A DNA stretch of 64,000 bases from Sphyrna mokarran (taxonomy: Eukaryota): positions 5,890,001 through 5,954,000 of the forward strand of contig JAGIQG010000032.1 of NCBI GenBank assembly GCA_024679065.1, in the 5' to 3' direction. A model generated the notes under the pieces. That model ran no database searches, had not been told where the DNA came from, and was given only the letters and a program-made list of their open reading frames with translations. Below are positions 1 to 64,000 of this stretch, piece by piece. A program made the position numbers and the translations under genes. Positions within the stretch are counted from its first letter, which is position 1. Every line of letters begins with the position of its first letter.

Positions 1-880
1 AAGGGTCAATGTCCAGAGACAGTGTCCAGTGAGAGAGGTCAATGTCCAGAAACAGGGTACAATGAGATGAGTCAGTGTTCACAGAGAAAGATTAATGTCC
101 AGACACAGTGTCCAGTGAGAGGGACATCAATAAGCAGAGGCAGTGTCCAGTGAAAAAGAAGTCATTTCCAGAGGCAGTGTCCAGTGAAAAAGAAGTCATT
201 TCTAGAGGCAGTATCCAATGAGAGGGGTTAATATATGCAGACAATGTCCAGTGAGAGTAATCAATGTCCACTCATAGTGCCCAATGAGAGATCAATGTCC
301 AGAGGGAGTGCCCAGTAAGAGTTTCAATGTCCAGTGAGAGGAATCAATGAGCAGTGAGAGAGGTCAATGTCCAAAGACTGTGTCCAGTGAGAAAGGGGTT
401 AATGTCCAAAGACTGTGTCCAGTGAGAGGGGTCATGTCCAGAGACAGTGTCCAGTGAGAAAGGGGTCAATGTCCAAAGACTGTGTCCAGTGAGAGGGGTC
501 AATGTCCAGAGACAGCGTCCAGTGAGAAACAATCAATGTCCAAAGACCATGTCCAGTCAGAGGAGTCAATATACAGAGACAGTGTTCAGTGAGAGGGGTC
601 AATGTACAGAAACAGTGTCCAATGAGAGGGGTCAATGTGCAGCGCAGTGTCCAGTGAGAGGGGTTAATGTCCAGAGACAGCGTCCAGTAAGAGGTCATTG
701 TCCAGTGATAGATGTCATTGTCCAATGAGAAACAGGTCATTGTCCAAAGGCAATGTCAAGTGAGAGGGGTCAATGTGTAGAGATAACGTCCAGTGAGAGA
801 GATCAATGTCCATTCAGAGAGGGCAAATTCCAGTGAATGTCCAGAGAGGGGGAGGGGGGTTAACACCCAGTGAGAGGGGA
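1..880. repeat. Minisatellite, ~33-bp unit (GTGTCCAGTGAGAGGGGTCAATGTCCAGAGACA), degenerate, runs off the window start
   Basis: Unit visibly repeated more than 20 times; it produces the 11-aa periodic spurious ORFs at 344-740. Confidence 0.95.
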
Positions 881-984
881 TAACGGGTCCGAAATGTGTT
901 TAAGTAGCAATGGAGGTAGTGACACGGCAGCAAGTTTAAAATATCTCTTCAGATAAAGTGAGATAAACAGGAATATGTTTCACT

Positions 985-1400
985 GACTTTCCGCTCCTGG
1001 CGCTGACCGTAACGGCTGCGACCTCACCAATATGGTGGCGACGCCGTGACCTTCCCGTGACGCGAACGCCGTAAAGTGAGGTGGTCAGGCCGCTGTAAAG
1101 TGTCGCGCGGTTGCTATGGTTTCCAGGCGATCGCTGAGTGTGAGACCCAGCGGGAGGTGAGGGTGATTTGGCTGCGGATCCATTTTCCCCGCGAGAGCGA
1201 ACACCAGAGAGACACAGAGAGAGAGGAATGGACAACTCGGGAACCGGGGGAGGCCTGCGCGCCGGCTTCGGCCTTTTCAGCGGCGGAGGAGCCGGAGGCG
1301 GTGGCCCGGTGCCGGAATATTCCCAGCCCGACCTTTCCCGTGTCCCCTGTGAGTAAGAGAGTGAGGCCTGGCTGGCTAGGCCGCAAAGCACACGGCACCA
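985..1400. promoter_or_regulatory. CpG-island promoter/first exon of TIMM23, probably bidirectional
   Basis: The only strongly CpG-rich stretch in the window; surrounds the TIMM23 ATG at 1228. Confidence 0.8.
1228..1348 (+). CDS. TIMM23: TIMM23 coding exon 1 (mitochondrial inner membrane translocase Tim23)
   Basis: MDNSGTGGGLRAGFGLFSGGGAGGGGPVPEYSQPDLSRVP resembles the Gly-rich Tim23 N-terminus (human ...YSHADLAGVP); donor T|GTGAGT at 1349. Confidence 0.93.
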
Positions 1401-1429
1401 ACCTGACATAACCAACTGGTGTTAGCACG

Positions 1430-2045
1430 AGTTATAATAAACTCGCTTTACTCTAACTCGCATAACTTGCGTTACTCTAGTATGATTAGTGTAACATATG
1501 ATATTCTAGGTTAAATAGTTTAACTTGTGCTACACTAGTAGCATACTCTACTCGGTTAACTAATTTATGTTGCAATGTTCTAGGTTAACCTGTGATACGC
1601 TAGTAAGTTAACCTAAGTATCGCGTTATACTAGTTAACCAGTATAGATTGAGATATACTAGATTAACCTGCGATTTTCTAGTATAACTAATAAAACATGT
1701 GATACGTTAGTATAACTCAGTGGGATGCACTAGTAAGTTTACCAGTATAACTTGATACTCTAAATTAACCTGTTTGCTAGTAGGTTGTTTGTGACACTCT
1801 AAGTTAATTAGTATAACTTTAGTATGACTAGTATAATGTGTGATACTCAAGTACAACTTGTATAACTTAGAATGCACTAGTAGGGTAACCAGTATAACTT
1901 GTGATATTCTAGTCAGTTAACTAGTTTAACTTGTGATACTCAAGTGGACTAATTTATAATCTAGCACATCACAAGTTATATTTCTAGTATAACTATAATT
2001 TGATGCTCTAGTGAGTTATCTTGTACTGTAGTAGTATAACTTCAA
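1430..2045. repeat. AT-rich degenerate minisatellite, ~30-32-bp unit (approx. GTTAACCAGTATAACTTGTGATACTCTAGTAA)
   Basis: Recurrent AGTATAACTTGTGATAC, GTTAAC and CTAG motifs from the start of TIMM23 intron 1. Confidence 0.85.
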
Positions 2046-2489
2046 AATGTTAGTTTTCTCAGGATGTAAGATAGATATATCTTTGATAAAGTGCCATGTG
2101 AGATTATTACACAACATTAGGTTCATGTTACATTCACATGAATTGTAGATTGCATTTGTAGACTGTGCATCACCAGAACAACTGCAGCCACTCAAGGCTA
2201 ATCACCACCACCACAGGGGGTATTTGGGGATGGACAATAAATCTGGGCTTAACCTGTGATGGCAATCTGTAATGGAATTTTAAAAAAAGAGTAGAAAGAT
2301 AGATTTGTATTTCCTACTCACTGGAGGTCTCAAATGATCGTAGAAAGGTGTCTGAAAAACATGCTGGCCATACTAAATTCATTCAGTGTAGCCGATCAGA
2401 CGCCAGAGCATGGCGACTTGGGGATTTTCACAGTAACTTCATTGTGGTGTTAATGCAAGCTTGCTTGTGACACTGATAAATAAACTTAG

Positions 2490-2700
2490 AGGCTCTAAAT
2501 ACTACTTTTTTGAAGTCCAGTCATTGTTGTAATGTAGGAAATGCTGCAGGCTATTTGTGCTCAGCAAACTGCCACAGCATCAGTGTGAAAAAGACCAGAC
2601 TTTTTTGTCTGATGTTGGCTGAGTGATAAATATTAGCTAGGACACTCAGATAACCCTGCTCCTCTTCAGAACAATGCCATGGGTATTTCACATCCACCAA
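2490..2700 (-). mobile_element. DeuSINE (SacSINE1/AmnSINE-like Deu domain) remnant
   Basis: Reverse complement resembles the recalled Deu domain (...CCCATGGCA...GAAGAGGAGCAGGG...GTGTCC...AATATTTATC...CCAACATC); similar remnants near 21440-21650 and 39990-40090. Confidence 0.65.
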
Positions 2701-3069
2701 AGGTGTTGGTTTAAGATCTCACCAGGTTACACAGTTGTGCATCTCAGGATGTTTGACTGCAAGCTGATTAGAATGTGCGCTGAGTTTTTGGCGAAAATAA
2801 TTGGAGGAGGGGCAGTGATGGCTTGTGTAGCTGGACAGCCACTTGCTTTTATATATCTTCAATGCAAAAAAAGAGTTCAGTGTCTAAAGGTGTGGAACAG
2901 TGGTGAATGGTTGGATGTGAGAGAAACCTGAACGATGCACTAAAGCTCTGTTCTTATGGCATCGATCTGAGGTGGCAGTCAGCAAGGGTAATGCTTCAGC
3001 AAAGAAGGATGGCTTTCCCACTTGAAGCTGGAATTTTAATTTGTAGGAATAAGTGGATATTTTTATACA

Positions 3070-3285
3070 AAGAAAAGGTGAAGTTGCCATAGTCCCAGAT
3101 GACTCTGGAGTGTTCTCCCTTAGAGACAGAAATCTGACTGGTAGTGATTTAACCTGAGAATCTTCTCACATCAAGTGAGGGGCAAGGATGAGAAGATGGG
3201 CTTTCATGAATAACCTCAGCCAGTACAAGAATTGAACCCATGTTGGCGTCACTGTGCATCATAAACCAGTCAACTGAGCTAAAAG
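3070..3285 (-). mobile_element. tRNA-derived SINE (non-HE1 family)
   Basis: The minus strand begins TTAGCTCAGTTG (A box) and has GGGTTCAATTC (B box), followed by a non-tRNA body. Confidence 0.6.
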
Positions 3286-3724
3286 ATCCCCTATATTAAT
3301 GTATAATTACAGGACAGGTAAGTAAATGGTGTACCGGCACTAAAGGACTTTTATCGTGCAGAAATGAAGTTTAAAAAAGTATTGTTTTAAGAAATATGTG
3401 GTGGAGTGAAAAGAGTGCTGCAATGTTGAGTTCTTGAGTTCGCATTGGCTATCTTTTCAAAAATGCACAAGGCCAGTCCTTCAGGATTAGTTTCTCTCCA
3501 CGTAGACCTGCACCATAAACCATTTTTAGTACTTTTTTTGATTCTGATGTAAACACATTTGGGTTGTGATAAGGTAATAGATGTTATATTAGCATCACTT
3601 CAGTAGTCTCTGAGAAATCGTTTTTCAGATTCCTTATGAAAGAATTGCCTTCTGGTCAATTTATCTACTTTCTCCAAGTCTGAGGACATTCTAGTCCTAA
3701 TGTGTTCCAAGACCAGGAAGCAGG

Positions 3725-3985
3725 CATGGCAGCACTGTGCCTTACAGTGCCAAAGATCTGGGTTCAATCACTGGCTTGGGTCAGCGTGTGTCTGGAGTTT
3801 GCACATTCTCCCTGTATCTGCATGGATTTCCTCTGGGTGCTCCGGTTTCCTCCCATATTCTGAAAGACGTGCTGGTTAGATGCATTGGCCTGAACAGGTG
3901 CTGGACTGTAGCGACTAGGGGATTTTCACAGTAACTTCATTGCCATGTTAATGTAAGCCAACTTATGACTAATAAATAAACTTTG
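3725..3985 (+). mobile_element. HE1/V-SINE, tail type B (...CAGTAACTTCATTGC...AATAAA)
   Basis: tRNA-like head (GGTTCAATC), V core GGAGTTTGCACATTCTCCC...GGTTTCCTCCC, tail ending AATAAATAAA. Confidence 0.85.
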
Positions 3986-5833
3986 TTTTTATTGCAATTG
4001 CTTTTGAGCTTAAATTGTCTATGCTAACTGCCTGCAGTGAGGTGAGAGTAAATTGCCTTTTATATCAAGACATCAAGGAACCTTAGCAAAATTGAAATCA
4101 CTGGAATTTGGGGTGTGGGGAGAACTCTGTCCTAGTTGGAGTCAAATCTACCACTCACCAAGATGGTTGGCCTTCAACATCACAGTCCCAGAGCTTTGCT
4201 GCTGGAGTTACCTGACAGTGTCCTAGTCCCAACCATCTTCAGCTTTAGGCGATGACCATCTTCAAGAAGATGGTTGGAGAATTGGTGTAAGAGGGCGTCA
4301 CATTTCTAAGGCATTGGGTTGGTCCTGGGGAAGTTGGGACCTGTACAAGGTGAACAGATATCTTAATCGCACTGAAACTAATATCCTTGGAGAGATTTTC
4401 TCGTGCTATTGGGGAAGGTTTTAAACTCACCCTGGAGGGTAGTTCAAACTACAAGGAAGTAATGCTGGTAACAAAGTAAAAAAGTAGTAAACAAAATAAT
4501 TTAAGCTTAGGATGTGGAATAATGTCAAACAAAGAAAAATAATGACATTCTATCTGAATGCATGCAAGGTAGTTGATTTTATGCAAAATAGGAACAGTTG
4601 AAGGCCATTTGGATATTCAAGCCTGCTGTACCATAGAATCCTACTGTGCAGAATGAGGCTATTCTACCCATCAAGTTCACACCAATCACAATTCCATCCA
4701 GACCCTAACTCCATAATTCCATGCATTTACCCGAGCTGGTGCCCCTGCTACAAAGGGGTAATTTAACATGGCCAATCCACCCACATTTTTGGACGTGGGA
4801 GGAAACCAGAACACCATTCATTAAGATCATTAGCTGATTTGTATTTTGAATTCCACATTCCCATCCTTGCCTAACAAGAATCTAAACTTCCATCTTAAAA
4901 ATATTGAGTGATTTTAAAGACACAAAGTGGGTGGGATTTAATTGCTGTGATGGAAACATGGTTGCAGGGTGACCAAGACTGGGAACTGAATATTCAAGGA
5001 TGGTACCTGGAAGGATAGGAGGTTTCAGTTTAGTCGGACAGCATGGTTGGTGCAAGCTTGGAGGACTGAAGGGCCTGTTCCTGTGCTGTAATTTTCTTTG
5101 TTCTTTGATATTTGACACTTAGGAAGGATAGGCAAAAAGGAAAATGAGGTGTATTGCACTGATAATGCATGGAATCCGTACATTAGTGAGGGAGGATCGC
5201 AGATTGGACAACTAAATTGTGTAGTCTGTTTGGGTGGAGATTAGAGAAATGTGGGTGAGATAATAATCATAGGACTACAGAATCATTACAGTGCAGAAAG
5301 AAGCCCATTGAGTCTGCACCAACTCTCCGAAAGATCATCCCCCACAATTTGTGTGTAAACTGGCTGAATCTAATGAGCGCTGATGCAATGGGGACTAGTT
5401 TCTGAAGTTCGTTACAGATGGTTTTGTACATTGAGGAACTGACATAAGAACTGGCTGTTCTAAGTTTTAATATTATGTAATGAGAGGGCTATCTTTAATC
5501 TTGTTGTAAAAGAACCTTGGGATGATAGCATAGAATTTTACATTATGTTTAAAAGTGAAGCAGTTCAATCTGAAGCTCGGATGTTAAATCTGAACAAAGA
5601 GTGTTGGCTGAGCTGGATTGACAAAGTACTTTTAAAAAGTATGATGGTATGTAAGCAATCCTTTAAATAATTAATACATAGTTTATAGCAACCAAAGCAT
5701 ACAGAAAAATCAGTCAATCATTAAAGGAAGTTAAAAATAAAAGCAGGAAATATGTGAAAAATTCAGCACATCTGGCAGCATGGATGGAGACAGCAGAGTC
5801 GAACGGAATCAAAACAATTTCCCTCTCCACAGA

Positions 5834-6514
5834 TAGAACATAGAACAATACAGCACAAACAAGCCCTTCGGCCCATGAGTTGCGCTGATCACATCTACCA
5901 ATCCACAGACCTATCTATAACCCCCTATCCTATTCTTTTCCATATACTCATCCAGAAGTCTCTTAAAAGACCCCAGTGAGTTTGCCTCAACAACCTCCGA
6001 CGGCAGTCGGTTCCATTCACTCACCACCCTCTGAGTGAAAACCTACCCCTGACATCTCCTTTGTATTTGCTTCCCTGCACCTTAAATCTGTGTCCTCTCG
6101 TAGTGACCATTTCAGCTCGGGGAAATAGTCTCTGAGAGTCCACCCTATCTATCCCTCTCAACATTTTATAAACCTCTATCAGGTCGCCTCTCAACCTACG
6201 TCTCTCCAGTGAGAAGAGTCCCAGCTCCCTAAACCTATCTTCATAAGGCCTGCCTCCCAATCCAGGCAGCATCCTTGTAAATCTCCTCTGAACTCTCTCA
6301 ATAGCCTCTACATCCTTCCTATAATGAGGCGACCAGAACTGCGCACAATACTCCAACTGGGGTCTGACAAGAGTCTTATAGAGCTGCATCATTACCTCCT
6401 GACTCCTAAACTCTATTCCTCGATTAATGAAGGCCAGTACACCATACGCCTTCTTGACCACTTCCTCCACCTGAGAGGCCGATTTAAGAGTCCTATGGAC
6501 CCGGACCCCGAGAT
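5834..6514 (-). mobile_element. Young 5'-truncated CR1/HER1-type LINE (ORF2 RT C-terminus and tail)
   Basis: ORF 6021-6470 has LYKTLVRPQLEYCAQFWSP and LERRRLRGDLIEVYK; tail GGGCCGAAGGG...(TTCTA)n; near-identical to 46755-47566. Confidence 0.95.
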
Positions 6515-6593
6515 GCTACCAGATCTGCTGAGTTTTTCACGTTTTCCGCTTTTATATAGATTCCAACACTATTTTGTAGAGGAAATTAAGGAT

Positions 6594-7505
6594 TAGAATA
6601 GAATAGAATAGAACATTACAGCACAGAACAGGCCCTTCGGCCTTCGATGTTGCGCCGACCAATATAAAAAGCAATGCCCCTCCAAACTAAACCATTCCCT
6701 TCTCTTCCATATACTTATCAACTAACCTCTTAAACGCCACCAAACTTGGCGCATCTACAACTGCTGCAGGCAGGGCATTCCACTCCCGAACCACCCTTTG
6801 GGTAAAGAACCTACCTCTGATATCCGTCCTATAACTATCACCCCTTAATTTAAAGCTGTGTCCCCTCGTTCTAGCTTTTTCCATCCTAGGAAAAAAGGCT
6901 ATCACTGTCCACCCTATCTAAACCTCTAATCATCTTATATGTTTCGATCAGGTCCCCTCTTAGCCTCCTCCTTTCTAACGAAAACAACCTCAAATCCCTC
7001 AGCCTCTCCTCATAAGACCTGCCCTCCATACCAGGCAACATCCTGGTAAACCTCCTCTGTACCCTCTCCAATGCCTCCACATCTTTCTTATAATGTGGGG
7101 ACCAGAACTGCACACAATACTCCAATTGCGGCCGCACTAGAGTTTTGTACAGTTGCAACATGACGTTGCGGCTCCGAAATTCAATCCCTCTACCAATAAA
7201 AGCCAAGACTCCATATGCCTTCCTAACAACCTTCTCGACCTGACTGCCTACTTTCAGGGATCTATGCACATACACACCAAGATCCCTCTGTTCATCTAGA
7301 CTACTAGAATCCTACCATTTGCCCTATACTCTACACATTTATTATTTCTGCCATAGTGCATTACCTCACACTTTTCCACATTAACCTCCATTTGCCACCT
7401 CTCGGCCCAGCTCTGCAACTTGTCCAAGTCCCTCTGCAAACTATAACTCCCCTCTTCACTATCTACCACTCCACCGACTTTAGTGTCATCTGCAAATTTA
7501 CTAAT
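6594..7505 (-). mobile_element. 5'-truncated CR1-type LINE, second subfamily, frameshifted
   Basis: ORFs 6886-7275 and 6687-6905 encode consecutive RT C-terminal parts; KFADD motif near 7490; (TTCTA)n tail at 6594-6615. Confidence 0.95.
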
Positions 7506-8955
7506 TGTATAAGACTAAAAGAAAAAGCCTATAATATTGCTGGAAATAGTGTTAAATCTCAGGATTGGGAGAACTTTGGAAAACAGCAATGGAGGTCAGT
7601 AGCACATGACTATAAACTAGCAAAGACATAAAAAGTTAATGTTTGGCTAAAACAAACGTGGGTCCTTTACAGGAGAATTTGTTTGGAGGAATAGAGAAAT
7701 GGCAGATAAGCTAAATGTTTATTTTGTCTATCTTCACAGATTTAGAGATCCAAGAGACTAGGAAGAATGAGGAATTGAAGAATATTAGTAAGAAGGTTGT
7801 AATGGAGAAATGAATGGATCTGATAAATCCTTGGAAGTTTGTTGAAGAGGTAGTTTTGGAAATAATGTATTGGTGATCATGTTCCAAAATTCTCTAGATT
7901 TTGGAACAGTCCCTGCAGATTGGAAGCTAGCAAAAATCACCCCATTATTTAAGGAAGGAAGGAGTCTAGACCTGTTCGCCTTATATCAGTAGTAGGAAAA
8001 TAATGGAATCTATTCTGAAGGATGTGACAAATGAAAACTTGGCTCATTTATTTATAGTTTATTTATTAGTGTCACAAGTAGACTTGCAGTAACACTGCAA
8101 TGAAGTTATTGTGAAAATCCCCCTAATCATCACTAGGCATCTGTTCAGGTACACCAATGGAGAATTTAGAACGGCCGATGCAGCTAACCAGCATGACTTT
8201 CGGACTGTGGAAGGAAACCAGAGCACCAGAAAGAAACTCGAGAGAACATGCAGACTCTGCACAGACAGTGACTCAAGCCAGGAATTGAACATGGATCAAT
8301 AGTTAGCAGTGCTAACTATTGTGCCACCCTATAATGAAATGGTAATGTAGATATGTGAATGGGAAATCATATTTGATGAACCTTTACAGTTTTTTAGGAT
8401 GTTATGAACAGAATTGTTAGCGAAGTTGGTGGCATCATATAATTGGATTTTTAGAAGGCTTTTGATAAAGTTCCCCACAGAAAGTTAGTTGATAAAATTG
8501 AAGCATGTGGAATAGGAGGTAATGTATTGGCATGAATTAAGGATTGGCCAACAGAACAGAAAACAGGATAGGAATGAACGGATCGTTCTCACATTGGCAG
8601 TCTGTGACTAGTGAGATATCGCAAGGATCAATAATTGGGCCCCAGCTGTTCACAATACATGTAAATGATTTGGATTCAGGACCAAATGAAATATTTCCAA
8701 GTTTGTGGATGAGACAAAGCTAGGTGGGAGTATGTTGAAGATTTCAAGCAGTTTCAAGCGAATTTGGACGGACTTCTTCAGTGGATAAGAGCATGGTAGA
8801 TAGAATACAACGTGGGAATGTGAAGTTATCTGCTTTAGTGGGAGAAGCAGACCCTTTAAAGGGTAAAAGATTAGTAAGTGGAGATGTACAGAGGGGCCTG
8901 GATATCCTTGTCAATAAGACATGTACAGGTGCAGCAAACAGTTAGGAAGGTTAAT
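7506..8955 (+). mobile_element. Old degenerate CR1-like LINE ORF2 fragment interrupted by a V-SINE
   Basis: Remnants of DWKxA, DFxKAFDKVPH and KFVDETKLGG motifs with many frameshifts. Confidence 0.75.
8045..8330 (-). mobile_element. HE1/V-SINE, tail type B
   Basis: Reverse complement of the V-SINE head, core and tail. Confidence 0.85.
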
Positions 8956-11013
8956 GAAAACAAAATGCTGGAGAGACTTAGCAGGTCCAGCAACATCTGT
9001 GCAGAGAGACCCAGCTAACGTTTTGACTGCATGTGACTCTTCAGAACAAAGGCATTGAAGTGGGTATCAGCCATGATCATATTGAATGGTCTTCTGATCT
9101 TGTACTCCCAAGAGAATCTTAATTATCTCCTCTTGACACTCAATGGCATTACCATCGTAAAATTCTCCACTATCACATCTTGGGGATTGCCATTGACCAA
9201 AAATTGATCTGACGCAGTCAAATACAGTGATGCTAAGAGCCGGTCGGAGTGTGTGAAGTACCTTACCTCCTGACTGCCCAAAGCTGCTTCTCCACCTGCA
9301 AGTGCTTGGGGATCAAATCAGAAACCCGAGGGTATTTTATGAAGCTAGACCAGATCTCAACAATGCTTCTATTTTGGCAATCAGTGTGAAGATGGACAAG
9401 CACAATTCGATTGACAAACTAGGGAGTTTTTTAATCAAAACAACCTTTATTCAACAACTTTTAACAATTGAATACTACTTAAACATGACAAGATAAATTC
9501 TTAGCTACTAATCTATCACTATTAGTTTCAGTGAAGCAGTGTTTTTCTTATAAACTTAAGATAAAGGTCTGGAACAAGCTGCCAGAGATGGTAATAGAGG
9601 CAGGTACAATTTTATCTTTTAAAAAGCATTTAGAGAATTACATGGGTAAGATGGTATAGAGTGATATGGGCCAAAATGCATGCAATTGGAATTAGTTTCA
9701 AGGATTTAAAAAGGACAGCGTGGACAAGTTGGGCTGAAGGGCCTATTTCTATGCTGTAAATCTCTGACTCTATAACTCCTGTTCGGAATTAGTTAGTAAA
9801 ACGCAGGCATAATTGCTTTGACTTAAGTTAACAGCCTTGGAGCTTTCAGAAAGATGGAGCAATATTTTCTCTATCCGTTCCAAGCAGCAACTGCTCCTCA
9901 TTTAAAATGAAAATGAAATTGTTGAAATTGACACGACATTGGTTTATTTTGTCAAATCTTTCTATGCTTTGTGACCACTGATTTGTATACCAACAATTCT
10001 TATTAATGCTGCCTTCAGCTGAATCTTGAAAGCAAAGTAATGAAATGAAAATCTGATTTCCAAATGCGTGCATCTACCCTGTTAGGAAAGGATATACCAT
10101 TTGCAGCTTTGCTTAATGGCTATCACTGAATTCTGAAGTGCATCTTTTAAGAAGAAGATAGTGAAATGGTTTCTGCTGTCAATTATTTAGAATCTTCAAG
10201 TTGTAGCATGAAAACCAATAGTGCAAGTGTTAATTACAGGGTACTGTTGACAGGATAAGTGGTGCACAATGAGCAGTCCATCTGAACTTGACTGTGCATC
10301 TCCCACGTTACAGAAGGAAATTTCCATTTGGTGCTGAGCCTGCCATCTGTCCATAGTTTTAAATGCTTTCTAGTGCTGCAATCTATTCTGACAGCTACTT
10401 CATCCCTTTTGGGTCGACTATTAAAGCTTCTTGAGTGCAACTCTAATCCTCTAATGCTGCTTCACTTCAATAGCTGTTTGAAGCAAATAGCCTATTCCAC
10501 TACATAGTGCCTCGAGAATTAACCAAGCTTATTTTTAACTGCACTGTATATTCTCTTCCCCTCTCCCCCATGTCAGCCTCCACAGTCTGGTGCTTAATCC
10601 TGATTTATTTCCACTCTTTGAATGCTATTTCTGACTCAGGCTGCATGTTGATGACCTGAGGGTGCTTCATTCCCTGTGTGTACAATATGTCTCTGGTGAA
10701 ATTCTTACCATGTGATGAGATTTGGAAATGACAAGACTCCTAACTCAAGTGTGTAATAAGGATAAAGCTCCCTTTACATTGTGTTGACAGTATATTTTAC
10801 TGTTTGAATTATGCCATCTCCCCCTTACTGTTTTATTCTTTTGATAACTGCTGTTCTTATGATCTTTGTGATGGAGATTGCCACATTAGGGATGTGTTAT
10901 TTTTACTGTGGACTCTTGCTCACTCACCAGAGTTGCTCAACATTCCTCACTTGGGTAAGTAAAGACAGTGCAAAAGAGGAGACTATTATCCCATTGACCT
11001 GAGTTTGGTTTGT

Positions 11014-11262
11014 AAACACAGTAAGAAATCGCAACACCAGGTTTAAATTCCAACAGGTTTATTTGGTAGTAAAAGCCACTAGCTTTTGGAGTGCTGCTCC
11101 TTCGTCAGGTGAGTGGGAGCTCTGTTCACAAACAGGGCATATAAAGATACAAACTCAATTTACAAAATGAAATTGTAAAATAAAATGAAACAAAATGGGC
11201 TTTTGCTACCAAATAAACCAGTTGGACTTCAACCTGATATTGTGAGACTTCTTACTGTGTTT
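11014..11262. mobile_element. Penelope-like pLTR remnant arranged as an inverted repeat
   Basis: AAACACAGTAAG (11014) and CTTACTGTGTTT (11251-11262) start ~65-bp inverted arms; same family as 60950-61070; contains a hammerhead-like motif on the minus strand. Confidence 0.75.
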
Positions 11263-11299
11263 ATCCCATTCAATGCCAGCATCTCCACCTTATAGAATT

Positions 11300-11645
11300 A
11301 TAAAACCCTACAGTGCAGGAAGAAGTCCTTCAGCCCATCGAGTCTGCACTGAACACAATCCCATCTAGTCCCTACCCCCATATCCCTACATATTATACAT
11401 AATATACATATTAGACTAATCCCTCTAATTTACGCATCCCTGGACACTAAGGGGCAATTTCTTAGCACGGTCAATCAATCTAACCCACACATCTTTGGAC
11501 TGTGGGAGGAAACTGGAGTACGCAGAGGAAACCCACGCAGACACGAGGAGAATGTGCAAGCTCCATACAGACAGTGACCTGAGCCGGGAATCGAACCCTG
11601 GAGCTGTGAAGCAGCAGTGCTAACCACTATGCTACCATACCACCC
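11300..11645 (-). mobile_element. HE1/V-SINE, tail type A (CR1-like tail)
   Basis: Full head (GGTTAGCACTGCTGC, GGTTCGATTCCC), V core and tail GGGCTGAAGG...CACTGTAGGG on the minus strand. Confidence 0.9.
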
Positions 11646-11877
11646 ATGACTTTGTTTACAAGCCAAGCCCCAGAGATAGATCAGTGCTGCACTGCAACAT
11701 CACTGAGTCCCGCAGTTTCCACCCTTGTCTCTCTCCCTTTAGGCGAACGCCCATTGTGACAATCTGATGGGTAGCTACGTTGAAAGAAAGAAACTAGTGT
11801 GCTGGAGGGTTGCTGTAAGATGTGAAAAAGACAGAGGATGTTCCTGGGGTGTTAACTTTCACCTTTGCCTTTTACAG

Positions 11878-11936
11878 TGACTGGGATGAGCCCCTTGTCT
11901 CCCTATCTGAACCTTGATCCTCGATATTTAATTCAG
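11878..11936 (+). CDS. TIMM23: TIMM23 exon 2
   Basis: (L)TGMSPLSPYLNLDPRYLIQ; acceptor TTTTACAG, donor GTAAGT; 59 nt. Confidence 0.97.
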
Positions 11937-13344
11937 GTAAGTGGAAAATATTTTTCTTGTTTAAAACATTTAGGGCTCCATGTAGCTAGTTGGTCATGGC
12001 TGGGCATAATCTTTCGTGGCAGAGATAAAAGACTTCCTGATGTTTTAATCAGGCCAATCGTCTGGCTACACAGCAAACAAGGTTATGAGCCTTCTCAAGA
12101 GGATGAAGAGAAGGTTTACAAGAATGGTTCGAGGATTGGAGAAGCTGGAGTTGTTCTATCAGAACAAAGATCAAAGGGAGATTTGATTTGAGGTGTACAA
12201 GATTGACGTGTTTGGAAAAGGTAGACAAGCAAAAGCTGTCCCAGTTAACTGATGGTACAAGGACTAGGGAATGTATTTAAGATTTTGGGCAGTCGATACA
12301 TGGAATGTGTGGAAAAGGAAGAGGATGAAAATTTTAAAATAGCTTTCCTATGCAATGAATGATACTGATCTGGAACTCTCTGTCTCAGAGTGGTGGAAGT
12401 GGAGACAATCAATACTTTCAAAGGAAATTGGATGGACATTTGAATGAAATAAACTTGCAGAGTAATGGGATTGATTAAATTGCTGTGTGAGGAGCTAGCA
12501 TAGATTCAGTGGGTTGAATGGCCTTTTCTGTCCTAAATGATTGACTTTGTAACCTATGTTGAGATAGCACTTTCCAACCCCACAACCACTACCATACAAA
12601 AAGTCAAGGGCAACAGACAGATGCGAGCACCACCACCTTCAAGTTCTCTTCTAAATCACTCACCATCCTGACTTGGAAATATATCATTGTTCTTTCTTTG
12701 TTGCTGGCTCACAATCCTAGAACTCCCTCCGTAATAGCACTATGTGTGCCCCTTTTCAAGGGTAAATTAGGGATAAACAATAAATGCTGGCCTGGCTAGC
12801 AATGCCCACATCCTATAAATAGTTTTTTTAACAAATGAAGCATTTGGCACAGCTTTTCACTGTCCTTTTCAGACTTAGCTGTTATCAATGTATTTTTTGC
12901 TACATTAGTTGGTGCTGATACTTTTCAAGGCTTGTCCTCTTAGAGTAGTCACAAAGTGGCAGCCTTTTTTTCTCTTGTATTAGAATTGTAGGTTTGGGTA
13001 GTTTAGTAGCTTCAAGCTAGGGCCATGTGCAAAAACATAGGTAACATGATCCTGCATTGGTAAATCTTAAAGCACTCAAATCTGTCAATGTTAGCAACTT
13101 GAAATATATACGCCTTAGTAGGGGAAAACTTATTGTTCTTGCTTTATAAAATGCATCAATATAGATATGAAAGCATGAGATTGGACAAAGCCGAGGGGCC
13201 TGTTTGTGCTGTAGTGTTCTATGTTCTAAATCCTAACTCATACTTCCAGGAGCAGAGTTTTAATCTGTCTCTGATGTGAAGTGGGCTGTGGGGCTGCTTT
13301 AATCTGTTTTTTAATTGGGCCGCAAATTATCCAGACCTCCGTGG

Positions 13345-13790
13345 ATGCCGGGATGAAAGAGTTGACGTATGAGGAGAGATTATACAGTTTAGGCTTATAC
13401 ACGCTGGAGTTTAGAAGGATGAGAGGGGATTTGATCGAGGTATATAAAATTTTAAAAGGGATTGATAAACTAAATGTAAACGAAATGTGAACAAGAGGTA
13501 TGTACCTCTGAGGCTGAGAAGTGGTAAATTTAAAACTAAGATGAGGAGGAACTAGTTCTCACAGAAGGTGGTAAATTTGTGGAACTCGCTGCCCCGTAGC
13601 CCAGTGGAGTCTGAATCATTGAATGGTTTCGAGAGGAAGATAGATATATTTCTAATTTTAAAAATAGTATAAAGGGGATGTTGGGAGGTGGATTTGAGAC
13701 CAGGGAGAAATCAGCCATGATCTAATTGAATGGCGGAGCAGGTTGAAGTGCTGAATGTTTCCTACTTCTGCTCCTGTATTCCATGTTGCT
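13345..13790 (+). mobile_element. CR1-type LINE 3' fragment
   Basis: YEERLYSLGLYTLEFRRMRGDLIEVYKIL followed by a 3' tail. Confidence 0.85.
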
Positions 13791-14349
13791 TACCAGCTGA
13801 TGAGAGGTGAGGTTCTGGTGTAGGCAGTTGTTGGGGTGCGGGTGTTGCTATATGTTTGACATGCAAAAAGATCTTGGCCATACATCTGATCTGTGCTATA
13901 TCTGCAGTAATTGCTTGAAAGGATTGGGAAGCGGAAGCTGCTATATGTAAGCCTATTTCCCAGGTATAACATGATACAACGCTATCAAAATTAGCTGTGG
14001 ATCAGTCTAAATGTGCTCAATTCATGAGATCTATTTTTTAAAATATCATTACCGGCAACCTAAAACAGGTGTTAGTCTCTTTGTATACCTTAATAAAAGG
14101 CTTTGCTCCAGTTTACCTCCCTTCATTCTGGGCTGGTAGTAGAAGTGGGGGGAAGAGGGGGGTGGAATGTTGGAATCCATTATTAAGGAAAGTATGTGTG
14201 TTAGGTTGATTAGTCATACTAAACTGCCCCTTTGTGTCAGGGAGACTAGCAGGGTAAATACATATGGTTACAGGGATAGGGCCTGGGTGGGATTGTTGTT
14301 GGTGCAGACTTGATGGGCTGAATTGCCACCTCTTGCACTGTAGGGAATC

Positions 14350-15540
14350 CGGGAAGTAGTAGCAGGGTACTTGAATCACAATATAATCAGGCAGAGTCGA
14401 CATAGTTTTGTGAAAGGGAATTCGTATTTAACAAATTTGGTAGAGTTCTTTGAGGATGTAACAAGCAGGGTAGGTAAAGGGACCCACAGAATGTGGTGTG
14501 TTTGGATTCCCAGAAGGCAATTAATAAGGTGCCACGTAAAATATTACTGTACAAAATAGCAGTGTCACGGTAATATATTTGCCTGGGTAGGGGATTGGCT
14601 AATTAACAGTTGGGATATGTAGGTAATTTTCAGGTTGGCAAACTGAGTAGTGGGATGCCACAGGGATAAGTCAACTACTTACCATCTAAATGACTCGGAT
14701 GAAAGAGGCACACTATAGTGTAGTCGGGTTTGCTGATGATGCAGGGTAGGTAGGAAAGTAAGTTGTAAGGAAAACACAATTTGCCAAGTAAGTGGACAGA
14801 AATTTGGCAGATGGAATACAATGTGAGCAAATACGAGGTTGGAACTTTCTACTTTGGTAGGAAGCATAGAAGAACAAAATAATTTTTTTAAGTGGAACTA
14901 GCCTCCCAAATGCTGCAGTGCAGATAAATCTGGTGTTATTATACATGAATCACAAAAGGTTAGTGAGCAGATGTAGCAAGTAATTAGACAAATGGAATGT
15001 TGACTTTCATTACAAGGAGGAGATAAGAAAGTCTTATTACAACGAGCCTTGCCACACCTGGAGAACTATGTACAGTTTTGGTCTCTTTATTTAAGGTGAT
15101 GTACCTGCATTGAAGGCACTTATTAAAGTTCACTACGCTGATTCCCAAGGTTTGTCGTACGAGGAAGGTTTGAGCAGATTGTGCCATTAGTTGCTGTAGT
15201 CTGGAAGACTGAGAGGTGATCTTCTTGACACTTATAAAATTGAGGAGACTCGACAGGGTAGATGCTGAGGAGGTGTCACTCCTTGTGGCGATATCTAAAC
15301 ATCCCAAAATAAGAGGACTTTCATTTAAGATGGAGATGAGGAATTTGGATTTCTGTACCCCAGTGAGCAGGGGAGATTGTATCATTCTATATATTCAAGG
15401 CTGAGTTGTGTAGAGTTTTAGTCTACGAGGGAGTCCACAACTATTTGGGACAGGTAGGAAGTAGAGTTGAAGCCCCGATCAGATCAGCCAGTGGAGCCTG
15501 ATTGGCCAATAGGCTTTCCTCCTCTTTGTCATGTTCTTAA
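14350..15540 (+). mobile_element. Old degenerate CR1-like LINE ORF2 3' half
   Basis: Remnants of FVKGNSYLTNLVEFFE, FADD and RGDL...LDRVD motifs. Confidence 0.75.
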
Positions 15541-17678
15541 GTTCAGTAAGTAAGATGTCCCAGGAATGGCTGAATCTCCCACAGCATTCCAACTATTAAC
15601 TCTTCATCTGGGAGTTGTCTCTAATTATGGAAACCTCCCAGCAAGATATCATCGCACACGCACACGCGGCAGCATCAATGAAGGGGGAAATAGAGTTAAT
15701 GGTTGTGTGACTCTCTCAAGCAAGTCATGCAGACTCGCAAGGTTAATTCTGTTTCTCTCTCAACACACCTGCTGAGTTTATCTAGTATTTTTTGTTTGTA
15801 ATTTCAATCAACTGCTGAATATCATTTCCTAGTTTGTTGACATTCTGTCATTTTTGCCTGCATAGATCAAAGTTGGTTCTTTAGACGAGAGTGCCAGGGA
15901 GATTAGTCTTCTGCCTTTGGTTCCTGCAGCTGCTCTTGTTTGTATTGGGGGGATGGGTAACGAGTTGTTTTGATGTTCAGATGAACCTGATGTCCTAGTG
16001 GAGTCCAGCACCCCCCCAATCCGATTGGAGACATTGTGCGATCAAACCTCCAGCAATGTCAGATCTACCCATTCTTGAATTTATAGTTTAGTTGGGATGC
16101 CTGTACTGGGGAATCTTTATTTGCAGCTTGGCCCCAGCAGCTATTGTGACATGTCTCACAAGTCGTGAGGCCTGTTATCAGAAAATTGTTACAGTGCAGA
16201 AGGAGGCCATTCGGCCCATTGTGTCTACCCTGGCTCTTCAACTGCAAACTGATGCAGACATGAGAAGTAGGGGGGGGGAAAGGCAAAACCAATTGCTCAG
16301 CAATCTTCATCTCTGGCCCCTATTACAGTCTCCCAAACTGTATTCTCCCACAGGCCTTTTCTGGCTTTTGTGTAATTAAGATTTCTTTACCCAACCTTGA
16401 GTGACAGAGAAACTCATCTATTCCTGTGATAAAACTGCGTTAATATTCATTTCCAATGATAGTGTTTCTCTGCCACTGTGCATGTTGGGTAAAAATATTT
16501 TCCGTTAACCAAAAGCCATTTTCTTCCCTCAGCCACTCCCCCCAAAACGTTTATCTGCTCAATACAGTTTTAATCTGTAACTGGACTTAGCTTATTGAAG
16601 GTTGTCCATTAGTTGCAATTTGCAAGTGTCTAAGAAGCAATTTGTTTCTATTTTGACGCAGATTATTTGTGAATGGCAGTAAGAGTCTGTTTTGCAAGTG
16701 TCCATTTTGACAGGGTTCACTGTACAGTGAGCATGTATTGCCATCTTGTGTCTGAAAATCAGAACTGCAACTGCTGGCTATTGGATCCGTTTTTGGATTA
16801 AAAGGGGATGACTTAGTCAGTTTTCAACTTGGGAGATGACTATGGGTTGCAGTTCATGCCTAGTTAACTGTTCCATCAAGGCATTCAAGTATGTTTTTAA
16901 TTAAGATCAATATTGTATATCCCTCCCCTTAACTGCTAAATTGTACTTCATAACTTTTAATCAGTTTTAAATATCTTATTAATTTTCACGGCTTTTAAAA
17001 CACATCTTTATTTTACCAGGACACTTTACATTTTATTTTATTTGTATTTTATACCTGATATTTTATATACCACATAAGGTCCCTTATTCCCCTATTGTTA
17101 ACAATTCTTTTTTCAGATCATCCAGTTTGTGTTTTTCTCACCTTTGTAATAATTTTAAGTTCCTCGTTGTTTGAGATTGGGTCATGCTCTTCCTGTACCC
17201 TTTCTAAAAGAGAATGGTCTTTCCAGTGCAGCATAAAGCTTTACTCCTTCTCTGTCTAACAGCACACCATTAACTCGTTTTAAGTTGCTTTGACATATGC
17301 TATTGCAGCTAATTTTCAAGCCTCCCTAACCTGAGCTTGCATTCTATTTTATTTTGATTGATATGTAACAATTCATCATATTTATTTCATTTGTTATGTC
17401 CATCCCCTGATAAACAAGATAAACCACTTCATAAATGCATTTTCATTTCTGTAACCAATTTTTTTGTTAGCAGAAACCTTCACTGATTTTGGTATCTTAA
17501 TGCATAATGATGCTCTGATTTATTGACAGAGATAATGGGAGGAATCTGTGGCATTTTTAATAACTGTGGTTACTCTGGAAAGGTTTGAGAGTGGGGTCTT
17601 AGAATTTGTCTGAATTTTGAGATCAAATTGCACCATAAAGTCTACAGATTCTCACCTTTGTTTTGCTTCTTGTTACAG

Positions 17679-17772
17679 GACACAGAAGAGTTTATATTAC
17701 CAACTGGAGCCAATAAGACTCGCGGAAGATTTGAGCTAGCATTCTTTACAATTGGCGGCTGCTGTATGACTG
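17679..17772 (+). CDS. TIMM23: TIMM23 exon 3
   Basis: DTEEFILPTGANKTRGRFELAFFTIGGCCMT(G); TTACAG acceptor, GTACGT donor; 94 nt. Confidence 0.98.
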
Positions 17773-17849
17773 GTACGTTTGGCAGTTTTATTATTAGATC
17801 AGTCATTGTTGTTGAATAAGACCTTAATTAAGGTCTGTCAGTTAATGCT

Positions 17850-18045
17850 AGTGGAGTTTGCGCGTTCTCCCCGTGGTCGCGTGGGTTTTCTCCGGGTGCT
17901 CCAGTTTCCTCCCACATCCCAAAAATGTGCTCTTAGGCTGATTGGGTAACAAATTGGTCCCTATGTGTTATTAAGACGTTAGGACGGCGGCACGAGCTCG
18001 TTGGGCCGAAGGGCCTGTTTCTGGTGCTGTGTTGTTCTTTGTTCT
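17850..18045 (+). mobile_element. 5'-truncated copy of the LINE/V-SINE composite 3' end
   Basis: V core and tail closely match 18800-19030. Confidence 0.75.
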
Positions 18046-18479
18046 GACCCAGCAACTAGCACTTGGCTGACTCCCGTCTGCAAGTTATCACTAAGTGAGA
18101 TTCCAGAAATGGGATGAAGTAGCAACGAGGCAGATATAGAAGAGGGGAAATCCTTTTAAAACCAGGCAGAACTGGATCGAGTTCAAACAAAAACAAGGTA
18201 TCAAATCTGGGAATTGCGTGGAACTGAGAATGAGTTTTGTCTTCCCATAAACCTGTGTTACCCTCACCTGGGAATGCATGGCGGCTGTTGACTTTATTGT
18301 GTTATACTATATCACCTAACCTCTTGCCTTTCCAGGAAAAGAACTGCTCTGCAGTAACCTATACAGGTACATGATTCATTCCATTCCTGCTGCAGGGTTG
18401 GCAGAAAAGGAAAGATCTTGCAAATGGATGGAAGTATTTGCAGTTCCAGGTGAATGTCAAAGAGATCTGCATTATTCAT

Positions 18480-19040
18480 GGTTAAGGTGGTGGGAGCAGG
18501 CACGCTAGGGCTATTTAAGGGTCTCTTGGACAGCCACATGAGCGTTATGCAGATAGAGGGATATAGTAGGACTGTTTAACTATGACTTTTTTTTCCACAG
18601 GTAATTCGGTCCATACTTGACCATCAAGGAGCATGCATTCGGCAGGTGGTGCGAGGACAGCTCTTGGATGTTGATTCATGGGTTGCCTGGTGCTTCATGT
18701 CGTAAATGAGTGCTTTATCTGGACCATCTGAAGGGCACCATGACAGCTCAGTGACTATCGCTGTAGCTGTGCAGACACTTGGAATTGGGCCGGTATCTGC
18801 GGGAGTTTGCGCGTTCTCCCCGTGGTTGCGTGGGTTTTCTCCGGTTTCCTCCCACATCCCAAAAATTCGCTCTTAGGCTGATTGGGAAACAAATTGTCCC
18901 TATTTTGAGATTCTTCCATATTAGGAATAACCTAAAATTAGAATAGGAAAATGGAATTGTTACTATAAAGTTATGACGGCGGCACGGGCTCGTTGGACCA
19001 AAGGGCCTGTTTCCCATGCTGTGTTGCTCTTAAAAAAAAA
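18480..19040 (+). mobile_element. CR1-type LINE 3' end with a decayed V-SINE in its 3' UTR
   Basis: ORF2 end (KVVGAGTLGLFKGLLDSHM), shared middle segment, GACAGCTCAGTGACTATCGCTG head, V core and CR1 tail; homologous to 40455-41352 and 57661-59010. Confidence 0.8.
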
Positions 19041-19435
19041 AAGAGCGGATGAAATTTCTTTGGAAAGAGGGGGAACATCCCAAATTTTTGGTTAATCTTG
19101 CGTTTAATTTGATCCAAATCCGGTTTCCAGTGACAGTTGCATCAAAGTTCAAATAGCTCCTCGTATTTTGAGTTGGTAGGTTCACAAACAGAGCCGTTAC
19201 CATTGATGTGGAGATGGATATGTTAATGATCTAGTGGATGGATGCTCTTCACTGAATCTGATGTTTTATTTGCAGGCATAAAGAGGATTTCATTCCCCAG
19301 TAACTCACTTTCAGCATGCAAACTTAACTCCTGTGCGCATTTTGTACTGGGTCTGGAAAATGGAGTTTGATACTGCCTTATAAACCTGGATGTTACGTCT
19401 ACGTAATCGTTTATAGTTCTTCTCTGTTTCATCAG

Positions 19436-19520
19436 GTGCCGCTATTGGTGCGGTAAATGGCCTCCGTCTGGGATTGAAGGAGACGAGTGATATGGCTTGG
19501 TCAAAACCCAGAAATGTTCA
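19436..19520 (+). CDS. TIMM23: TIMM23 exon 4
   Basis: (G)AAIGAVNGLRLGLKETSDMAWSKPRNV(Q); acceptor TTCATCAG, donor GTGAGT; 85 nt. Confidence 0.98.
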
Positions 19521-19853
19521 GTGAGTACCCATTCGTATGAGACTATCCGTTTTTGGGACTGTAATGGATAAGGGAGGTCCGGAAAGGTTTGGACTGTAGA
19601 ATTCCAACAACACTCAAGAAGCTAAATACCTTCCAGGGCAAACCTGCCCCTTGACTGATAGCCCTAGCACAAACATTCATTCCCTTCCCCACTGACGAAA
19701 GTAGCAGCAGTGTATACAATCTACAAGATGCGCTGCAGGAAGACACTAAGATTCCTTAGTTTGCACCTTCCAAACCTAGAAGGAAAAGTCAGCACGTACC
19801 TGGGAGCACCATTACCTAGAGGTTCTAATGTGAGCCTCTCACCTTCCTGACTT

Positions 19854-19999
19854 AGAACATAGAACATTACAGCACAGAACAGGCCCTTCGGCCTTCGATG
19901 TTGCGCCGACCAATATAAAAAGCAATGCCCCTCCAAACTAAACCATTCCCTTCTCTTCCATATACTTATCAACTAAGTATATACTTATCAACTATTATC
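19854..19999 (-). mobile_element. Very short 5'-truncated young CR1 LINE insertion flanked by GACTT direct repeats
   Basis: About 115 bp match 6610-6725 without visible mismatch; inserted into an older L2-like tail. Confidence 0.85.
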
Positions 20000-20364
20000 G
20001 ACTTGGAAATGTATTGCTATTCCTGCACTGTTGCTGGGTGTAAATCTTGCAATTCTCTCTCTACAAGCACTGTGAGTGTACCTGCACCTGAACTGCAGCG
20101 GCTCAATAAGAGCAATGAATGATGGCCAACCAGCAATGCTTATATTCTATAAATGAATTTTCAAAATGCAGTTTGCTGAAACCACTGTACATGGCCTACT
20201 CCAGCTCCTAGTTTCTATATCACTGTGTGTAAACCTAACTCAATGCAGAATTTGCAATACCTGGAGGAAATTTGAAATCCTTGTATCATTTCTCAAATTT
20301 CCATTTCTCGAATTAAAAATTCATTTGTCAGTCGGAGTTAAATTCAGAAATTGTTCTGGATATT

Positions 20365-20700
20365 CATAGAATCCCCACAGTGCAGAGAAGGCCTTTTGGC
20401 CCATTGAATTCAATTGGCCAACTCTCTAACAGCATATTTTATCCAGGCTCACCACCTGCCCCATTCCCTTAACCATATGCATTTATCCTGCTAATCCCCT
20501 GACCTATAATTCTTGGAGCAATACGGGGCAACTTGGAAGACCAGTCCACCTAACTGGCATAGCTTTGGGCTGTGGGAAGAAACCAGAGAACTCAGAGGAA
20601 ACCCATGCAGACACAAGGAGGACATGCAGATTCCTGTCACCCAAGGCTGGAATCAGACCTGGGTCCCTGGCACTCCTTGCTTTGGCACCCACTGTCATAT
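20365..20700 (-). mobile_element. HE1/V-SINE, tail type A
   Basis: Reverse-complement V core TGTGGGAAGAAACCAGAG...GGAAACCCATGCAGAC. Confidence 0.8.
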
Positions 20701-22679
20701 AGCTGGGAGGATTGGTTTATTTCAAAACGGTATCTGCTGCATTCCCCACTTGTGCCATTCAGCATTTTTGGCAAAAGAGTAAGTAGCCTGATCCCAAGTG
20801 AAAGTGTCCCTGGTTGCTAACCCTGGAAAATGCCATTTTGGTTTAATTCCACCGTGTTTATGTGGTGACGTTTTAGCAGGTGTGGAGTCTGGGATCCCTT
20901 GGGGCCTCTGTAAAAAGAAATGAAACAAAATCCTGCAAAATTTGTACCCTTCATTTTCTCTTGGAATTTTTCTGACTCTTGCAAAATCAAAATAAACTGC
21001 ATTTAGCAATTGATGGAACGAAGGGGCAGCTGCTGAATTGTGTTCAACCACAAGATGGTGATATAGATTTAATCAGCAAATGTTCTGTCTGCCTCTGTGG
21101 AATTGAAAGGACAGTGTGCCCTTTGCAGCATGTGAATGCCTTGCAGGGACTACAAGGACACACATTCCACAAGCTAAGTGCAGGCATTTGTGAGACAACG
21201 GTGAGCAATCATCACTTTATTGGAACAAGAGCCTCATGCTGTGGAGCACAATTGTATATTTATCTGTTACCTACGTCTGCTTCCTCATGTAATATGCCTA
21301 TCCTGATAAATATGATCATAAGTGCACACTCATCCTCCCTTTCTCAACCTCCGCCTAGTAACAGTGCAAACTTAAGTTGTATTAATTTGGGCAATTAAGG
21401 ATATAAGTCACCTTTAGCAATTTTTAAAAAATGTTCATACTTGTACAGCATTTTAACATTCATGGAGCATCCCAAGTATTACACAACTGTTGACTGACTT
21501 CTGTAATCTGTTGCCGCAAACACCACAGAGAACTCTTTCTGCCAACGTTAAATGTCTAGTTACGTTGACCGAGATGAGAAGAACTCTTCCAGAGGTGCCA
21601 TGGGGTCTGTAATGTCCACTTAACCAACAGACAAGCGTCTGCTTAACATCTCATCTCAGTGCCAGGGATCTGGGTTTGATTCTACTGTGTGGAGTTTGCA
21701 CATTCTCTCTCAGCCTGAAAGATTTGCAGGTTAGGTGCATTGACCCGAACAGGTGGTAGGGTGTGGTGACTAGGGGAATTTCACAGTAACTTCATTGCAA
21801 TGCTAATGTAAGCCTTACTTGTGACTAATAAATAAAATTTATAAAATCTGTGGCAATATAGTGCACACTTGCTATTGAACAATATTAGTCTAGGTCGTGT
21901 GATGCACATTCTTTTGAACGCATAGGCTTACAACTCCAAGGCATGTGTGTGTGTACTTGCTTTCCTAGTGTTTAATTACATTCTTTGAATTTTTTTTTAA
22001 AAGTTTCTTGTTTCTCCTTTTGCTCATCCCTATTGCCTGACATGAATACTGAGCCCTTTTCCACATTGTAAAATAACTAATAGTTCCCATTCATTTTTTA
22101 ACAAGCTGTATATAAGACCAGTAATTAAAATGTTTAGCCATTGTTTTACTACAGCTTGTGTCTATTCCAGTTCAAGAATGATCTGAGGTCCTACATGATG
22201 TGGCATTCTGGTATCTCCACGGTGCAGATACCTGAGGGAAGTAGAGAGTGAAAGTAACCTTGTTTGTGTTTAATATCCTGTGGGCCAGTAATGAAGCTGA
22301 CGTGGTAAGCTGTGGCTGTGTCTCAAACTGAGAACAATAAACATGAGGATGGAGCACATTGAATTTTGAAAAATTTATTTTTTCTCCAAAGCAGAAGGAT
22401 GTTGTGGGAGGACTTGTTTTCACCCCCTGACCTTGTGTTCTTGCCACATCGTTGAATTGGCACTTTCTTGTCAGTTGGATCTACATTTGATCGCTGACAG
22501 GGTTGGCACATGATGTTTAAATTTTTTTTAAACTTGGAAAAATTACATTAACTTTGCTGATTCCAGCAATACACCATTGTACAGTCTCTACAATGGTGAG
22601 AGATTGTAGAACTTGAGACCTCGGGGAAAGGTTTGTCCTGACAGATCTCTTATGACAGACTTGGAAATGTAGTAAACAG

Positions 22680-23240
22680 TGAGCATGGTGGTACAGTAGT
22701 TAGCATTGCTGTCTCAGCGCTGGTGATCTGGGTTCAGTTCCAACCTTGGGACACTGTCTGTGCAGAGTTTATACATTCCCCCTATCTGTGTGGGTTTCCT
22801 CTATGTACTCTGGTTTCCTCCCACATTGATATGTGGGCTAGGTGGATTGGCCATACTAAGTTGCCCTTTAGTGTCAGGGGAACAAGCAGGGTAAGTAAGT
22901 GGGATTATGGGGATAGGTCCTGGGTAGAATTGTTATTGGTGTAGACTCGATGGGCTGAATGGCCTCATTCTGCACTGTAGGGATTCTATTATTCTTGGGT
23001 GACCATGTGGAGTTTGCATTTTCTCCCCGTGTTTGCATGGATTTCCTCCAGGTGCTCTGGTTTCCTCCCACACTTTGAAAATATATAGGTTAGGTGGATT
23101 GGCCATACTAAATTGTCCCTTAATGTTTCAAGACACACAGGTTAGTGGGATTAGTGGGGTAAATATGTCTGGTTATGGGTAAGCCTGGGTAAGAGTTGAT
23201 GTAGACTTAACAGATCCTTCTGCAGTAGAGAGATTCTATG
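22680..23240 (+). mobile_element. Two tandem HE1/V-SINEs (tail type A)
   Basis: Two V cores (near 22760 and 23005), each followed by a GATTCTAT tail. Confidence 0.85.
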
Positions 23241-24064
23241 GAAGTAGCAGTCTACAAGATAACAAAATAGTAGATGTGTAGATTAAATTTAACGGGGAGA
23301 AGTGTGAAGTGATATATTTTGGAAGGAGAGGTGTTGAGAATCAAATGGTAGAATTTTATGGGGTACAGGAGCAAAGACTATTGATGAAATAGTTAAAGCA
23401 TTTTGTTTAAAAAAAAAAATTGGACCCTGACTATGTAAACATAGGTGAGAGAGTACAAAACAAGGACCTTTAGCCTTGGGTAAAGTATTCTGTCCAATTC
23501 TCAACATCACAATCTTGGACAAATATTAAAACTTTTGAGAGGGAGATTTACTATCATGGTATCAGGGATAAGGGACTTGAGAGATGAGAAGAATTGGAAT
23601 TCTTCTACTTTTGAGCAGAGAAAATTAATGGGAGATTTGATACCTTTAAAATTGAGGACTTTAATGAAACTGTATCCATGGGCAGAAGCGTCAGTGATTG
23701 TTCAGTTAGGAAAGTAAGTTGTGAAGAGAACGCAAGGGGGCTACAAAAGATATAGGTAGATCCAATGAGTGGATAAAGATCTGGCAAATGGATAGTGTGA
23801 AATTGTCCATTTTGGCAGGAGGAATAAAAGAGATGCATATTACCTAAATGGTGAGAGATTGTAGAACTTGAGTGCAGAGAGATCTCGGTGTCTGTGTGTG
23901 AATCACAAAAGACAGCAAGTAATTGGGAAAACTAATAGAAATATCACTTATTGTGAGGAGAATTGAAAAAAACCAGGAAAGTTACATAGAGTGTGTGTGC
24001 AACCACATCTAAAGTACTGTGTACAGTATTGGGCATAGTGGCACAGTGCTTCAAGTTTTAAAAT

Positions 24065-24560
24065 TTAGTTTTATTAATGTCACAAGTATGCTTATATTAA
24101 CACTGCAATGAAGTTACTGTGAAAATCCCCTAGTCGCCATGCTTCAGTGCCTATTCAGTACACCAAAGGAGAATTTAGTATGGGCGATGCGCCTAACCAG
24201 CATATCTTCCGGACTGTGGGAGGAAACCGAACACCTGGAGGAAACCCACACAGACACGAGCAAAATGTGCAGACTCCACACAATGACCCAAGCTGGGAAT
24301 CAAACCTGGGGCCTCAGTGCTGTGAGGCAGTAGTGCTAACCACTGTGCATTCTGGTTAGTGCTGCTGCCTCAGCACCAGGACCTAGATTCAATTCTGGTC
24401 TACCTCTGGGTGCTTCAGTTCCTTTCACAGTCCAAAGATGTGCAGGTTAGGTGCATTGGCCATGCTAAGTTGCCCTTTGGTATCAAAAGATATGTAGGTT
24501 AGGTGAATTGACCATGATAAATGCCTGATGTTACAGGGATAGGCTGGGGAGGTGGGCAAA
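24065..24560. mobile_element. Head-to-head V-SINE pair (minus 24065-24350, plus 24352-24560)
   Basis: GAGGCAGTAGTGCTAACCA faces TGGTTAGTGCTGCTGCCTC at the junction. Confidence 0.8.
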
Positions 24561-25759
24561 TCTAGAACCATGGGTCATGGTTAATAAGGGGTTGTGATGA
24601 GGCAAAACTTTTTCTGAGGGCTGTGAGTCTTTGGAACTCCTTCCTGCAAAGTTGTTAGTGCAGTATCTTTGAATATTTTAAAGGTGGATAGATTTTTGGT
24701 AAGTGTGGGGATGATAGGTTATTACAGGATGTAAATTTGCTGCTAGTATCAGATTAGTTATGATCCTATTAAATAATGCAGCAGGCTCGAGGGGCTGAAT
24801 GGCCTAATCATCCTTTTCATATGTTGGAAAATATGAATCTTCATGTGCAGTGTGTCAATCTAGAATTCACCACTTGAAAGCTTGGTAGAAATTGGATTGT
24901 AAAAGGGAATCTCTTTATGTAGTTGAAAAGAAGACATTTGTAGGATTGTGAGGGGATGAGCAGAAGAGTGGGACTAATTGTATAGCAGTTTCAAAGCTGG
25001 CAAAGTCAACAGAGAAGGTCCATTGTGTACAATTCTGTGATTCATTGGAGAATAAAGGATAGGATGTTCTACGCTGCTTAGTTTCTGTCACTAATGGCCT
25101 AATAAAGCATCTGGACTGTATCATCTTGTGAATTTTACATCTCCATCTGAATAATTGATACAGAATCCTGACCTGGTGTGTCTATAAAAAGCCTTGACAT
25201 TGTTAACCGGTCTAGATGGGCTAATTTTTTATACCCAGAGAATGTTAATGGGCTGCAGTGTACTTAGAGTGACACAGAATACTAAACTCCAAAAATCTTT
25301 GTTTGCGTAGCAGCCTTCCATTGTATATTTTAATATTCAATATATATTTTTCCTTCCTAATTTGACAGATTTAGTAATTTTGCTATATCCTTCACAATAT
25401 ATTATTCAAATATTGTTCTGAACTGGATCTGATATAGCTCCTTACTACTATTGTCCCTCAATTTGTTAATGATCAAAGTGCAATATTGAAGTACCAGTGA
25501 GTGGCTTGAGTGCCATTGTACAGTAAACCTTCTGGTAGCTGATGTTAAAAATCCAACTAGCAGTGTTTAAAGGGACTGCTACAAATGACTTGGAAAAAAT
25601 CAGAACAAAAATGATTACATGGATGATTATAAAATCCACTCTACCCAACTACTTTTTCTCTCATGAAACAGGGGCAATCGCATGAAAGTTGACTCCTACA
25701 TTTCCATACAACAAGCGTTCAGGAAAAGTTGCACAATCCTTTTGTGGCTGTGTAATGTC

Positions 25760-26122
25760 CAAAGTTTACAAGATTGTGAGGGAAATGGACAAAGTGGATA
25801 GACAGAAGCTTTTTCCCAGGGTGGAGGTGTCAACTACCGGGGTCATAAGTTTACAACGCAAGGGGCAAGGTTTAAAGAAAATGGACGAGGCAACTTTTTT
25901 TTACACACAAGGTGGTGGATGCCTGGAACTCGCTGCCAGGGAAGGTAGTGGAAGCAGATACGATAGTGACTTTTAAGGAGGATCTGAACAAATAAATAGG
26001 ATGGGAATAGAGAGATAACCCTTCAAGGATAAGGAGTTTTAGTTCTGATGGGCAGCAAGGTTGGCGCAGGCTTGAAGGGCTGAAGGGCCTGTTCCTGTGC
26101 TGTAATTTTCTTTTGTTCTTTG
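25760..26122 (+). mobile_element. CR1-type LINE 3' fragment
   Basis: KVYKIVREMDKVDRQKLFPR, then a tail GGGCTGAAGGGCCTGTTCCTGTGCTGT. Confidence 0.85.
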
Positions 26123-28384
26123 TTATCACATGCACACCTTTTTAATTACATTAGTACGATTCTGGGTGTTATCTGGACTGAATTAGCTGAGGGCTGTTCC
26201 AGTTCGCCACAGGAAATGAGGGGAGGAATCGCTGATGATTCTGTCTCTTCCCAGCAGTTCCAATTTGAAAGAATGAGTGTAGATGTGGGTTAAGGACTGA
26301 ATTAGACTTGGCTCAGATATGTTTTATTATTCCCCTCCTCAAGGAGATACCAGTGTTTATAACATACAAGATGCTGGTGTCTATAATGTGCTGATTGTAG
26401 GTGTTAGTTTCTTGGCAAGATTCACCATTTTTGGGATTTTGGAAACACAGTGCTTTGGAAACTGAGTCATTCAGCAATAAAAGCAAAGTTACTATGGTTG
26501 TCAACATGATCATTTCCTAAAATTCCTTAAAATGGTAATGCATTCTAATTGCTCTTGGGTTGTCAAACCTTGTTTCAGATGTTATTGGTCTTTGGGAACC
26601 TGCTTGAAACCGTAGTGAGTCCATTATTCTGGCACATCAAACTCTGAACAGTAACTCCTGTCCATTCCATTATAGTAACAGATGCTGTAACACTTCATTA
26701 TCCCCTTCCTGATTGTATCTCTGTCTTCTCTCAACTAAATTTTTTCTTAATTGTTGAATAATCTAAATGACCATAATGGAGCTGCAGGGTGAGCGTTTTT
26801 TTTTGAAGTTGTGATCCAATTCTCAAAAAACACTGTATTCCCAAAGATGGCATCAGCAGGTGAATTTGTGGTTTTTAAATTTTTGGAGTTGCTGTCCAAG
26901 GAAATTGATTTTTGTGAAGCTTGGGATGACGTTGGGTGAAGAAAATGTAACAAATCTGCTATATAAAGTGTTATGAATTTCTATCAGGGTGGCATTTACT
27001 TTCTGCTGCACTTTAGTGCTGACATTTTAACAAGGACTTCAGTGAACAGTTGATCTTTAAAATTTTAAAGGGTCCAATACTGAAGAGGTTCCCCACTTGT
27101 GGGGAATCCAAACTAGGAACTAGAAATCTGAGACTGTCACTAATTAATCCAATAAGGAGTACAGGAGAAAATTCTTCATCCAGAGAGTGGTTAGTATTTG
27201 TAACCTGCTACCACATGAAGTAGTGGTAGTGGAGCAAAGAACAGAAGGATATGTTGGTGCAGTATAATAAGGGGCAAGGTGTTGTGTGTGCAGTATTAAC
27301 AGGGTAGTAAGGGGCAGGGTTGTGTGTGTGGATTTTAAACATCGATCTGTTGGATGGAATAATATGTTTCTGTGCGTATGTTGTCTGTAATGTTTAAAGT
27401 TTATTTGTTAGTGCCACAATGAGGCTTGCATTAACACTGCAATGAAGTTCCTTGAAAATCCCCTAATCTCCACGCTTCAGCATCTGTTCACATAGACTGG
27501 GGGAGAATGTAGCATGACTGACACACCTAACCAGCACATCTTTTGAACTGTGGAAGGAAACTGAAGCACCCAGAGGAAACCCCCTCAGACACAGAGGGAA
27601 TGTACAAATTGCGCAGAGAGAGTGATCCAAACCAGGAACTAACCAAACTATGTACGGCGTGTCTCCTTAACACAGGAGATCTGAGAAATTAAAGATGTTG
27701 TTTGCAATTTCTATCAGATTTCATTAGCCACTCCAATAGATTTCTGGTATTCTATAAACACTTAAACAATATTATCCCACAAAATAACTCGTTGGCTAAA
27801 TTAAATGAAGAATTATAGTCCCATATTCTTATGGAATATGTTAATAGCAATAATAAAATGTTTTGTCATTTTTCCCCCTCAAACTTTAAAATTGGTCACT
27901 TGCTCTAAGCTGAAGATTGCAATTGTTTCTTGATACAGTGCTTTGTACATTGAGTTCTGAAGGTAAATATCAATACCTATCATTCAATTTGTGTTCAGTT
28001 CCTAGAATTTCAAACTGAAAATCAGGAAAGAATGTAATTTTTCTAAGGTGGTCTGGTTTTCTGCCAGAGGGCTATCAGACATGTGCCAGAGGGCTATCAA
28101 TGTTTGTACAGCTGTTTCACTAAGTGTAACATTACACATGATTGATCTGTTGTGTATTGACATATTAGGCCAAATGGATTATTATCTCGTGTGTTTGCCC
28201 TCTCACCAACATTGCCTCCCTGCTACACTGTCCCTGACCCATCCCTGTGTCCACCATAAGACCAGTGAGGTTAAGGTGAAAACCCACGCACAGGTGCCTG
28301 GCTACTACAGGTTTCCAGCATTTTTGGGAACTGAAAGCGATCCCAAGGTATGCACATGCAGGTTTGCTGTTGACTTGACAAATA

Positions 28385-28655
28385 CCAGGGTGGTACTGCT
28401 GCCTCAGCGCCGGGGACAGAGTTTGATTCCCGGCTTGGTTCACTGTTTGTGCAGAGTCTGCATGTTCTCCCCATGTCTGTGTGGGTTTTCTTCAGGTCCT
28501 GTCTGAAAGACACACTGGTTAAGTGCATTGGCCATAGTAAATTCTCCCTCATTGTACCTGAACAGGTGCCAGAGTGTGGCAACAAAGGATTTTCACAGTA
28601 ACTTTATTGCAGTGTTAATGTAAGCCTTCTTGAGACAAGAATAAATAAACTTTCA
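28385..28655 (+). mobile_element. HE1/V-SINE, tail type B
   Basis: Head CTGCTGCCTCAGCGCC...GTTTGATTCCC, V core and type B tail. Confidence 0.85.
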
Positions 28656-29429
28656 GAAACTTTAAATGTTTGTTACCCTGCCGCAGGCAAAAGATTCTTA
28701 AACAACCTTAGACTGGTGTTTTGAGGTTTTTAAACCTCTTCACATCTTCCCATTGAATACAAGTGCTTCAGATTTCTGGTATAACTGAGCCTTAGGTAAT
28801 ACTGAAAGACTAAATCGCTATACGTTAAATATTCTAAGTATAAATAACTGCTGAGGGATCTCCTTGTTCTGACTTAACATAAAAAGGCCTATCTGAATGC
28901 CTTTAAAGTTGATGTTAATCCTCAGTAGCAGCAACTTGGAGAAGTTGCTCTCCTGCCAGAGTCTGACAATGAGAGGTGGCTGGGTTAACAAGGTGACGTG
29001 CTGGCCTTGACTCTAACACATACTGGAGTTTCCTCATCACTGAGGGAACTGTAGTTTCTTTAAAAGTCAATTCATAACCTTGCCTTTGTTTACTTGGTCC
29101 TTTTTCTGTGGTGGTGATTGGTTTTGTTGCCTGTAGCCACTGATTTTAATTTGGTTGCATTCTTTTGCTCTCAAATGGTCAGTATATAAACAAAAAATGT
29201 GGCGCAATTCTGTTTTAGCTATCATTTTGTCATGTAATTGTTGGGATCAGCTGTTGGTGAAAGATACTGTGATTCAATGAGTTACTCAGTTTGGAGAATG
29301 TTCTTGTCACATGCTGGAGTGTCTCGTGGCCTGTTTCACTGAATTGTTCCTGAAACACTGCAGTTGATTGCAGCTGAAATTGATCCCAATGAGCCTGTCC
29401 TTTTGTGATCAAGATGAGCCCAAGCTTCC

Positions 29430-30290
29430 CACTGAATTCCACCTTAAAATACTTGCTCTACCATCCTGCTACCTTGAGGGAATCTGTGGCTATGCATTCC
29501 CCCTGTTCCTCTGTATCCTATCTTTCAATGGATATTCCCTTGTCCTTGTTTACCTCCCCAGTACATTGCCTGACATTGCTCCAGATTGATTTACATCTAT
29601 AATATTATCAAAAAAATGGAGTCATTTCAGACATGGTGAATCAATCTAATTCACTTTACTTTCCAATTGTATTTTCTGCCCATCTTGCTTCTACCTCTCC
29701 CTGGAAGTCCTCTCACTTTCAAGCCCTTGACCATTCAGCCCAAATTCTTACTACGTATTCAAATCATATTAAACCCAACCTGGTTGCCTCTCCAGTTATG
29801 TCCCTGAGCTATTCTGATCAGCTGGGCCTGATTTTCCATTTTTTTTTCCAAGGGCTGTGGAAGGTCTTGCTTTGTTTAAGGATGCTTATTCAAAAAATAA
29901 TTATAAATTTGCACATTGCAAGCTTGTTTGAATGTTTAAAGGCCTCAATCCAAAATGTCTTGTTTTGCAGAATCCTGAACATGGTCACAAGGCAGGGAGC
30001 TCTGTGGGCCAACACTCTCGGTTCCTTGGGTAAGTTCTTGCATTTCGTTTTCTGATCTGATTGATTCACCATGTCTGAAATGAGTGAAATTTTGATAAGT
30101 CACGAACAAAATTAAATCTGGAGAAGAATGAATTAATGTATTGTAGAAGGTGAATGAGGGCAAGGGACTATCCAGTGAATGGTAGGATACTGAGATGCAT
30201 AGAGGAACAGAGAAACCTTGGAATACATATCCACAGATCTCTGTCTGAAGATAGCAGGACAGATGGATCACGCATTTAAGGAAGGGGGCA
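29430..30290. repeat. Inverted repeat (arms about 29430-29646 and 30059-30290) flanking TIMM23 exon 5
   Basis: TCATTTCAGACATGGTGAATCAATC (29622-29646) is the exact reverse complement of 30059-30083; the outer arms are diverged, LINE-derived reverse complements. Confidence 0.85.
29971..30029 (+). CDS. TIMM23: TIMM23 exon 5
   Basis: ILNMVTRQGALWANTLGSL(A); acceptor TTTTGCAG, donor GTAAGT; 59 nt. Confidence 0.98.
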
Positions 30291-32004
30291 CAAAGGATAC
30301 TTAGCGTAGACGTAGTACGTAAGAGTAGTGGGTGGTTATGTTAGAGCCGAATGGAAAACGAGTTGGACTACTGCTTACGCTCTGGCCACTGCATTACAGA
30401 AGGGATGTGATTGCACTAGAGTGGATCAGAGGAGCTTTGAAGATGTTGACATGAATGTTCTAGCTCTTTAGGAGAGAGGAGAATGAGGGATGATTTTTAA
30501 CTGAGGGATATAAAGTTCAGGGGCCTTGATTCATGAATAGAAAGTTTCTGTTTTCCTTGGTCAACAACAACTAGAGAGCCTGGACTTGAAGCAGATGCTA
30601 GAAAAGTGGGAGTGTTAATTGAGAAAGGCTTTTGCCTAGAGGGTAGAGGGGGTCTGGAATCCTGCCTGAAAGGGTGAGAAAGCAGAAATCATTGCTTCAA
30701 AGAAAAGACTTGGCTATATTCTTGTAGGGCTGTGGATTACAGACCAAAAGCTAGAAAATGGGGTTGGGTTGGATTGGATACCTCTTGGTAGGCACTGATT
30801 AGGTGGACTAAATGCCTCCTCTGTCATAGATTTCCTCTTTTCTTTGTCTTGGCTGAAATTAGTTAACAATTTTCCTGGTGTGCATGATTCACAAATTGTT
30901 CCTACCTCCAAGCAATCAACGGAGTACTTCATCTTTTTTCCTGTACTCGTTTTGACATTGACCTCTCATACATTTTTCTATTTCTTATCCTTTCCTTCCT
31001 CTAATGCTGAACTAAAATTCAAGTTTACCGACAGCCCATAGGGTACATCTTACAAATAGTATTTGAGTGTTGACCTTGAAGTTACTATAGCTTGACCTTA
31101 TCCATTGCTTGTGTACTGTCTACACAGGTAGGGTTCACAGTATTATAATCGGGTGCAAGAACTGTGACTCTCCCTTCGCAGCCCGAGAGCACTAAAGGCA
31201 CCTGTCAACACCTCAATTCTCTCAGACACTTGTCAGGGAATAAATTTATGGTCTGGAATGTGCAGGTTTTTAATCTCTTGAGGAATTTGGAAAACAAATT
31301 CTGGTCTCCTTATGTGGGAGTGACGTGATCTTTGTTTAAGTTTCCACAAAGTAGCACAGCTGAGGTTGAGAGGGTTTGGGGTCTATAGTTGTGAATCTAC
31401 AAGTGATCAATTATTGCTGCAATAGGTGAGTACACACTGTTGTTACGCTTATGTTTATTGATATGATTGTTGTCTACCTGTCTTTCTGTTGTAAATGTTG
31501 GACTTGGTGGACAACACTGACAATTGCATATCCTCAATGGAGTGTGGTGCTGGAGCAATTCAGGGCCCTGGTATGGGACTGAAGCCTCATGTAAACCAGA
31601 CCAGTTTAGGCCAACATGTTTCCTAAAAGCACATTGGAGAATGAGTTGGATTGTTAAGCATGATAGTCACTTTTTGTAATCAACCTTCTAATTTCCTAAT
31701 TCTTTTTATTGTTCGAGTTGAATTTGATTTCTTAAATTGCCATGGAATCTGTAGTGCATAATGTTATGGCTGAGAATTTTCTGTTTTTTAGTTTATTAGC
31801 TCAAGCCTCTGAGTATGTCAGTACCATAATTACTGCACTGCTGTACCTGTGTGGTGTAGTGTGTACTGTTTGATGTTTCCATTGTCTAGGCGTGCATTTG
31901 TGACTGATTCACTGTGTGTTTTTCTGGAAGGTGCACCGACATCTTCCTTTATACAATACTTTATACCTGATTATAATACTTGTATTTGACTCTGTCCCAT
32001 GCAG

Positions 32005-32115
32005 CTCTCTTGTACAGCACTTTTGGTGTTGTCATAGAAAAGGTACGAGGTGCAGAGGATGATCTGAACACAGTGGCAGCAGGATCTTTGACTGGCCTAC
32101 TTTACAAATCCACAG
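32005..32115 (+). CDS. TIMM23: TIMM23 exon 6
   Basis: (A)LLYSTFGVVIEKVRGAEDDLNTVAAGSLTGLLYKST; acceptor ATGCAG, donor GTAAAC; 111 nt. Confidence 0.98.
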
Positions 32116-34039
32116 GTAAACACAATGGCATCTGCAGTCTCAATAATCTGGGACTCCACTTGCTCACAGTGACATGCCTAGTTAGTTAGCGTCTGAAAGC
32201 TATTATGGAATTGGGGGCTACATTTGTGCACCTTGGAAGAAAGGTGAGCTGTGCCAGTTTGTGATAAAGAAGTACTTCCCAAACCTGCAAATTGTTGCAG
32301 TATTTTTGGTTTGAAAAATAACTTTACAATTCATAATTCTAAAATTGTGTAAAAAAAAAAGAAACAATTTGAGACCCTTCATAGTGCCAATTGCAAGAGG
32401 CTACGAAACCTCATTGGTCATTGATTCCAGCTATCAAGGGTATCCTGAAATGTGTTGTGTCACGTTTCTCTGGTAATGTTTAGCTATTGTCATTATGCTG
32501 CTGTTTAAAAAGAAGCAATAAAAATTGAACACAATCATTAGCTGATCAAGGCCTAATCTCCAGAAGCTTTTTGTAATCCGGGGAATTTATTAGCTTTATG
32601 AAATCTCCCCCCTTTTGGGGGGGCAGGCTGGTAATGTTCATCTAATTGGGTACTTATTGGTACTAATCACGTTGAGTTGATATCCCACATGGGTAGCATT
32701 TACATGGATATTCAGCCACTATCAATATGGATCTTTCTCTGCAGTAATCCTTCAGCTGATTGCATCCTGTTGTTGTGTTTAGATGTTTTTGGCTGCAAAA
32801 ATTTAAACTGGCAATGCATCAAAATTTACATACGGCATATGTCTATCAGAGAAAGCTGATAAATCAGTGATATCAAAAAGTTTATTAGTCACAAGTAAGA
32901 CTTACAGTAACACTGCCATGAAGTTCCTGTGAAATTCCCCAAGGCACCACACTCCAATGCGCTTAACCAGTCAGTCAGTCAGTGGGAGGAAACCAAAACA
33001 CTTGGCCAGGAATCGAACCCAGGCCTCAAGTTGTGAGGCTGCAGTGCTAATCATTGTGCCACCCTGCCAATGATCTGTCTTTTATCATGGACATTATAGC
33101 CTTGGTGCTGACTGTCTTATCCACTGCCTCAGTCCACCTGTCTTATTCCAAATTTTGTTTGTGGATTTTTCTCTTAACTTTCCATCACCCTTATGTTTTC
33201 ACCTCTCCCTCTCTTGTGAAATATTTAGATACCATGTCATGTGAGGAACTGATGAAAAGCCTCTTGTAATCTTAAAACAAAGCAAGTAGCTCAGTCTGAT
33301 CAATGTTATGCTCACAAAGTCAATCCTGATTTTCTGTAATTCAGGGATAGTCTAGATCGCTGCACTTGTTTATATGCTGAGCGCGGTGAGGCGTTGGGAA
33401 TCCGACAGGTGGTGGAATACATCCCGTGAATGGTGAATCTTTTCATGCATGCCTCAAGATAGCTGCTCTGTTTAGGCTCTAGGGTAAAAGAAAAATGTTT
33501 TCACATGTAGGCCGCCTCCTATCCCTGTGTCCTGAACAGTCCTCAAACCTGCTCGCCGATTCATTTATATCATTGATTTATATCTCAACTCCATCTGCCT
33601 GACTTGGTTCCAAAACAATTAATGCCCTTGACAAAAATCTATCAATCTCTGTTTAGAAATTGCTAATTGACCTAGTTTCTAATCTTATCGATTCTTTGGT
33701 TTTATTTTTTAAATTTTGCCAATTTATTTGGGTTGGGGGGGTAATTAATTTTTAGCTTTAGTAAGGATATTGGGTTAATCAGATATCAAAAGCGCATGCA
33801 GTGAGCTTAAGGCATTAGCATCTCTGTTCAGAGCTGCCAAAATTAAAAGGGGTGGGGGAATTTTTAGCAATGGTAACCATGAAACCATTGTCGATTATCA
33901 TTTTAAAAACTCCCCTGGTTCATTAATGCCCTCAATATGTCTTTGTAACCTACTGTCCTTACCTGGTCTGGCCTTTACATGACTTCAATCCACAGTAACT
34001 TTTAAACAGCCTCTGAAGTGGTCTAGGAAGCTCGCTGGG

Positions 34040-35315
34040 GGAAGAGGCTCCACAAATACTCCCATCCCCCATGATGGGGGCAGCCCAGCACATCACTGTA
34101 AAAATAAGGCTGAGGTATTTGCTACAGTTTTTAGTCAAAAGTGCTGAGCGGATGATCCATCTTGGAGGTCCCAGTGTCACAGATACCAGCCTTCAGCCAA
34201 TTCAATTTACTCCATGTATTATCACTGGATATTGCAAAAAATGTGGGCCCTAATAATCTTGAAAAAAATACTACTGAAGGCTTGTGCTTCCAAACTTCAT
34301 GTTCCTTTTCAAGCTGTTCCAGTCCAACTGGAACACTGGCATATACCCAGCAGTGTACACACAAAGCAGGATAAATCCAACTAGCCAATTGCTGCCCTAT
34401 CTCTCAGTGAACTGATGGAAGAGGTCATCAACAGTGCAATCAGACACTGCTTGGGTTTCGCCAAGACCACTCAGCTCCAGGATATCACTGCAGGAGTTCT
34501 TCAGGATAATGTCCAAGGGCCAGCCATCTTCAGCAGCTTCATCAGTAACTTTCCTCTTATCGTAAGATCAGAATTGGGGATATTTATTATGCAATGTTCA
34601 ACAGCATTCACAACTCCATATCCAAATTCAGACCTGGACAATATTCAGATTTCGGCTGACAAAGTGGCAAGTAACATTTGCACCTCAAGTGTCAGGCAAT
34701 GACCATCTCCAACAAGAAAGAATCTGACCATTGCCCCATGACATTCAATGGGATCACCTTCACAGAATCTCCACTGTGAACTGACCAGAAACTCAACAGG
34801 ACTGACCGTAGCTACAAAGGCAGGTCAGAGAGTAGGAATTGTGTGATGAATAACTCACCACTTGACTCCCCAAAGCCTATCCGTCCAGCTGCAAAGCTCA
34901 AATCGAAGTATGATGGAACCTCTACTTGCCTGAGGTGAGTGCAGTTTCAGTAACACTCCAAGTACTTGATGCCATTCAGGAAAAAGCACCCCCTCCACAA
35001 ATATTCATCACATAGTAGCAACCATGCAGGAATTCCCCAGTGCACTTTCCAAACTCTCAACTGTTAACATTTAGAATGACAAGGGCAGCCGATTCATGAG
35101 AACACCACCACCTGCAAGTTCCCCTCTAAGACACTCACCATCCTGATTTGGAAATATAGGTTCAACATCCTGCAATCCTTTTCAGCACTGTGGGTGTACC
35201 CACACTTGGACTGCAATAGTTCAGGAAGGCATTTCACCACCACCTCAGCAATTAGGGATGGACATTGAATGCTGGCCTTGCTAATGATGCTCGGATCCCA
35301 TGAAAGAATAAATGA
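34040..35315 (+). mobile_element. Old L2/CR1-superfamily LINE 3' portion, heavily deleted
   Basis: RT-like remnants (AGVLQDNVQGPAIFSSFI, DLDNIQ) and a tail CAATTAGGGATGG...ATGCTGGCC also seen near 2200, 12780 and 20120. Confidence 0.7.
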
Positions 35316-36229
35316 AGAGGAATTCTCAGCCATTTTCAGACTTTAGCCCAATTCTGAAAGAGTTTTGAGTTGGGACTAACTTTTGCTAAATCGAATCGCT
35401 CTCAACCTGCTTCCCTGTCCCCACATAGGTTATGTAAAGAAGCTTTCTGAAGCAGTGAGGAGCAGCACGTGATACTCAGCAAATCTCTGTCAAATGAGAT
35501 AGTGAATATTTTAGCATTGTGTAGATCCACAGAAATATTTCCGGCATTTTCCTAGGCAGCCAGTGCAACTGTGTTATGGAGCGGTTTGTCAGCATATTTG
35601 GGGCTCTTTTCAGTCAGTCCAACAAAGTGGTTGTTACAGTTGATGTTCATACTTTAGGCAGGGGGATAAACTAGTCAAGGTTCCTGTTCCTGACTGTTAT
35701 CAAGTTAACCCTGCTGTGGATTGTTTGGGTGGCTGTTTGACTGAGGGCAGCACCTCATTGAGCCCTTACTTGCCACTGCTTATGACGTCAGCATCAGATG
35801 GACTGCACCCTTTTGTATGGGGCAAGGATGATAGTTGTGCAACTGGATGGACCGACAGCTGTGTGTACAATCTATCTCAACACCACAAACTGCTGACCTT
35901 GCAGAGCTATCGACACTGACTACGTGCGTACATAGGCTTGTTTTGTGCCTGATTACATATCAGTAAAGGACACAGTGAGAAGGGGCCAAGGGTGAAAATG
36001 TGTTCTTTTACATTGACATTTTAAACACGAAATACCTTTTATGCTCCTGTGCATTGCCAGAGAAGTATAAATGCAGAGGTCGTGAATGGATTGAGATGAG
36101 ATCCTGTTAAGAATTTACCAATTCCCCTCAAATGTTTCTGTGGCAAAGCTTTCTTTCCACTTGAAAATGTTGCCCCATTGCTAAGAGGGTTCCCAATTTG
36201 CACCTAAATAGCCTGAGATCCGTGTCCCT

Positions 36230-36500
36230 GGTATGGTTAGTTCTGCCTCAGAGTGCTAGGGACCTGGGTTCAATTCCTGTCTTGGGTGATTGTCTGTGTG
36301 GAGTTTGCATGTTCTCTTTCTGTTTGCATGGGTTTCCTCCTTGTGCTCTGGTTTCCTCCCGCAGTCTAAAGATGTGTGAGTTAGGTGGATTGACCACTGC
36401 TAACTTGATTCTTGGTATTGGGGGATTAGGGCTTGAGTGGGATTGTGGTGGGTGCAGACTCGATGGGATGAATGGCCTCCTGCACTGTAGGGATTCTATG
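36230..36500 (+). mobile_element. HE1/V-SINE, tail type A
   Basis: Head, V core and tail ...GCACTGTAGGGATTCTATG. Confidence 0.85.
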
Positions 36501-38328
36501 AGATGGGACTAGATTGTGTGTTATCCTCTTTTTTTCACTCCTCTCAACCTCCAGGCTGTGATGACACAATGTTAGTGGAATCGGAACTCTTTTTGCTGAT
36601 GCAAATATGTTTTTTCCATTATTTGGTGGGATATGGGCATCACTTTCTGGCTGGCATTTATTGTCCATCCCTGTGTTCTAGGAGGCTGAGGTAGATTTTT
36701 AATTTGAATTGAGGGACTTGTGAATAGGATGGGAAAGTGGAATTCCTGTAAACGGTTGATGTGATCTTATTCAGTGACCAGGGCAGTTTGAGTTCTCTTT
36801 ATGTTCCTGTTTATGTTCTTTTCACTTGCATCTTGGCAGTGCCCTGAAAAACGTTTTTCTTTTTAGCTGTTGTTGTCTTCTGATCTGAAACCTTTGATTT
36901 CTTGCTGTTGTACAATTCCATGGTGCTGTTCAACCTCCAGTACTGTGAGATATTCCGTATGGACATCACTAGGCTATTAACTTTTGGAGCATCACAGCTG
37001 GTCCTGTCCTTGTCTGCTACACTCATGCCTACCTCCTACAGTGGTTACTAGCTGCTGATGGGAAGTAGGAAGCCTGGCTGAAAAGGATTTCTAAAAATAT
37101 TATGATCGGGGGATGGCAGAACATAACACTAGTCCCTCATGCTGTTCTGCACCCAAGACAGAGAGGTGGGGAGAATTTGTTGTTAATATAACAGGACCTT
37201 GAGGGACATGACACTGGCTCCAACCTTTATGCCAGCAAACCCAATGATAAACTAAGCCACAAGCTACACTTAAGTTTGAAGGCTAAAGTAGGCTCTTTAC
37301 CCTGTGTTATAGTACATTATGGAAAGGTAACCATATTTATGTGTGATGCAATGTGTAGGATAGATATGGGCTTGAGTGCACAGAGCAGTGAGTGAGTTGA
37401 TTATACTGGTCTGATAAAAGGGAGGGAGGTGTCGCCCTGCCTGCTATCAGCTGTTCGACAGCTGGAAGTGAAATTGCTGGAGTTGCTGAATCGGGAGCTG
37501 TGCTCTCAGTCATTGCGTTTGTTCCTGTTTGTTTGTATTTTGCCCCCGTACGTTGGGGAATTAGGGAGGTGACTGTCCATGAAGAAATGCTGTTTAAACA
37601 GAAAATGAGAAGTATCTTAATTCCACGGTGGGGATAATCACTTGTGTTTGGTCTTGTGCAGGGGATAAACATTGCTGTCATCTGGCAGAAATGAAATATA
37701 AAAAGCTCACAGTTTGGGGAAAGGCCATTCGGCCCATTTGCTGTTGCAGAGAGCCATCACAGGCACAATGTATAAAGAGGAAATGACATAGTTTTGAGTA
37801 CCTTTACTCAGTACACCTTCCAGAAACAATATGTTTTGCACCAGGGCGCTCATTCATGACCTTGGAAACCCTCTTCACAACCAAATAACTTCGTGGTTAT
37901 ATAAAAATGTCAAAGATTGGAGGAATCCTCATCCAATAGTAATACCTCTCATTTAAAAGATAGGGTTCCCAGTCAGTTACAAGAACAAAGGGGGAATAAC
38001 TCCGATATAGACTATGAAATTCTACAAGCAGGTCCCTGGAGTTCGGTATTGATGAGGTGCTGGTGACGAGGGCACAAAATTGGGGACACTTTTTTTCCAG
38101 TTTTTGCAGCACTGCTGGCAAAAGACAATTCATCAGACAGTGGGGTTGCATCTGGGATGGTGCTTCTAACTGCAGCTCACTGTGTTGCTGCAGTCTAGTC
38201 AACTGACCAGCCCATCCCTACAAGTATCCTCATCCACCTACACGGTGCATCAGAAAGCAGCACAGCTCAACAGCGCAAGGCCATTGCGTTCCACATCCAG
38301 TGAAATCTTTTGTTTTCCTTTTTCTCAG

Positions 38329-38444
38329 CTGGACTTCGTGGGGCGGCACGGGGAGGATTTGCTGGCTTTGTGTTGACTGGACTCTACGCACTGTACAACA
38401 ACTGGGACCACATAAAGGGCGTATCGGTGCGACATTCCCTCTGA
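38329..38444 (+). CDS. TIMM23: TIMM23 exon 7 (last coding exon, stop TGA 38442-38444)
   Basis: (A)GLRGAARGGFAGFVLTGLYALYNNWDHIKGVSVRHSL*; strong pyrimidine tract and CAG acceptor. Confidence 0.97.
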
Positions 38445-39826
38445 AGCTGCCACATACGAGGAACGTTTGAATAGGTGTGTTGTACAGTGAATGAGACCTG
38501 AATCCAGAGTCACATCTGAATTTAAAAAAAAAATCTTTAACTACCACTTTATCCCTAAATTTGGTGATGATGATTTAAAGGTCAGTTGCAGATGTTGAGT
38601 GGATAACATTGCAATGCTGGCTGGTCACAGTCTCACTGCAACATTGGACACATCAGCAGTCAGCGGAAGTTGGAGGTGCCACTAGTTGCAGATGTGAGGT
38701 CAGTAGCAGTTCTGTCTAATGGATCAGTGCCGAATAAGCCAACTGGCAGTCGGTAACTGGTTAGCTACAACCTCCATTAGCAGAATTGAAAACTACAGCA
38801 ATGCAGGGGAGCAATGCAGTCAGATTTTGGATTGGATTTCATGGCCCATTTCCACAAAATCATTGGTTAAAGACTCTGATTAACTATTGTAAATGGGCCA
38901 ATATTGTTCTCAATTCTGTAAGTCTGAACTCAATAGTGACAATTAGCTATCATTGCCAAATACTGTACATTAAATACTAAATAGGTAATATCTCTGCCTC
39001 CATGATGGGCTACAGTGTTCTCCCCTCCCTGCCCCCTGACAAATATCCCTGATCTGTTTTATCCATGTGCAACAACCTTGAGTCAAACTGGTTGCTTATA
39101 TCCTGCTGCAGAGAATTATATTTTCATTTATCAGATCTGGCCAGTGATTATGCAAAAGGAACTAATCAGATGTACTGAATGGTTTCCCCTCATTCCCCGT
39201 ATCCTGTTGCTGAAAATGAAATGACGAACCTCGCAATTTGTGCAATATAGTCCAGCGCTTCCCCTGTCGACGTGAGTGAATTGTCTAATGCTGTGGTCAA
39301 TGTTTCTGATTGTAATCCTGGAGGTTGCAGAGAGGGGGAATTGCTGGTCCCAGCCTGCTTGTTTAATTTGCGATCATCACTCATCTCCCTCCATGATTAT
39401 CCATCCATCTTGCCAGTAAAAGTGAGAAGTGCTGCATTGCCACCTGTCTTACTGATGTACTTCCCTTTATGATAGCGCTGTTATGGATACTGAAAAGTAA
39501 TTATATGCATGTGGACTTGTAGAAAGGAATGAAACAGTGACCTGAGGTGTGAACTGAGCATAGAAAGATGTTGAGATTGGGGCACTGGGCACATTGCCTG
39601 ATGCAGCTGACCTGAGCTGTGTGAGTGCTTAACATTGCAGGAGTGTCAGGAGAAGCCACTGAAAGCATGGATCCAGAAAGAACATCTAATTGGTGCTTTA
39701 ACGCTACCCAGATTATTTAGAATCATACCACCTTGAACCATGTCATGTTTTTACGATATTTTGTCTTTTTCAAGTTGTTCTGTTAGAGGAATCTGGTCAC
39801 AAACTGTATGGACAAGCACAGCACAA

Positions 39827-39857
39827 AATAAAGAGATGCTATTTATTGTTTAATAAA
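39827..39857 (+). terminator. Candidate TIMM23 polyadenylation signals (AATAAA at 39827 and 39852)
   Basis: Paired canonical hexamers about 1.4 kb after the stop, just before repeats resume. Confidence 0.5.
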
Positions 39858-40454
39858 CTGATGTTCTGAATTTCTTGAACAGATTGGAGCTTACAGGGTT
39901 TGGAGAATTGCATTCATTTAGCATCAGGTTAAACCATCTCCAAGCACATTGTTTTATTGGGGATATTGTGTTGTCAACAGGATTCCATAAGACTGCAGTG
40001 CAATGAATCAAGTTGTGTTGGTTGAAAGTGTTGGATGCTGGGAGGATGCCTTGCCATCATCTCTCGGCACTATGATAAAATATTTAACATCTAGTCGCCT
40101 TCTGCTGCCTTGACCCTAAACTTCAGAATTCACTCCCTAAACAGTGGCTTTTAGTTTTGAAGTGAGCTCTTGCCTTGACAGGAAATAAAGAAATGGGGAA
40201 ATGTTTCCTCTTCCTGTCTCTGTTCCAGCTCTGTGTCGGTATCTACTTTCTCAGTATAAACTTTTAGTATCACAAGTAGGCTCAACATTGCATTGTTAAT
40301 GAAGTTATTGTGAAAATTCCCTAGGTGCTTGTTCAGGTACACTAAGGGAAAATTTAACATGGCCAATGCACCTAACCAACACATCTTTGAACTGTGGAAG
40401 GAAATCAGAGCACATGGAGGAGAGCCCCACAGAAACGGGGAGAACGTATAGAGT

Positions 40455-41352
40455 GGAATAGTGCGTCTAGTTCTGATCGCCCTGCTACCAGAAGGACGTG
40501 GAGACTCTGGAGAGAGTGCAGAGGAGGTTTACCAGGATGCTGCCTGGTACGGAAGGTCTGAGTTACAAGGAGAGGTTAGGTAAACTGGGACTGTTTTCCT
40601 TAGACGTAGACTTGGAGATCTAATAGAGGTGTACAAGATTATGAGGGGTATAGATAAACAGGGTTAAGCTTTTTCCTAGGCTGGACTCGAATACCATGAG
40701 AGGTCACGGGCTTAGGGTGAGGGGGGTAAGGTATAATTTGAATGTTAGAGGGAGTTTTTTCACACAGAGGGTGGTGGGGGTATGGAATGTGCTGCCAAGT
40801 GGTGGAGGCAGGCACTCTGGAGTTATTTAAGAAATCCTTAGATGGGCACATGAACAGAATGGGAATGGAGGGGTATAGAAAACTGATTTAAAATAGGGAT
40901 CATGAGCCTTGGGAAGTGTGTGTAAATAGATGATATTGATATACTTGTTTTTATCCTACAGGTGCTTTGGTCCACCTTGTTGTCTAACGAGGGGCATACA
41001 CGCGATGGGTTGTGAGAGGGCTGCTCTTGGATTTTTTCTGAGTATCCTAGTGCTTCACATTTAGTGTATGCTTGACCTGCACAATTTGATGGGCAACACG
41101 ACAGCTCAGTGACTATCGCTGTGCTGTGCAGATACATGGATTTGGGCCTGTGTCTGTGGGAGTTTCTCCCTGTGCTTGCATGGGTTTCCTCCCACATCCC
41201 AAAGATGTGCTCTTCGGCTAATTGGCAAAACAAATTCTCCCTAAATTGTCTCAAATTTGTTTTTTAATCTATAGATCTATAAACATAGACGGGGATCACA
41301 GGCTCGTTGGGCCGAAGGGCCTGTTTCCTGTGCTGTTTTGTTCTTTGTTCTG
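40455..41352 (+). mobile_element. CR1-type LINE 3' fragment with V-SINE-containing 3' UTR
   Basis: RT C-terminus (KDVETLERVQRRFTRMLPG) and a long 3' UTR homologous to 58490-59010. Confidence 0.9.
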
Positions 41353-41463
41353 CACCATAGGATTTCTATGGATTAAGGCAGTCCAATGAACTATATGTAA
41401 TTATGTACAAATGTCTGAATGAACTGCATTTTAGAAAACTTGTATATGATACATTGTTATGCA

Positions 41464-41505
41464 TTTATTACAAGCACAAGAGAAAGAGTTTTGCTGTAAT
41501 TTATT
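41464..41505 (-). terminator. Candidate NCOA4 polyadenylation signals (TTTATT at 41464 and 41500)
   Basis: AATAAA on the minus strand about 2.1 kb downstream of the stop, at the end of a mostly unique UTR-like tract. Confidence 0.45.
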
Positions 41506-43622
41506 GAGACGATTACATATTGAGTTTACCATCAAAACAATATCCATAAATAAGGATAATTGAAGAAGCAATGTCCTGGTGGTTTTTTTAATGAAGAGAA
41601 ACAGATGGAATTTAGTTCAAGTAGCTTCCATTTACTTTGATTATAAAATAGAATCAGTAGTGGCTACGCTAGAACATAGTACAGCACTGAACAAGCCCTT
41701 CGGCCCTCAATGTTGTGCTGAGCTTTGTCAAAATCAAGATCAAGCATGTTAATGAAACAGATTAGAGCTAAGTTGTTATACGGATTCATATCGCACCAAA
41801 GGACCTACGTAACCTAAAATCACACCATGGCAGTGGGTTATTAATAAGGAAAAAGGTTAAGTCCTCACACAATCTGACCAACAAACAGATGTGGTAAGGA
41901 CAGAAAAAGTCTTCCTCTTGATACTGAAATTGGCAAAAATTAAAATCTGTAATTAAAAAAATGTAAAATGGGCTACAGAACATGGATTCATTGGAGTGTA
42001 AGAAGCTGACACAATTAGCACAAGGTGACTGTATGATGACCGCTATCATCGCTGCCAGGCTTTTCCACCCTTGGGATCTACAGGATATTGACAAATCCAG
42101 CCAGATCAATTCCAGAACTGAAGAATCCTGATTCAACTATTCATCAGGACTAGAGAGGTGAATGAAAAAAGGTCACACACCGAGCTGGTGTTATCAACTG
42201 CTGCAGAATGATCCAACATATATGGGTTAGCTCAATGTCATCTCCTACAGTCTAAACAACAGAGGGGAACCAATACTCAAACTGGCCGATTTCCAAAATG
42301 GATATTGTAAGATTCTTCTTTCTCCCTCCTACAGCCAATTACATTTTTAGAATCATAATAATGACAAACAAGCATCTTCTATTCAAAACAAAGTATATTA
42401 TAAAGTGATATAGGAATCGCCAGATAAAATTTTGCTGTAATTGTTACATTCCAATTACTGTATCGAAATAAAATTGACCTCAAAACATTATCCCTTGGGT
42501 CAAGGATCAGTTGATGCATGTTCAACTGGATCATCCCATTTGGGTCAATAGTTACCTAGTTTGGACTAATCAGGTAAGGATTAAACTGAAAGGTTAACAA
42601 TAAAACAAGTGAGGGATTTGGTAACCACCCTACATTCCTCTAGCGCGTGCACACGAACTTTGCTTGTGACTGACTGGATGGACAAGTCAGGGGAAAAAAA
42701 GATTGGTTTGTTTGTAAGGAAATCAAATCCTGAAGCAGTTGGAATTTCAACACATCAAAAAGAGAGATCTAAGATTAAAATGTTTGGTTCCAAACCCTAA
42801 TATTGGTACACAAACAGCACGAGGAAAACAGGTAAGCATGGGAAGGCAACTCTCTCTCCCCCTCCCCACCCTGCCAATAGCTGGGAATATTGGCAAGATA
42901 AAATTCTAAAATTCAGAACTGAATACTTATTTACTCTGGTTTTTACTAGACTGGGTTATCTCTTATGAGCAAAACGTCAGCTATATTGTGCACGAAGACA
43001 TTTTGCTGGTATTTCACAAAATCACTTCAAGGATTTTGTACTTGCCCTATAAAGAGCGTACACTACCATGTTCTGCCACAAACATTTACTGTGTCTATTC
43101 ATGTACCCAGAACTGAGGTAATTTGAGGCATGTATACTCCTCTAAATATTCCATAATAGCAAATACCACTAAAGGTAGGGGCAGATCATTACAGTGTCAG
43201 TTTCATTCTTTTGCACTCTAGATGCCCTGCTCTAACAGTGCATTATTGCAAATTAACTAGGGAGCCCCAAATGCAAGTTAATTCACACAATTTGTTAGAC
43301 AACATAATCTAACTGCACTGCAGACACCCTGCCCTGGAGGGAGATAAGCTACATATAACCCCAGATGAAAATGATTACCTTTTTGAAGGGAAGGGGGAAG
43401 AGTAGGGGATTACAGTTGATTACATAGATTTCCCCCATCGTGTTAACTTTCCCAGTTTCACAGGACAACTCATACACACACCAGAAAGAATTTGAACACA
43501 GTAGTCTTCAAGGCAGAAGCAAGAAATTGATTCAGCAGAATCTGATCAGAGGGGATGCGTGTGCGCTTGATGTAGTTCCAGAATAAAGGCAAGTCAGCCA
43601 ATTCATCTTCAGAGTTGGTGGT

Positions 43623-43628
43623 TCAGAG
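43623..43628 (-). CDS. NCOA4: NCOA4 terminal coding exon (CTC TGA, then 3' UTR)
   Basis: Acceptor CTTTTCTGCCTCTATAG|CTCTGA mirrors the one-codon-plus-stop last exon recalled for human NCOA4. Confidence 0.7.
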   Translation of the reverse strand, partial: L

Positions 43629-44529
43629 CTATAGAGGCAGAAAAGATAAAACATCATTCATCGGATGCAAGGTACATGGATCCCCATGTATTTCAGGAAA
43701 AATATTCAGCACCTTGCATCACAAAAGCCCATTCAAAACCCTATGGTTATTACCCTCACAATGATCCCACAATATATTTAGAACATTGACAGTAACTGAC
43801 ATTAAATAGTTCAGGTAAGACACTTGCAACCAGTAGCTGAAGAGGAAGTTGTTGGGCTGCTGTGAACATATGCCTAAACACAATACATCTGCATGAATAT
43901 TAGACCCTACACCCATTTAGAAAACAGCTGGAACCATTGCTTAGCAATGAAACTGAGATTTAAGGACACCAGATACAAGCAAATTTAGTGCTGATCAGTA
44001 AGTCTTGAATGCCAGATAATTCTTTCAGAGGAACGTGCTTCGAGTATAAGATTTGTTACTCGAAGCAGTTTTGTAGAGCCACAAGAAAGCACTTAGAAGT
44101 AGAGCATTCTATAAATCAGACTAACTGATAAATCTGTCAAGAGTCAAGATGTAGAGGGTGGGAAAATATGCAGACACTGTGGAACGCAATGCGTGACCAA
44201 GTGGAAATCCATCTTTCATTGATGAATCTTACTTCAACTAAAATGTAACAGATATGTTTGACAAAGATATCCAAGTAAAATGTATGCCACTTTAGTGCAC
44301 TTCATTCATTTTAATGCTTCAATTCCCCCTTCCGATTAGACAAACTGATAATCAAGTTTAGCCATTAGGAAGCGTGAGTGAATAACATCTGAAAGTCTCC
44401 CTCCATTCCTTGACTATGTGAGAGAAAGAACCTCAGGGATGGAGATATTGCTGGAATCAGTCATAATATTGTGTCTGCACTGTGGAACATGAGTGCATCT
44501 CACCTCAAACTTAACCTAAAAGTGTAAAG

Positions 44530-44965
44530 GGTGGCACTGTGGTTAGCACCGCTACCTCAGTGCCAGGGACCCGGGTTTGATTCCTGACTTGGGTTACTGT
44601 CTGTGTAGAATTTGCACATTCTCCCTGTGTCTGTGTGGGTTTCCTCTGGGTACGCCAGTGTCCTCCCACAGTCCAAAGATATGCAGGTTAGGTGCAGTGA
44701 CCATGCTAAATTGCTCCTTAGTGTGAGGGGGACTAGCTAGAGTAAGTGCATAGAGTTTTGGGGGATGGGGGATGGGGGACGGGGGGTGGGTGGTGGTGGT
44801 AGGGCATGGTAGGATTGTGATTGGTGCAGATTTGATGGGCCTAATGGCCTCCTTCTGCACTGTAGGATTCTAGAATTCTACAAGGAACATGTTTGATTTT
44901 CACAGTAACTTCACTGCGGTGTTAACATAAGTCTACTTGTGACACTAATAAATAAACTTTAAACT
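44530..44965 (+). mobile_element. HE1/V-SINE with a type A tail followed by a type B tail
   Basis: Full head and core, G-rich insert, GCACTGTAGGATTCTA, then TTTTCACAGTAACTTCAC...AATAAATAAA. Confidence 0.85.
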
Positions 44966-45792
44966 GGGTCACGGTCCCAGTTCATATTCTTTACCCTAAC
45001 AGCTGGGGTACTGATGCACAAAACTCCCACTGCAATGCTGCAAATGGCTAAAAATCCTTGTTTATCCTGCTTGACCAGCTTGTATTACAGAAAAACATTT
45101 CCATGCCACTAACCTTATTTGAGGGTTCGTGCCCAATCTCTTCTGATCAACAAACTCCACTGATCTTTGGGATGTATGCTCCTCGTGGACCTTGTTCAAT
45201 CTATATCAAAAGATAAAATTATTAGGGAAGGATTTAACCTGTTGCTTCAATAGTCAAACACAAGGTAGCCAGCCAGTCCTTATACCTTCTCACAGTTCAG
45301 TTACATCATGGCTATTCCATATTAGCTCATTTATTCACTCGTGGCATTATGACCCTTCATTTCTCTTGCCAAACAAAAATCTTAATAACTCACATAATGG
45401 CCAGAATTTTACTGTCCCAGCTGCCAGAGTGGGTGAGGAACAGAAAATGGAAAGGTCTGTTAACCTTGGGTGGGATTTTAGTTTTGGGACGAGTGAGGAC
45501 ATAAAATTCAGTCCAATCGGGATATTTCCTCTCAGCGTGCCACAAGTTCTCCAATATGCCTTATTTGGCCACCAGAATCATGCTTTTCAATGAGGCAGTC
45601 GCTGCACAAGCTCTTCAACCGTGCCTGGGCAGACCAGTTTCCGCCTGAGACAACGCAACAGGAGACAAACTTATGTGACATAGATAATCCTGTGCATCTA
45701 GGAAATGCCTTCCATCACACAGCTCTCTCTCTCTCTCTCAAACAAACACACAAATTCGTCCTCCCTAGTCTAATTTAAATTCCAACACTGAC

Positions 45793-45879
45793 CCGCCGAG
45801 GACCTTTGTACAGCCACTTCTCTGGGTCAAAAGGCTCCTTAAAGTGAGCAAACAGGTTGCTAAACGATACGGATTTTTC
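45793..45879 (-). CDS. NCOA4: NCOA4 exon 9b
   Basis: EKSVSFSNLFAHFKEPFDPEKWLYKGPRR resembles human DLFACMQLKVDKEKWLYRTP; acceptor TTTTTCCCATTGTAG, donor GTCAGT; 87 nt, phase 0/0. Confidence 0.88.
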
Positions 45880-46754
45880 CTACAATGGGAAAAAGAAAGA
45901 ATTCATGAATCAGAGATTTGACAAATCAGAAAGAGTGTTGCAAATATAAAATGTGTTATTATAAAACAGCATTACAAAAATTTTATTCTAATCCTTAAAG
46001 AATCACAGAACTCCTGCAGTGCACAAGGAAGCCATTTGGCCCTTCAACACTGCACCAAAATAATTCCATCTATCCACAGAACCCCACGTATTTACCCTGC
46101 TAGTCCCCTTGACATTATGAAGCGATTGAGCATGGCTGTGGGAGGAAACTGGAGCATCCAGAGGAAACGCACACAAACAAAGGGAGAACGTACAAACTGC
46201 AGAATCACCCAAGGTGGGAATCAAACCCAGGTCCCTAATGCTAATTGAAGTGCTGCCGTGCCAACCAAAGAAGGCAGCTTTAACTGCACGAAATCCAATC
46301 CCTTTCTTTCACAATGAAAACCAGATCATTGCAGTGCAGTAAAATCAGTGTCATGTTGCAGAAAGATACATCATCACTTTTATCCAAGAAGTACCCAGAG
46401 CTCGTGGCCAGAGATCAGAGTCAGATAAAGCTTTGTTTACCAAATACCTGTGACATTTTGTCATGTTTTCTAATGGTCAACTGAGCTACCAAAAATCAAG
46501 CAGCTTTCTACCCAATGTCAGATAGCGGGTGATGCAGTCACAGAGAGAGAGGGTGGGAAGAGAGAGAGAATCACAGCCATACTAAACTCCACACAACAAT
46601 TAGGATCAAGAAACCACCCATTCATCTTCAGCTTTCCTTGCATCAAGATCATTCCTAGCAGTTTGCACCAGAATCAAACTTGGTGGCTCCCTACTCAGTA
46701 TAGCTCTGTCTCATCAGCTGGAGTGTTAAACAGCTTTGGTTTCACTTAAAATGC

Positions 46755-47566
46755 AACTGAGCGGAAAAGTGGCAGATGGACTTCAACGCAGATAAATGTG
46801 TAGTGGTCCATTTTGGCAGGAATAATGGGATGAAGGAGTACAATATAAGGGGTAGGAGTCTTAGCTGTGTTGTAGAGCAGAAGGATCTCGGGGTCCGGGT
46901 CCACAGGACTCTTAAATCGGCCTCGCAGGTGGAGGAAGTGGTCAAGAAGGCGTACGGTGTACTGGCCTTCATTAATCGAGGAATAGAGTTTAGGAGTCAG
47001 GAGGTAATGATGCAGCTCTATAAGACTCTTGTCAGACCCCAGTTGGAGTATTGTGCGCAGTTCTGGTCGCCTCATTATAGGAAGGATGTAGAGGCTATTG
47101 AGAGAGTTCAGAGGAGATTTACAAGGATGCTGCCTGGATTGGGAGGCAGGCCTTATGAAGATAGGTTGAGGGAGCTGGGACTCTTCTCACTGGAGAGACG
47201 TAGGTTGAGAGGCGACCTGATAGAGGTTTATAAAATGTTGAGAGGAATAGATAGGGTGGACTCTCAGAGACTATTTCCCCGAGCTGAAATGGTCACTACG
47301 GGAGGACACAGATTTAAGGTGCAGGGAAGCAAATACAAAGGAGATATCAGGGGTAGGTTTTTCACTCAGAGGGTGGTGAGTGAATGGAACCGACTGCCGT
47401 CGGAGGTTGTTGAGGCAAACTCACTGGGGTCTTTTAAGAGACTTCTGGATGAGTATATGGAAACAAATAGGATAATTGGGTTATAGATAGGTCTGTGATT
47501 GGTAGATGTGATCGGCGCAACTCGTGGGCCGAAGGGCCTGTTTGTGCTGTGTTGTTCTATGTTCTA
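46755..47566 (+). mobile_element. Young 5'-truncated CR1/HER1-type LINE with an intact 236-aa RT C-terminal frame
   Basis: ORF 46776-47486; tail GGGCCGAAGGGCCTGTT...(TTCTA)n. Confidence 0.95.
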
Positions 47567-47579
47567 AACCAGTTTCCTT

Positions 47580-47885
47580 GAGCAGTCAAGCACAGTGATG
47601 AACACTGCTGCCTCACAGTGCCAGGAACCTGGGTTCGACTCCTGGACTGGGTTACTGTGCGCGTGGAGTTTGCACATTTTCCCCCTGTCTGTATGCGTTT
47701 CCTTCGGGTGCTCTGGTTTCCTTCCACAGTCCGAAAGACACGCTGGTTAGATGCATTGGCCGTGCTAAATTCTCCCTTAGATGCACCCGAACAGATGTCA
47801 GAGTGTGCCAACTAGGGGATTTTCACAGTAACTTAATTGCAGTGTTATTGTAAGCCTACTTCTCACATCAATAAATAAACTTTAA
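47580..47885 (+). mobile_element. HE1/V-SINE, tail type B
   Basis: Head GGGTTCGACTCC, V core and type B tail. Confidence 0.88.
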
Positions 47886-48243
47886 ACAAAGTGAAATAAT
47901 TGACGGTTAAAATAGAGATGCAGGGAGTCGGGGGAGGGGTTATGGAATTAGAATGAAACATGAACATCAGCCATGACTGGTCTCATATTCAAGCGATAAG
48001 CTGCTCATGTAGTTTCTCACTATCCCCAACAATAAATATTTGATCAGATGAATATCAATGAAGCAATTATCCTCAAAATTAACACATCTATTCTAATGCA
48101 GACAAAGTCTGCTGCAAGCGAATTTGTGAACAGGCCAAAAAAAACTTGCTGGAAAGGCTCTTTCAGTGAAAGATTAGCTGCATGGTAATACACAGTCAGA
48201 TAACATATTTACACTGGCAACGCTGCACTGCACAGATACTGAC

Positions 48244-48318
48244 CTTTGCTGGAAGCTGCTCTCGATCAACAGTGAGCTTCGAGAAAAGACTGGACACTTC
48301 AGGTATACCACTCAGTTC
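48244..48318 (-). CDS. NCOA4: NCOA4 exon 9a
   Basis: ELSGIPEVSSLFSKLTVDREQLPAK resembles human YGLPAVCDLFACMQLKVDKE; acceptor TTTATGCTTAG, donor GTCAGT; 75 nt, phase 0/0. Confidence 0.75.
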
Positions 48319-48649
48319 CTAAGCATAAACACACATACTTAAGTGCTTTGGGAAACAGCTTTGAACTTTGCAAAGTAACTCCCACTTTGTTACTAAAGCT
48401 GCACTGCACTAGCCTCAGTCTTCACTGAATATAGGGAAGATTGACAATGGCTACTGGTACATATGCGATCATGTGGAATTGCTAATAAAACTGCTGCAAA
48501 AAGGTACAACAATTGGGGACACCCACAAGTTAATGTCTCCTGAATATTAACAGCTGGCTCACAGAGGGGCTGGAGAACGAATACTCCACAGCCACAACTA
48601 ACCCCAATCGCTGAGCAAAGTGGCAGATTACTGATAATTGGCTAATGGG

Positions 48650-48910
48650 CAAATTGGTTAGCACTGCTACTTCAGTGCCAGAGAGCCAGGTTTGATTCCC
48701 AGCTCGGGTCACTCTCTGTGCACATTCTCCCTCCGGGGGTTTCCTCTGGTTCCCTCCTGCCATCCAAAAGGTGTGCTGGTTAGGTGCATTGGCTATGCTA
48801 AATTCTCCTTCAGTGTACCCAAACAGATGCCAGAGTGTGGTGACTGGGGGATTTTCACACTAACTTTATTGCAATGTTAACGTAAGCCTACTTGTGAGAC
48901 TAATAAATTA
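48650..48910 (+). mobile_element. HE1/V-SINE, tail type B
   Basis: Head TGGTTAGCACTGCT, V core and type B tail. Confidence 0.85.
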
Positions 48911-49590
48911 GAGGAGTTAAACATGGAGAGCATGACCTTGAATTTCTGGAAGTTCATTCAGAACCAGCTCATTGGGGTGACAGCACAGTTTCCTAATCAC
49001 TGACCTAATAAAGCAGAGACCTTTGGAGTCATTACTGGAGGACTTTCGCCAATTTAAAATGATTTTGAAGCAATGCCCACATGGCTAATGAGCTATAAAG
49101 TTTTCCTACTGCTCACAAACAAACCATTAAGCTGCATAACACATAGATAAGACAAAAAAAACATAGGGGCAAAAAATGTAGACCGATGAATCACTGCTGG
49201 GAATTGTTCAGACATGTTTAGCCTCAGTAGCTTAGAAAGACGTGGAGTGGGGTCTGAAATAAAATTCTTTTACATCGTAGGCGATGCGCCTTCAAGCAAG
49301 GATGTAACCTGGGCTGAAGGTAGGATGTAACTATCAAGGATGTTTATAGTTATTTAGGGTTTTCTTTGAAATTTGTCTGTGTTGTGAATGCTCAATGGGT
49401 AAAGAGATATGTCCACCTTGGGAAGTGAAGCAAAGTATTATTTTGAGCAATCTGGGGAATGGTGTTTCAGTTCATTATCAGCCCACCTTAGTGAGTGACA
49501 AGAATGAATGCACCTTATTAAATGAACAGATGACAAATATACCAAGCATCATAAAAATACAGTTCTGGGATAAGAGTTGGAGATTCTTAC

Positions 49591-50763
49591 ATGTGCTTTC
49601 TTGCGCAGCAAAAATTTATTCTCTACTTCGTGTTCAGCCCCTTTCTCTGCGCCCTCAAGTACAGTGTTAACAGGAGATTTTGATATCAGGGTTTCGTATG
49701 ACTTCACAGGATTGCTGACAGAGACCTCTGGTTCTTTTGTGGACTGTGATCGGGGATGTAGCCACTGTTCTAAATCAGTCTTCTGCTGCTCTGCACTGTG
49801 CTTGCTCGGCTGACCTGTCTGCACGCCATTCTTGTCTCTTCCCGCTTGCTTGAGTAGCCATTCGTTGACTGCCTCCTTTTCACAGCTCCGGCCACACACG
49901 CACTCCGAGAAACTGCTGCACTGCTCGTTGGCTTTACACACGTCTGCAACTCGGATTGGCAATGGTGAAGGAAGGCAGCGGGAGTTGTTTACCGACACTG
50001 GCGACGGTTTCTTGGCATTATGGTACTCACTCAGGCACTTCAGCTTGCCAAGGTTTTCGATCTCTATGGCTTTGGGCTGAACGCCACAGCAGCTATTACA
50101 GGAATCACCCTTACTTGACTTCAGAAGCCACTCGCTGGTACTGTACTTCTCTCTGAAAGGCTGAGTTATGGATTTCCATTTGTCTTCATTGGTGCTGTCA
50201 CCAGTTGCTTTTTCAGAATGTGTGTTCTTCACTTCAGCGATTGGGCTCGCTTCTTCCTCTTCTTGGTCCACAACATCCATGTCAAATTCCTCTATAAGCT
50301 CAAAGGTGGAAGAGCTACCAGATGACTCAGTACGCTGGCGTGGAGGGGTCTCCTTGGAGGGACCGGATTTCTGCTTCTCGGAAAGTAGCCAGTGCTCGAG
50401 ACCCTGACGATGACCCCAGGCCTGCAATTTGTAGTAATTCACATCGGCTGGATCCTCACTGGCGGGACTGGGATGTTGCTGTGGAGTGATCTTCTCAGTT
50501 ATGTCAAGGTTCTGCTTGCTGGTAAACAGCCAGTGCTCAAGGCCCTGCCGATGACCCCAGGCCTGCATTCTATAGTAGTTGGGATCTTTTGGGCTCAGGT
50601 TACAGCTAGTGGTGGTTTGGGTGCACTGTTGAGCAGCAATGTTCTCAGCTGGGTGATACCTTCGTTTGCTGGGGAGCAGCCAGTTCTCAAGGCCCTGTTG
50701 ACGCCCCCAGGCTGATAATTTGTAGGAGTCTGAATCTTTTGCACTGGGAGCTGGTGATGATCC
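49591..50763 (-). CDS. NCOA4: NCOA4 large exon 8 (391 codons)
   Basis: Open frame with [44 protein letters not shown] and LLRKKAH; acceptor TTTTTCCACAG, donor GTAAGA. Confidence 0.96.
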
Positions 50764-52533
50764 CTGTGGAAAAATTCAATATTGTGGTCAATTTCAGATA
50801 CCTCCTTTGCAGAATACCAATCAGACCTCAGCACTGAATCCCAACAGTAATCCACTCCAGAGATCCACACATAAAGAGTAGAACTCGAGATATATATACG
50901 TACTAACAATATATTACCCCTGAACCATCTTCCACGTATCTCAAGGGGTTACCTCTTTCAGCAGGCTTAGAGCTCCAGTTAGGCTGAGCTCATTGCAAGT
51001 CTAGATGAAAACCTACTCAGCTTCAGTGAAGGACCACGACCAGGATCAACATCTGCTCTTGAAAATAACACTCTTCTAGAGTCCACTCTATTATAAACAG
51101 GAACAATACAGCTTGCAGACCACTCACGCAGAAGACAAACATTAAAGCTCAGTTACACAAGCCTTCCCCCCACCATTTTACATGAGTAAGTGAAATATTG
51201 TCACCCACTTGTAGAATTAAATACTAGAATCAAAGCCATCATTAGGACTTGTAGTACTTAACACTGCCATTAACACTCCCTTTGTCTTGTGTCCGTGACA
51301 TTTTTGTCAAATCTCGAACTCCCACCTGACATATTTTGCTCCAACCCCTCTCCAACCATATAACCCATCATATCTCTACCTTTCCTCAGCTCTAAAGAAG
51401 TCATACAGGTTGAAATTTTAATTCTGTTCCTCTCTACACAGATGCTGCCAAGACCTGAGGTTTTTTTTCCAGCATTTTATTTTTAGTATGATTTCTCTAA
51501 TCAGTTTAAAACGATTTAATAATTATAATAAATTGCCCTGCAAATTAATGATTAGAAGGACCAGAGTTCAAGAATTATCACTTAATGAGAACCCACATGT
51601 AAGCAAAAGCATTTGCATAATAACATACGTTAACAGCGAAAGCATCTGATCCCACTTTATTTTACTAATAAACATTCCGCACTTTTTAAAAGACAGCAAG
51701 TCTTGAAAGTTTACATTAAGTTAAATCCAGCTTCAGCCTCAGCTGTAAATGCACTAAAAATAAACTGATATTTCTCAATACTTCCAACTTAAACATTAAT
51801 AGCAAACAGTTACATCTTTGATTTAAGATTGGTCAGCTTCTTAGGTCATTCCTGGATTGGAAGCAATACAAAACCTCCTTTATTTCTCATATTTCTTTTA
51901 TTATTTTAATGTGGATGGGTGAAGCACTGAACAAGGGGCACGAGCACATCTATCAAATTTTTGGACCACTGATTAAGAGCTACACACAAGTTTTCATTGC
52001 AGTATGTTTCATAGCACCAATGCAATACACAGAGAGACTAGACGGGTAAATACATGGGGCTATTGGATAGGGCCTGAGTGGGATCGTTGTCAGTGCAGGC
52101 TTGATGGGCCAAATGACACTGTAGAATTCGATGTTTTATTCTATGTTCAGTGACCATCCAGAACAATCCACAATGCTGAACAGAAATACAAATGGATTCT
52201 TTCACTCATGTGTAAAAATGAGCCCAGAGTGTGGATTATATAGAATTATAGAAAAACATTAAGCACAAACAGTTCTATGAACGTCACATCATATCTGCAC
52301 ACACTGATAAATCAAATCTGTGCTATATGCAACAGGAAGGGGAAAACTTATTTTGGTACAATGCAAAATTCTTAATTCATCATCTCAAGTTGTTCCTAAC
52401 AGGACAGACATGTGACAAGCAGTAGAAATGAGTTTATTTAGAGTAAGAAACTAATCGAATGCTTCAGTCTAAATCGGGAATGATCATCATCAGTACTCGA
52501 ATTGACAGTTCCAGGAAGTATATCGATACATAC

Positions 52534-52650
52534 CGGGCTGGACTGTTTCAGCAGACATTCTTGTAGGTTCAAGATTGGCATCCGTGCAGGAGGAGCAGGG
52601 CTATGCAGAAAGTCAGCGAGAGGGCATTCCTTTCCATTGGAGAATGATTT
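52534..52650 (-). CDS. NCOA4: NCOA4 exon 7
   Basis: KSFSNGKECPLADFLHSPAPPARMPILNLQECLLKQSSP weakly resembles human KSASGIVAVPFSEWL; acceptor TTCTTCTTTACAG, donor GTATGT; phase 0/0. Confidence 0.75.
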
Positions 52651-52919
52651 CTGTAAAGAAGAAAGGTAACATTATAGTTACCACATTACAGCAGCAGTAA
52701 CACAGCATAGTATGGCTCAATGCCCCAGGCGTCACACCTGCAGAATGTTGTACAAATGCACAAGGGAAAAAAGAGCAACTAGGGCCAACGCAATGGGACA
52801 TCAAGATCCCTGGTCACTTACCATGTCAACAGAACAGAAGTGCAATACTTCCAAGGCGAGACCTACACCCAGGTGAATGAAATTCACAAGATACTCAGTT
52901 TACAGTATGCCCATTACCA

Positions 52920-53180
52920 AATCACACAATTCTTAACAGTGCAGGTGGCTATTCTGCCCATCAAGACCGCACTGTCAGCAATCCCACTCAGGCCATATCC
53001 CCATTGCCCAACTTATTTACCCTGTTAATCCCCCTGACACTAAGGGGCAATTTCATATGGCCAATCAACCTAATCCGCACATCTTTGGATGTGGGAGGAA
53101 ACAGTCATCTGGAGCTGGAATTGAACCTGGGTCCCTGAAGCTGTGAGGCAGCAGTGCTAACCACTGTGCCACTGTCACCC
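52920..53180 (-). mobile_element. HE1/V-SINE, tail type A
   Basis: Reverse-complement head GTGAGGCAGCAGTGCTAACCACTGTGCCAC and partial core. Confidence 0.85.
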
Positions 53181-53484
53181 TCAATACACTCAAATGAGGG
53201 AAGAACTTATCACAGTCCTAAGGTTACAGCTGAATATCAGTTGTTATATTGTTCTACATTTTACATGCAAGCTTAGGTACAAAAGGTCGTAATTCATATG
53301 TGAAAGCTCAATGCAACAGCAGTATCTGCTTAATTCCAAAACAATAGTACTGTATATATCAAGGCCAATGACCTTCAAAGAGCTGACACTTAAAGATCAA
53401 AATCACAACTGAAAAAAAGGCCAAAATTAGGGAGCTTTTGACATGAAACTGAGCAAATAAATTCGTTGTTCAGATTGTCTGGTT

Positions 53485-53790
53485 GGCACAATGATTAACT
53501 CTGCTGTCTCACCGCTCCATGGACTCAAGTTCGATTCCTGGCTGGGGTCACAGTCCATGTGGAGTTTGCACATTTTCCCCATATCTGCATGGGTTTCCTC
53601 TCACACCCCAAAGACGCGCAGATCAGGTTGATTGGCCATGCAACATTGCCCTTTAGTGTCCCAGGATGTGTAGGTTAGGGGGATTAGTAGCGTGAATGTG
53701 GGATTGTGGGCACAGGGCCTCGGACAGGATTGTTGTTGATGCAGACTCAATGGGCCGAACGGCCTCCTGTAGAGATTTTAATGATTTCTA
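53485..53790 (+). mobile_element. HE1/V-SINE, tail type A
   Basis: GTTCGATTCC B box, V core and GGGCCGAACGGCCTCC tail. Confidence 0.85.
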
Positions 53791-54174
53791 TGATGATATG
53801 CGTACTCATTATGAACTATTATAAATTCAGCCGAAACTTTGGAAAACTTGCCACATCTGCATTAAATTGACACATTGAACTTTCCACACGTTCAGCAACA
53901 GTACAAGAAATGGAAGCTTAAAGAATGGTCCTTTTGGAGCTACAAATTGCAGAAGTAAATTATTTTCTCAATAGCCTCATTTATACACTCATAATCCTGC
54001 TGGAATTTCTTCAATGCCTTTACATTCTCAGTACTGTGTGATCTTCATGCAACTATTGGGAACATTAATAGTTTGTACATTTTTCTAGTGAGCGATGAAG
54101 CACATCAGGTTGAACAAACTCAGTTCACTTTCAACAGCAAGGAACATGACAAGCCACTTCTTAAAAAGTCTTAC

Positions 54175-54252
54175 TGTTGTCAGCAGTGGTACCAAGCAAT
54201 AATCCAAGTCAGCTGCCATGGTGCAAGGGCTCTTGTACTCAGTCTCTGAAAC
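54175..54252 (-). CDS. NCOA4: NCOA4 exon 6 (diverged)
   Basis: VSETEYKSPCTMAADLDYCLVPLLTT; acceptor TTTGTGTGTAG, donor GTAAGA; phase 0/0 at the expected position but little sequence similarity. Confidence 0.6.
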
Positions 54253-55321
54253 CTACACACAAACCAGAAAGAATTTTTAGGACTCCTGTAATCAGGCAGC
54301 CAACATTCACCCCAATTACATTTGCCCACACTATCACTCGCTTGGTGTAAGTGTGTACGCATTTGCCGTCCTCACTAACTTTGTTAGTCACCTGTCTTAT
54401 TTCAAAGCAGGGGCCTGAATTTAGTCCAAAAATAAAAGAATGATCTTTTTTCAGAAGGAGAAACTGTTATTTCTTATCTAGATTTCAAATCGAAGGCAAT
54501 TTACACAAGCCTCCCATCAATCTTTTTATGGCAGGAAGGAAATGGTGACCATGCCAAACTCTGCTTTGGTCACTAAAGAAGTTTACATGCTTTAGGGACA
54601 TTGCTGATTGCTCTGGGTTGGCTGCATTACTGAAAGAGCACAGTCAAGAATAATCACCCACTGAAACATTTTAAACAGGAACAATGGAGAGCAGAGCATA
54701 GCAATATCAGAACACTGCTACATCACAGCATCAGGGACGCACATTCAATTCCAGCCTTAGATCACTCTCTGTATTGAGTCTTCACATTCTCTCATTCCTT
54801 ATGGGTCTCCAGTTTCCTCCCACAGCCTGAAACATGTGCTAGTTAGGTTGACAACTATGGTTAACTGCCCCTTAGTGTCAGGTGTAAATATATGGGTTAC
54901 GGGGATTGGGCCTGGGTGGAATTGCAAACTCAATGGGCTGAATAATCTCCTTCTACACTGTAGGATTAACATGGTTTTAGAACTGCACAACTTAAAGCTG
55001 CAAAGTTGAACGTGGTTACTCAACATTATTGTAAGTGTCATGTTTAAATCTAAGGCCCCATCTAAACAGTTACACCACCCATCATCAGTGAAGCATACTG
55101 ATATACTTATAACCATAAGGGAAATTGGCCAATGCAGATAATTACCATGTTCCAAATGAGGTGTCCTCAATCATTCAGCATACACCGATAGGCAGCAGAT
55201 AAAGAATCTTTTCTCATTGCTATACCACCCTTCCAATAATAAACAAGAATTCTGATTCTCTGACATAAATATTATGAAAAATAAATATTTGTTGAACTAA
55301 CAGACTGGTTAAGATTCTTAC

Positions 55322-55430
55322 CGGTGTTTTGATGGCCCCAAAGCTTGTAATGGCTTGGCGGAGTGTTGGGACGTCAGCCTCAAAGTTCATGGTCGGAGAT
55401 TCTTCCGGTTTCAGAGTCAGGCTCTTCAAT
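55322..55430 (-). CDS. NCOA4: NCOA4 exon 5
   Basis: LKSLTLKPEESPTMNFEADVPTLRQAITSFGAIKTP; 109 nt; canonical splice sites. Confidence 0.96.
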
Positions 55431-55976
55431 CTGGAATGGGACATGTGCTAAATCAGTAACTGGCTGTGTGACTTGCCTATTTACATAACTGCTGAGGGAA
55501 AGCTGTGGAAACATTTAACACAAGCAGGCCATTCTTTATAAAAACCACAGCAGATGCTGGGAATCTAAAATAAACACGGAAAGAAAATGCTGGAAGTACT
55601 CAGCAAAAGTCAGGCAATGGAAGAGGAGAGAAATAAAGCTAATTTTTCCAAGTCGATGGCCTTTCATCAGAAATGGAAACATAATTAATTTCCTTGTCTC
55701 AGTTCATTTGCCGCTTTTTTTTCCTTCTTCAGTTAACACACTCCAAGAGAGCACTGACTCCCATTGGACGGATTTATAGTCAAGTTAAGCTCGAAGATTT
55801 TCACAATAATTTCACTGCAGTCTTAATGTAAGAATTCTGCCATCTTTCCTTTCTGTGTCATATACTTTTGTCTGCCTCAGTACAAAACTTGCTTAAAACC
55901 CGTTGCATCTTTACTCAGAATCATACACAGAGAAGAGGCCCTCCAGGCCACCAAGTCTGCACTGAGAAAGACCTTA

Positions 55977-56005
55977 CACACACACACACACATACACACA
56001 TACAC
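55977..56005. repeat. (CA)n microsatellite
   Basis: Directly visible. Confidence 0.9.
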
Positions 56006-57444
56006 CCTCCCTCCCATCTGATCCCATTTACCAACACTTGACCCACTCCAGTCAGTGCATTGCAGAGAGGTACCCTATGACCCCGGATGGCTTAAGCTCT
56101 TAAGTTTAAAGTTTATTATTGTCACTGTAGGCTTACATTAACACTGCAATCAAGTTATTCTACTCATCACACTCTGGCTTCTGTTCGGGTACATTGAGGG
56201 AAAACTTAGCATGACCAGCACACCTAATCAGCACACCTTTGGACAATGGGAGGAAATCCAGAAGACTCCACAGTCACTCAAGTTGGGAGACAGTGGTGCT
56301 AACCACTGTGCTATCCCTAATGACAGAAAGGGTAATAGCGTAAGACAAAAAAATGATAATGCAACAACCCAAGAAACAAAAGATAGATCTTGAGGCAGTA
56401 TAAATGGCAATAGCAGAATCATTACCAGTTGCAAATGTGGGGGGTAAGAAAATGTGGTTGTGAGGCTATGAAGTGCCTATAAAAAGATGAGTGTTGTCCC
56501 AAACTTCTGATCATTCTATACTGCTGAAGAGAAAGACATGTTGTGGAAGATTTTTCTCTTGCATTCAAGGCAGAACCACAAGAATACCAAATTTCAAAAC
56601 CTATCCTGATGCGTACAAGATGAAAAGCTTCAACAGCTCATCTTTTTTTCAGCGAAGGCAAATGGCCATTTTAAACATTCCTCCTTTTGGGGGCATTTCT
56701 ATTGATATGAAAATCACTGCAGGTTAGGACAGTGGCTGCTATCCCAATTCCCATATAACCCAATTTTAGTTACACTGCTGCTGTTTTTAACATAGAAGCT
56801 GATCCCTGACTCCAAAAATCTTTAATTTGAATGACTGGCACTGAATCTAACACCTTTCTAATCAGTCACAGAATCCCAAACCCTTGCTACCCAGTCGCGC
56901 ACAGCTATGCATTAAATAAAGTGGGTCTACTAGTTATAGGCCAAAAGCCATTTGTTACATATAGGCTGAGTATCATTTAGTCACAAGTTCAAAAGCCAAA
57001 CATATCCAAAAACAGCACTTTTTTTTTTAACCCTATTGATCTTTAGGATAGGAAGTCCAGTTGTTTGTCAGTACTGTTTACCTTGTGGATTTTGTGGGGA
57101 ACATGTCAAAATGAGACTTGTTAAAGATACTGCATTTATTATTCAGGGACGCAACTTAATTTTCTGGACATTTTATTTACTTTAGACCATAGCTATCGCA
57201 GGACTAGGTTATTGTATTGTATGTTTATATATGATGTCCTAAAACCAAAATTATTTGAAGTCTGAAATACAATTGGCTCCAAGGGCTTTGGCTAAAGAAT
57301 ATTTGATCTATCACAGGTACAAAGTAAAAGGCTTTAAGGATTTTAGCTGAAGTTATTCTGCATTTAATTTTGATTTCAACTTCATAACATATACCGACAA
57401 TGAGTTCCTTAAAAAGCCACAACTTGGAGCGTGGCAGTTCTCAC

Positions 57445-57533
57445 CTCTCCAGGCAGGTTATAATTTGATCAGTTGGAAGGTTACTCTGGGGATGTTCCAA
57501 TTGGTGAATAAGGCAGTTGAACTGACCCAGCAG
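57445..57533 (-). CDS. NCOA4: NCOA4 exon 4
   Basis: LLGQFNCLIHQLEHPQSNLPTDQIITCLE(R); 89 nt; acceptor TTTTCCCACAG, donor GTGAGA. Confidence 0.96.
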
Positions 57534-57660
57534 CTGTGGGAAAATAAAAATTGCATTTATACTTGTATCATGGTACAGCTCAAAAAAATAACTGCGCACT
57601 TCAACTATTCTTGTGTATGGTAAACGTGGCAGCCATTCTGCAGAGCAGCAACCTACATGT

Positions 57661-59010
57661 AACAGAGAGATTAATGGAGTGATCAGCAAGTTTGCAGATG
57701 ATACAAAGATGGCTGGACTTGCGGATAGTGAGGAGCATTGTCAGGCGATGCAGCAGGACATAGATAAGCTGGTAGCTTGGGCAGAAAGATGGCAAATGGA
57801 ATTCAATCCTGATAAATGCGAGGTGATGCATTTCAGGAGAAAGATTATTGGGGAGAGGTATATGGTAAAGGGTAGACCTATTAACAGTATAGAAACGCAG
57901 AGGGACCTGGGGTGCAGGTGCACAAGTCTCTGAAGGTGGAGAAGGTTGTGAAGAAAGCATAAGGTATGCTAGCCTTTATAGGAAGAGGTATAGAGTACAA
58001 GAGTTGGCCTTTAATGTTGCAGTTGTATAAAACATTGGTTAGACCTCATTTGGAATACTATGTCCAGTTCTGGTCGCCTTACTACCGGAAGGACGTGGAG
58101 ACTCTGCAGAGAGTGCAGAGGAGGTTTACCAGGATGATGCTTGGTATGGAAGGTGTGAGTTACGAGGAGAGGTTAGGCAAATTGGGGCTGTTTTCCTTAG
58201 AAAGACGTAGACTTAGAGGAGATCTAATAGAGGTGTACAAGATTATGAGGAGTATAAATAGAGTAACCAGGATTAAGCTTTTTCCTAAGATGGACTCAAA
58301 TAGCACAAGGGCTCAAGGGCTTAGGGTGAGGGGGGTAAGGTATAATTTGTATGCTAGAGGGAGTCTTTTCACACAGAGAGTGGTGGGGGTATGGAACGCG
58401 CTGCCAAGTAAAGTGGTAGAGGCAGGCACTCGAGTTATTTAAGAGATACTTAGATGGGCACATGAACAGAATGGGAATGGAGGGGTAAGGAAAACTGATT
58501 TAAAATAGGGATAATGAGCCTGGGGAGTCCCTGGGAAGTGTGTAAATAGACGATGATATTGATGTACTTGTTTTTATCCTGCAGGTGCTTTGGTCCGCCT
58601 AACAAGAGGCGTACACGCGATGGGTCGTGAGAAGGCTGCTCTTGGATTTTTCAAGAGTATCCTAGTGCTTCACGTCATTAGTGTACACTTGACCTGGACC
58701 ATTTGATGGGCAACACAACAGCTCAGTGACTATGCTGTGCTGTGCAGATACATGGATTTGGGCTTGTGTCTGTGGGAGTTTGTGCATTCTCCCCGTACTT
58801 GCGTGGGTTTTCTCCAGGTGCTCTGGTTTCCTCCCACATCCCAAAGATGTGCTCTTAGGCTAACTGGCAGACAAATTCTCCCTAAATTGTCTCAAATTTG
58901 GTTTCAATCCATAAATCTATAAACATAAGACAGGGATCATGGGAACATTGAGGCGGCGGCGCATGCTTGTTGGGCTGAAGGGTCTGTTTCCCGTGCTGTT
59001 TTTTCTTTGT
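57661..59010 (+). mobile_element. CR1-type LINE (RT from KFADDTK onward) with V-SINE-containing 3' UTR
   Basis: ORFs 57613-57933 and 57966-58442 carry RT motifs; the 3' UTR is homologous to 40880-41352. Confidence 0.93.
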
Positions 59011-59593
59011 AGTCATTCATTTATGGAGAAATCGCAAAAAAGAGTTGCAGCAGAAACTAAAGATATACAAAGTTGTAAAGAAGTTGTAGAAATAGGGAGC
59101 AATTAAATCTTGGAAGAAATTAAGACAAGGATCTAAAGTTAAACATTTGAAGGGGAGGGACTGGGAGCTGGTGTTTTGGGACATGCAGTGTCTATGGGAC
59201 ATAAGGTGTAACAATAGAAAAATTAAGTCTCAACATTATAAAAGCGAAGATAAAGATTTTAGTGGCAGACACAGGTTGACGGCAGACAATTTTGCGTAAA
59301 TAGGCAATGAAGACAAAATACTGGCTGTTTCAGTCATGAGGTACACCAGCTCTAGATTTTAGTTTATACATTGGGTTAGTTTACCTCTAAATAGGCTACA
59401 CTTGTGAGCAGGAATAACATAAAATTTAATACCACATAATTATCAACATATTCACAAAAACCTCACAGCAAACTCGCAAGCATTGCATCGTCCTTTTAAA
59501 TGGAATGCACAACCAAAGTTCCAAAAATGTTGCTTTTCTATTTTAAGTCCAACTTCTAGAATTGTTACTTTAATGGCATAACCATTCCCTTAC

Positions 59594-59734
59594 ACAGTAA
59601 AGCTGCTGAATCTGTTGCTGCAGGGCTTCTTCCTTCAGCTGTTGCAGTAGATCGATCTGTTCCAAGAGATAAACCTCTCGACTCCGCAGGCACTCTAAGT
59701 GACGGCTGATACAGCTATGAATTTGAAATTTTAC
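59594..59734 (-). CDS. NCOA4: NCOA4 exon 3
   Basis: VKFQIHSCISRHLECLRSREVYLLEQIDLLQQLKEEALQQQIQQLYC is a hallmark ARA70-domain sequence; 141 nt. Confidence 0.98.
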
Positions 59735-59897
59735 CTACAAAAGACCAAGGAACTAATCAATGGCATTCCACATACAAGAAATGGCATGTTAGAATGAATA
59801 AAAAAATCTACAGGCTGCAGTATTAATAAAACTTTTGTTTTACTTAAGACTTGAGTGTTCTCATCTAGCACCTAACATGATCCAAAGAACAGCTTAC

Positions 59898-60047
59898 CTC
59901 CTTACTGTTTGCTTTTATCTCCTGTTCAGCTTTAATGATACTGCTAATGGCAGTCTCCAAATCTCGTTTAGCCTGGGTGCAATTCATTATCAAATCCTTT
60001 GGTTGGCAGTTTGTACTTTCCCCACCCTGTTTGCGTGTTGGATTCAT
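59898..60047 (-). CDS. NCOA4: NCOA4 first coding exon (exon 2; acceptor places the exon start at 60055)
   Basis: MNPTRKQGG...CTQAKRDLETAISSIIKAEQEIKANSKE resembles human CSDARRDLELAIGGVLRAEQQIKDNLRE; donor GTAAGC. Confidence 0.94.
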
Positions 60048-60564
60048 CTTGGTCTCTGTTGAGAAAAAAAGTTGTTAAGATAAACATAGCCATGGAATGT
60101 CAATACAATGCAAGATTAGCAGGCTGTCACACTCCCAACGCCCAAGAAATGCCAGTAACTTAAAAACAGCTTAATGTAAGGAATACCAATTACTGACTGT
60201 TCAAATTCATGCTGATTTTATGTTAGTTCACTTAACAGCCTGACTCTGACCAACATTCTACAGAGCACCATTTAGATTCAGATCCTCAAAGCACTTGGCT
60301 CTCCCCCCACATATACAAAGTAAAGTCTTTATTGGTTATTTTAAATTATGATACAGAGATGCCAGCGTTTCCAGAAGCTTGTGGCTTTACTATCAAATAA
60401 ACTGGTTGGACTTTAACGTGGTATTGTGAGATACTTGCTGTATTTTAAATTATATCAGAGCTCTTCTGATGTTACACCTGGTGACTCAGGCTATGCTTTT
60501 GTAGAGGAGAGAGAATTTAAGTGTAGATCTGGGGAAGGATGTAAACATCTCCAATGAAGGCTCG

Positions 60565-61075
60565 ACAATCAGCAGGCAGGAGTGTTCCCTTCCTGTTGGG
60601 AAACACTTCAGCAGTCAAGGGCATTCAGCCTCTGATCTTCAGGTAAGCATTCTCCAAGGCAGCCTTTACGAACACGACAACACAGAATCGCTGAACAGAA
60701 ATTGATAGCCAAGTTCCGCACACATGAGGACAGCCTCAACTGGGTTGGATTCATATCACACTATCTGTAACCCCCAAAACTTGCCTGGGCTTGCAAAATC
60801 TTACTAACTATCCTGGCTGAAGACAATTCACATCTCTTTAACCCGTACTTAACCTTCTCTCTACTCACATTGTCTGCACCAGTAAAAGACTTAATTACCT
60901 GTTAGGATTCGCATTCCACCTATTATCTTGCAATTGAGTTTGTGTCTATATATGCCCTCTTTGTGAATCAAATCCTGCACTTACCTGATGAAGGGACAGC
61001 GCTCTGAAAACTTGTGCTACCAAATAAACCTGTTGGATTTTAACTTGGTGTTGAGAGACTACTTGCTGTGCCTAC
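60565..61075 (+). mobile_element. Penelope-like retroelement 3' end: GIY-YIG C-terminus and pLTR
   Basis: Translates to SLPVGKHFSSQGHSASDLQVSILQG and RIAEQKLIAKFRTHEDSLN (frameshifted), followed by a pLTR; a partial direct pLTR copy lies at 60355-60440. Confidence 0.8.
60982..61016 (+). ncRNA. Minimal type I hammerhead ribozyme motif (Penelope pLTR), partly degenerate
   Basis: TAC-CTGATGA-AGGGACAGCGCTCT-GAAA-AC-TT-GTG has the conserved core boxes, a 3-bp stem I and an imperfect stem II. Confidence 0.6.
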
Positions 61076-61409
61076 CTCAGTTCAACTCCACATGAAGGTA
61101 GAATGGAAACAAACTGTATTTAATATAGTTAACCAAAACAATTGACAAACTACTTTAAATTCAAGTATGGTTCAAATTTATCTTGACATTTTTGGTGTCT
61201 CTTTTTGGTCAGTGCCGAACCAATAAGGTCAGTGGCCCTTTTCTGTGCAGTAAACTGGGACTCTATGAATATGGCACACTCTTCCCAGGAAGGCAACGGT
61301 CCCAACTATTTTAGCTTCAACTTTTAAATGTTTATTTTACGACAAAACTTTTCAGGGAAATTATTCAAGTTGATCCTAATGTTTGGGTAAGTTTAATTGT
61401 TCTAAGTGA

Positions 61410-61715
61410 CACAGTGGCACAGTGATTAGCACTGCTGCTTCACACCACCAGGGATCAGGTTCAATTACCAGCTTGGGTCACTGTCTATGTGGAGTTTGCA
61501 CATTTTCTCCGTGTCTGCATGGGTTTTCCCAGGTGCTCCGGTTTCCTCCCATAGTCCAAAGATGTGCTGGTTTGGTGAATTGGTCATGCTAAATTCTCCC
61601 TCCTCTACAAACCCGAACAGTGCCACAATGTGACAACTTGAGAATTTTCACAGTAACTTCATTACAATGTGAATGTAAGCCTATTTGTGACAAATAAACA
61701 AACTTTAACTTTAAA
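61410..61715 (+). mobile_element. HE1/V-SINE, tail type B
   Basis: Full head GTGGCACAGTGATTAGCACTGCTGC, V core and type B tail. Confidence 0.9.
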
Positions 61716-62939
61716 GGTATATTGTACAAAATGTGGTCAGTTTGAGTGGAAGGACAATGGGCAGTTAAAATTTTGTTTGTTGGGTCAACTTTTATCCTGC
61801 TTGCTCTCATGTCCTCAGTCCTCACTGGCAGGTTTTCTACCTTTGCATGTGTCCTGTGGGTCCCTACTGCATCAACTACTATTTTCTGAATTTATGAAAC
61901 CATAATCTGACGAATGCAAGAGGAATTTCCATGGGACACAAAAATGAGAGATCAAGTTACTTGCACAAGCCAGACCAAGACCTCACTCTGCACAGTTCAA
62001 TGCGAGGCTGCAAACACATTACTGATAATGCCCCAATTGTTATAAAACAAAAGGACTGCAGGAAGTGCAACACTTCCAGGAAATGCAAATTGCATTCAGG
62101 AGTTTCAACGTATACGATCAATTCAGAGAGCTTTAGTTAGTCCATATTATACAGTTTCTTCAATAGAAGAGATGAGTGGAGAAACAATAGGCAATTTGAT
62201 GCTATTCGATCCAGATCTAAAGAGATGAGGAGGAGTACCTGAATATGAATAGCAGCTATTTTGGAAATGCATGGAGCCAAAACGAGGCCCCTTAATGAGG
62301 TTTGTGTGAATAGTTTTCATTGATCTGGATCTTTAGTGATGTCACCAACATCACAGGTGGTTTTACAATTTTTATTTTGGTGTAAATCTTTTCCTTAAGT
62401 AAATGTATTTTCTTTTAAGATAAACACAAATCCAGATTTCATGCAAGAACAATTTAGAGCATTTCCGAGAAATTCGAATGTTTAGGACAGTCATTGGGAC
62501 TTTGTTTTTCAAAGAATTTGATTTATAACTGCAGGAAGGAAAGAAAAAATGTGGGCCCCCAATTCTGGACATTTAATAAACAGCTGAATTTACTCTGGAA
62601 AGATGATACTGCTGTTATTCTAAAGACAGAGATCTAAAGGGTTGAAGCCAACATTTTGCACCTAAATCCATCTTACAGCCATTTAGGCATTTTATGCAAA
62701 ATATTTTCCTTAAACAATAGAAAGTCACAAATTGCATATCACAGGAAAAACTGTGGTTCAAAATACTAAATACCTTAAAAATTTCCATGTGCATGTCTGA
62801 AATTTAAAAGGTAAAAAAATAGCCACATAAACTGTGCTTTAAATAACCAGATCATTTTACTGTAGGGACACTCTTCCTCATTGAGATTGAGCCTAAATTT
62901 GAACATACAAGTTACGAAGTTGATGCATGCTCTATTGTT

Positions 62940-63057
62940 CCAGCATGTACACTTGTAGTAAAAAATATATTCAAGCATTTCCTTGTTTAGCAGGCACTCC
63001 AGCATGTACACTTTCAGTAAAAAGTTTATTCAATCATTTCCATATTTAGCAAGCTTC
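62940..63057. repeat. Two-copy tandem duplication, 59-bp period
   Basis: CCAGCATGTACACTT...AGTAAAAA...TTCAA.CATTTCC...TTTAGCA occurs at 62940 and 62999. Confidence 0.85.
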
Positions 63058-64000
63058 TTTCAAATTAGTAGATGACTTACTGTAAGGGTGTATTATATAA
63101 ATGATGTCTAAACAAGGCATACAAATTTCAAGTTTAAAATTTTAAAGCACAGGATGCTGCATAAGTGGAGGATAAATAGATATACTCAAAGCACAGGCCC
63201 ATATATAATGGATTGAAAGGAATTTCAAACTCTTTAGCATACAAGACTATAACCCCTCTGGGATTCACAGGGCAAATAAAACTTGAAAGGCTACTCCTAG
63301 AAGTGGAACAAGCATACATTCAGTTCACCCAAGTATGCATACTCTTCGCATAACTGACCCTTCACCAACTGTCAGTATTGCTCATGTTATGCATGTGTAT
63401 CACAAATATTTTGTTAACAGCGCAACTTGGGTTAACGTTTACAATTCACCCAACTGTGTGATATGATCATCCATAGGTTTACAATATGAAAACAAATAGT
63501 ACAGCACTAAAACTCAAGGCTCCTGCAGTAAAATTATAAACCTGCTTTAGGAAGGGTTTGGCCACGGTGGCAAAATGTTTTTTCATTCTTTTTTTGCAAC
63601 TGGTGCATTTTACATCCCTTGCTCACCTCACTCGCAGCTCCCTGAAATCCATTTGACTTTGAGCTGCAATATTTCATTTGTCGACTTAAATTATTTATAT
63701 GAAAGAACCTGCAAAGTGTCAGAAACACCGCTGCAAAATCGGCAGGTAGCTGTCACAAGCAGATTTCATCACCCAATTGAAAGACTGCAAATCCTGTAGG
63801 ACAACTTTATTATAATGAACTGCATTTTGTTATCATTAATTATTCTCTCCCCGCAGTTCCAGATTTCCCCCTCAGAGACTTCACTGAATTTGTGGTATCT
63901 ATGCGATAGGAACCTTGTAAATTTGCCCATTTCGAGAGTGGAAAAAATGCAAGGGGAAAATGCGAGTTGTCAAAGCAAACATTTTTACAGCAGCATTTTA

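Follow-up and report, generated by a model that had tools for sequence, protein, structure and literature searches.

The window, a stretch of 64,000 nucleotides, carries on its minus strand three in-frame copies of a short tryptophan-containing module within a single exon of NCOA4. This raises the question of where the copies come from, whether they are being kept, and what they could be for. The initial annotation regarded them as an old internal triplication which multiplied a short binding motif, possibly raising avidity for ATG8-family proteins, cargo or self-condensation. The reading we tentatively put forward is that two tandem duplications in one exon produced three WG-x-LExWL copies, which quite possibly serve as aromatic stickers for iron-responsive NCOA4 condensates.

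The NCOA4 gene and its repeat exon

The protein encoded in the window gives a Pfam ARA70 match (PF12489) above the cut-off with an E-value of 3.7e-13, and it has both the ARA70 domain and the N-terminal coiled coil by which an NCOA4/ARA70 orthologue was recognised. Its database matches are named NCOA4, with 69-76% identity to named galeomorph shark NCOA4 and 91% identity to one transcript-derived protein. The N-terminal exons of the gene are 73-100% identical to shark NCOA4 (tblastn), and NCOA4 is a single locus in the genome from which the window was taken. The features of the gene, with identities calculated over 15 chondrichthyan sequences, are as follows:

45147..60047, minus strand: NCOA4 coding span with 10 coding exons (tblastn of P0002 and P0032 on the window; splice ends read from the sequence)
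52534..52650, minus strand: upstream exon in which two WL sites of bony vertebrates have eroded counterparts, PLADF and LQECLL (alignment, tblastn)
49591..50763, minus strand: large exon of 1173 nt holding all three copies (AG/GT ends; joined by splicing on either side in the contigs of runs X1, X4 and X8)
50674..50724, minus strand: repeat core 1, the least conserved, its front half eroded in rays (identity 0.58)
50575..50673, minus strand: linker 1, 33 codons, homologous to linker 2 by DNA alignment (identity 0.56)
50524..50574, minus strand: repeat core 2, with Y, R, Q, R, L, H, W and L invariant in 15/15 (identity 0.84)
50434..50523, minus strand: linker 2, 30 codons, longer in Hypanus and Mobula, where the spacing is 53 and 65 aa (identity 0.44)
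50383..50433, minus strand: repeat core 3, with Y, Q, A, W, L, E, W and L invariant in 15/15 (identity 0.85)
49828..49944, minus strand: intact Cys-rich Fe-S / HERC2-binding segment with FSECV, the counterpart of the first human GATE16 motif (PDB 9l93_C match)
49640..49720, minus strand: approximate place of the deleted tetrapod-type ferritin-binding helix, human 484-499 (alignment columns 701-800)

The large exon is coding exon 7 of 10 and lies in an open frame of 408 codons (50775 to 49549, minus strand). The label 'exon 8' used for it initially presumably comes from human numbering and would require one non-coding exon.

Sequencing runs guessed to be RNA were used for checking the exon, and they are taken to be mRNA because their contigs show spliced joints. 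The contigs of run X1 have zero differences to the large exon and join it at canonical ends (52534 to 50763 and 49591 to 48317), while in runs X4 and X8 the large exon and the upstream exon are found together on single 4.1-kb contigs. The repeat region is also covered in one gap-free piece in all four runs from related organisms. Run X2, a metatranscriptome, was left out, as it covers the exon only in pieces. The repeats are thus present in mRNA, with the exon spliced whole in the contigs of three runs, and an internal or downstream acceptor excluding them, which the initial annotation had raised as an objection to itself, was not seen in the run contigs, from which rare isoforms are lost. Run X1 also has low-depth contigs over the introns flanking the large exon (48289-48793, 48830-49619 and 50735-52423; depth 5-27 versus 940), which is consistent with pre-mRNA or some intron retention.

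The Cys-rich segment, for which Fe-S and HERC2 binding and the first GATE16 motif have been reported (PMC10196804, PMC12872393), keeps its four cysteines in the window protein and has an identity of 0.93 over the 15 chondrichthyan sequences; with the Stegostoma orthologue as query, the PDB 9l93_C match has an E-value of 1.6e-14. The N-terminal LxxLL box (59591-59596, minus strand) reads LYCLL in the window, LYWLL in 13 named chondrichthyans and LHCLL in a close relative. A C-terminal LF-x11-W-L module appears by eye to be duplicated in cartilaginous fishes, in two exons (48243-48317 and 45792-45882, minus strand); the copies are SSLFSKLTVDREQL, which is without its W, and NLFAHFKEPFDPEKWL, and the Narcine record is without the first copy.

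Elsewhere in the window, positions 31977-32186 (plus strand) contain a frame holding VVIEKVRGAEDDLNTVAAGSLTGLLYKSTG, which we take to be TIMM23, the neighbour of NCOA4 in human. Positions 426-755 are a degenerate short tandem repeat with open frames on both strands. Fragments with reverse-transcriptase-like frames, presumably of the CR1 type, are found at 6024-7514, 46749-47483 and 57592-58439, and 6024-6515 and 46761-47483 are near-identical.

Descent and conservation of the three copies

All three cores belong to a single open frame of the minus strand, with start-to-start distances of 150 and 141 nt, exactly as first annotated. A repeat finder grouped three 71-nt copies, spaced 141 and 150 nt and 66-82% alike, into one family, and a degenerate codon pattern for the core gave 3 matches in the window versus 0 in 100 shuffles. 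Linker 1 and linker 2 align as DNA with a score of 48.5, which was reached by none of 2000 shuffles. Homology between the linkers is thus still recognisable in DNA, so that duplication involved the whole block of 47-50 codons; the linkers have indeed diverged, as had been noted, but the cores are not the sole duplicated part. An assembly artefact or a gene duplication was ruled out, as the copies are only 66-82% alike, are common to several species and belong to one locus.

The chondrichthyan set consisted of 15 sequences: the window, 13 named species (sharks, rays and Callorhinchus) and one further sequence. The bony-vertebrate set of 35 sequences covered lizards, snakes, frogs, Amia, Polyodon and teleosts together with ten sequences placed by likeness, and held no named mammal. 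All 15 chondrichthyan sequences have three units. Among the bony vertebrates one module is found in 33/35, none by pattern in 2/35 and more than one in 0/35; an extra pattern match in P0029 is an unrelated acidic site. The mammal-like protein P0045 has one copy, IWGNFKGLENWLH, with the tryptophans at W252 and W261 of 619 aa; the initial annotation likewise gives a single motif for human NCOA4. The triplication is thus specific to the lineage (15/15 chondrichthyans versus 0/35) and is not, as the initial annotation had allowed, a state common to most non-mammalian vertebrates. No WG module was found within residues 180-360 of 42 outgroup proteins, nor in two proteins, probably from cyclostomes, branching between invertebrate-type and jawed-vertebrate NCOA4.

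Units for the tree were cut by anchor and not from MAFFT columns, because MAFFT wrongly paired copy 3 with the bony module and copies 1-2 with WL sites further upstream. The tree comprised 49 units and 43 columns, with 42 chondrichthyan units (P0002 was left out) and 7 bony ones. All 42 chondrichthyan units are split from the bony units with support 94/93, copy 1 (99/97) and copy 3 (99/98) of the elasmobranchs each form a clade, and for 40/42 chondrichthyan units the nearest neighbour is the same position in another species. This position-wise grouping rules out concerted evolution within species for the elasmobranchs. As the outgroups are without the WG module, the polarity rests on the 43-column tree. 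The separation of chondrichthyan from bony units and the grouping by position indicate that the 47-50-codon unit was triplicated on the chondrichthyan stem, and the simplest reading would be two duplications there, before the chimaera-shark split about 400 million years ago. The proposal of an old internal triplication is borne out. In the tree, the units of the chimaera are not sorted by position. The best match of its linker 1 is linker 1 in 13/14 elasmobranch sequences, and that of its linker 2 is linker 2 in only 5/14. Both the ungrouped units and the linker 2 matches would fit an expansion that was partly independent in chimaeras.

In the literature searched, with subscription journals outside its coverage, we found no paper on shark NCOA4 repeats. 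Gain or loss of copies of a short motif within a disordered region is already known as a type of event, and turnover of WL modules is common in the NCOA4 family.

Mean pairwise identity over the 15 chondrichthyan sequences is 0.76 for the cores and 0.50 for the linkers (p 2e-7, with columns treated as independent), and the conservation of copy 1 (0.58) is no better than that of linker 1 (0.56). Between the cores, with about 10 synonymous sites each, pS/pN is 0.50/0.07 for copies 2 versus 3, 0.53/0.21 for 1 versus 2 and 0.70/0.14 for 1 versus 3. The statement in the initial annotation that the cores differ largely at synonymous positions therefore holds per site in all pairs, but not by count for copies 1 and 2, which have 8.5 non-synonymous and 5.5 synonymous differences. 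Four close relatives have 23 variable sites, with 5 synonymous and 3 non-synonymous in the cores and 5 and 7 in the linkers; the difference between core and linker is not significant (Fisher p 0.67, flanks pooled), with pN/pS 0.15 versus 0.36.

These numbers bear on whether the copies have any function of their own. It is very improbable that a slippage duplication was simply tolerated in a disordered region, with the likeness of the copies due to slow shark evolution. Erosion of copy 1 in rays, the non-significant test among close relatives and linkers that remain alignable would all agree with such an origin; cores 2 and 3, however, have identities of 0.84-0.85 against 0.44-0.56 in adjoining linkers of the same age, and pN/pS between them is about 0.15. 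Conservation thus argues that copies 2 and 3 are under selection, whereas copy 1 is being eroded, most strongly in rays. The purifying selection proposed initially for the copies in general is accordingly kept for copies 2 and 3 (0.84-0.85 versus 0.50 in linkers, pN well below pS) and given up for copy 1.

In composition, the cores of cartilaginous fishes have a mean of 3.1 Tyr+His versus 0.8 in bony fishes and tetrapods, and 1.4 D+E versus 2.7 in bony vertebrates. WG is kept in 36/45 chondrichthyan units, the G after W is replaced in 8/45, and one unit is without the W of the segment. An Argonaute-hook (GW/WG) reading was considered and set aside.

The ferritin-binding site and its pocket on FTH1

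The human ferritin-binding element is reported as aa 484-499, with F486, I489, P493 and W497 docking in a cleft of FTH1 formed by N22, R23 and F82 (PMC11076521, PMC4592949). According to the first of these reports, N22 and F82 contact W497, and N22A abolishes binding (PMC11076521). The canonical pattern of the F486/I489/P493/W497 type was found in 0/14 chondrichthyans and 0/14 ray-finned fishes, compared with 16/17 tetrapod-like NCOA4s, one probable cyclostome (hagfish-type) outgroup and 15/42 outgroup proteins. What is left of the helix is a worn TELAAWL in the chimaera and a remnant without W in Heptranchias, and in the other chondrichthyans the helix is deleted. On a profile of the site, the best score among the five chondrichthyans scored is 3.7, versus 24-38 for true sites. 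A search of positions 45000-60100 in six frames gave no hidden exon for the site; its two pattern matches lie one on the wrong strand and one in an upstream intron.

On the ferritin side, S22 and L82 are found in 3/3 chondrichthyan FTH1 sequences from the database (skate, chimaera and one relative) and in the genome of the window, and N22 and F82 in 9/9 bony FTH1 picked from 120 matches. The FTH1 gene of the window's genome has four exons (G000:C1437:81209000-81218900, L019:672-6569); it keeps A19 and R23 and has S22 and L82 changed. Judged by sequence, both sides of the known NCOA4-ferritin interface are changed in cartilaginous fishes, and the loss of the known ferritin-binding site from the window protein is a point that the initial annotation missed.

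Ray-finned NCOA4 (P0017, P0021, P0027, P0044 and others) is missing the first half of the helix and mostly keeps an LSxW or PLxxW end, and ray-finned FTH1 keeps N22/R23/F82. Of the invertebrate-type NCOA4 proteins, 15/42 (P0070, P0075, P0076, P0079, P0119 and others) have motifs that share the register of the human ferritin helix, one or two each and often earlier in the protein, an example being FKQILNTPTSQW. The ferritin grip may belong to an old family of WL modules.

The genome of the window also has large tandem arrays of intron-containing ferritin genes of two types, on contigs C960, C771, C927 and C1005 (L020, L021), as seen in 150 matches scored of 581 candidates. The expanded type, shark FTH1b, has D19 in 42/54 and K23 in 47/54 database members. 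A ferritin expansion in sharks has already been published (PMC13214024; 10.1101/2024.09.09.611499). In the accessible parts of these papers, the former assumes NCOA4-mediated ferritinophagy in general terms and does not examine the NCOA4 sequence, and the latter does not mention NCOA4. With the helix lost and the FTH1 pocket changed, one has to ask by what route, if any, iron is recovered from ferritin in sharks; this is relevant to proposals in the literature that the expansion of shark ferritins influences ferroptosis and longevity.

Could the repeats have become the ferritin site? Three L-x-x-W...L-E-x-W-L modules would then dock on neighbouring subunits of the 24-mer. The canonical helix is missing in 14/14 chondrichthyans, the FTH1 pocket is changed to S22 and L82 with R23 kept, and the repeat shares with the human site an L-x-x-W-L end, its hydrophobics being at -9 and -12 (human site: -8 and -11). 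We nevertheless regard such a replacement as unlikely. The repeats score -11 to -25 on the ferritin-site profile without gaps, and with a gap no better than other WL sites; ray-finned fishes are also without the full pattern (0/14), yet have no triplication; and the changes in FTH1 would fit a plain loss of the interaction equally well. In human NCOA4, mutation of I489/W497 or loss of 490-499 is reported to remove ferritin binding despite an intact single module (PMC4592949). A complex prediction of skate FTH1 (P0281) with repeats 2-3, which scored 0.00 in both runs with alignments unused and controls not folded, weighs on neither side. It is likewise doubtful that ferritinophagy has been rewired as a whole, with the helix dropped, the FTH1 pocket changed and the triplicated WG-LExWL acting as a trivalent ferritin grip, possibly for FTH1b too.

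Candidate roles of the repeated module

The repeat region would be without a folded domain according to AlphaFold2, which gave a mean pLDDT of 50.2, zero residues of at least 70 and weak helices on cores 2 and 3, from a shallow 15-row alignment. A PDB sequence search found no match to the repeat and one match only, to the Fe-S segment, and the ESM Atlas gave one match, to KNL1 MELT, with a score of 0.76, which is within chance.

ATG8 binding had been one of the purposes initially offered. Human NCOA4 is reported to bind GATE16 via two avid LIR-like motifs, 413-FAECV and 485-SFQVI (PMC12872393). The second of these (485-489) falls in the segment that is deleted here, and the first has the counterpart FSECV. 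As the human protein needs both motifs, the copies might replace the lost second one, and a YY[KR][LV] or YFRL core after an acidic/polar run is present in at least one copy of about 14-15/15 sequences (copy 3: 13/15). This is nonetheless distinctly unlikely as their purpose. The invariant tryptophans are out of the [WFY]xx[LIV] register, being followed by G-H-R and L-L-[PST]; the [WFY]-x-x-[LIV] core occurs in only 16/45 units, about the shuffled rate (40-57% of shuffled units hold one), and 13 of these are in copy 3 with a basic residue inside; and rays have E, K or D at the last position in copy 2. Basic residues within a LIR are unfavourable. The two mapped GATE16 motifs of human NCOA4 are also located elsewhere. 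ATG8 binding is accordingly not supported as the purpose of the triplication, copy 3 being a possible but weak second LIR.

There is a rather small chance that another folded protein with tryptophan pockets, such as TAX1BP1, a nuclear receptor or one so far unconnected with NCOA4, is the docking partner of the module, the triplication raising local valency for it. The W-x8-W spacing and WG have been kept over the whole age of jawed vertebrates, in 33 bony and 36/45 chondrichthyan units, and in 13/42 outgroup proteins the corresponding place, ahead of the acidic patch, is taken by an IxxWLxxI motif. Furthermore, ferritin is degraded more effectively in wild-type human cells than in those with the 383-522 fragment, which indicates a contribution from other regions (PMC12872393). 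Against a partner of this kind, deletion of IDR1 is reported to spare ferritin degradation, which needs TAX1BP1 (PMC9452830), the accessible NCOA4 literature surveyed maps no partner to the module segment, and the segment has no PDB structure.

Raised avidity as a net effect, suggested in the initial annotation, is doubtful. Chondrichthyans have 7-10 W-[LIVM] sites after residue 150 (mean 8.0, n=14) versus 10-14 in bony vertebrates (mean 12.6, n=31), and the triplication came without a rise in total number because more WL sites were lost than gained. Such sites are a family-wide trait, with 8-20 per protein in the 42 outgroup proteins.

Of the three options in the initial annotation, self-condensation appears the most plausible. 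Human NCOA4 aa 167-334 (IDR1) is reported to bind Fe3+ and to drive condensation (PMC10196804), and deletion of IDR1 to suppress ferritin-NCOA4 puncta while ferritin degradation persists (PMC9452830). The IDR1 deletion primer of the latter study, translated by hand, ends the deletion just before RETSEKF, which in P0045 lies downstream of the place of the module (W252/W261). Since the deletion ends there and the P0045 module is at 252-261, we infer that the module lies inside human IDR1.

Under the condensation reading, two tandem duplications of the 47-50-codon block would have given three WG-x-LExWL copies versus one in bony vertebrates, in the counterpart of IDR1. Each core would form a short helix-break-helix upon contact, and the copies as aromatic stickers would help NCOA4 to self-associate into iron-responsive condensates. 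The added Tyr and His could, as a further guess, supply Fe3+ ligands, and the triplication would in part make up for several other WL sites that the chondrichthyan lineage lost. As expected of stickers, the aromatic motifs are repeated, and the region that contains them has no stable fold by prediction (pLDDT 50, shallow 15-row alignment). The IDR1 deletion, the only functional evidence touching the module, is not specific to it: human IDR1 also holds about four WL sites and an acidic tract, and the effect on condensation could stem from any of these, which counts against the sticker reading. The exact spacing and the invariant polar residues (Q, R, E, H) would also be more in keeping with a defined binding pocket than with a generic sticker.

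The triplication is a natural experiment that marks a 17-residue module in the condensation region of NCOA4, a module also carried by humans. If the repeats only tune condensation, it is a modest lineage variant.

Tandem arrays of short motifs in disordered scaffolds are known from the MELT repeats of KNL1 and the GW/WG repeats of GW182. As in shark NCOA4, the copy number of a short motif changes there by lineage inside an exon; no sequence relationship to the shark repeats is shown, the KNL1 match in the Atlas (0.76) being within chance. The human ferritin-binding element (PDB 8QU9, PMC11076521) resembles the repeats in being a short motif in a disordered region with an L-x-x-W-L end, and its layout of helix, break and short helix is hinted at for the repeats by the low-confidence model. 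The repeats differ from it in position and descent, and are without P at -4 and hydrophobics at -8/-11. Like the LIR/AIM motifs of NCOA4 (413-FAECV and 485-SFQVI, PMC12872393), which are aromatic-aliphatic and reported to act by avidity, copy 3 holds an aromatic-aliphatic YYKL; unlike them, the repeats have the conserved W out of register, most units are without a core, and the FSECV counterpart is separate and downstream. The single bony-vertebrate module, part of the second ARA70 match (PF12489) and of human IDR1, has been ascribed no function in the accessible NCOA4 literature surveyed. It has the same position in the protein as the shark repeats and shares with the shark units the W-x8-W spacing and the LExWL end followed by a Ser-rich and acidic tract, whereas the shark repeats are three in number, richer in Tyr/His (3.1 versus 0.8) and less acidic (1.4 versus 2.7).

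Follow-up and report, generated by a model that had tools for sequence, protein, structure and literature searches.

As far as is known, vertebrates have no established cargo receptor for ferritin other than NCOA4, and the question raised by this locus is whether the NCOA4 of a shark can still take hold of ferritin. The window analysed here (64,000 nucleotides of Sphyrna mokarran DNA, contig JAGIQG010000032.1) carries an NCOA4 gene on its minus strand, and a preliminary description of it had proposed that the ferritin-binding tryptophan, W497 in human numbering, was replaced by valine, so that the protein might bind ferritin differently or be no canonical receptor. The answer matters beyond one species. 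If a whole vertebrate class is without this grip, there would have to be another ferritin-recycling route or a second NCOA4 binding mode; if the grip is truly lost, sharks would represent a natural separation-of-function allele, with the Fe-S/HERC2 module working without ferritin. Work that links the shark ferritin expansion with ferroptosis and longevity takes a functional NCOA4 for granted (PMC13214024).

The gene is intact and transcribed. Its coding span (45147..60047, minus strand) comprises 10 coding exons (60047-59898, 59734-59594, 57533-57445, 55430-55322, 54252-54175, 52650-52534, 50763-49591, 48318-48244, 45879-45793, and 45200-45147) that encode 690 aa with 0 internal stops; the exon borders are all AG/GT and every intron is GT-AG. 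Orthology is indicated by a match to Pfam ARA70 (PF12489, E 3.6e-13), by the mapping of all exons to named NCOA4 proteins, by the presence of the N-terminal coiled-coil exons, and by identity with the NCOA4 of Mustelus asterias at 637 of 692 aligned positions. The large exon that concerns us (49591..50763, minus strand) is the seventh coding exon, and the splice at 49590 is seen in X2 and X3 contigs. Its earlier numbering as exon 8 fits if one non-coding exon precedes, and an acceptor AG found 8 nt upstream of the start codon suggests as much.

The X2 contigs, which come from a different sample and study and are RNA by our guess, show 0 differences across 49590-50050 and continue at 49590 directly into the following NCOA4 exon. 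An assembly error at the Val codon is ruled out by this identity, and a hidden exon near the W497 site by the direct splice. Support for the codon comes from contigs, as the two X23 raw reads both lie at 49891-50050.

The valine is real, as had been reported. The 15-residue segment that contains it occupies 49701-49657 of the minus strand, with GTA (Val) at 49662-49660, and the same codon is read in the window and, identically, in the independent spliced X2 contig. The stretch that runs on to LLRKKA is also as short as was claimed: 43 residues separate the WLHP and ENKF anchors, compared with approximately 94-102 in the tetrapod and lungfish rows measured with a slightly different anchor pair, and more than that in one caecilian with repeats. 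It is the register that fails. When segments were aligned (two MAFFT modes for 35 vertebrates, one MAFFT mode for 15 chondrichthyans), the W497 column was occupied in the window by a gap and not by the Val. A profile of the ferritin-binding element, which gives its training rows 13-19 bits, gave the proposed register -21.4 bits.

What lies at this place is a deletion. At the junction NPVK|SYE (49701..49702, minus strand), 14 residues with the equivalents of I489 to W497 are missing. The NPVK (49702..49713, minus strand) is a remnant of the start of the element and aligns with tetrapod EPLK and mammalian DSFQ (approximately 484-487), so that the deleted block corresponds to approximately human 488-501. 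Gone with it are the equivalents of I489, S492, P493, L494, W497, and L498, together with the second LIR. In the human protein, the positions S492, P493, L494, W497, L498, and I499 are numbered after PMC4592949 and PMC11076521, and the second LIR is 485-SFQVI-489 (bioRxiv 2024.06.09.597909). Human numbering was taken from these three papers, and its spacing fits the mammal-like record P0281.

Two chondrichthyans show what was there before. The 14-residue block reads FGDPPLSAGLAPSQ in the sevengill shark Heptranchias, which keeps the block with W changed to G, and TRSTELAAWLAPSC in the chimaera Callorhinchus, which keeps the W. In each it stands after P[VM]K, and in each it is followed by a homologue of the segment in question (SPEDVKSNTPV in Heptranchias, SPVAKNANTPF in Callorhinchus), whereas in other elasmobranchs PVK runs straight into that segment. 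The segment of the window (49657..49701, minus strand; Heptranchias counterpart SPEDVKSNTPVDTP) is, then, the homologue of the stretch after the W block, and its Val (49660..49662, minus strand) is not the W497 position: it lies approximately 14 residues downstream of the deletion that took the block and beside a second deletion, of approximately 13 residues after PVNT, that is common to galeomorphs other than Heterodontus. Among the galeomorphs printed, this column reads V, I, V, A, T, V, and V, and never Trp. A point change within an otherwise aligned motif would draw on the superficial likeness of ISKSP to IKNSP and on a 10-residue gap-free match by eye, but the free variation of the Val column, the order of block and segment in Heptranchias and Callorhinchus, and the profile score make it highly improbable, provided that the gene models of these two intermediates are right. 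From the gap in the W497 column, the chimaera and sevengill intermediates, and that same score, we read the Trp as deleted rather than replaced: judged from the aligned sequences, W497 was lost by deletion of its block and not swapped for Val. The possibility, raised earlier, that the Trp of LEQWLH belongs at W497 does not hold either, as the alignment pairs LEQWLH with another anchor further upstream, xWLxP, whose conserved Trp lies in the window at EQWLH (49756..49770, minus strand).

The deletion is widespread. The block is absent in 48 of the 49 elasmobranch records that cover the region (a count that omits 2 fragments falling outside it) and in every isoform examined; by species, the junction is common to 22 of 23 elasmobranchs, the window's included (13 sharks and 9 rays). 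Callorhinchus, tetrapods, lungfish, and hagfish carry the block. The part of the preliminary description that saw an NCOA4 lacking its ferritin-binding Trp, and perhaps no canonical receptor, is supported, more strongly than had been proposed, and extends to nearly all sharks and rays compared, whereas the cause it gave, W497V, gives way to a deletion.

The profile of the ferritin-binding element was trained on 123 of 131 tetrapod, lungfish, and hagfish rows; of the eight that were missed, four were without the anchor, three had the Trp in a variant, and one was the caecilian with repeats. The full helix-plus-Trp element scores 13-19 bits in the mammal-like record and the hagfish (both training rows) and in lungfish, from which we take it to be ancestral; the hagfish keeps it in full. 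Callorhinchus milii shares with the shark the repeats, the anchors, and a ferritin (FTH1a) with S22 and L82. Unlike the shark, it keeps the 14-residue block with the Trp (ELAAWLA), and the preceding helix is degenerate, being one residue short and without a hydrophobic I489 position, with Glu for P493. Ray-finned Ncoa4 resembles the shark protein in being without the hydrophobic helix, and some ray-finned lineages are also without the Trp. Of the motif, only the Trp core is left in Polyodon, Amia, Serrasalmus, and Xyrauchen; the motif is absent in Erpetoichthys, Champsocephalus, and Hippocampus, and Liparis is ambiguous. These losses differ from the shark deletion in being independent, with other ends, and fth1a keeps N22, R23, and F82 in the three complete ray-finned rows examined. 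Records P0269-P0272 (bichirs, a seahorse, and an icefish) are without the W497 motif, and a rodent record, P0288 from Sigmodon, has Arg at the W497 position.

Could another part of the shark protein have taken over? No substitute helix-plus-Trp was found in the window exon, where the best profile score was -6.4 against a shuffled-exon 95th percentile of -6.2. One of 15 elasmobranch rows rose above its shuffles, through an N-terminal PLADWL in S. torazame (2.6 against a 95th percentile of -0.4). Other vertebrates have an N-terminal look-alike, PLxxWL; in the window (52606..52623, minus strand) it is PLADFL, with Phe for Trp, and in Mustelus PFADFL, whereas the remaining sharks and rays printed have Trp at this site. 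Binding through triplicated WL motifs had been suggested, and three copies of Y[KR]xxAWGxxQGLExWL are indeed present (50383..50724, minus strand: 50724-50674, 50574-50524, and 50433-50383). They are copies of the ARA70-family stretch, unlike the ferritin-binding element, and occur also in the Trp-keeping Callorhinchus, so the suggestion finds no support: the repeats predate the deletion. Skates have a Trp further down (LDKWMH), aligned with a different vertebrate motif. In human NCOA4, deleting 490-499 abolishes ferritin binding and fragment 1-245 is non-binding (PMC4592949). With the queries used, no PDB chain of at least 20 residues covering the ferritin-binding peptide was found.

The remainder of the protein is kept in good order. 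A HERC2-binding/[2Fe-2S] domain at 49825..49938 (minus strand) matches PDB 9l93_C with E 7e-15 over 46 residues. Its Cys codons at 49938, 49920, 49902, 49896, and 49884 reproduce the spacing of human C404, C410, C416, C418, and C422, and KNG, with the equivalents of K439 and N440, is at 49833-49825. The four Fe-S cysteines and the HERC2-binding surface are thereby retained (human sites per PMC12318192), and the likeness to the NCOA4-HERC2 [2Fe-2S] complex (PDB 9L93) in cluster and HERC2 binding is one of sequence only. Also retained is the first LIR-like motif, FSECV (49897..49911, minus strand), which corresponds to human 413-FAECV-417 (bioRxiv 2024.06.09.597909), whereas the second, 485-SFQVI-489, is cut by deletion 1. 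A YETL core after the junction is at chance level, is FEAL in Mustelus, and is missing in most others. Set against the human protein (Mancias 2015, PMC4592949; cryo-EM of Hoelzgen 2024, PMC11076521), shark NCOA4 shares the coiled-coil N-terminus, ARA70, the Cys-rich HERC2 domain, LIR1, and the exon end LLRKKA, but is without the 488-501 equivalent and LIR2, has the ARA70 stretch in triplicate, and has extra C-terminal exons. Of the features of a canonical receptor, LIR1 is kept, and both LIR2 and the motif with F486, I489, P493, W497, and L498 are absent.

The partner has also changed. The FTH1 orthologue (G000:C1437:81209576-81215559, at 81.21 Mb; L041, L042, and L050) bears an IRE, is spliced in X2, X12, and X16, and lies approximately 30 kb from a bestrophin gene, presumably the same order as human FTH1 next to BEST1. 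It retains R23, which it had been suggested should be checked, together with A19, L27, Y30, R80, K87, and D90, but has S at 22 and L at 82. The contigs of organisms E and F agree on S22, and those of F also on L82; both N22S and F82L are found in Callorhinchus FTH1a. The complete tetrapod and ray-finned ferritin rows compared have N22 and F82, and N22-R23, F82, and K87 occur together in 53 of 79 parsed ferritins. In the human complex, W497 is hydrogen-bonded by N22 and sandwiched by F82, and the N22A mutant no longer binds (PMC11076521); the two substitutions therefore fall on two W497 contacts.

A second IRE-bearing H-like ferritin (G000:C927:16889458-16892040; L023 and L024) has N22-R23, Ile82, and Ala or Ser at 87. 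It is annotated as "ferritin heavy chain-like" in other elasmobranchs and is flanked by two more single genes. It is easily mistaken for FTH1, but the bestrophin synteny on C1437 identifies it as a paralogue, and F82I with K87A or K87S in 12 elasmobranch-type records, being a comparison of paralogues, is not used as evidence of co-evolution. Tandem ferritin arrays lie at C960:0.3-8.8 Mb, C927:16.89-16.98 Mb, C1005, C894, and C771:105.8-109.4 Mb of the same assembly (G000), the same arrays as in the described shark FTH1b expansion (bioRxiv 2024.09.09.611499, PMC13214024). From 581 candidate ferritin matches in the genome 150 were scored, and of 19 exon-1 matches in the ferritin stretches that were sampled, 15 have K at the R23 position, 2 have N, and 2 have R. 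A pattern search beside the first exons of array ferritins found no IRE-like hairpin in the stretches scanned. The available text of Sahm 2024 on these arrays does not mention NCOA4 (bioRxiv 2024.09.09.611499), and Yang 2026, in the text available, invokes NCOA4-mediated ferritinophagy as a link to ferroptosis and does not examine shark NCOA4 (PMC13214024). Two bacterial records, P0149 from Aeromonas veronii and P0238 from Yersinia pestis, contain ferritins that match the shark exon at 96% and 83% identity along 48 residues; these are vertebrate-type and probably reflect contamination in public records.

How, then, should the function of this protein be seen? Four things were observed directly: the deletion, its presence in 22 of 23 elasmobranch species, the modules that are retained, and the N22S and F82L changes of FTH1. 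On these grounds, shark NCOA4 has probably lost the canonical docking into the R23 cleft of ferritin H. It would then be an iron-sensed protein under Fe-S/HERC2 control and a poor or null ferritin carrier, and ferritin iron in sharks and rays would be released mostly by an NCOA4-independent route. The ferritin interface may have decayed first, in the chondrichthyan stem; we infer this order from Callorhinchus, with its shortened, non-hydrophobic helix, its Glu for P493, and its N22S/F82L ferritin. The idle block would then have lost its Trp in Heptranchias and been excised a single time, in the common line of rays and the remaining sharks. Several points weigh against lost docking. R23 and the greater part of the pocket are intact in FTH1, the changes to Ser and Leu are less drastic than the Ala mutants that were assayed, and the motif is also labile in ray-finned fishes, whose fth1a keeps N22, R23, and F82. 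In addition, the C927 paralogue, with its IRE, keeps N22-R23, the S. torazame PLADWL scores above shuffles (PLADFL in the window), and the many other WL motifs could act as weak sites that sum on a 24-valent ferritin.

The main alternative is that shark NCOA4 is still a receptor through its WL repeats, through EQWLH or TSEWLL, or through weak condensate contacts, possibly with FTH1b or C927 ferritins as cargo. Strict retention of the Fe-S/HERC2 module and LIR1 is best explained if iron is still handled, the R23 of FTH1 is in place, and invertebrate-like relatives have many WL repeats. Morpholino knockdown of zebrafish ncoa4 impairs red-cell formation (PMC4592949), so fishes with a cut-down motif still need the gene for erythropoiesis; fish NCOA4 may accordingly carry ferritin without the canonical element, and sharks may do the same. 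Of the points against lost docking, this one weighs most. Against this, no stretch of the window exon exceeds shuffle level on the element profile, the repeats were in place before the deletion (in Callorhinchus), array ferritins mostly have K at R23, and in the human protein, regions outside 485-509 do not sustain binding after 490-499 has been deleted. We regard an alternative-site receptor as rather unlikely, and retain the loss of canonical docking as the preferred reading.

In the textbook tree, rays are sister to all sharks, and hexanchiforms lie inside Squalomorphii. This tree would require the 14-residue loss to have occurred three times (rays, galeomorphs, and Pristiophorus) or incomplete lineage sorting, whereas one deletion is enough if the first split separates Hexanchiformes from the rest of the sharks and rays. 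At the protein level, the deletion ends are identical in 9 ray species, in 12 galeomorphs including the window, and in Pristiophorus, and the block is 14 residues long in both Heptranchias and the outgroup Callorhinchus. In an NCOA4 protein tree of 20 rows, with Mustelus as stand-in for the window, Heptranchias branches off first in 679 and the sharks group together in 20 of 1000 bootstrap replicates; branch support is 68/73, the internal branches are short (0.015-0.027 per column), and shark monophyly survives the AU test (p 0.25). Of two recent phylogenomic preprints, one finds that UCEs favour Hexanchiformes-first and that exons do not, with rays versus sharks as the "traditional" view (bioRxiv 10.64898/2026.02.13.705779), and the other obtains Hexanchiformes-first from unfiltered exons and shark monophyly from filtered exons (bioRxiv 2025.08.19.671162). 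The words indel, insertion, and deletion are absent from the main texts of both.

That the deletion happened once, after Hexanchiformes split from other sharks and rays, with sharks paraphyletic, is a real possibility to which we give somewhat less than even credence. The identical ends, the equal block length in Heptranchias and the outgroup, the NCOA4 tree, and the UCE topology all speak for it. Against it are the reliance on one gene with modest support (68/73) and the AU result, the filtered exon data, and a squalomorph sample of one hexanchiform and one other species at one locus, which leaves out Squaliformes and Squatina. The opposite view, that sharks are monophyletic and that the pattern reflects either hemiplasy, with a deletion polymorphism sorted over the short early branches, or the recurrent loss of a dispensable block, we hold to be evenly poised between true and false. 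The short internal branches favour it, as does the indel-prone nature of the region (deletion 2 of galeomorphs, an extra loss in Narcine, and the separate ray-finned losses), but it is unlikely that three separate deletions would share their ends, and the other deletions end differently. The 14-residue deletion may be usable as a marker, an alignment-level character for the open dispute on shark monophyly between the two preprints, and we offer it as a lead. A fuller account would have sharks and rays abandon NCOA4 ferritinophagy, with grip and cleft co-decayed in early cartilaginous fishes, the block excised once after the cow and frilled sharks had branched off, the hundred-copy ferritin arrays outside NCOA4 control, and a 42-base scar recording shark non-monophyly; taken as a whole, it seems to us doubtful.

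We found no paper on shark NCOA4, which is weak evidence, since the same searches missed PMC13214024, a text that contains both words, and ortholog alignments in the supplements of bioRxiv 2024.06.09.597909 and PMC12318192 might include a shark. New here are the identical NCOA4 deletion in rays and non-hexanchiform sharks and its bearing on the shark root.

Two further features accompany the gene. Two genome searches, the second with a stricter first pass and both giving a floor only, returned no second intact NCOA4. The other match in the genome is a decayed copy of part of the large exon, on C771 alone (G000:C771:84696660-84697215; L051:4660-5215), disrupted by stops and frameshifts and missing the Cys domain from its interior. 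At approximately 69-72% DNA identity it has the same NPVK|S junction and deletion 2, which shows that both deletions are old. Finally, an open frame of 241 aa lies inside an NCOA4 intron on the opposite strand (46761-47486, plus strand), and we take it to resemble the 3' end of a CR1/L2-type LINE reverse transcriptase.
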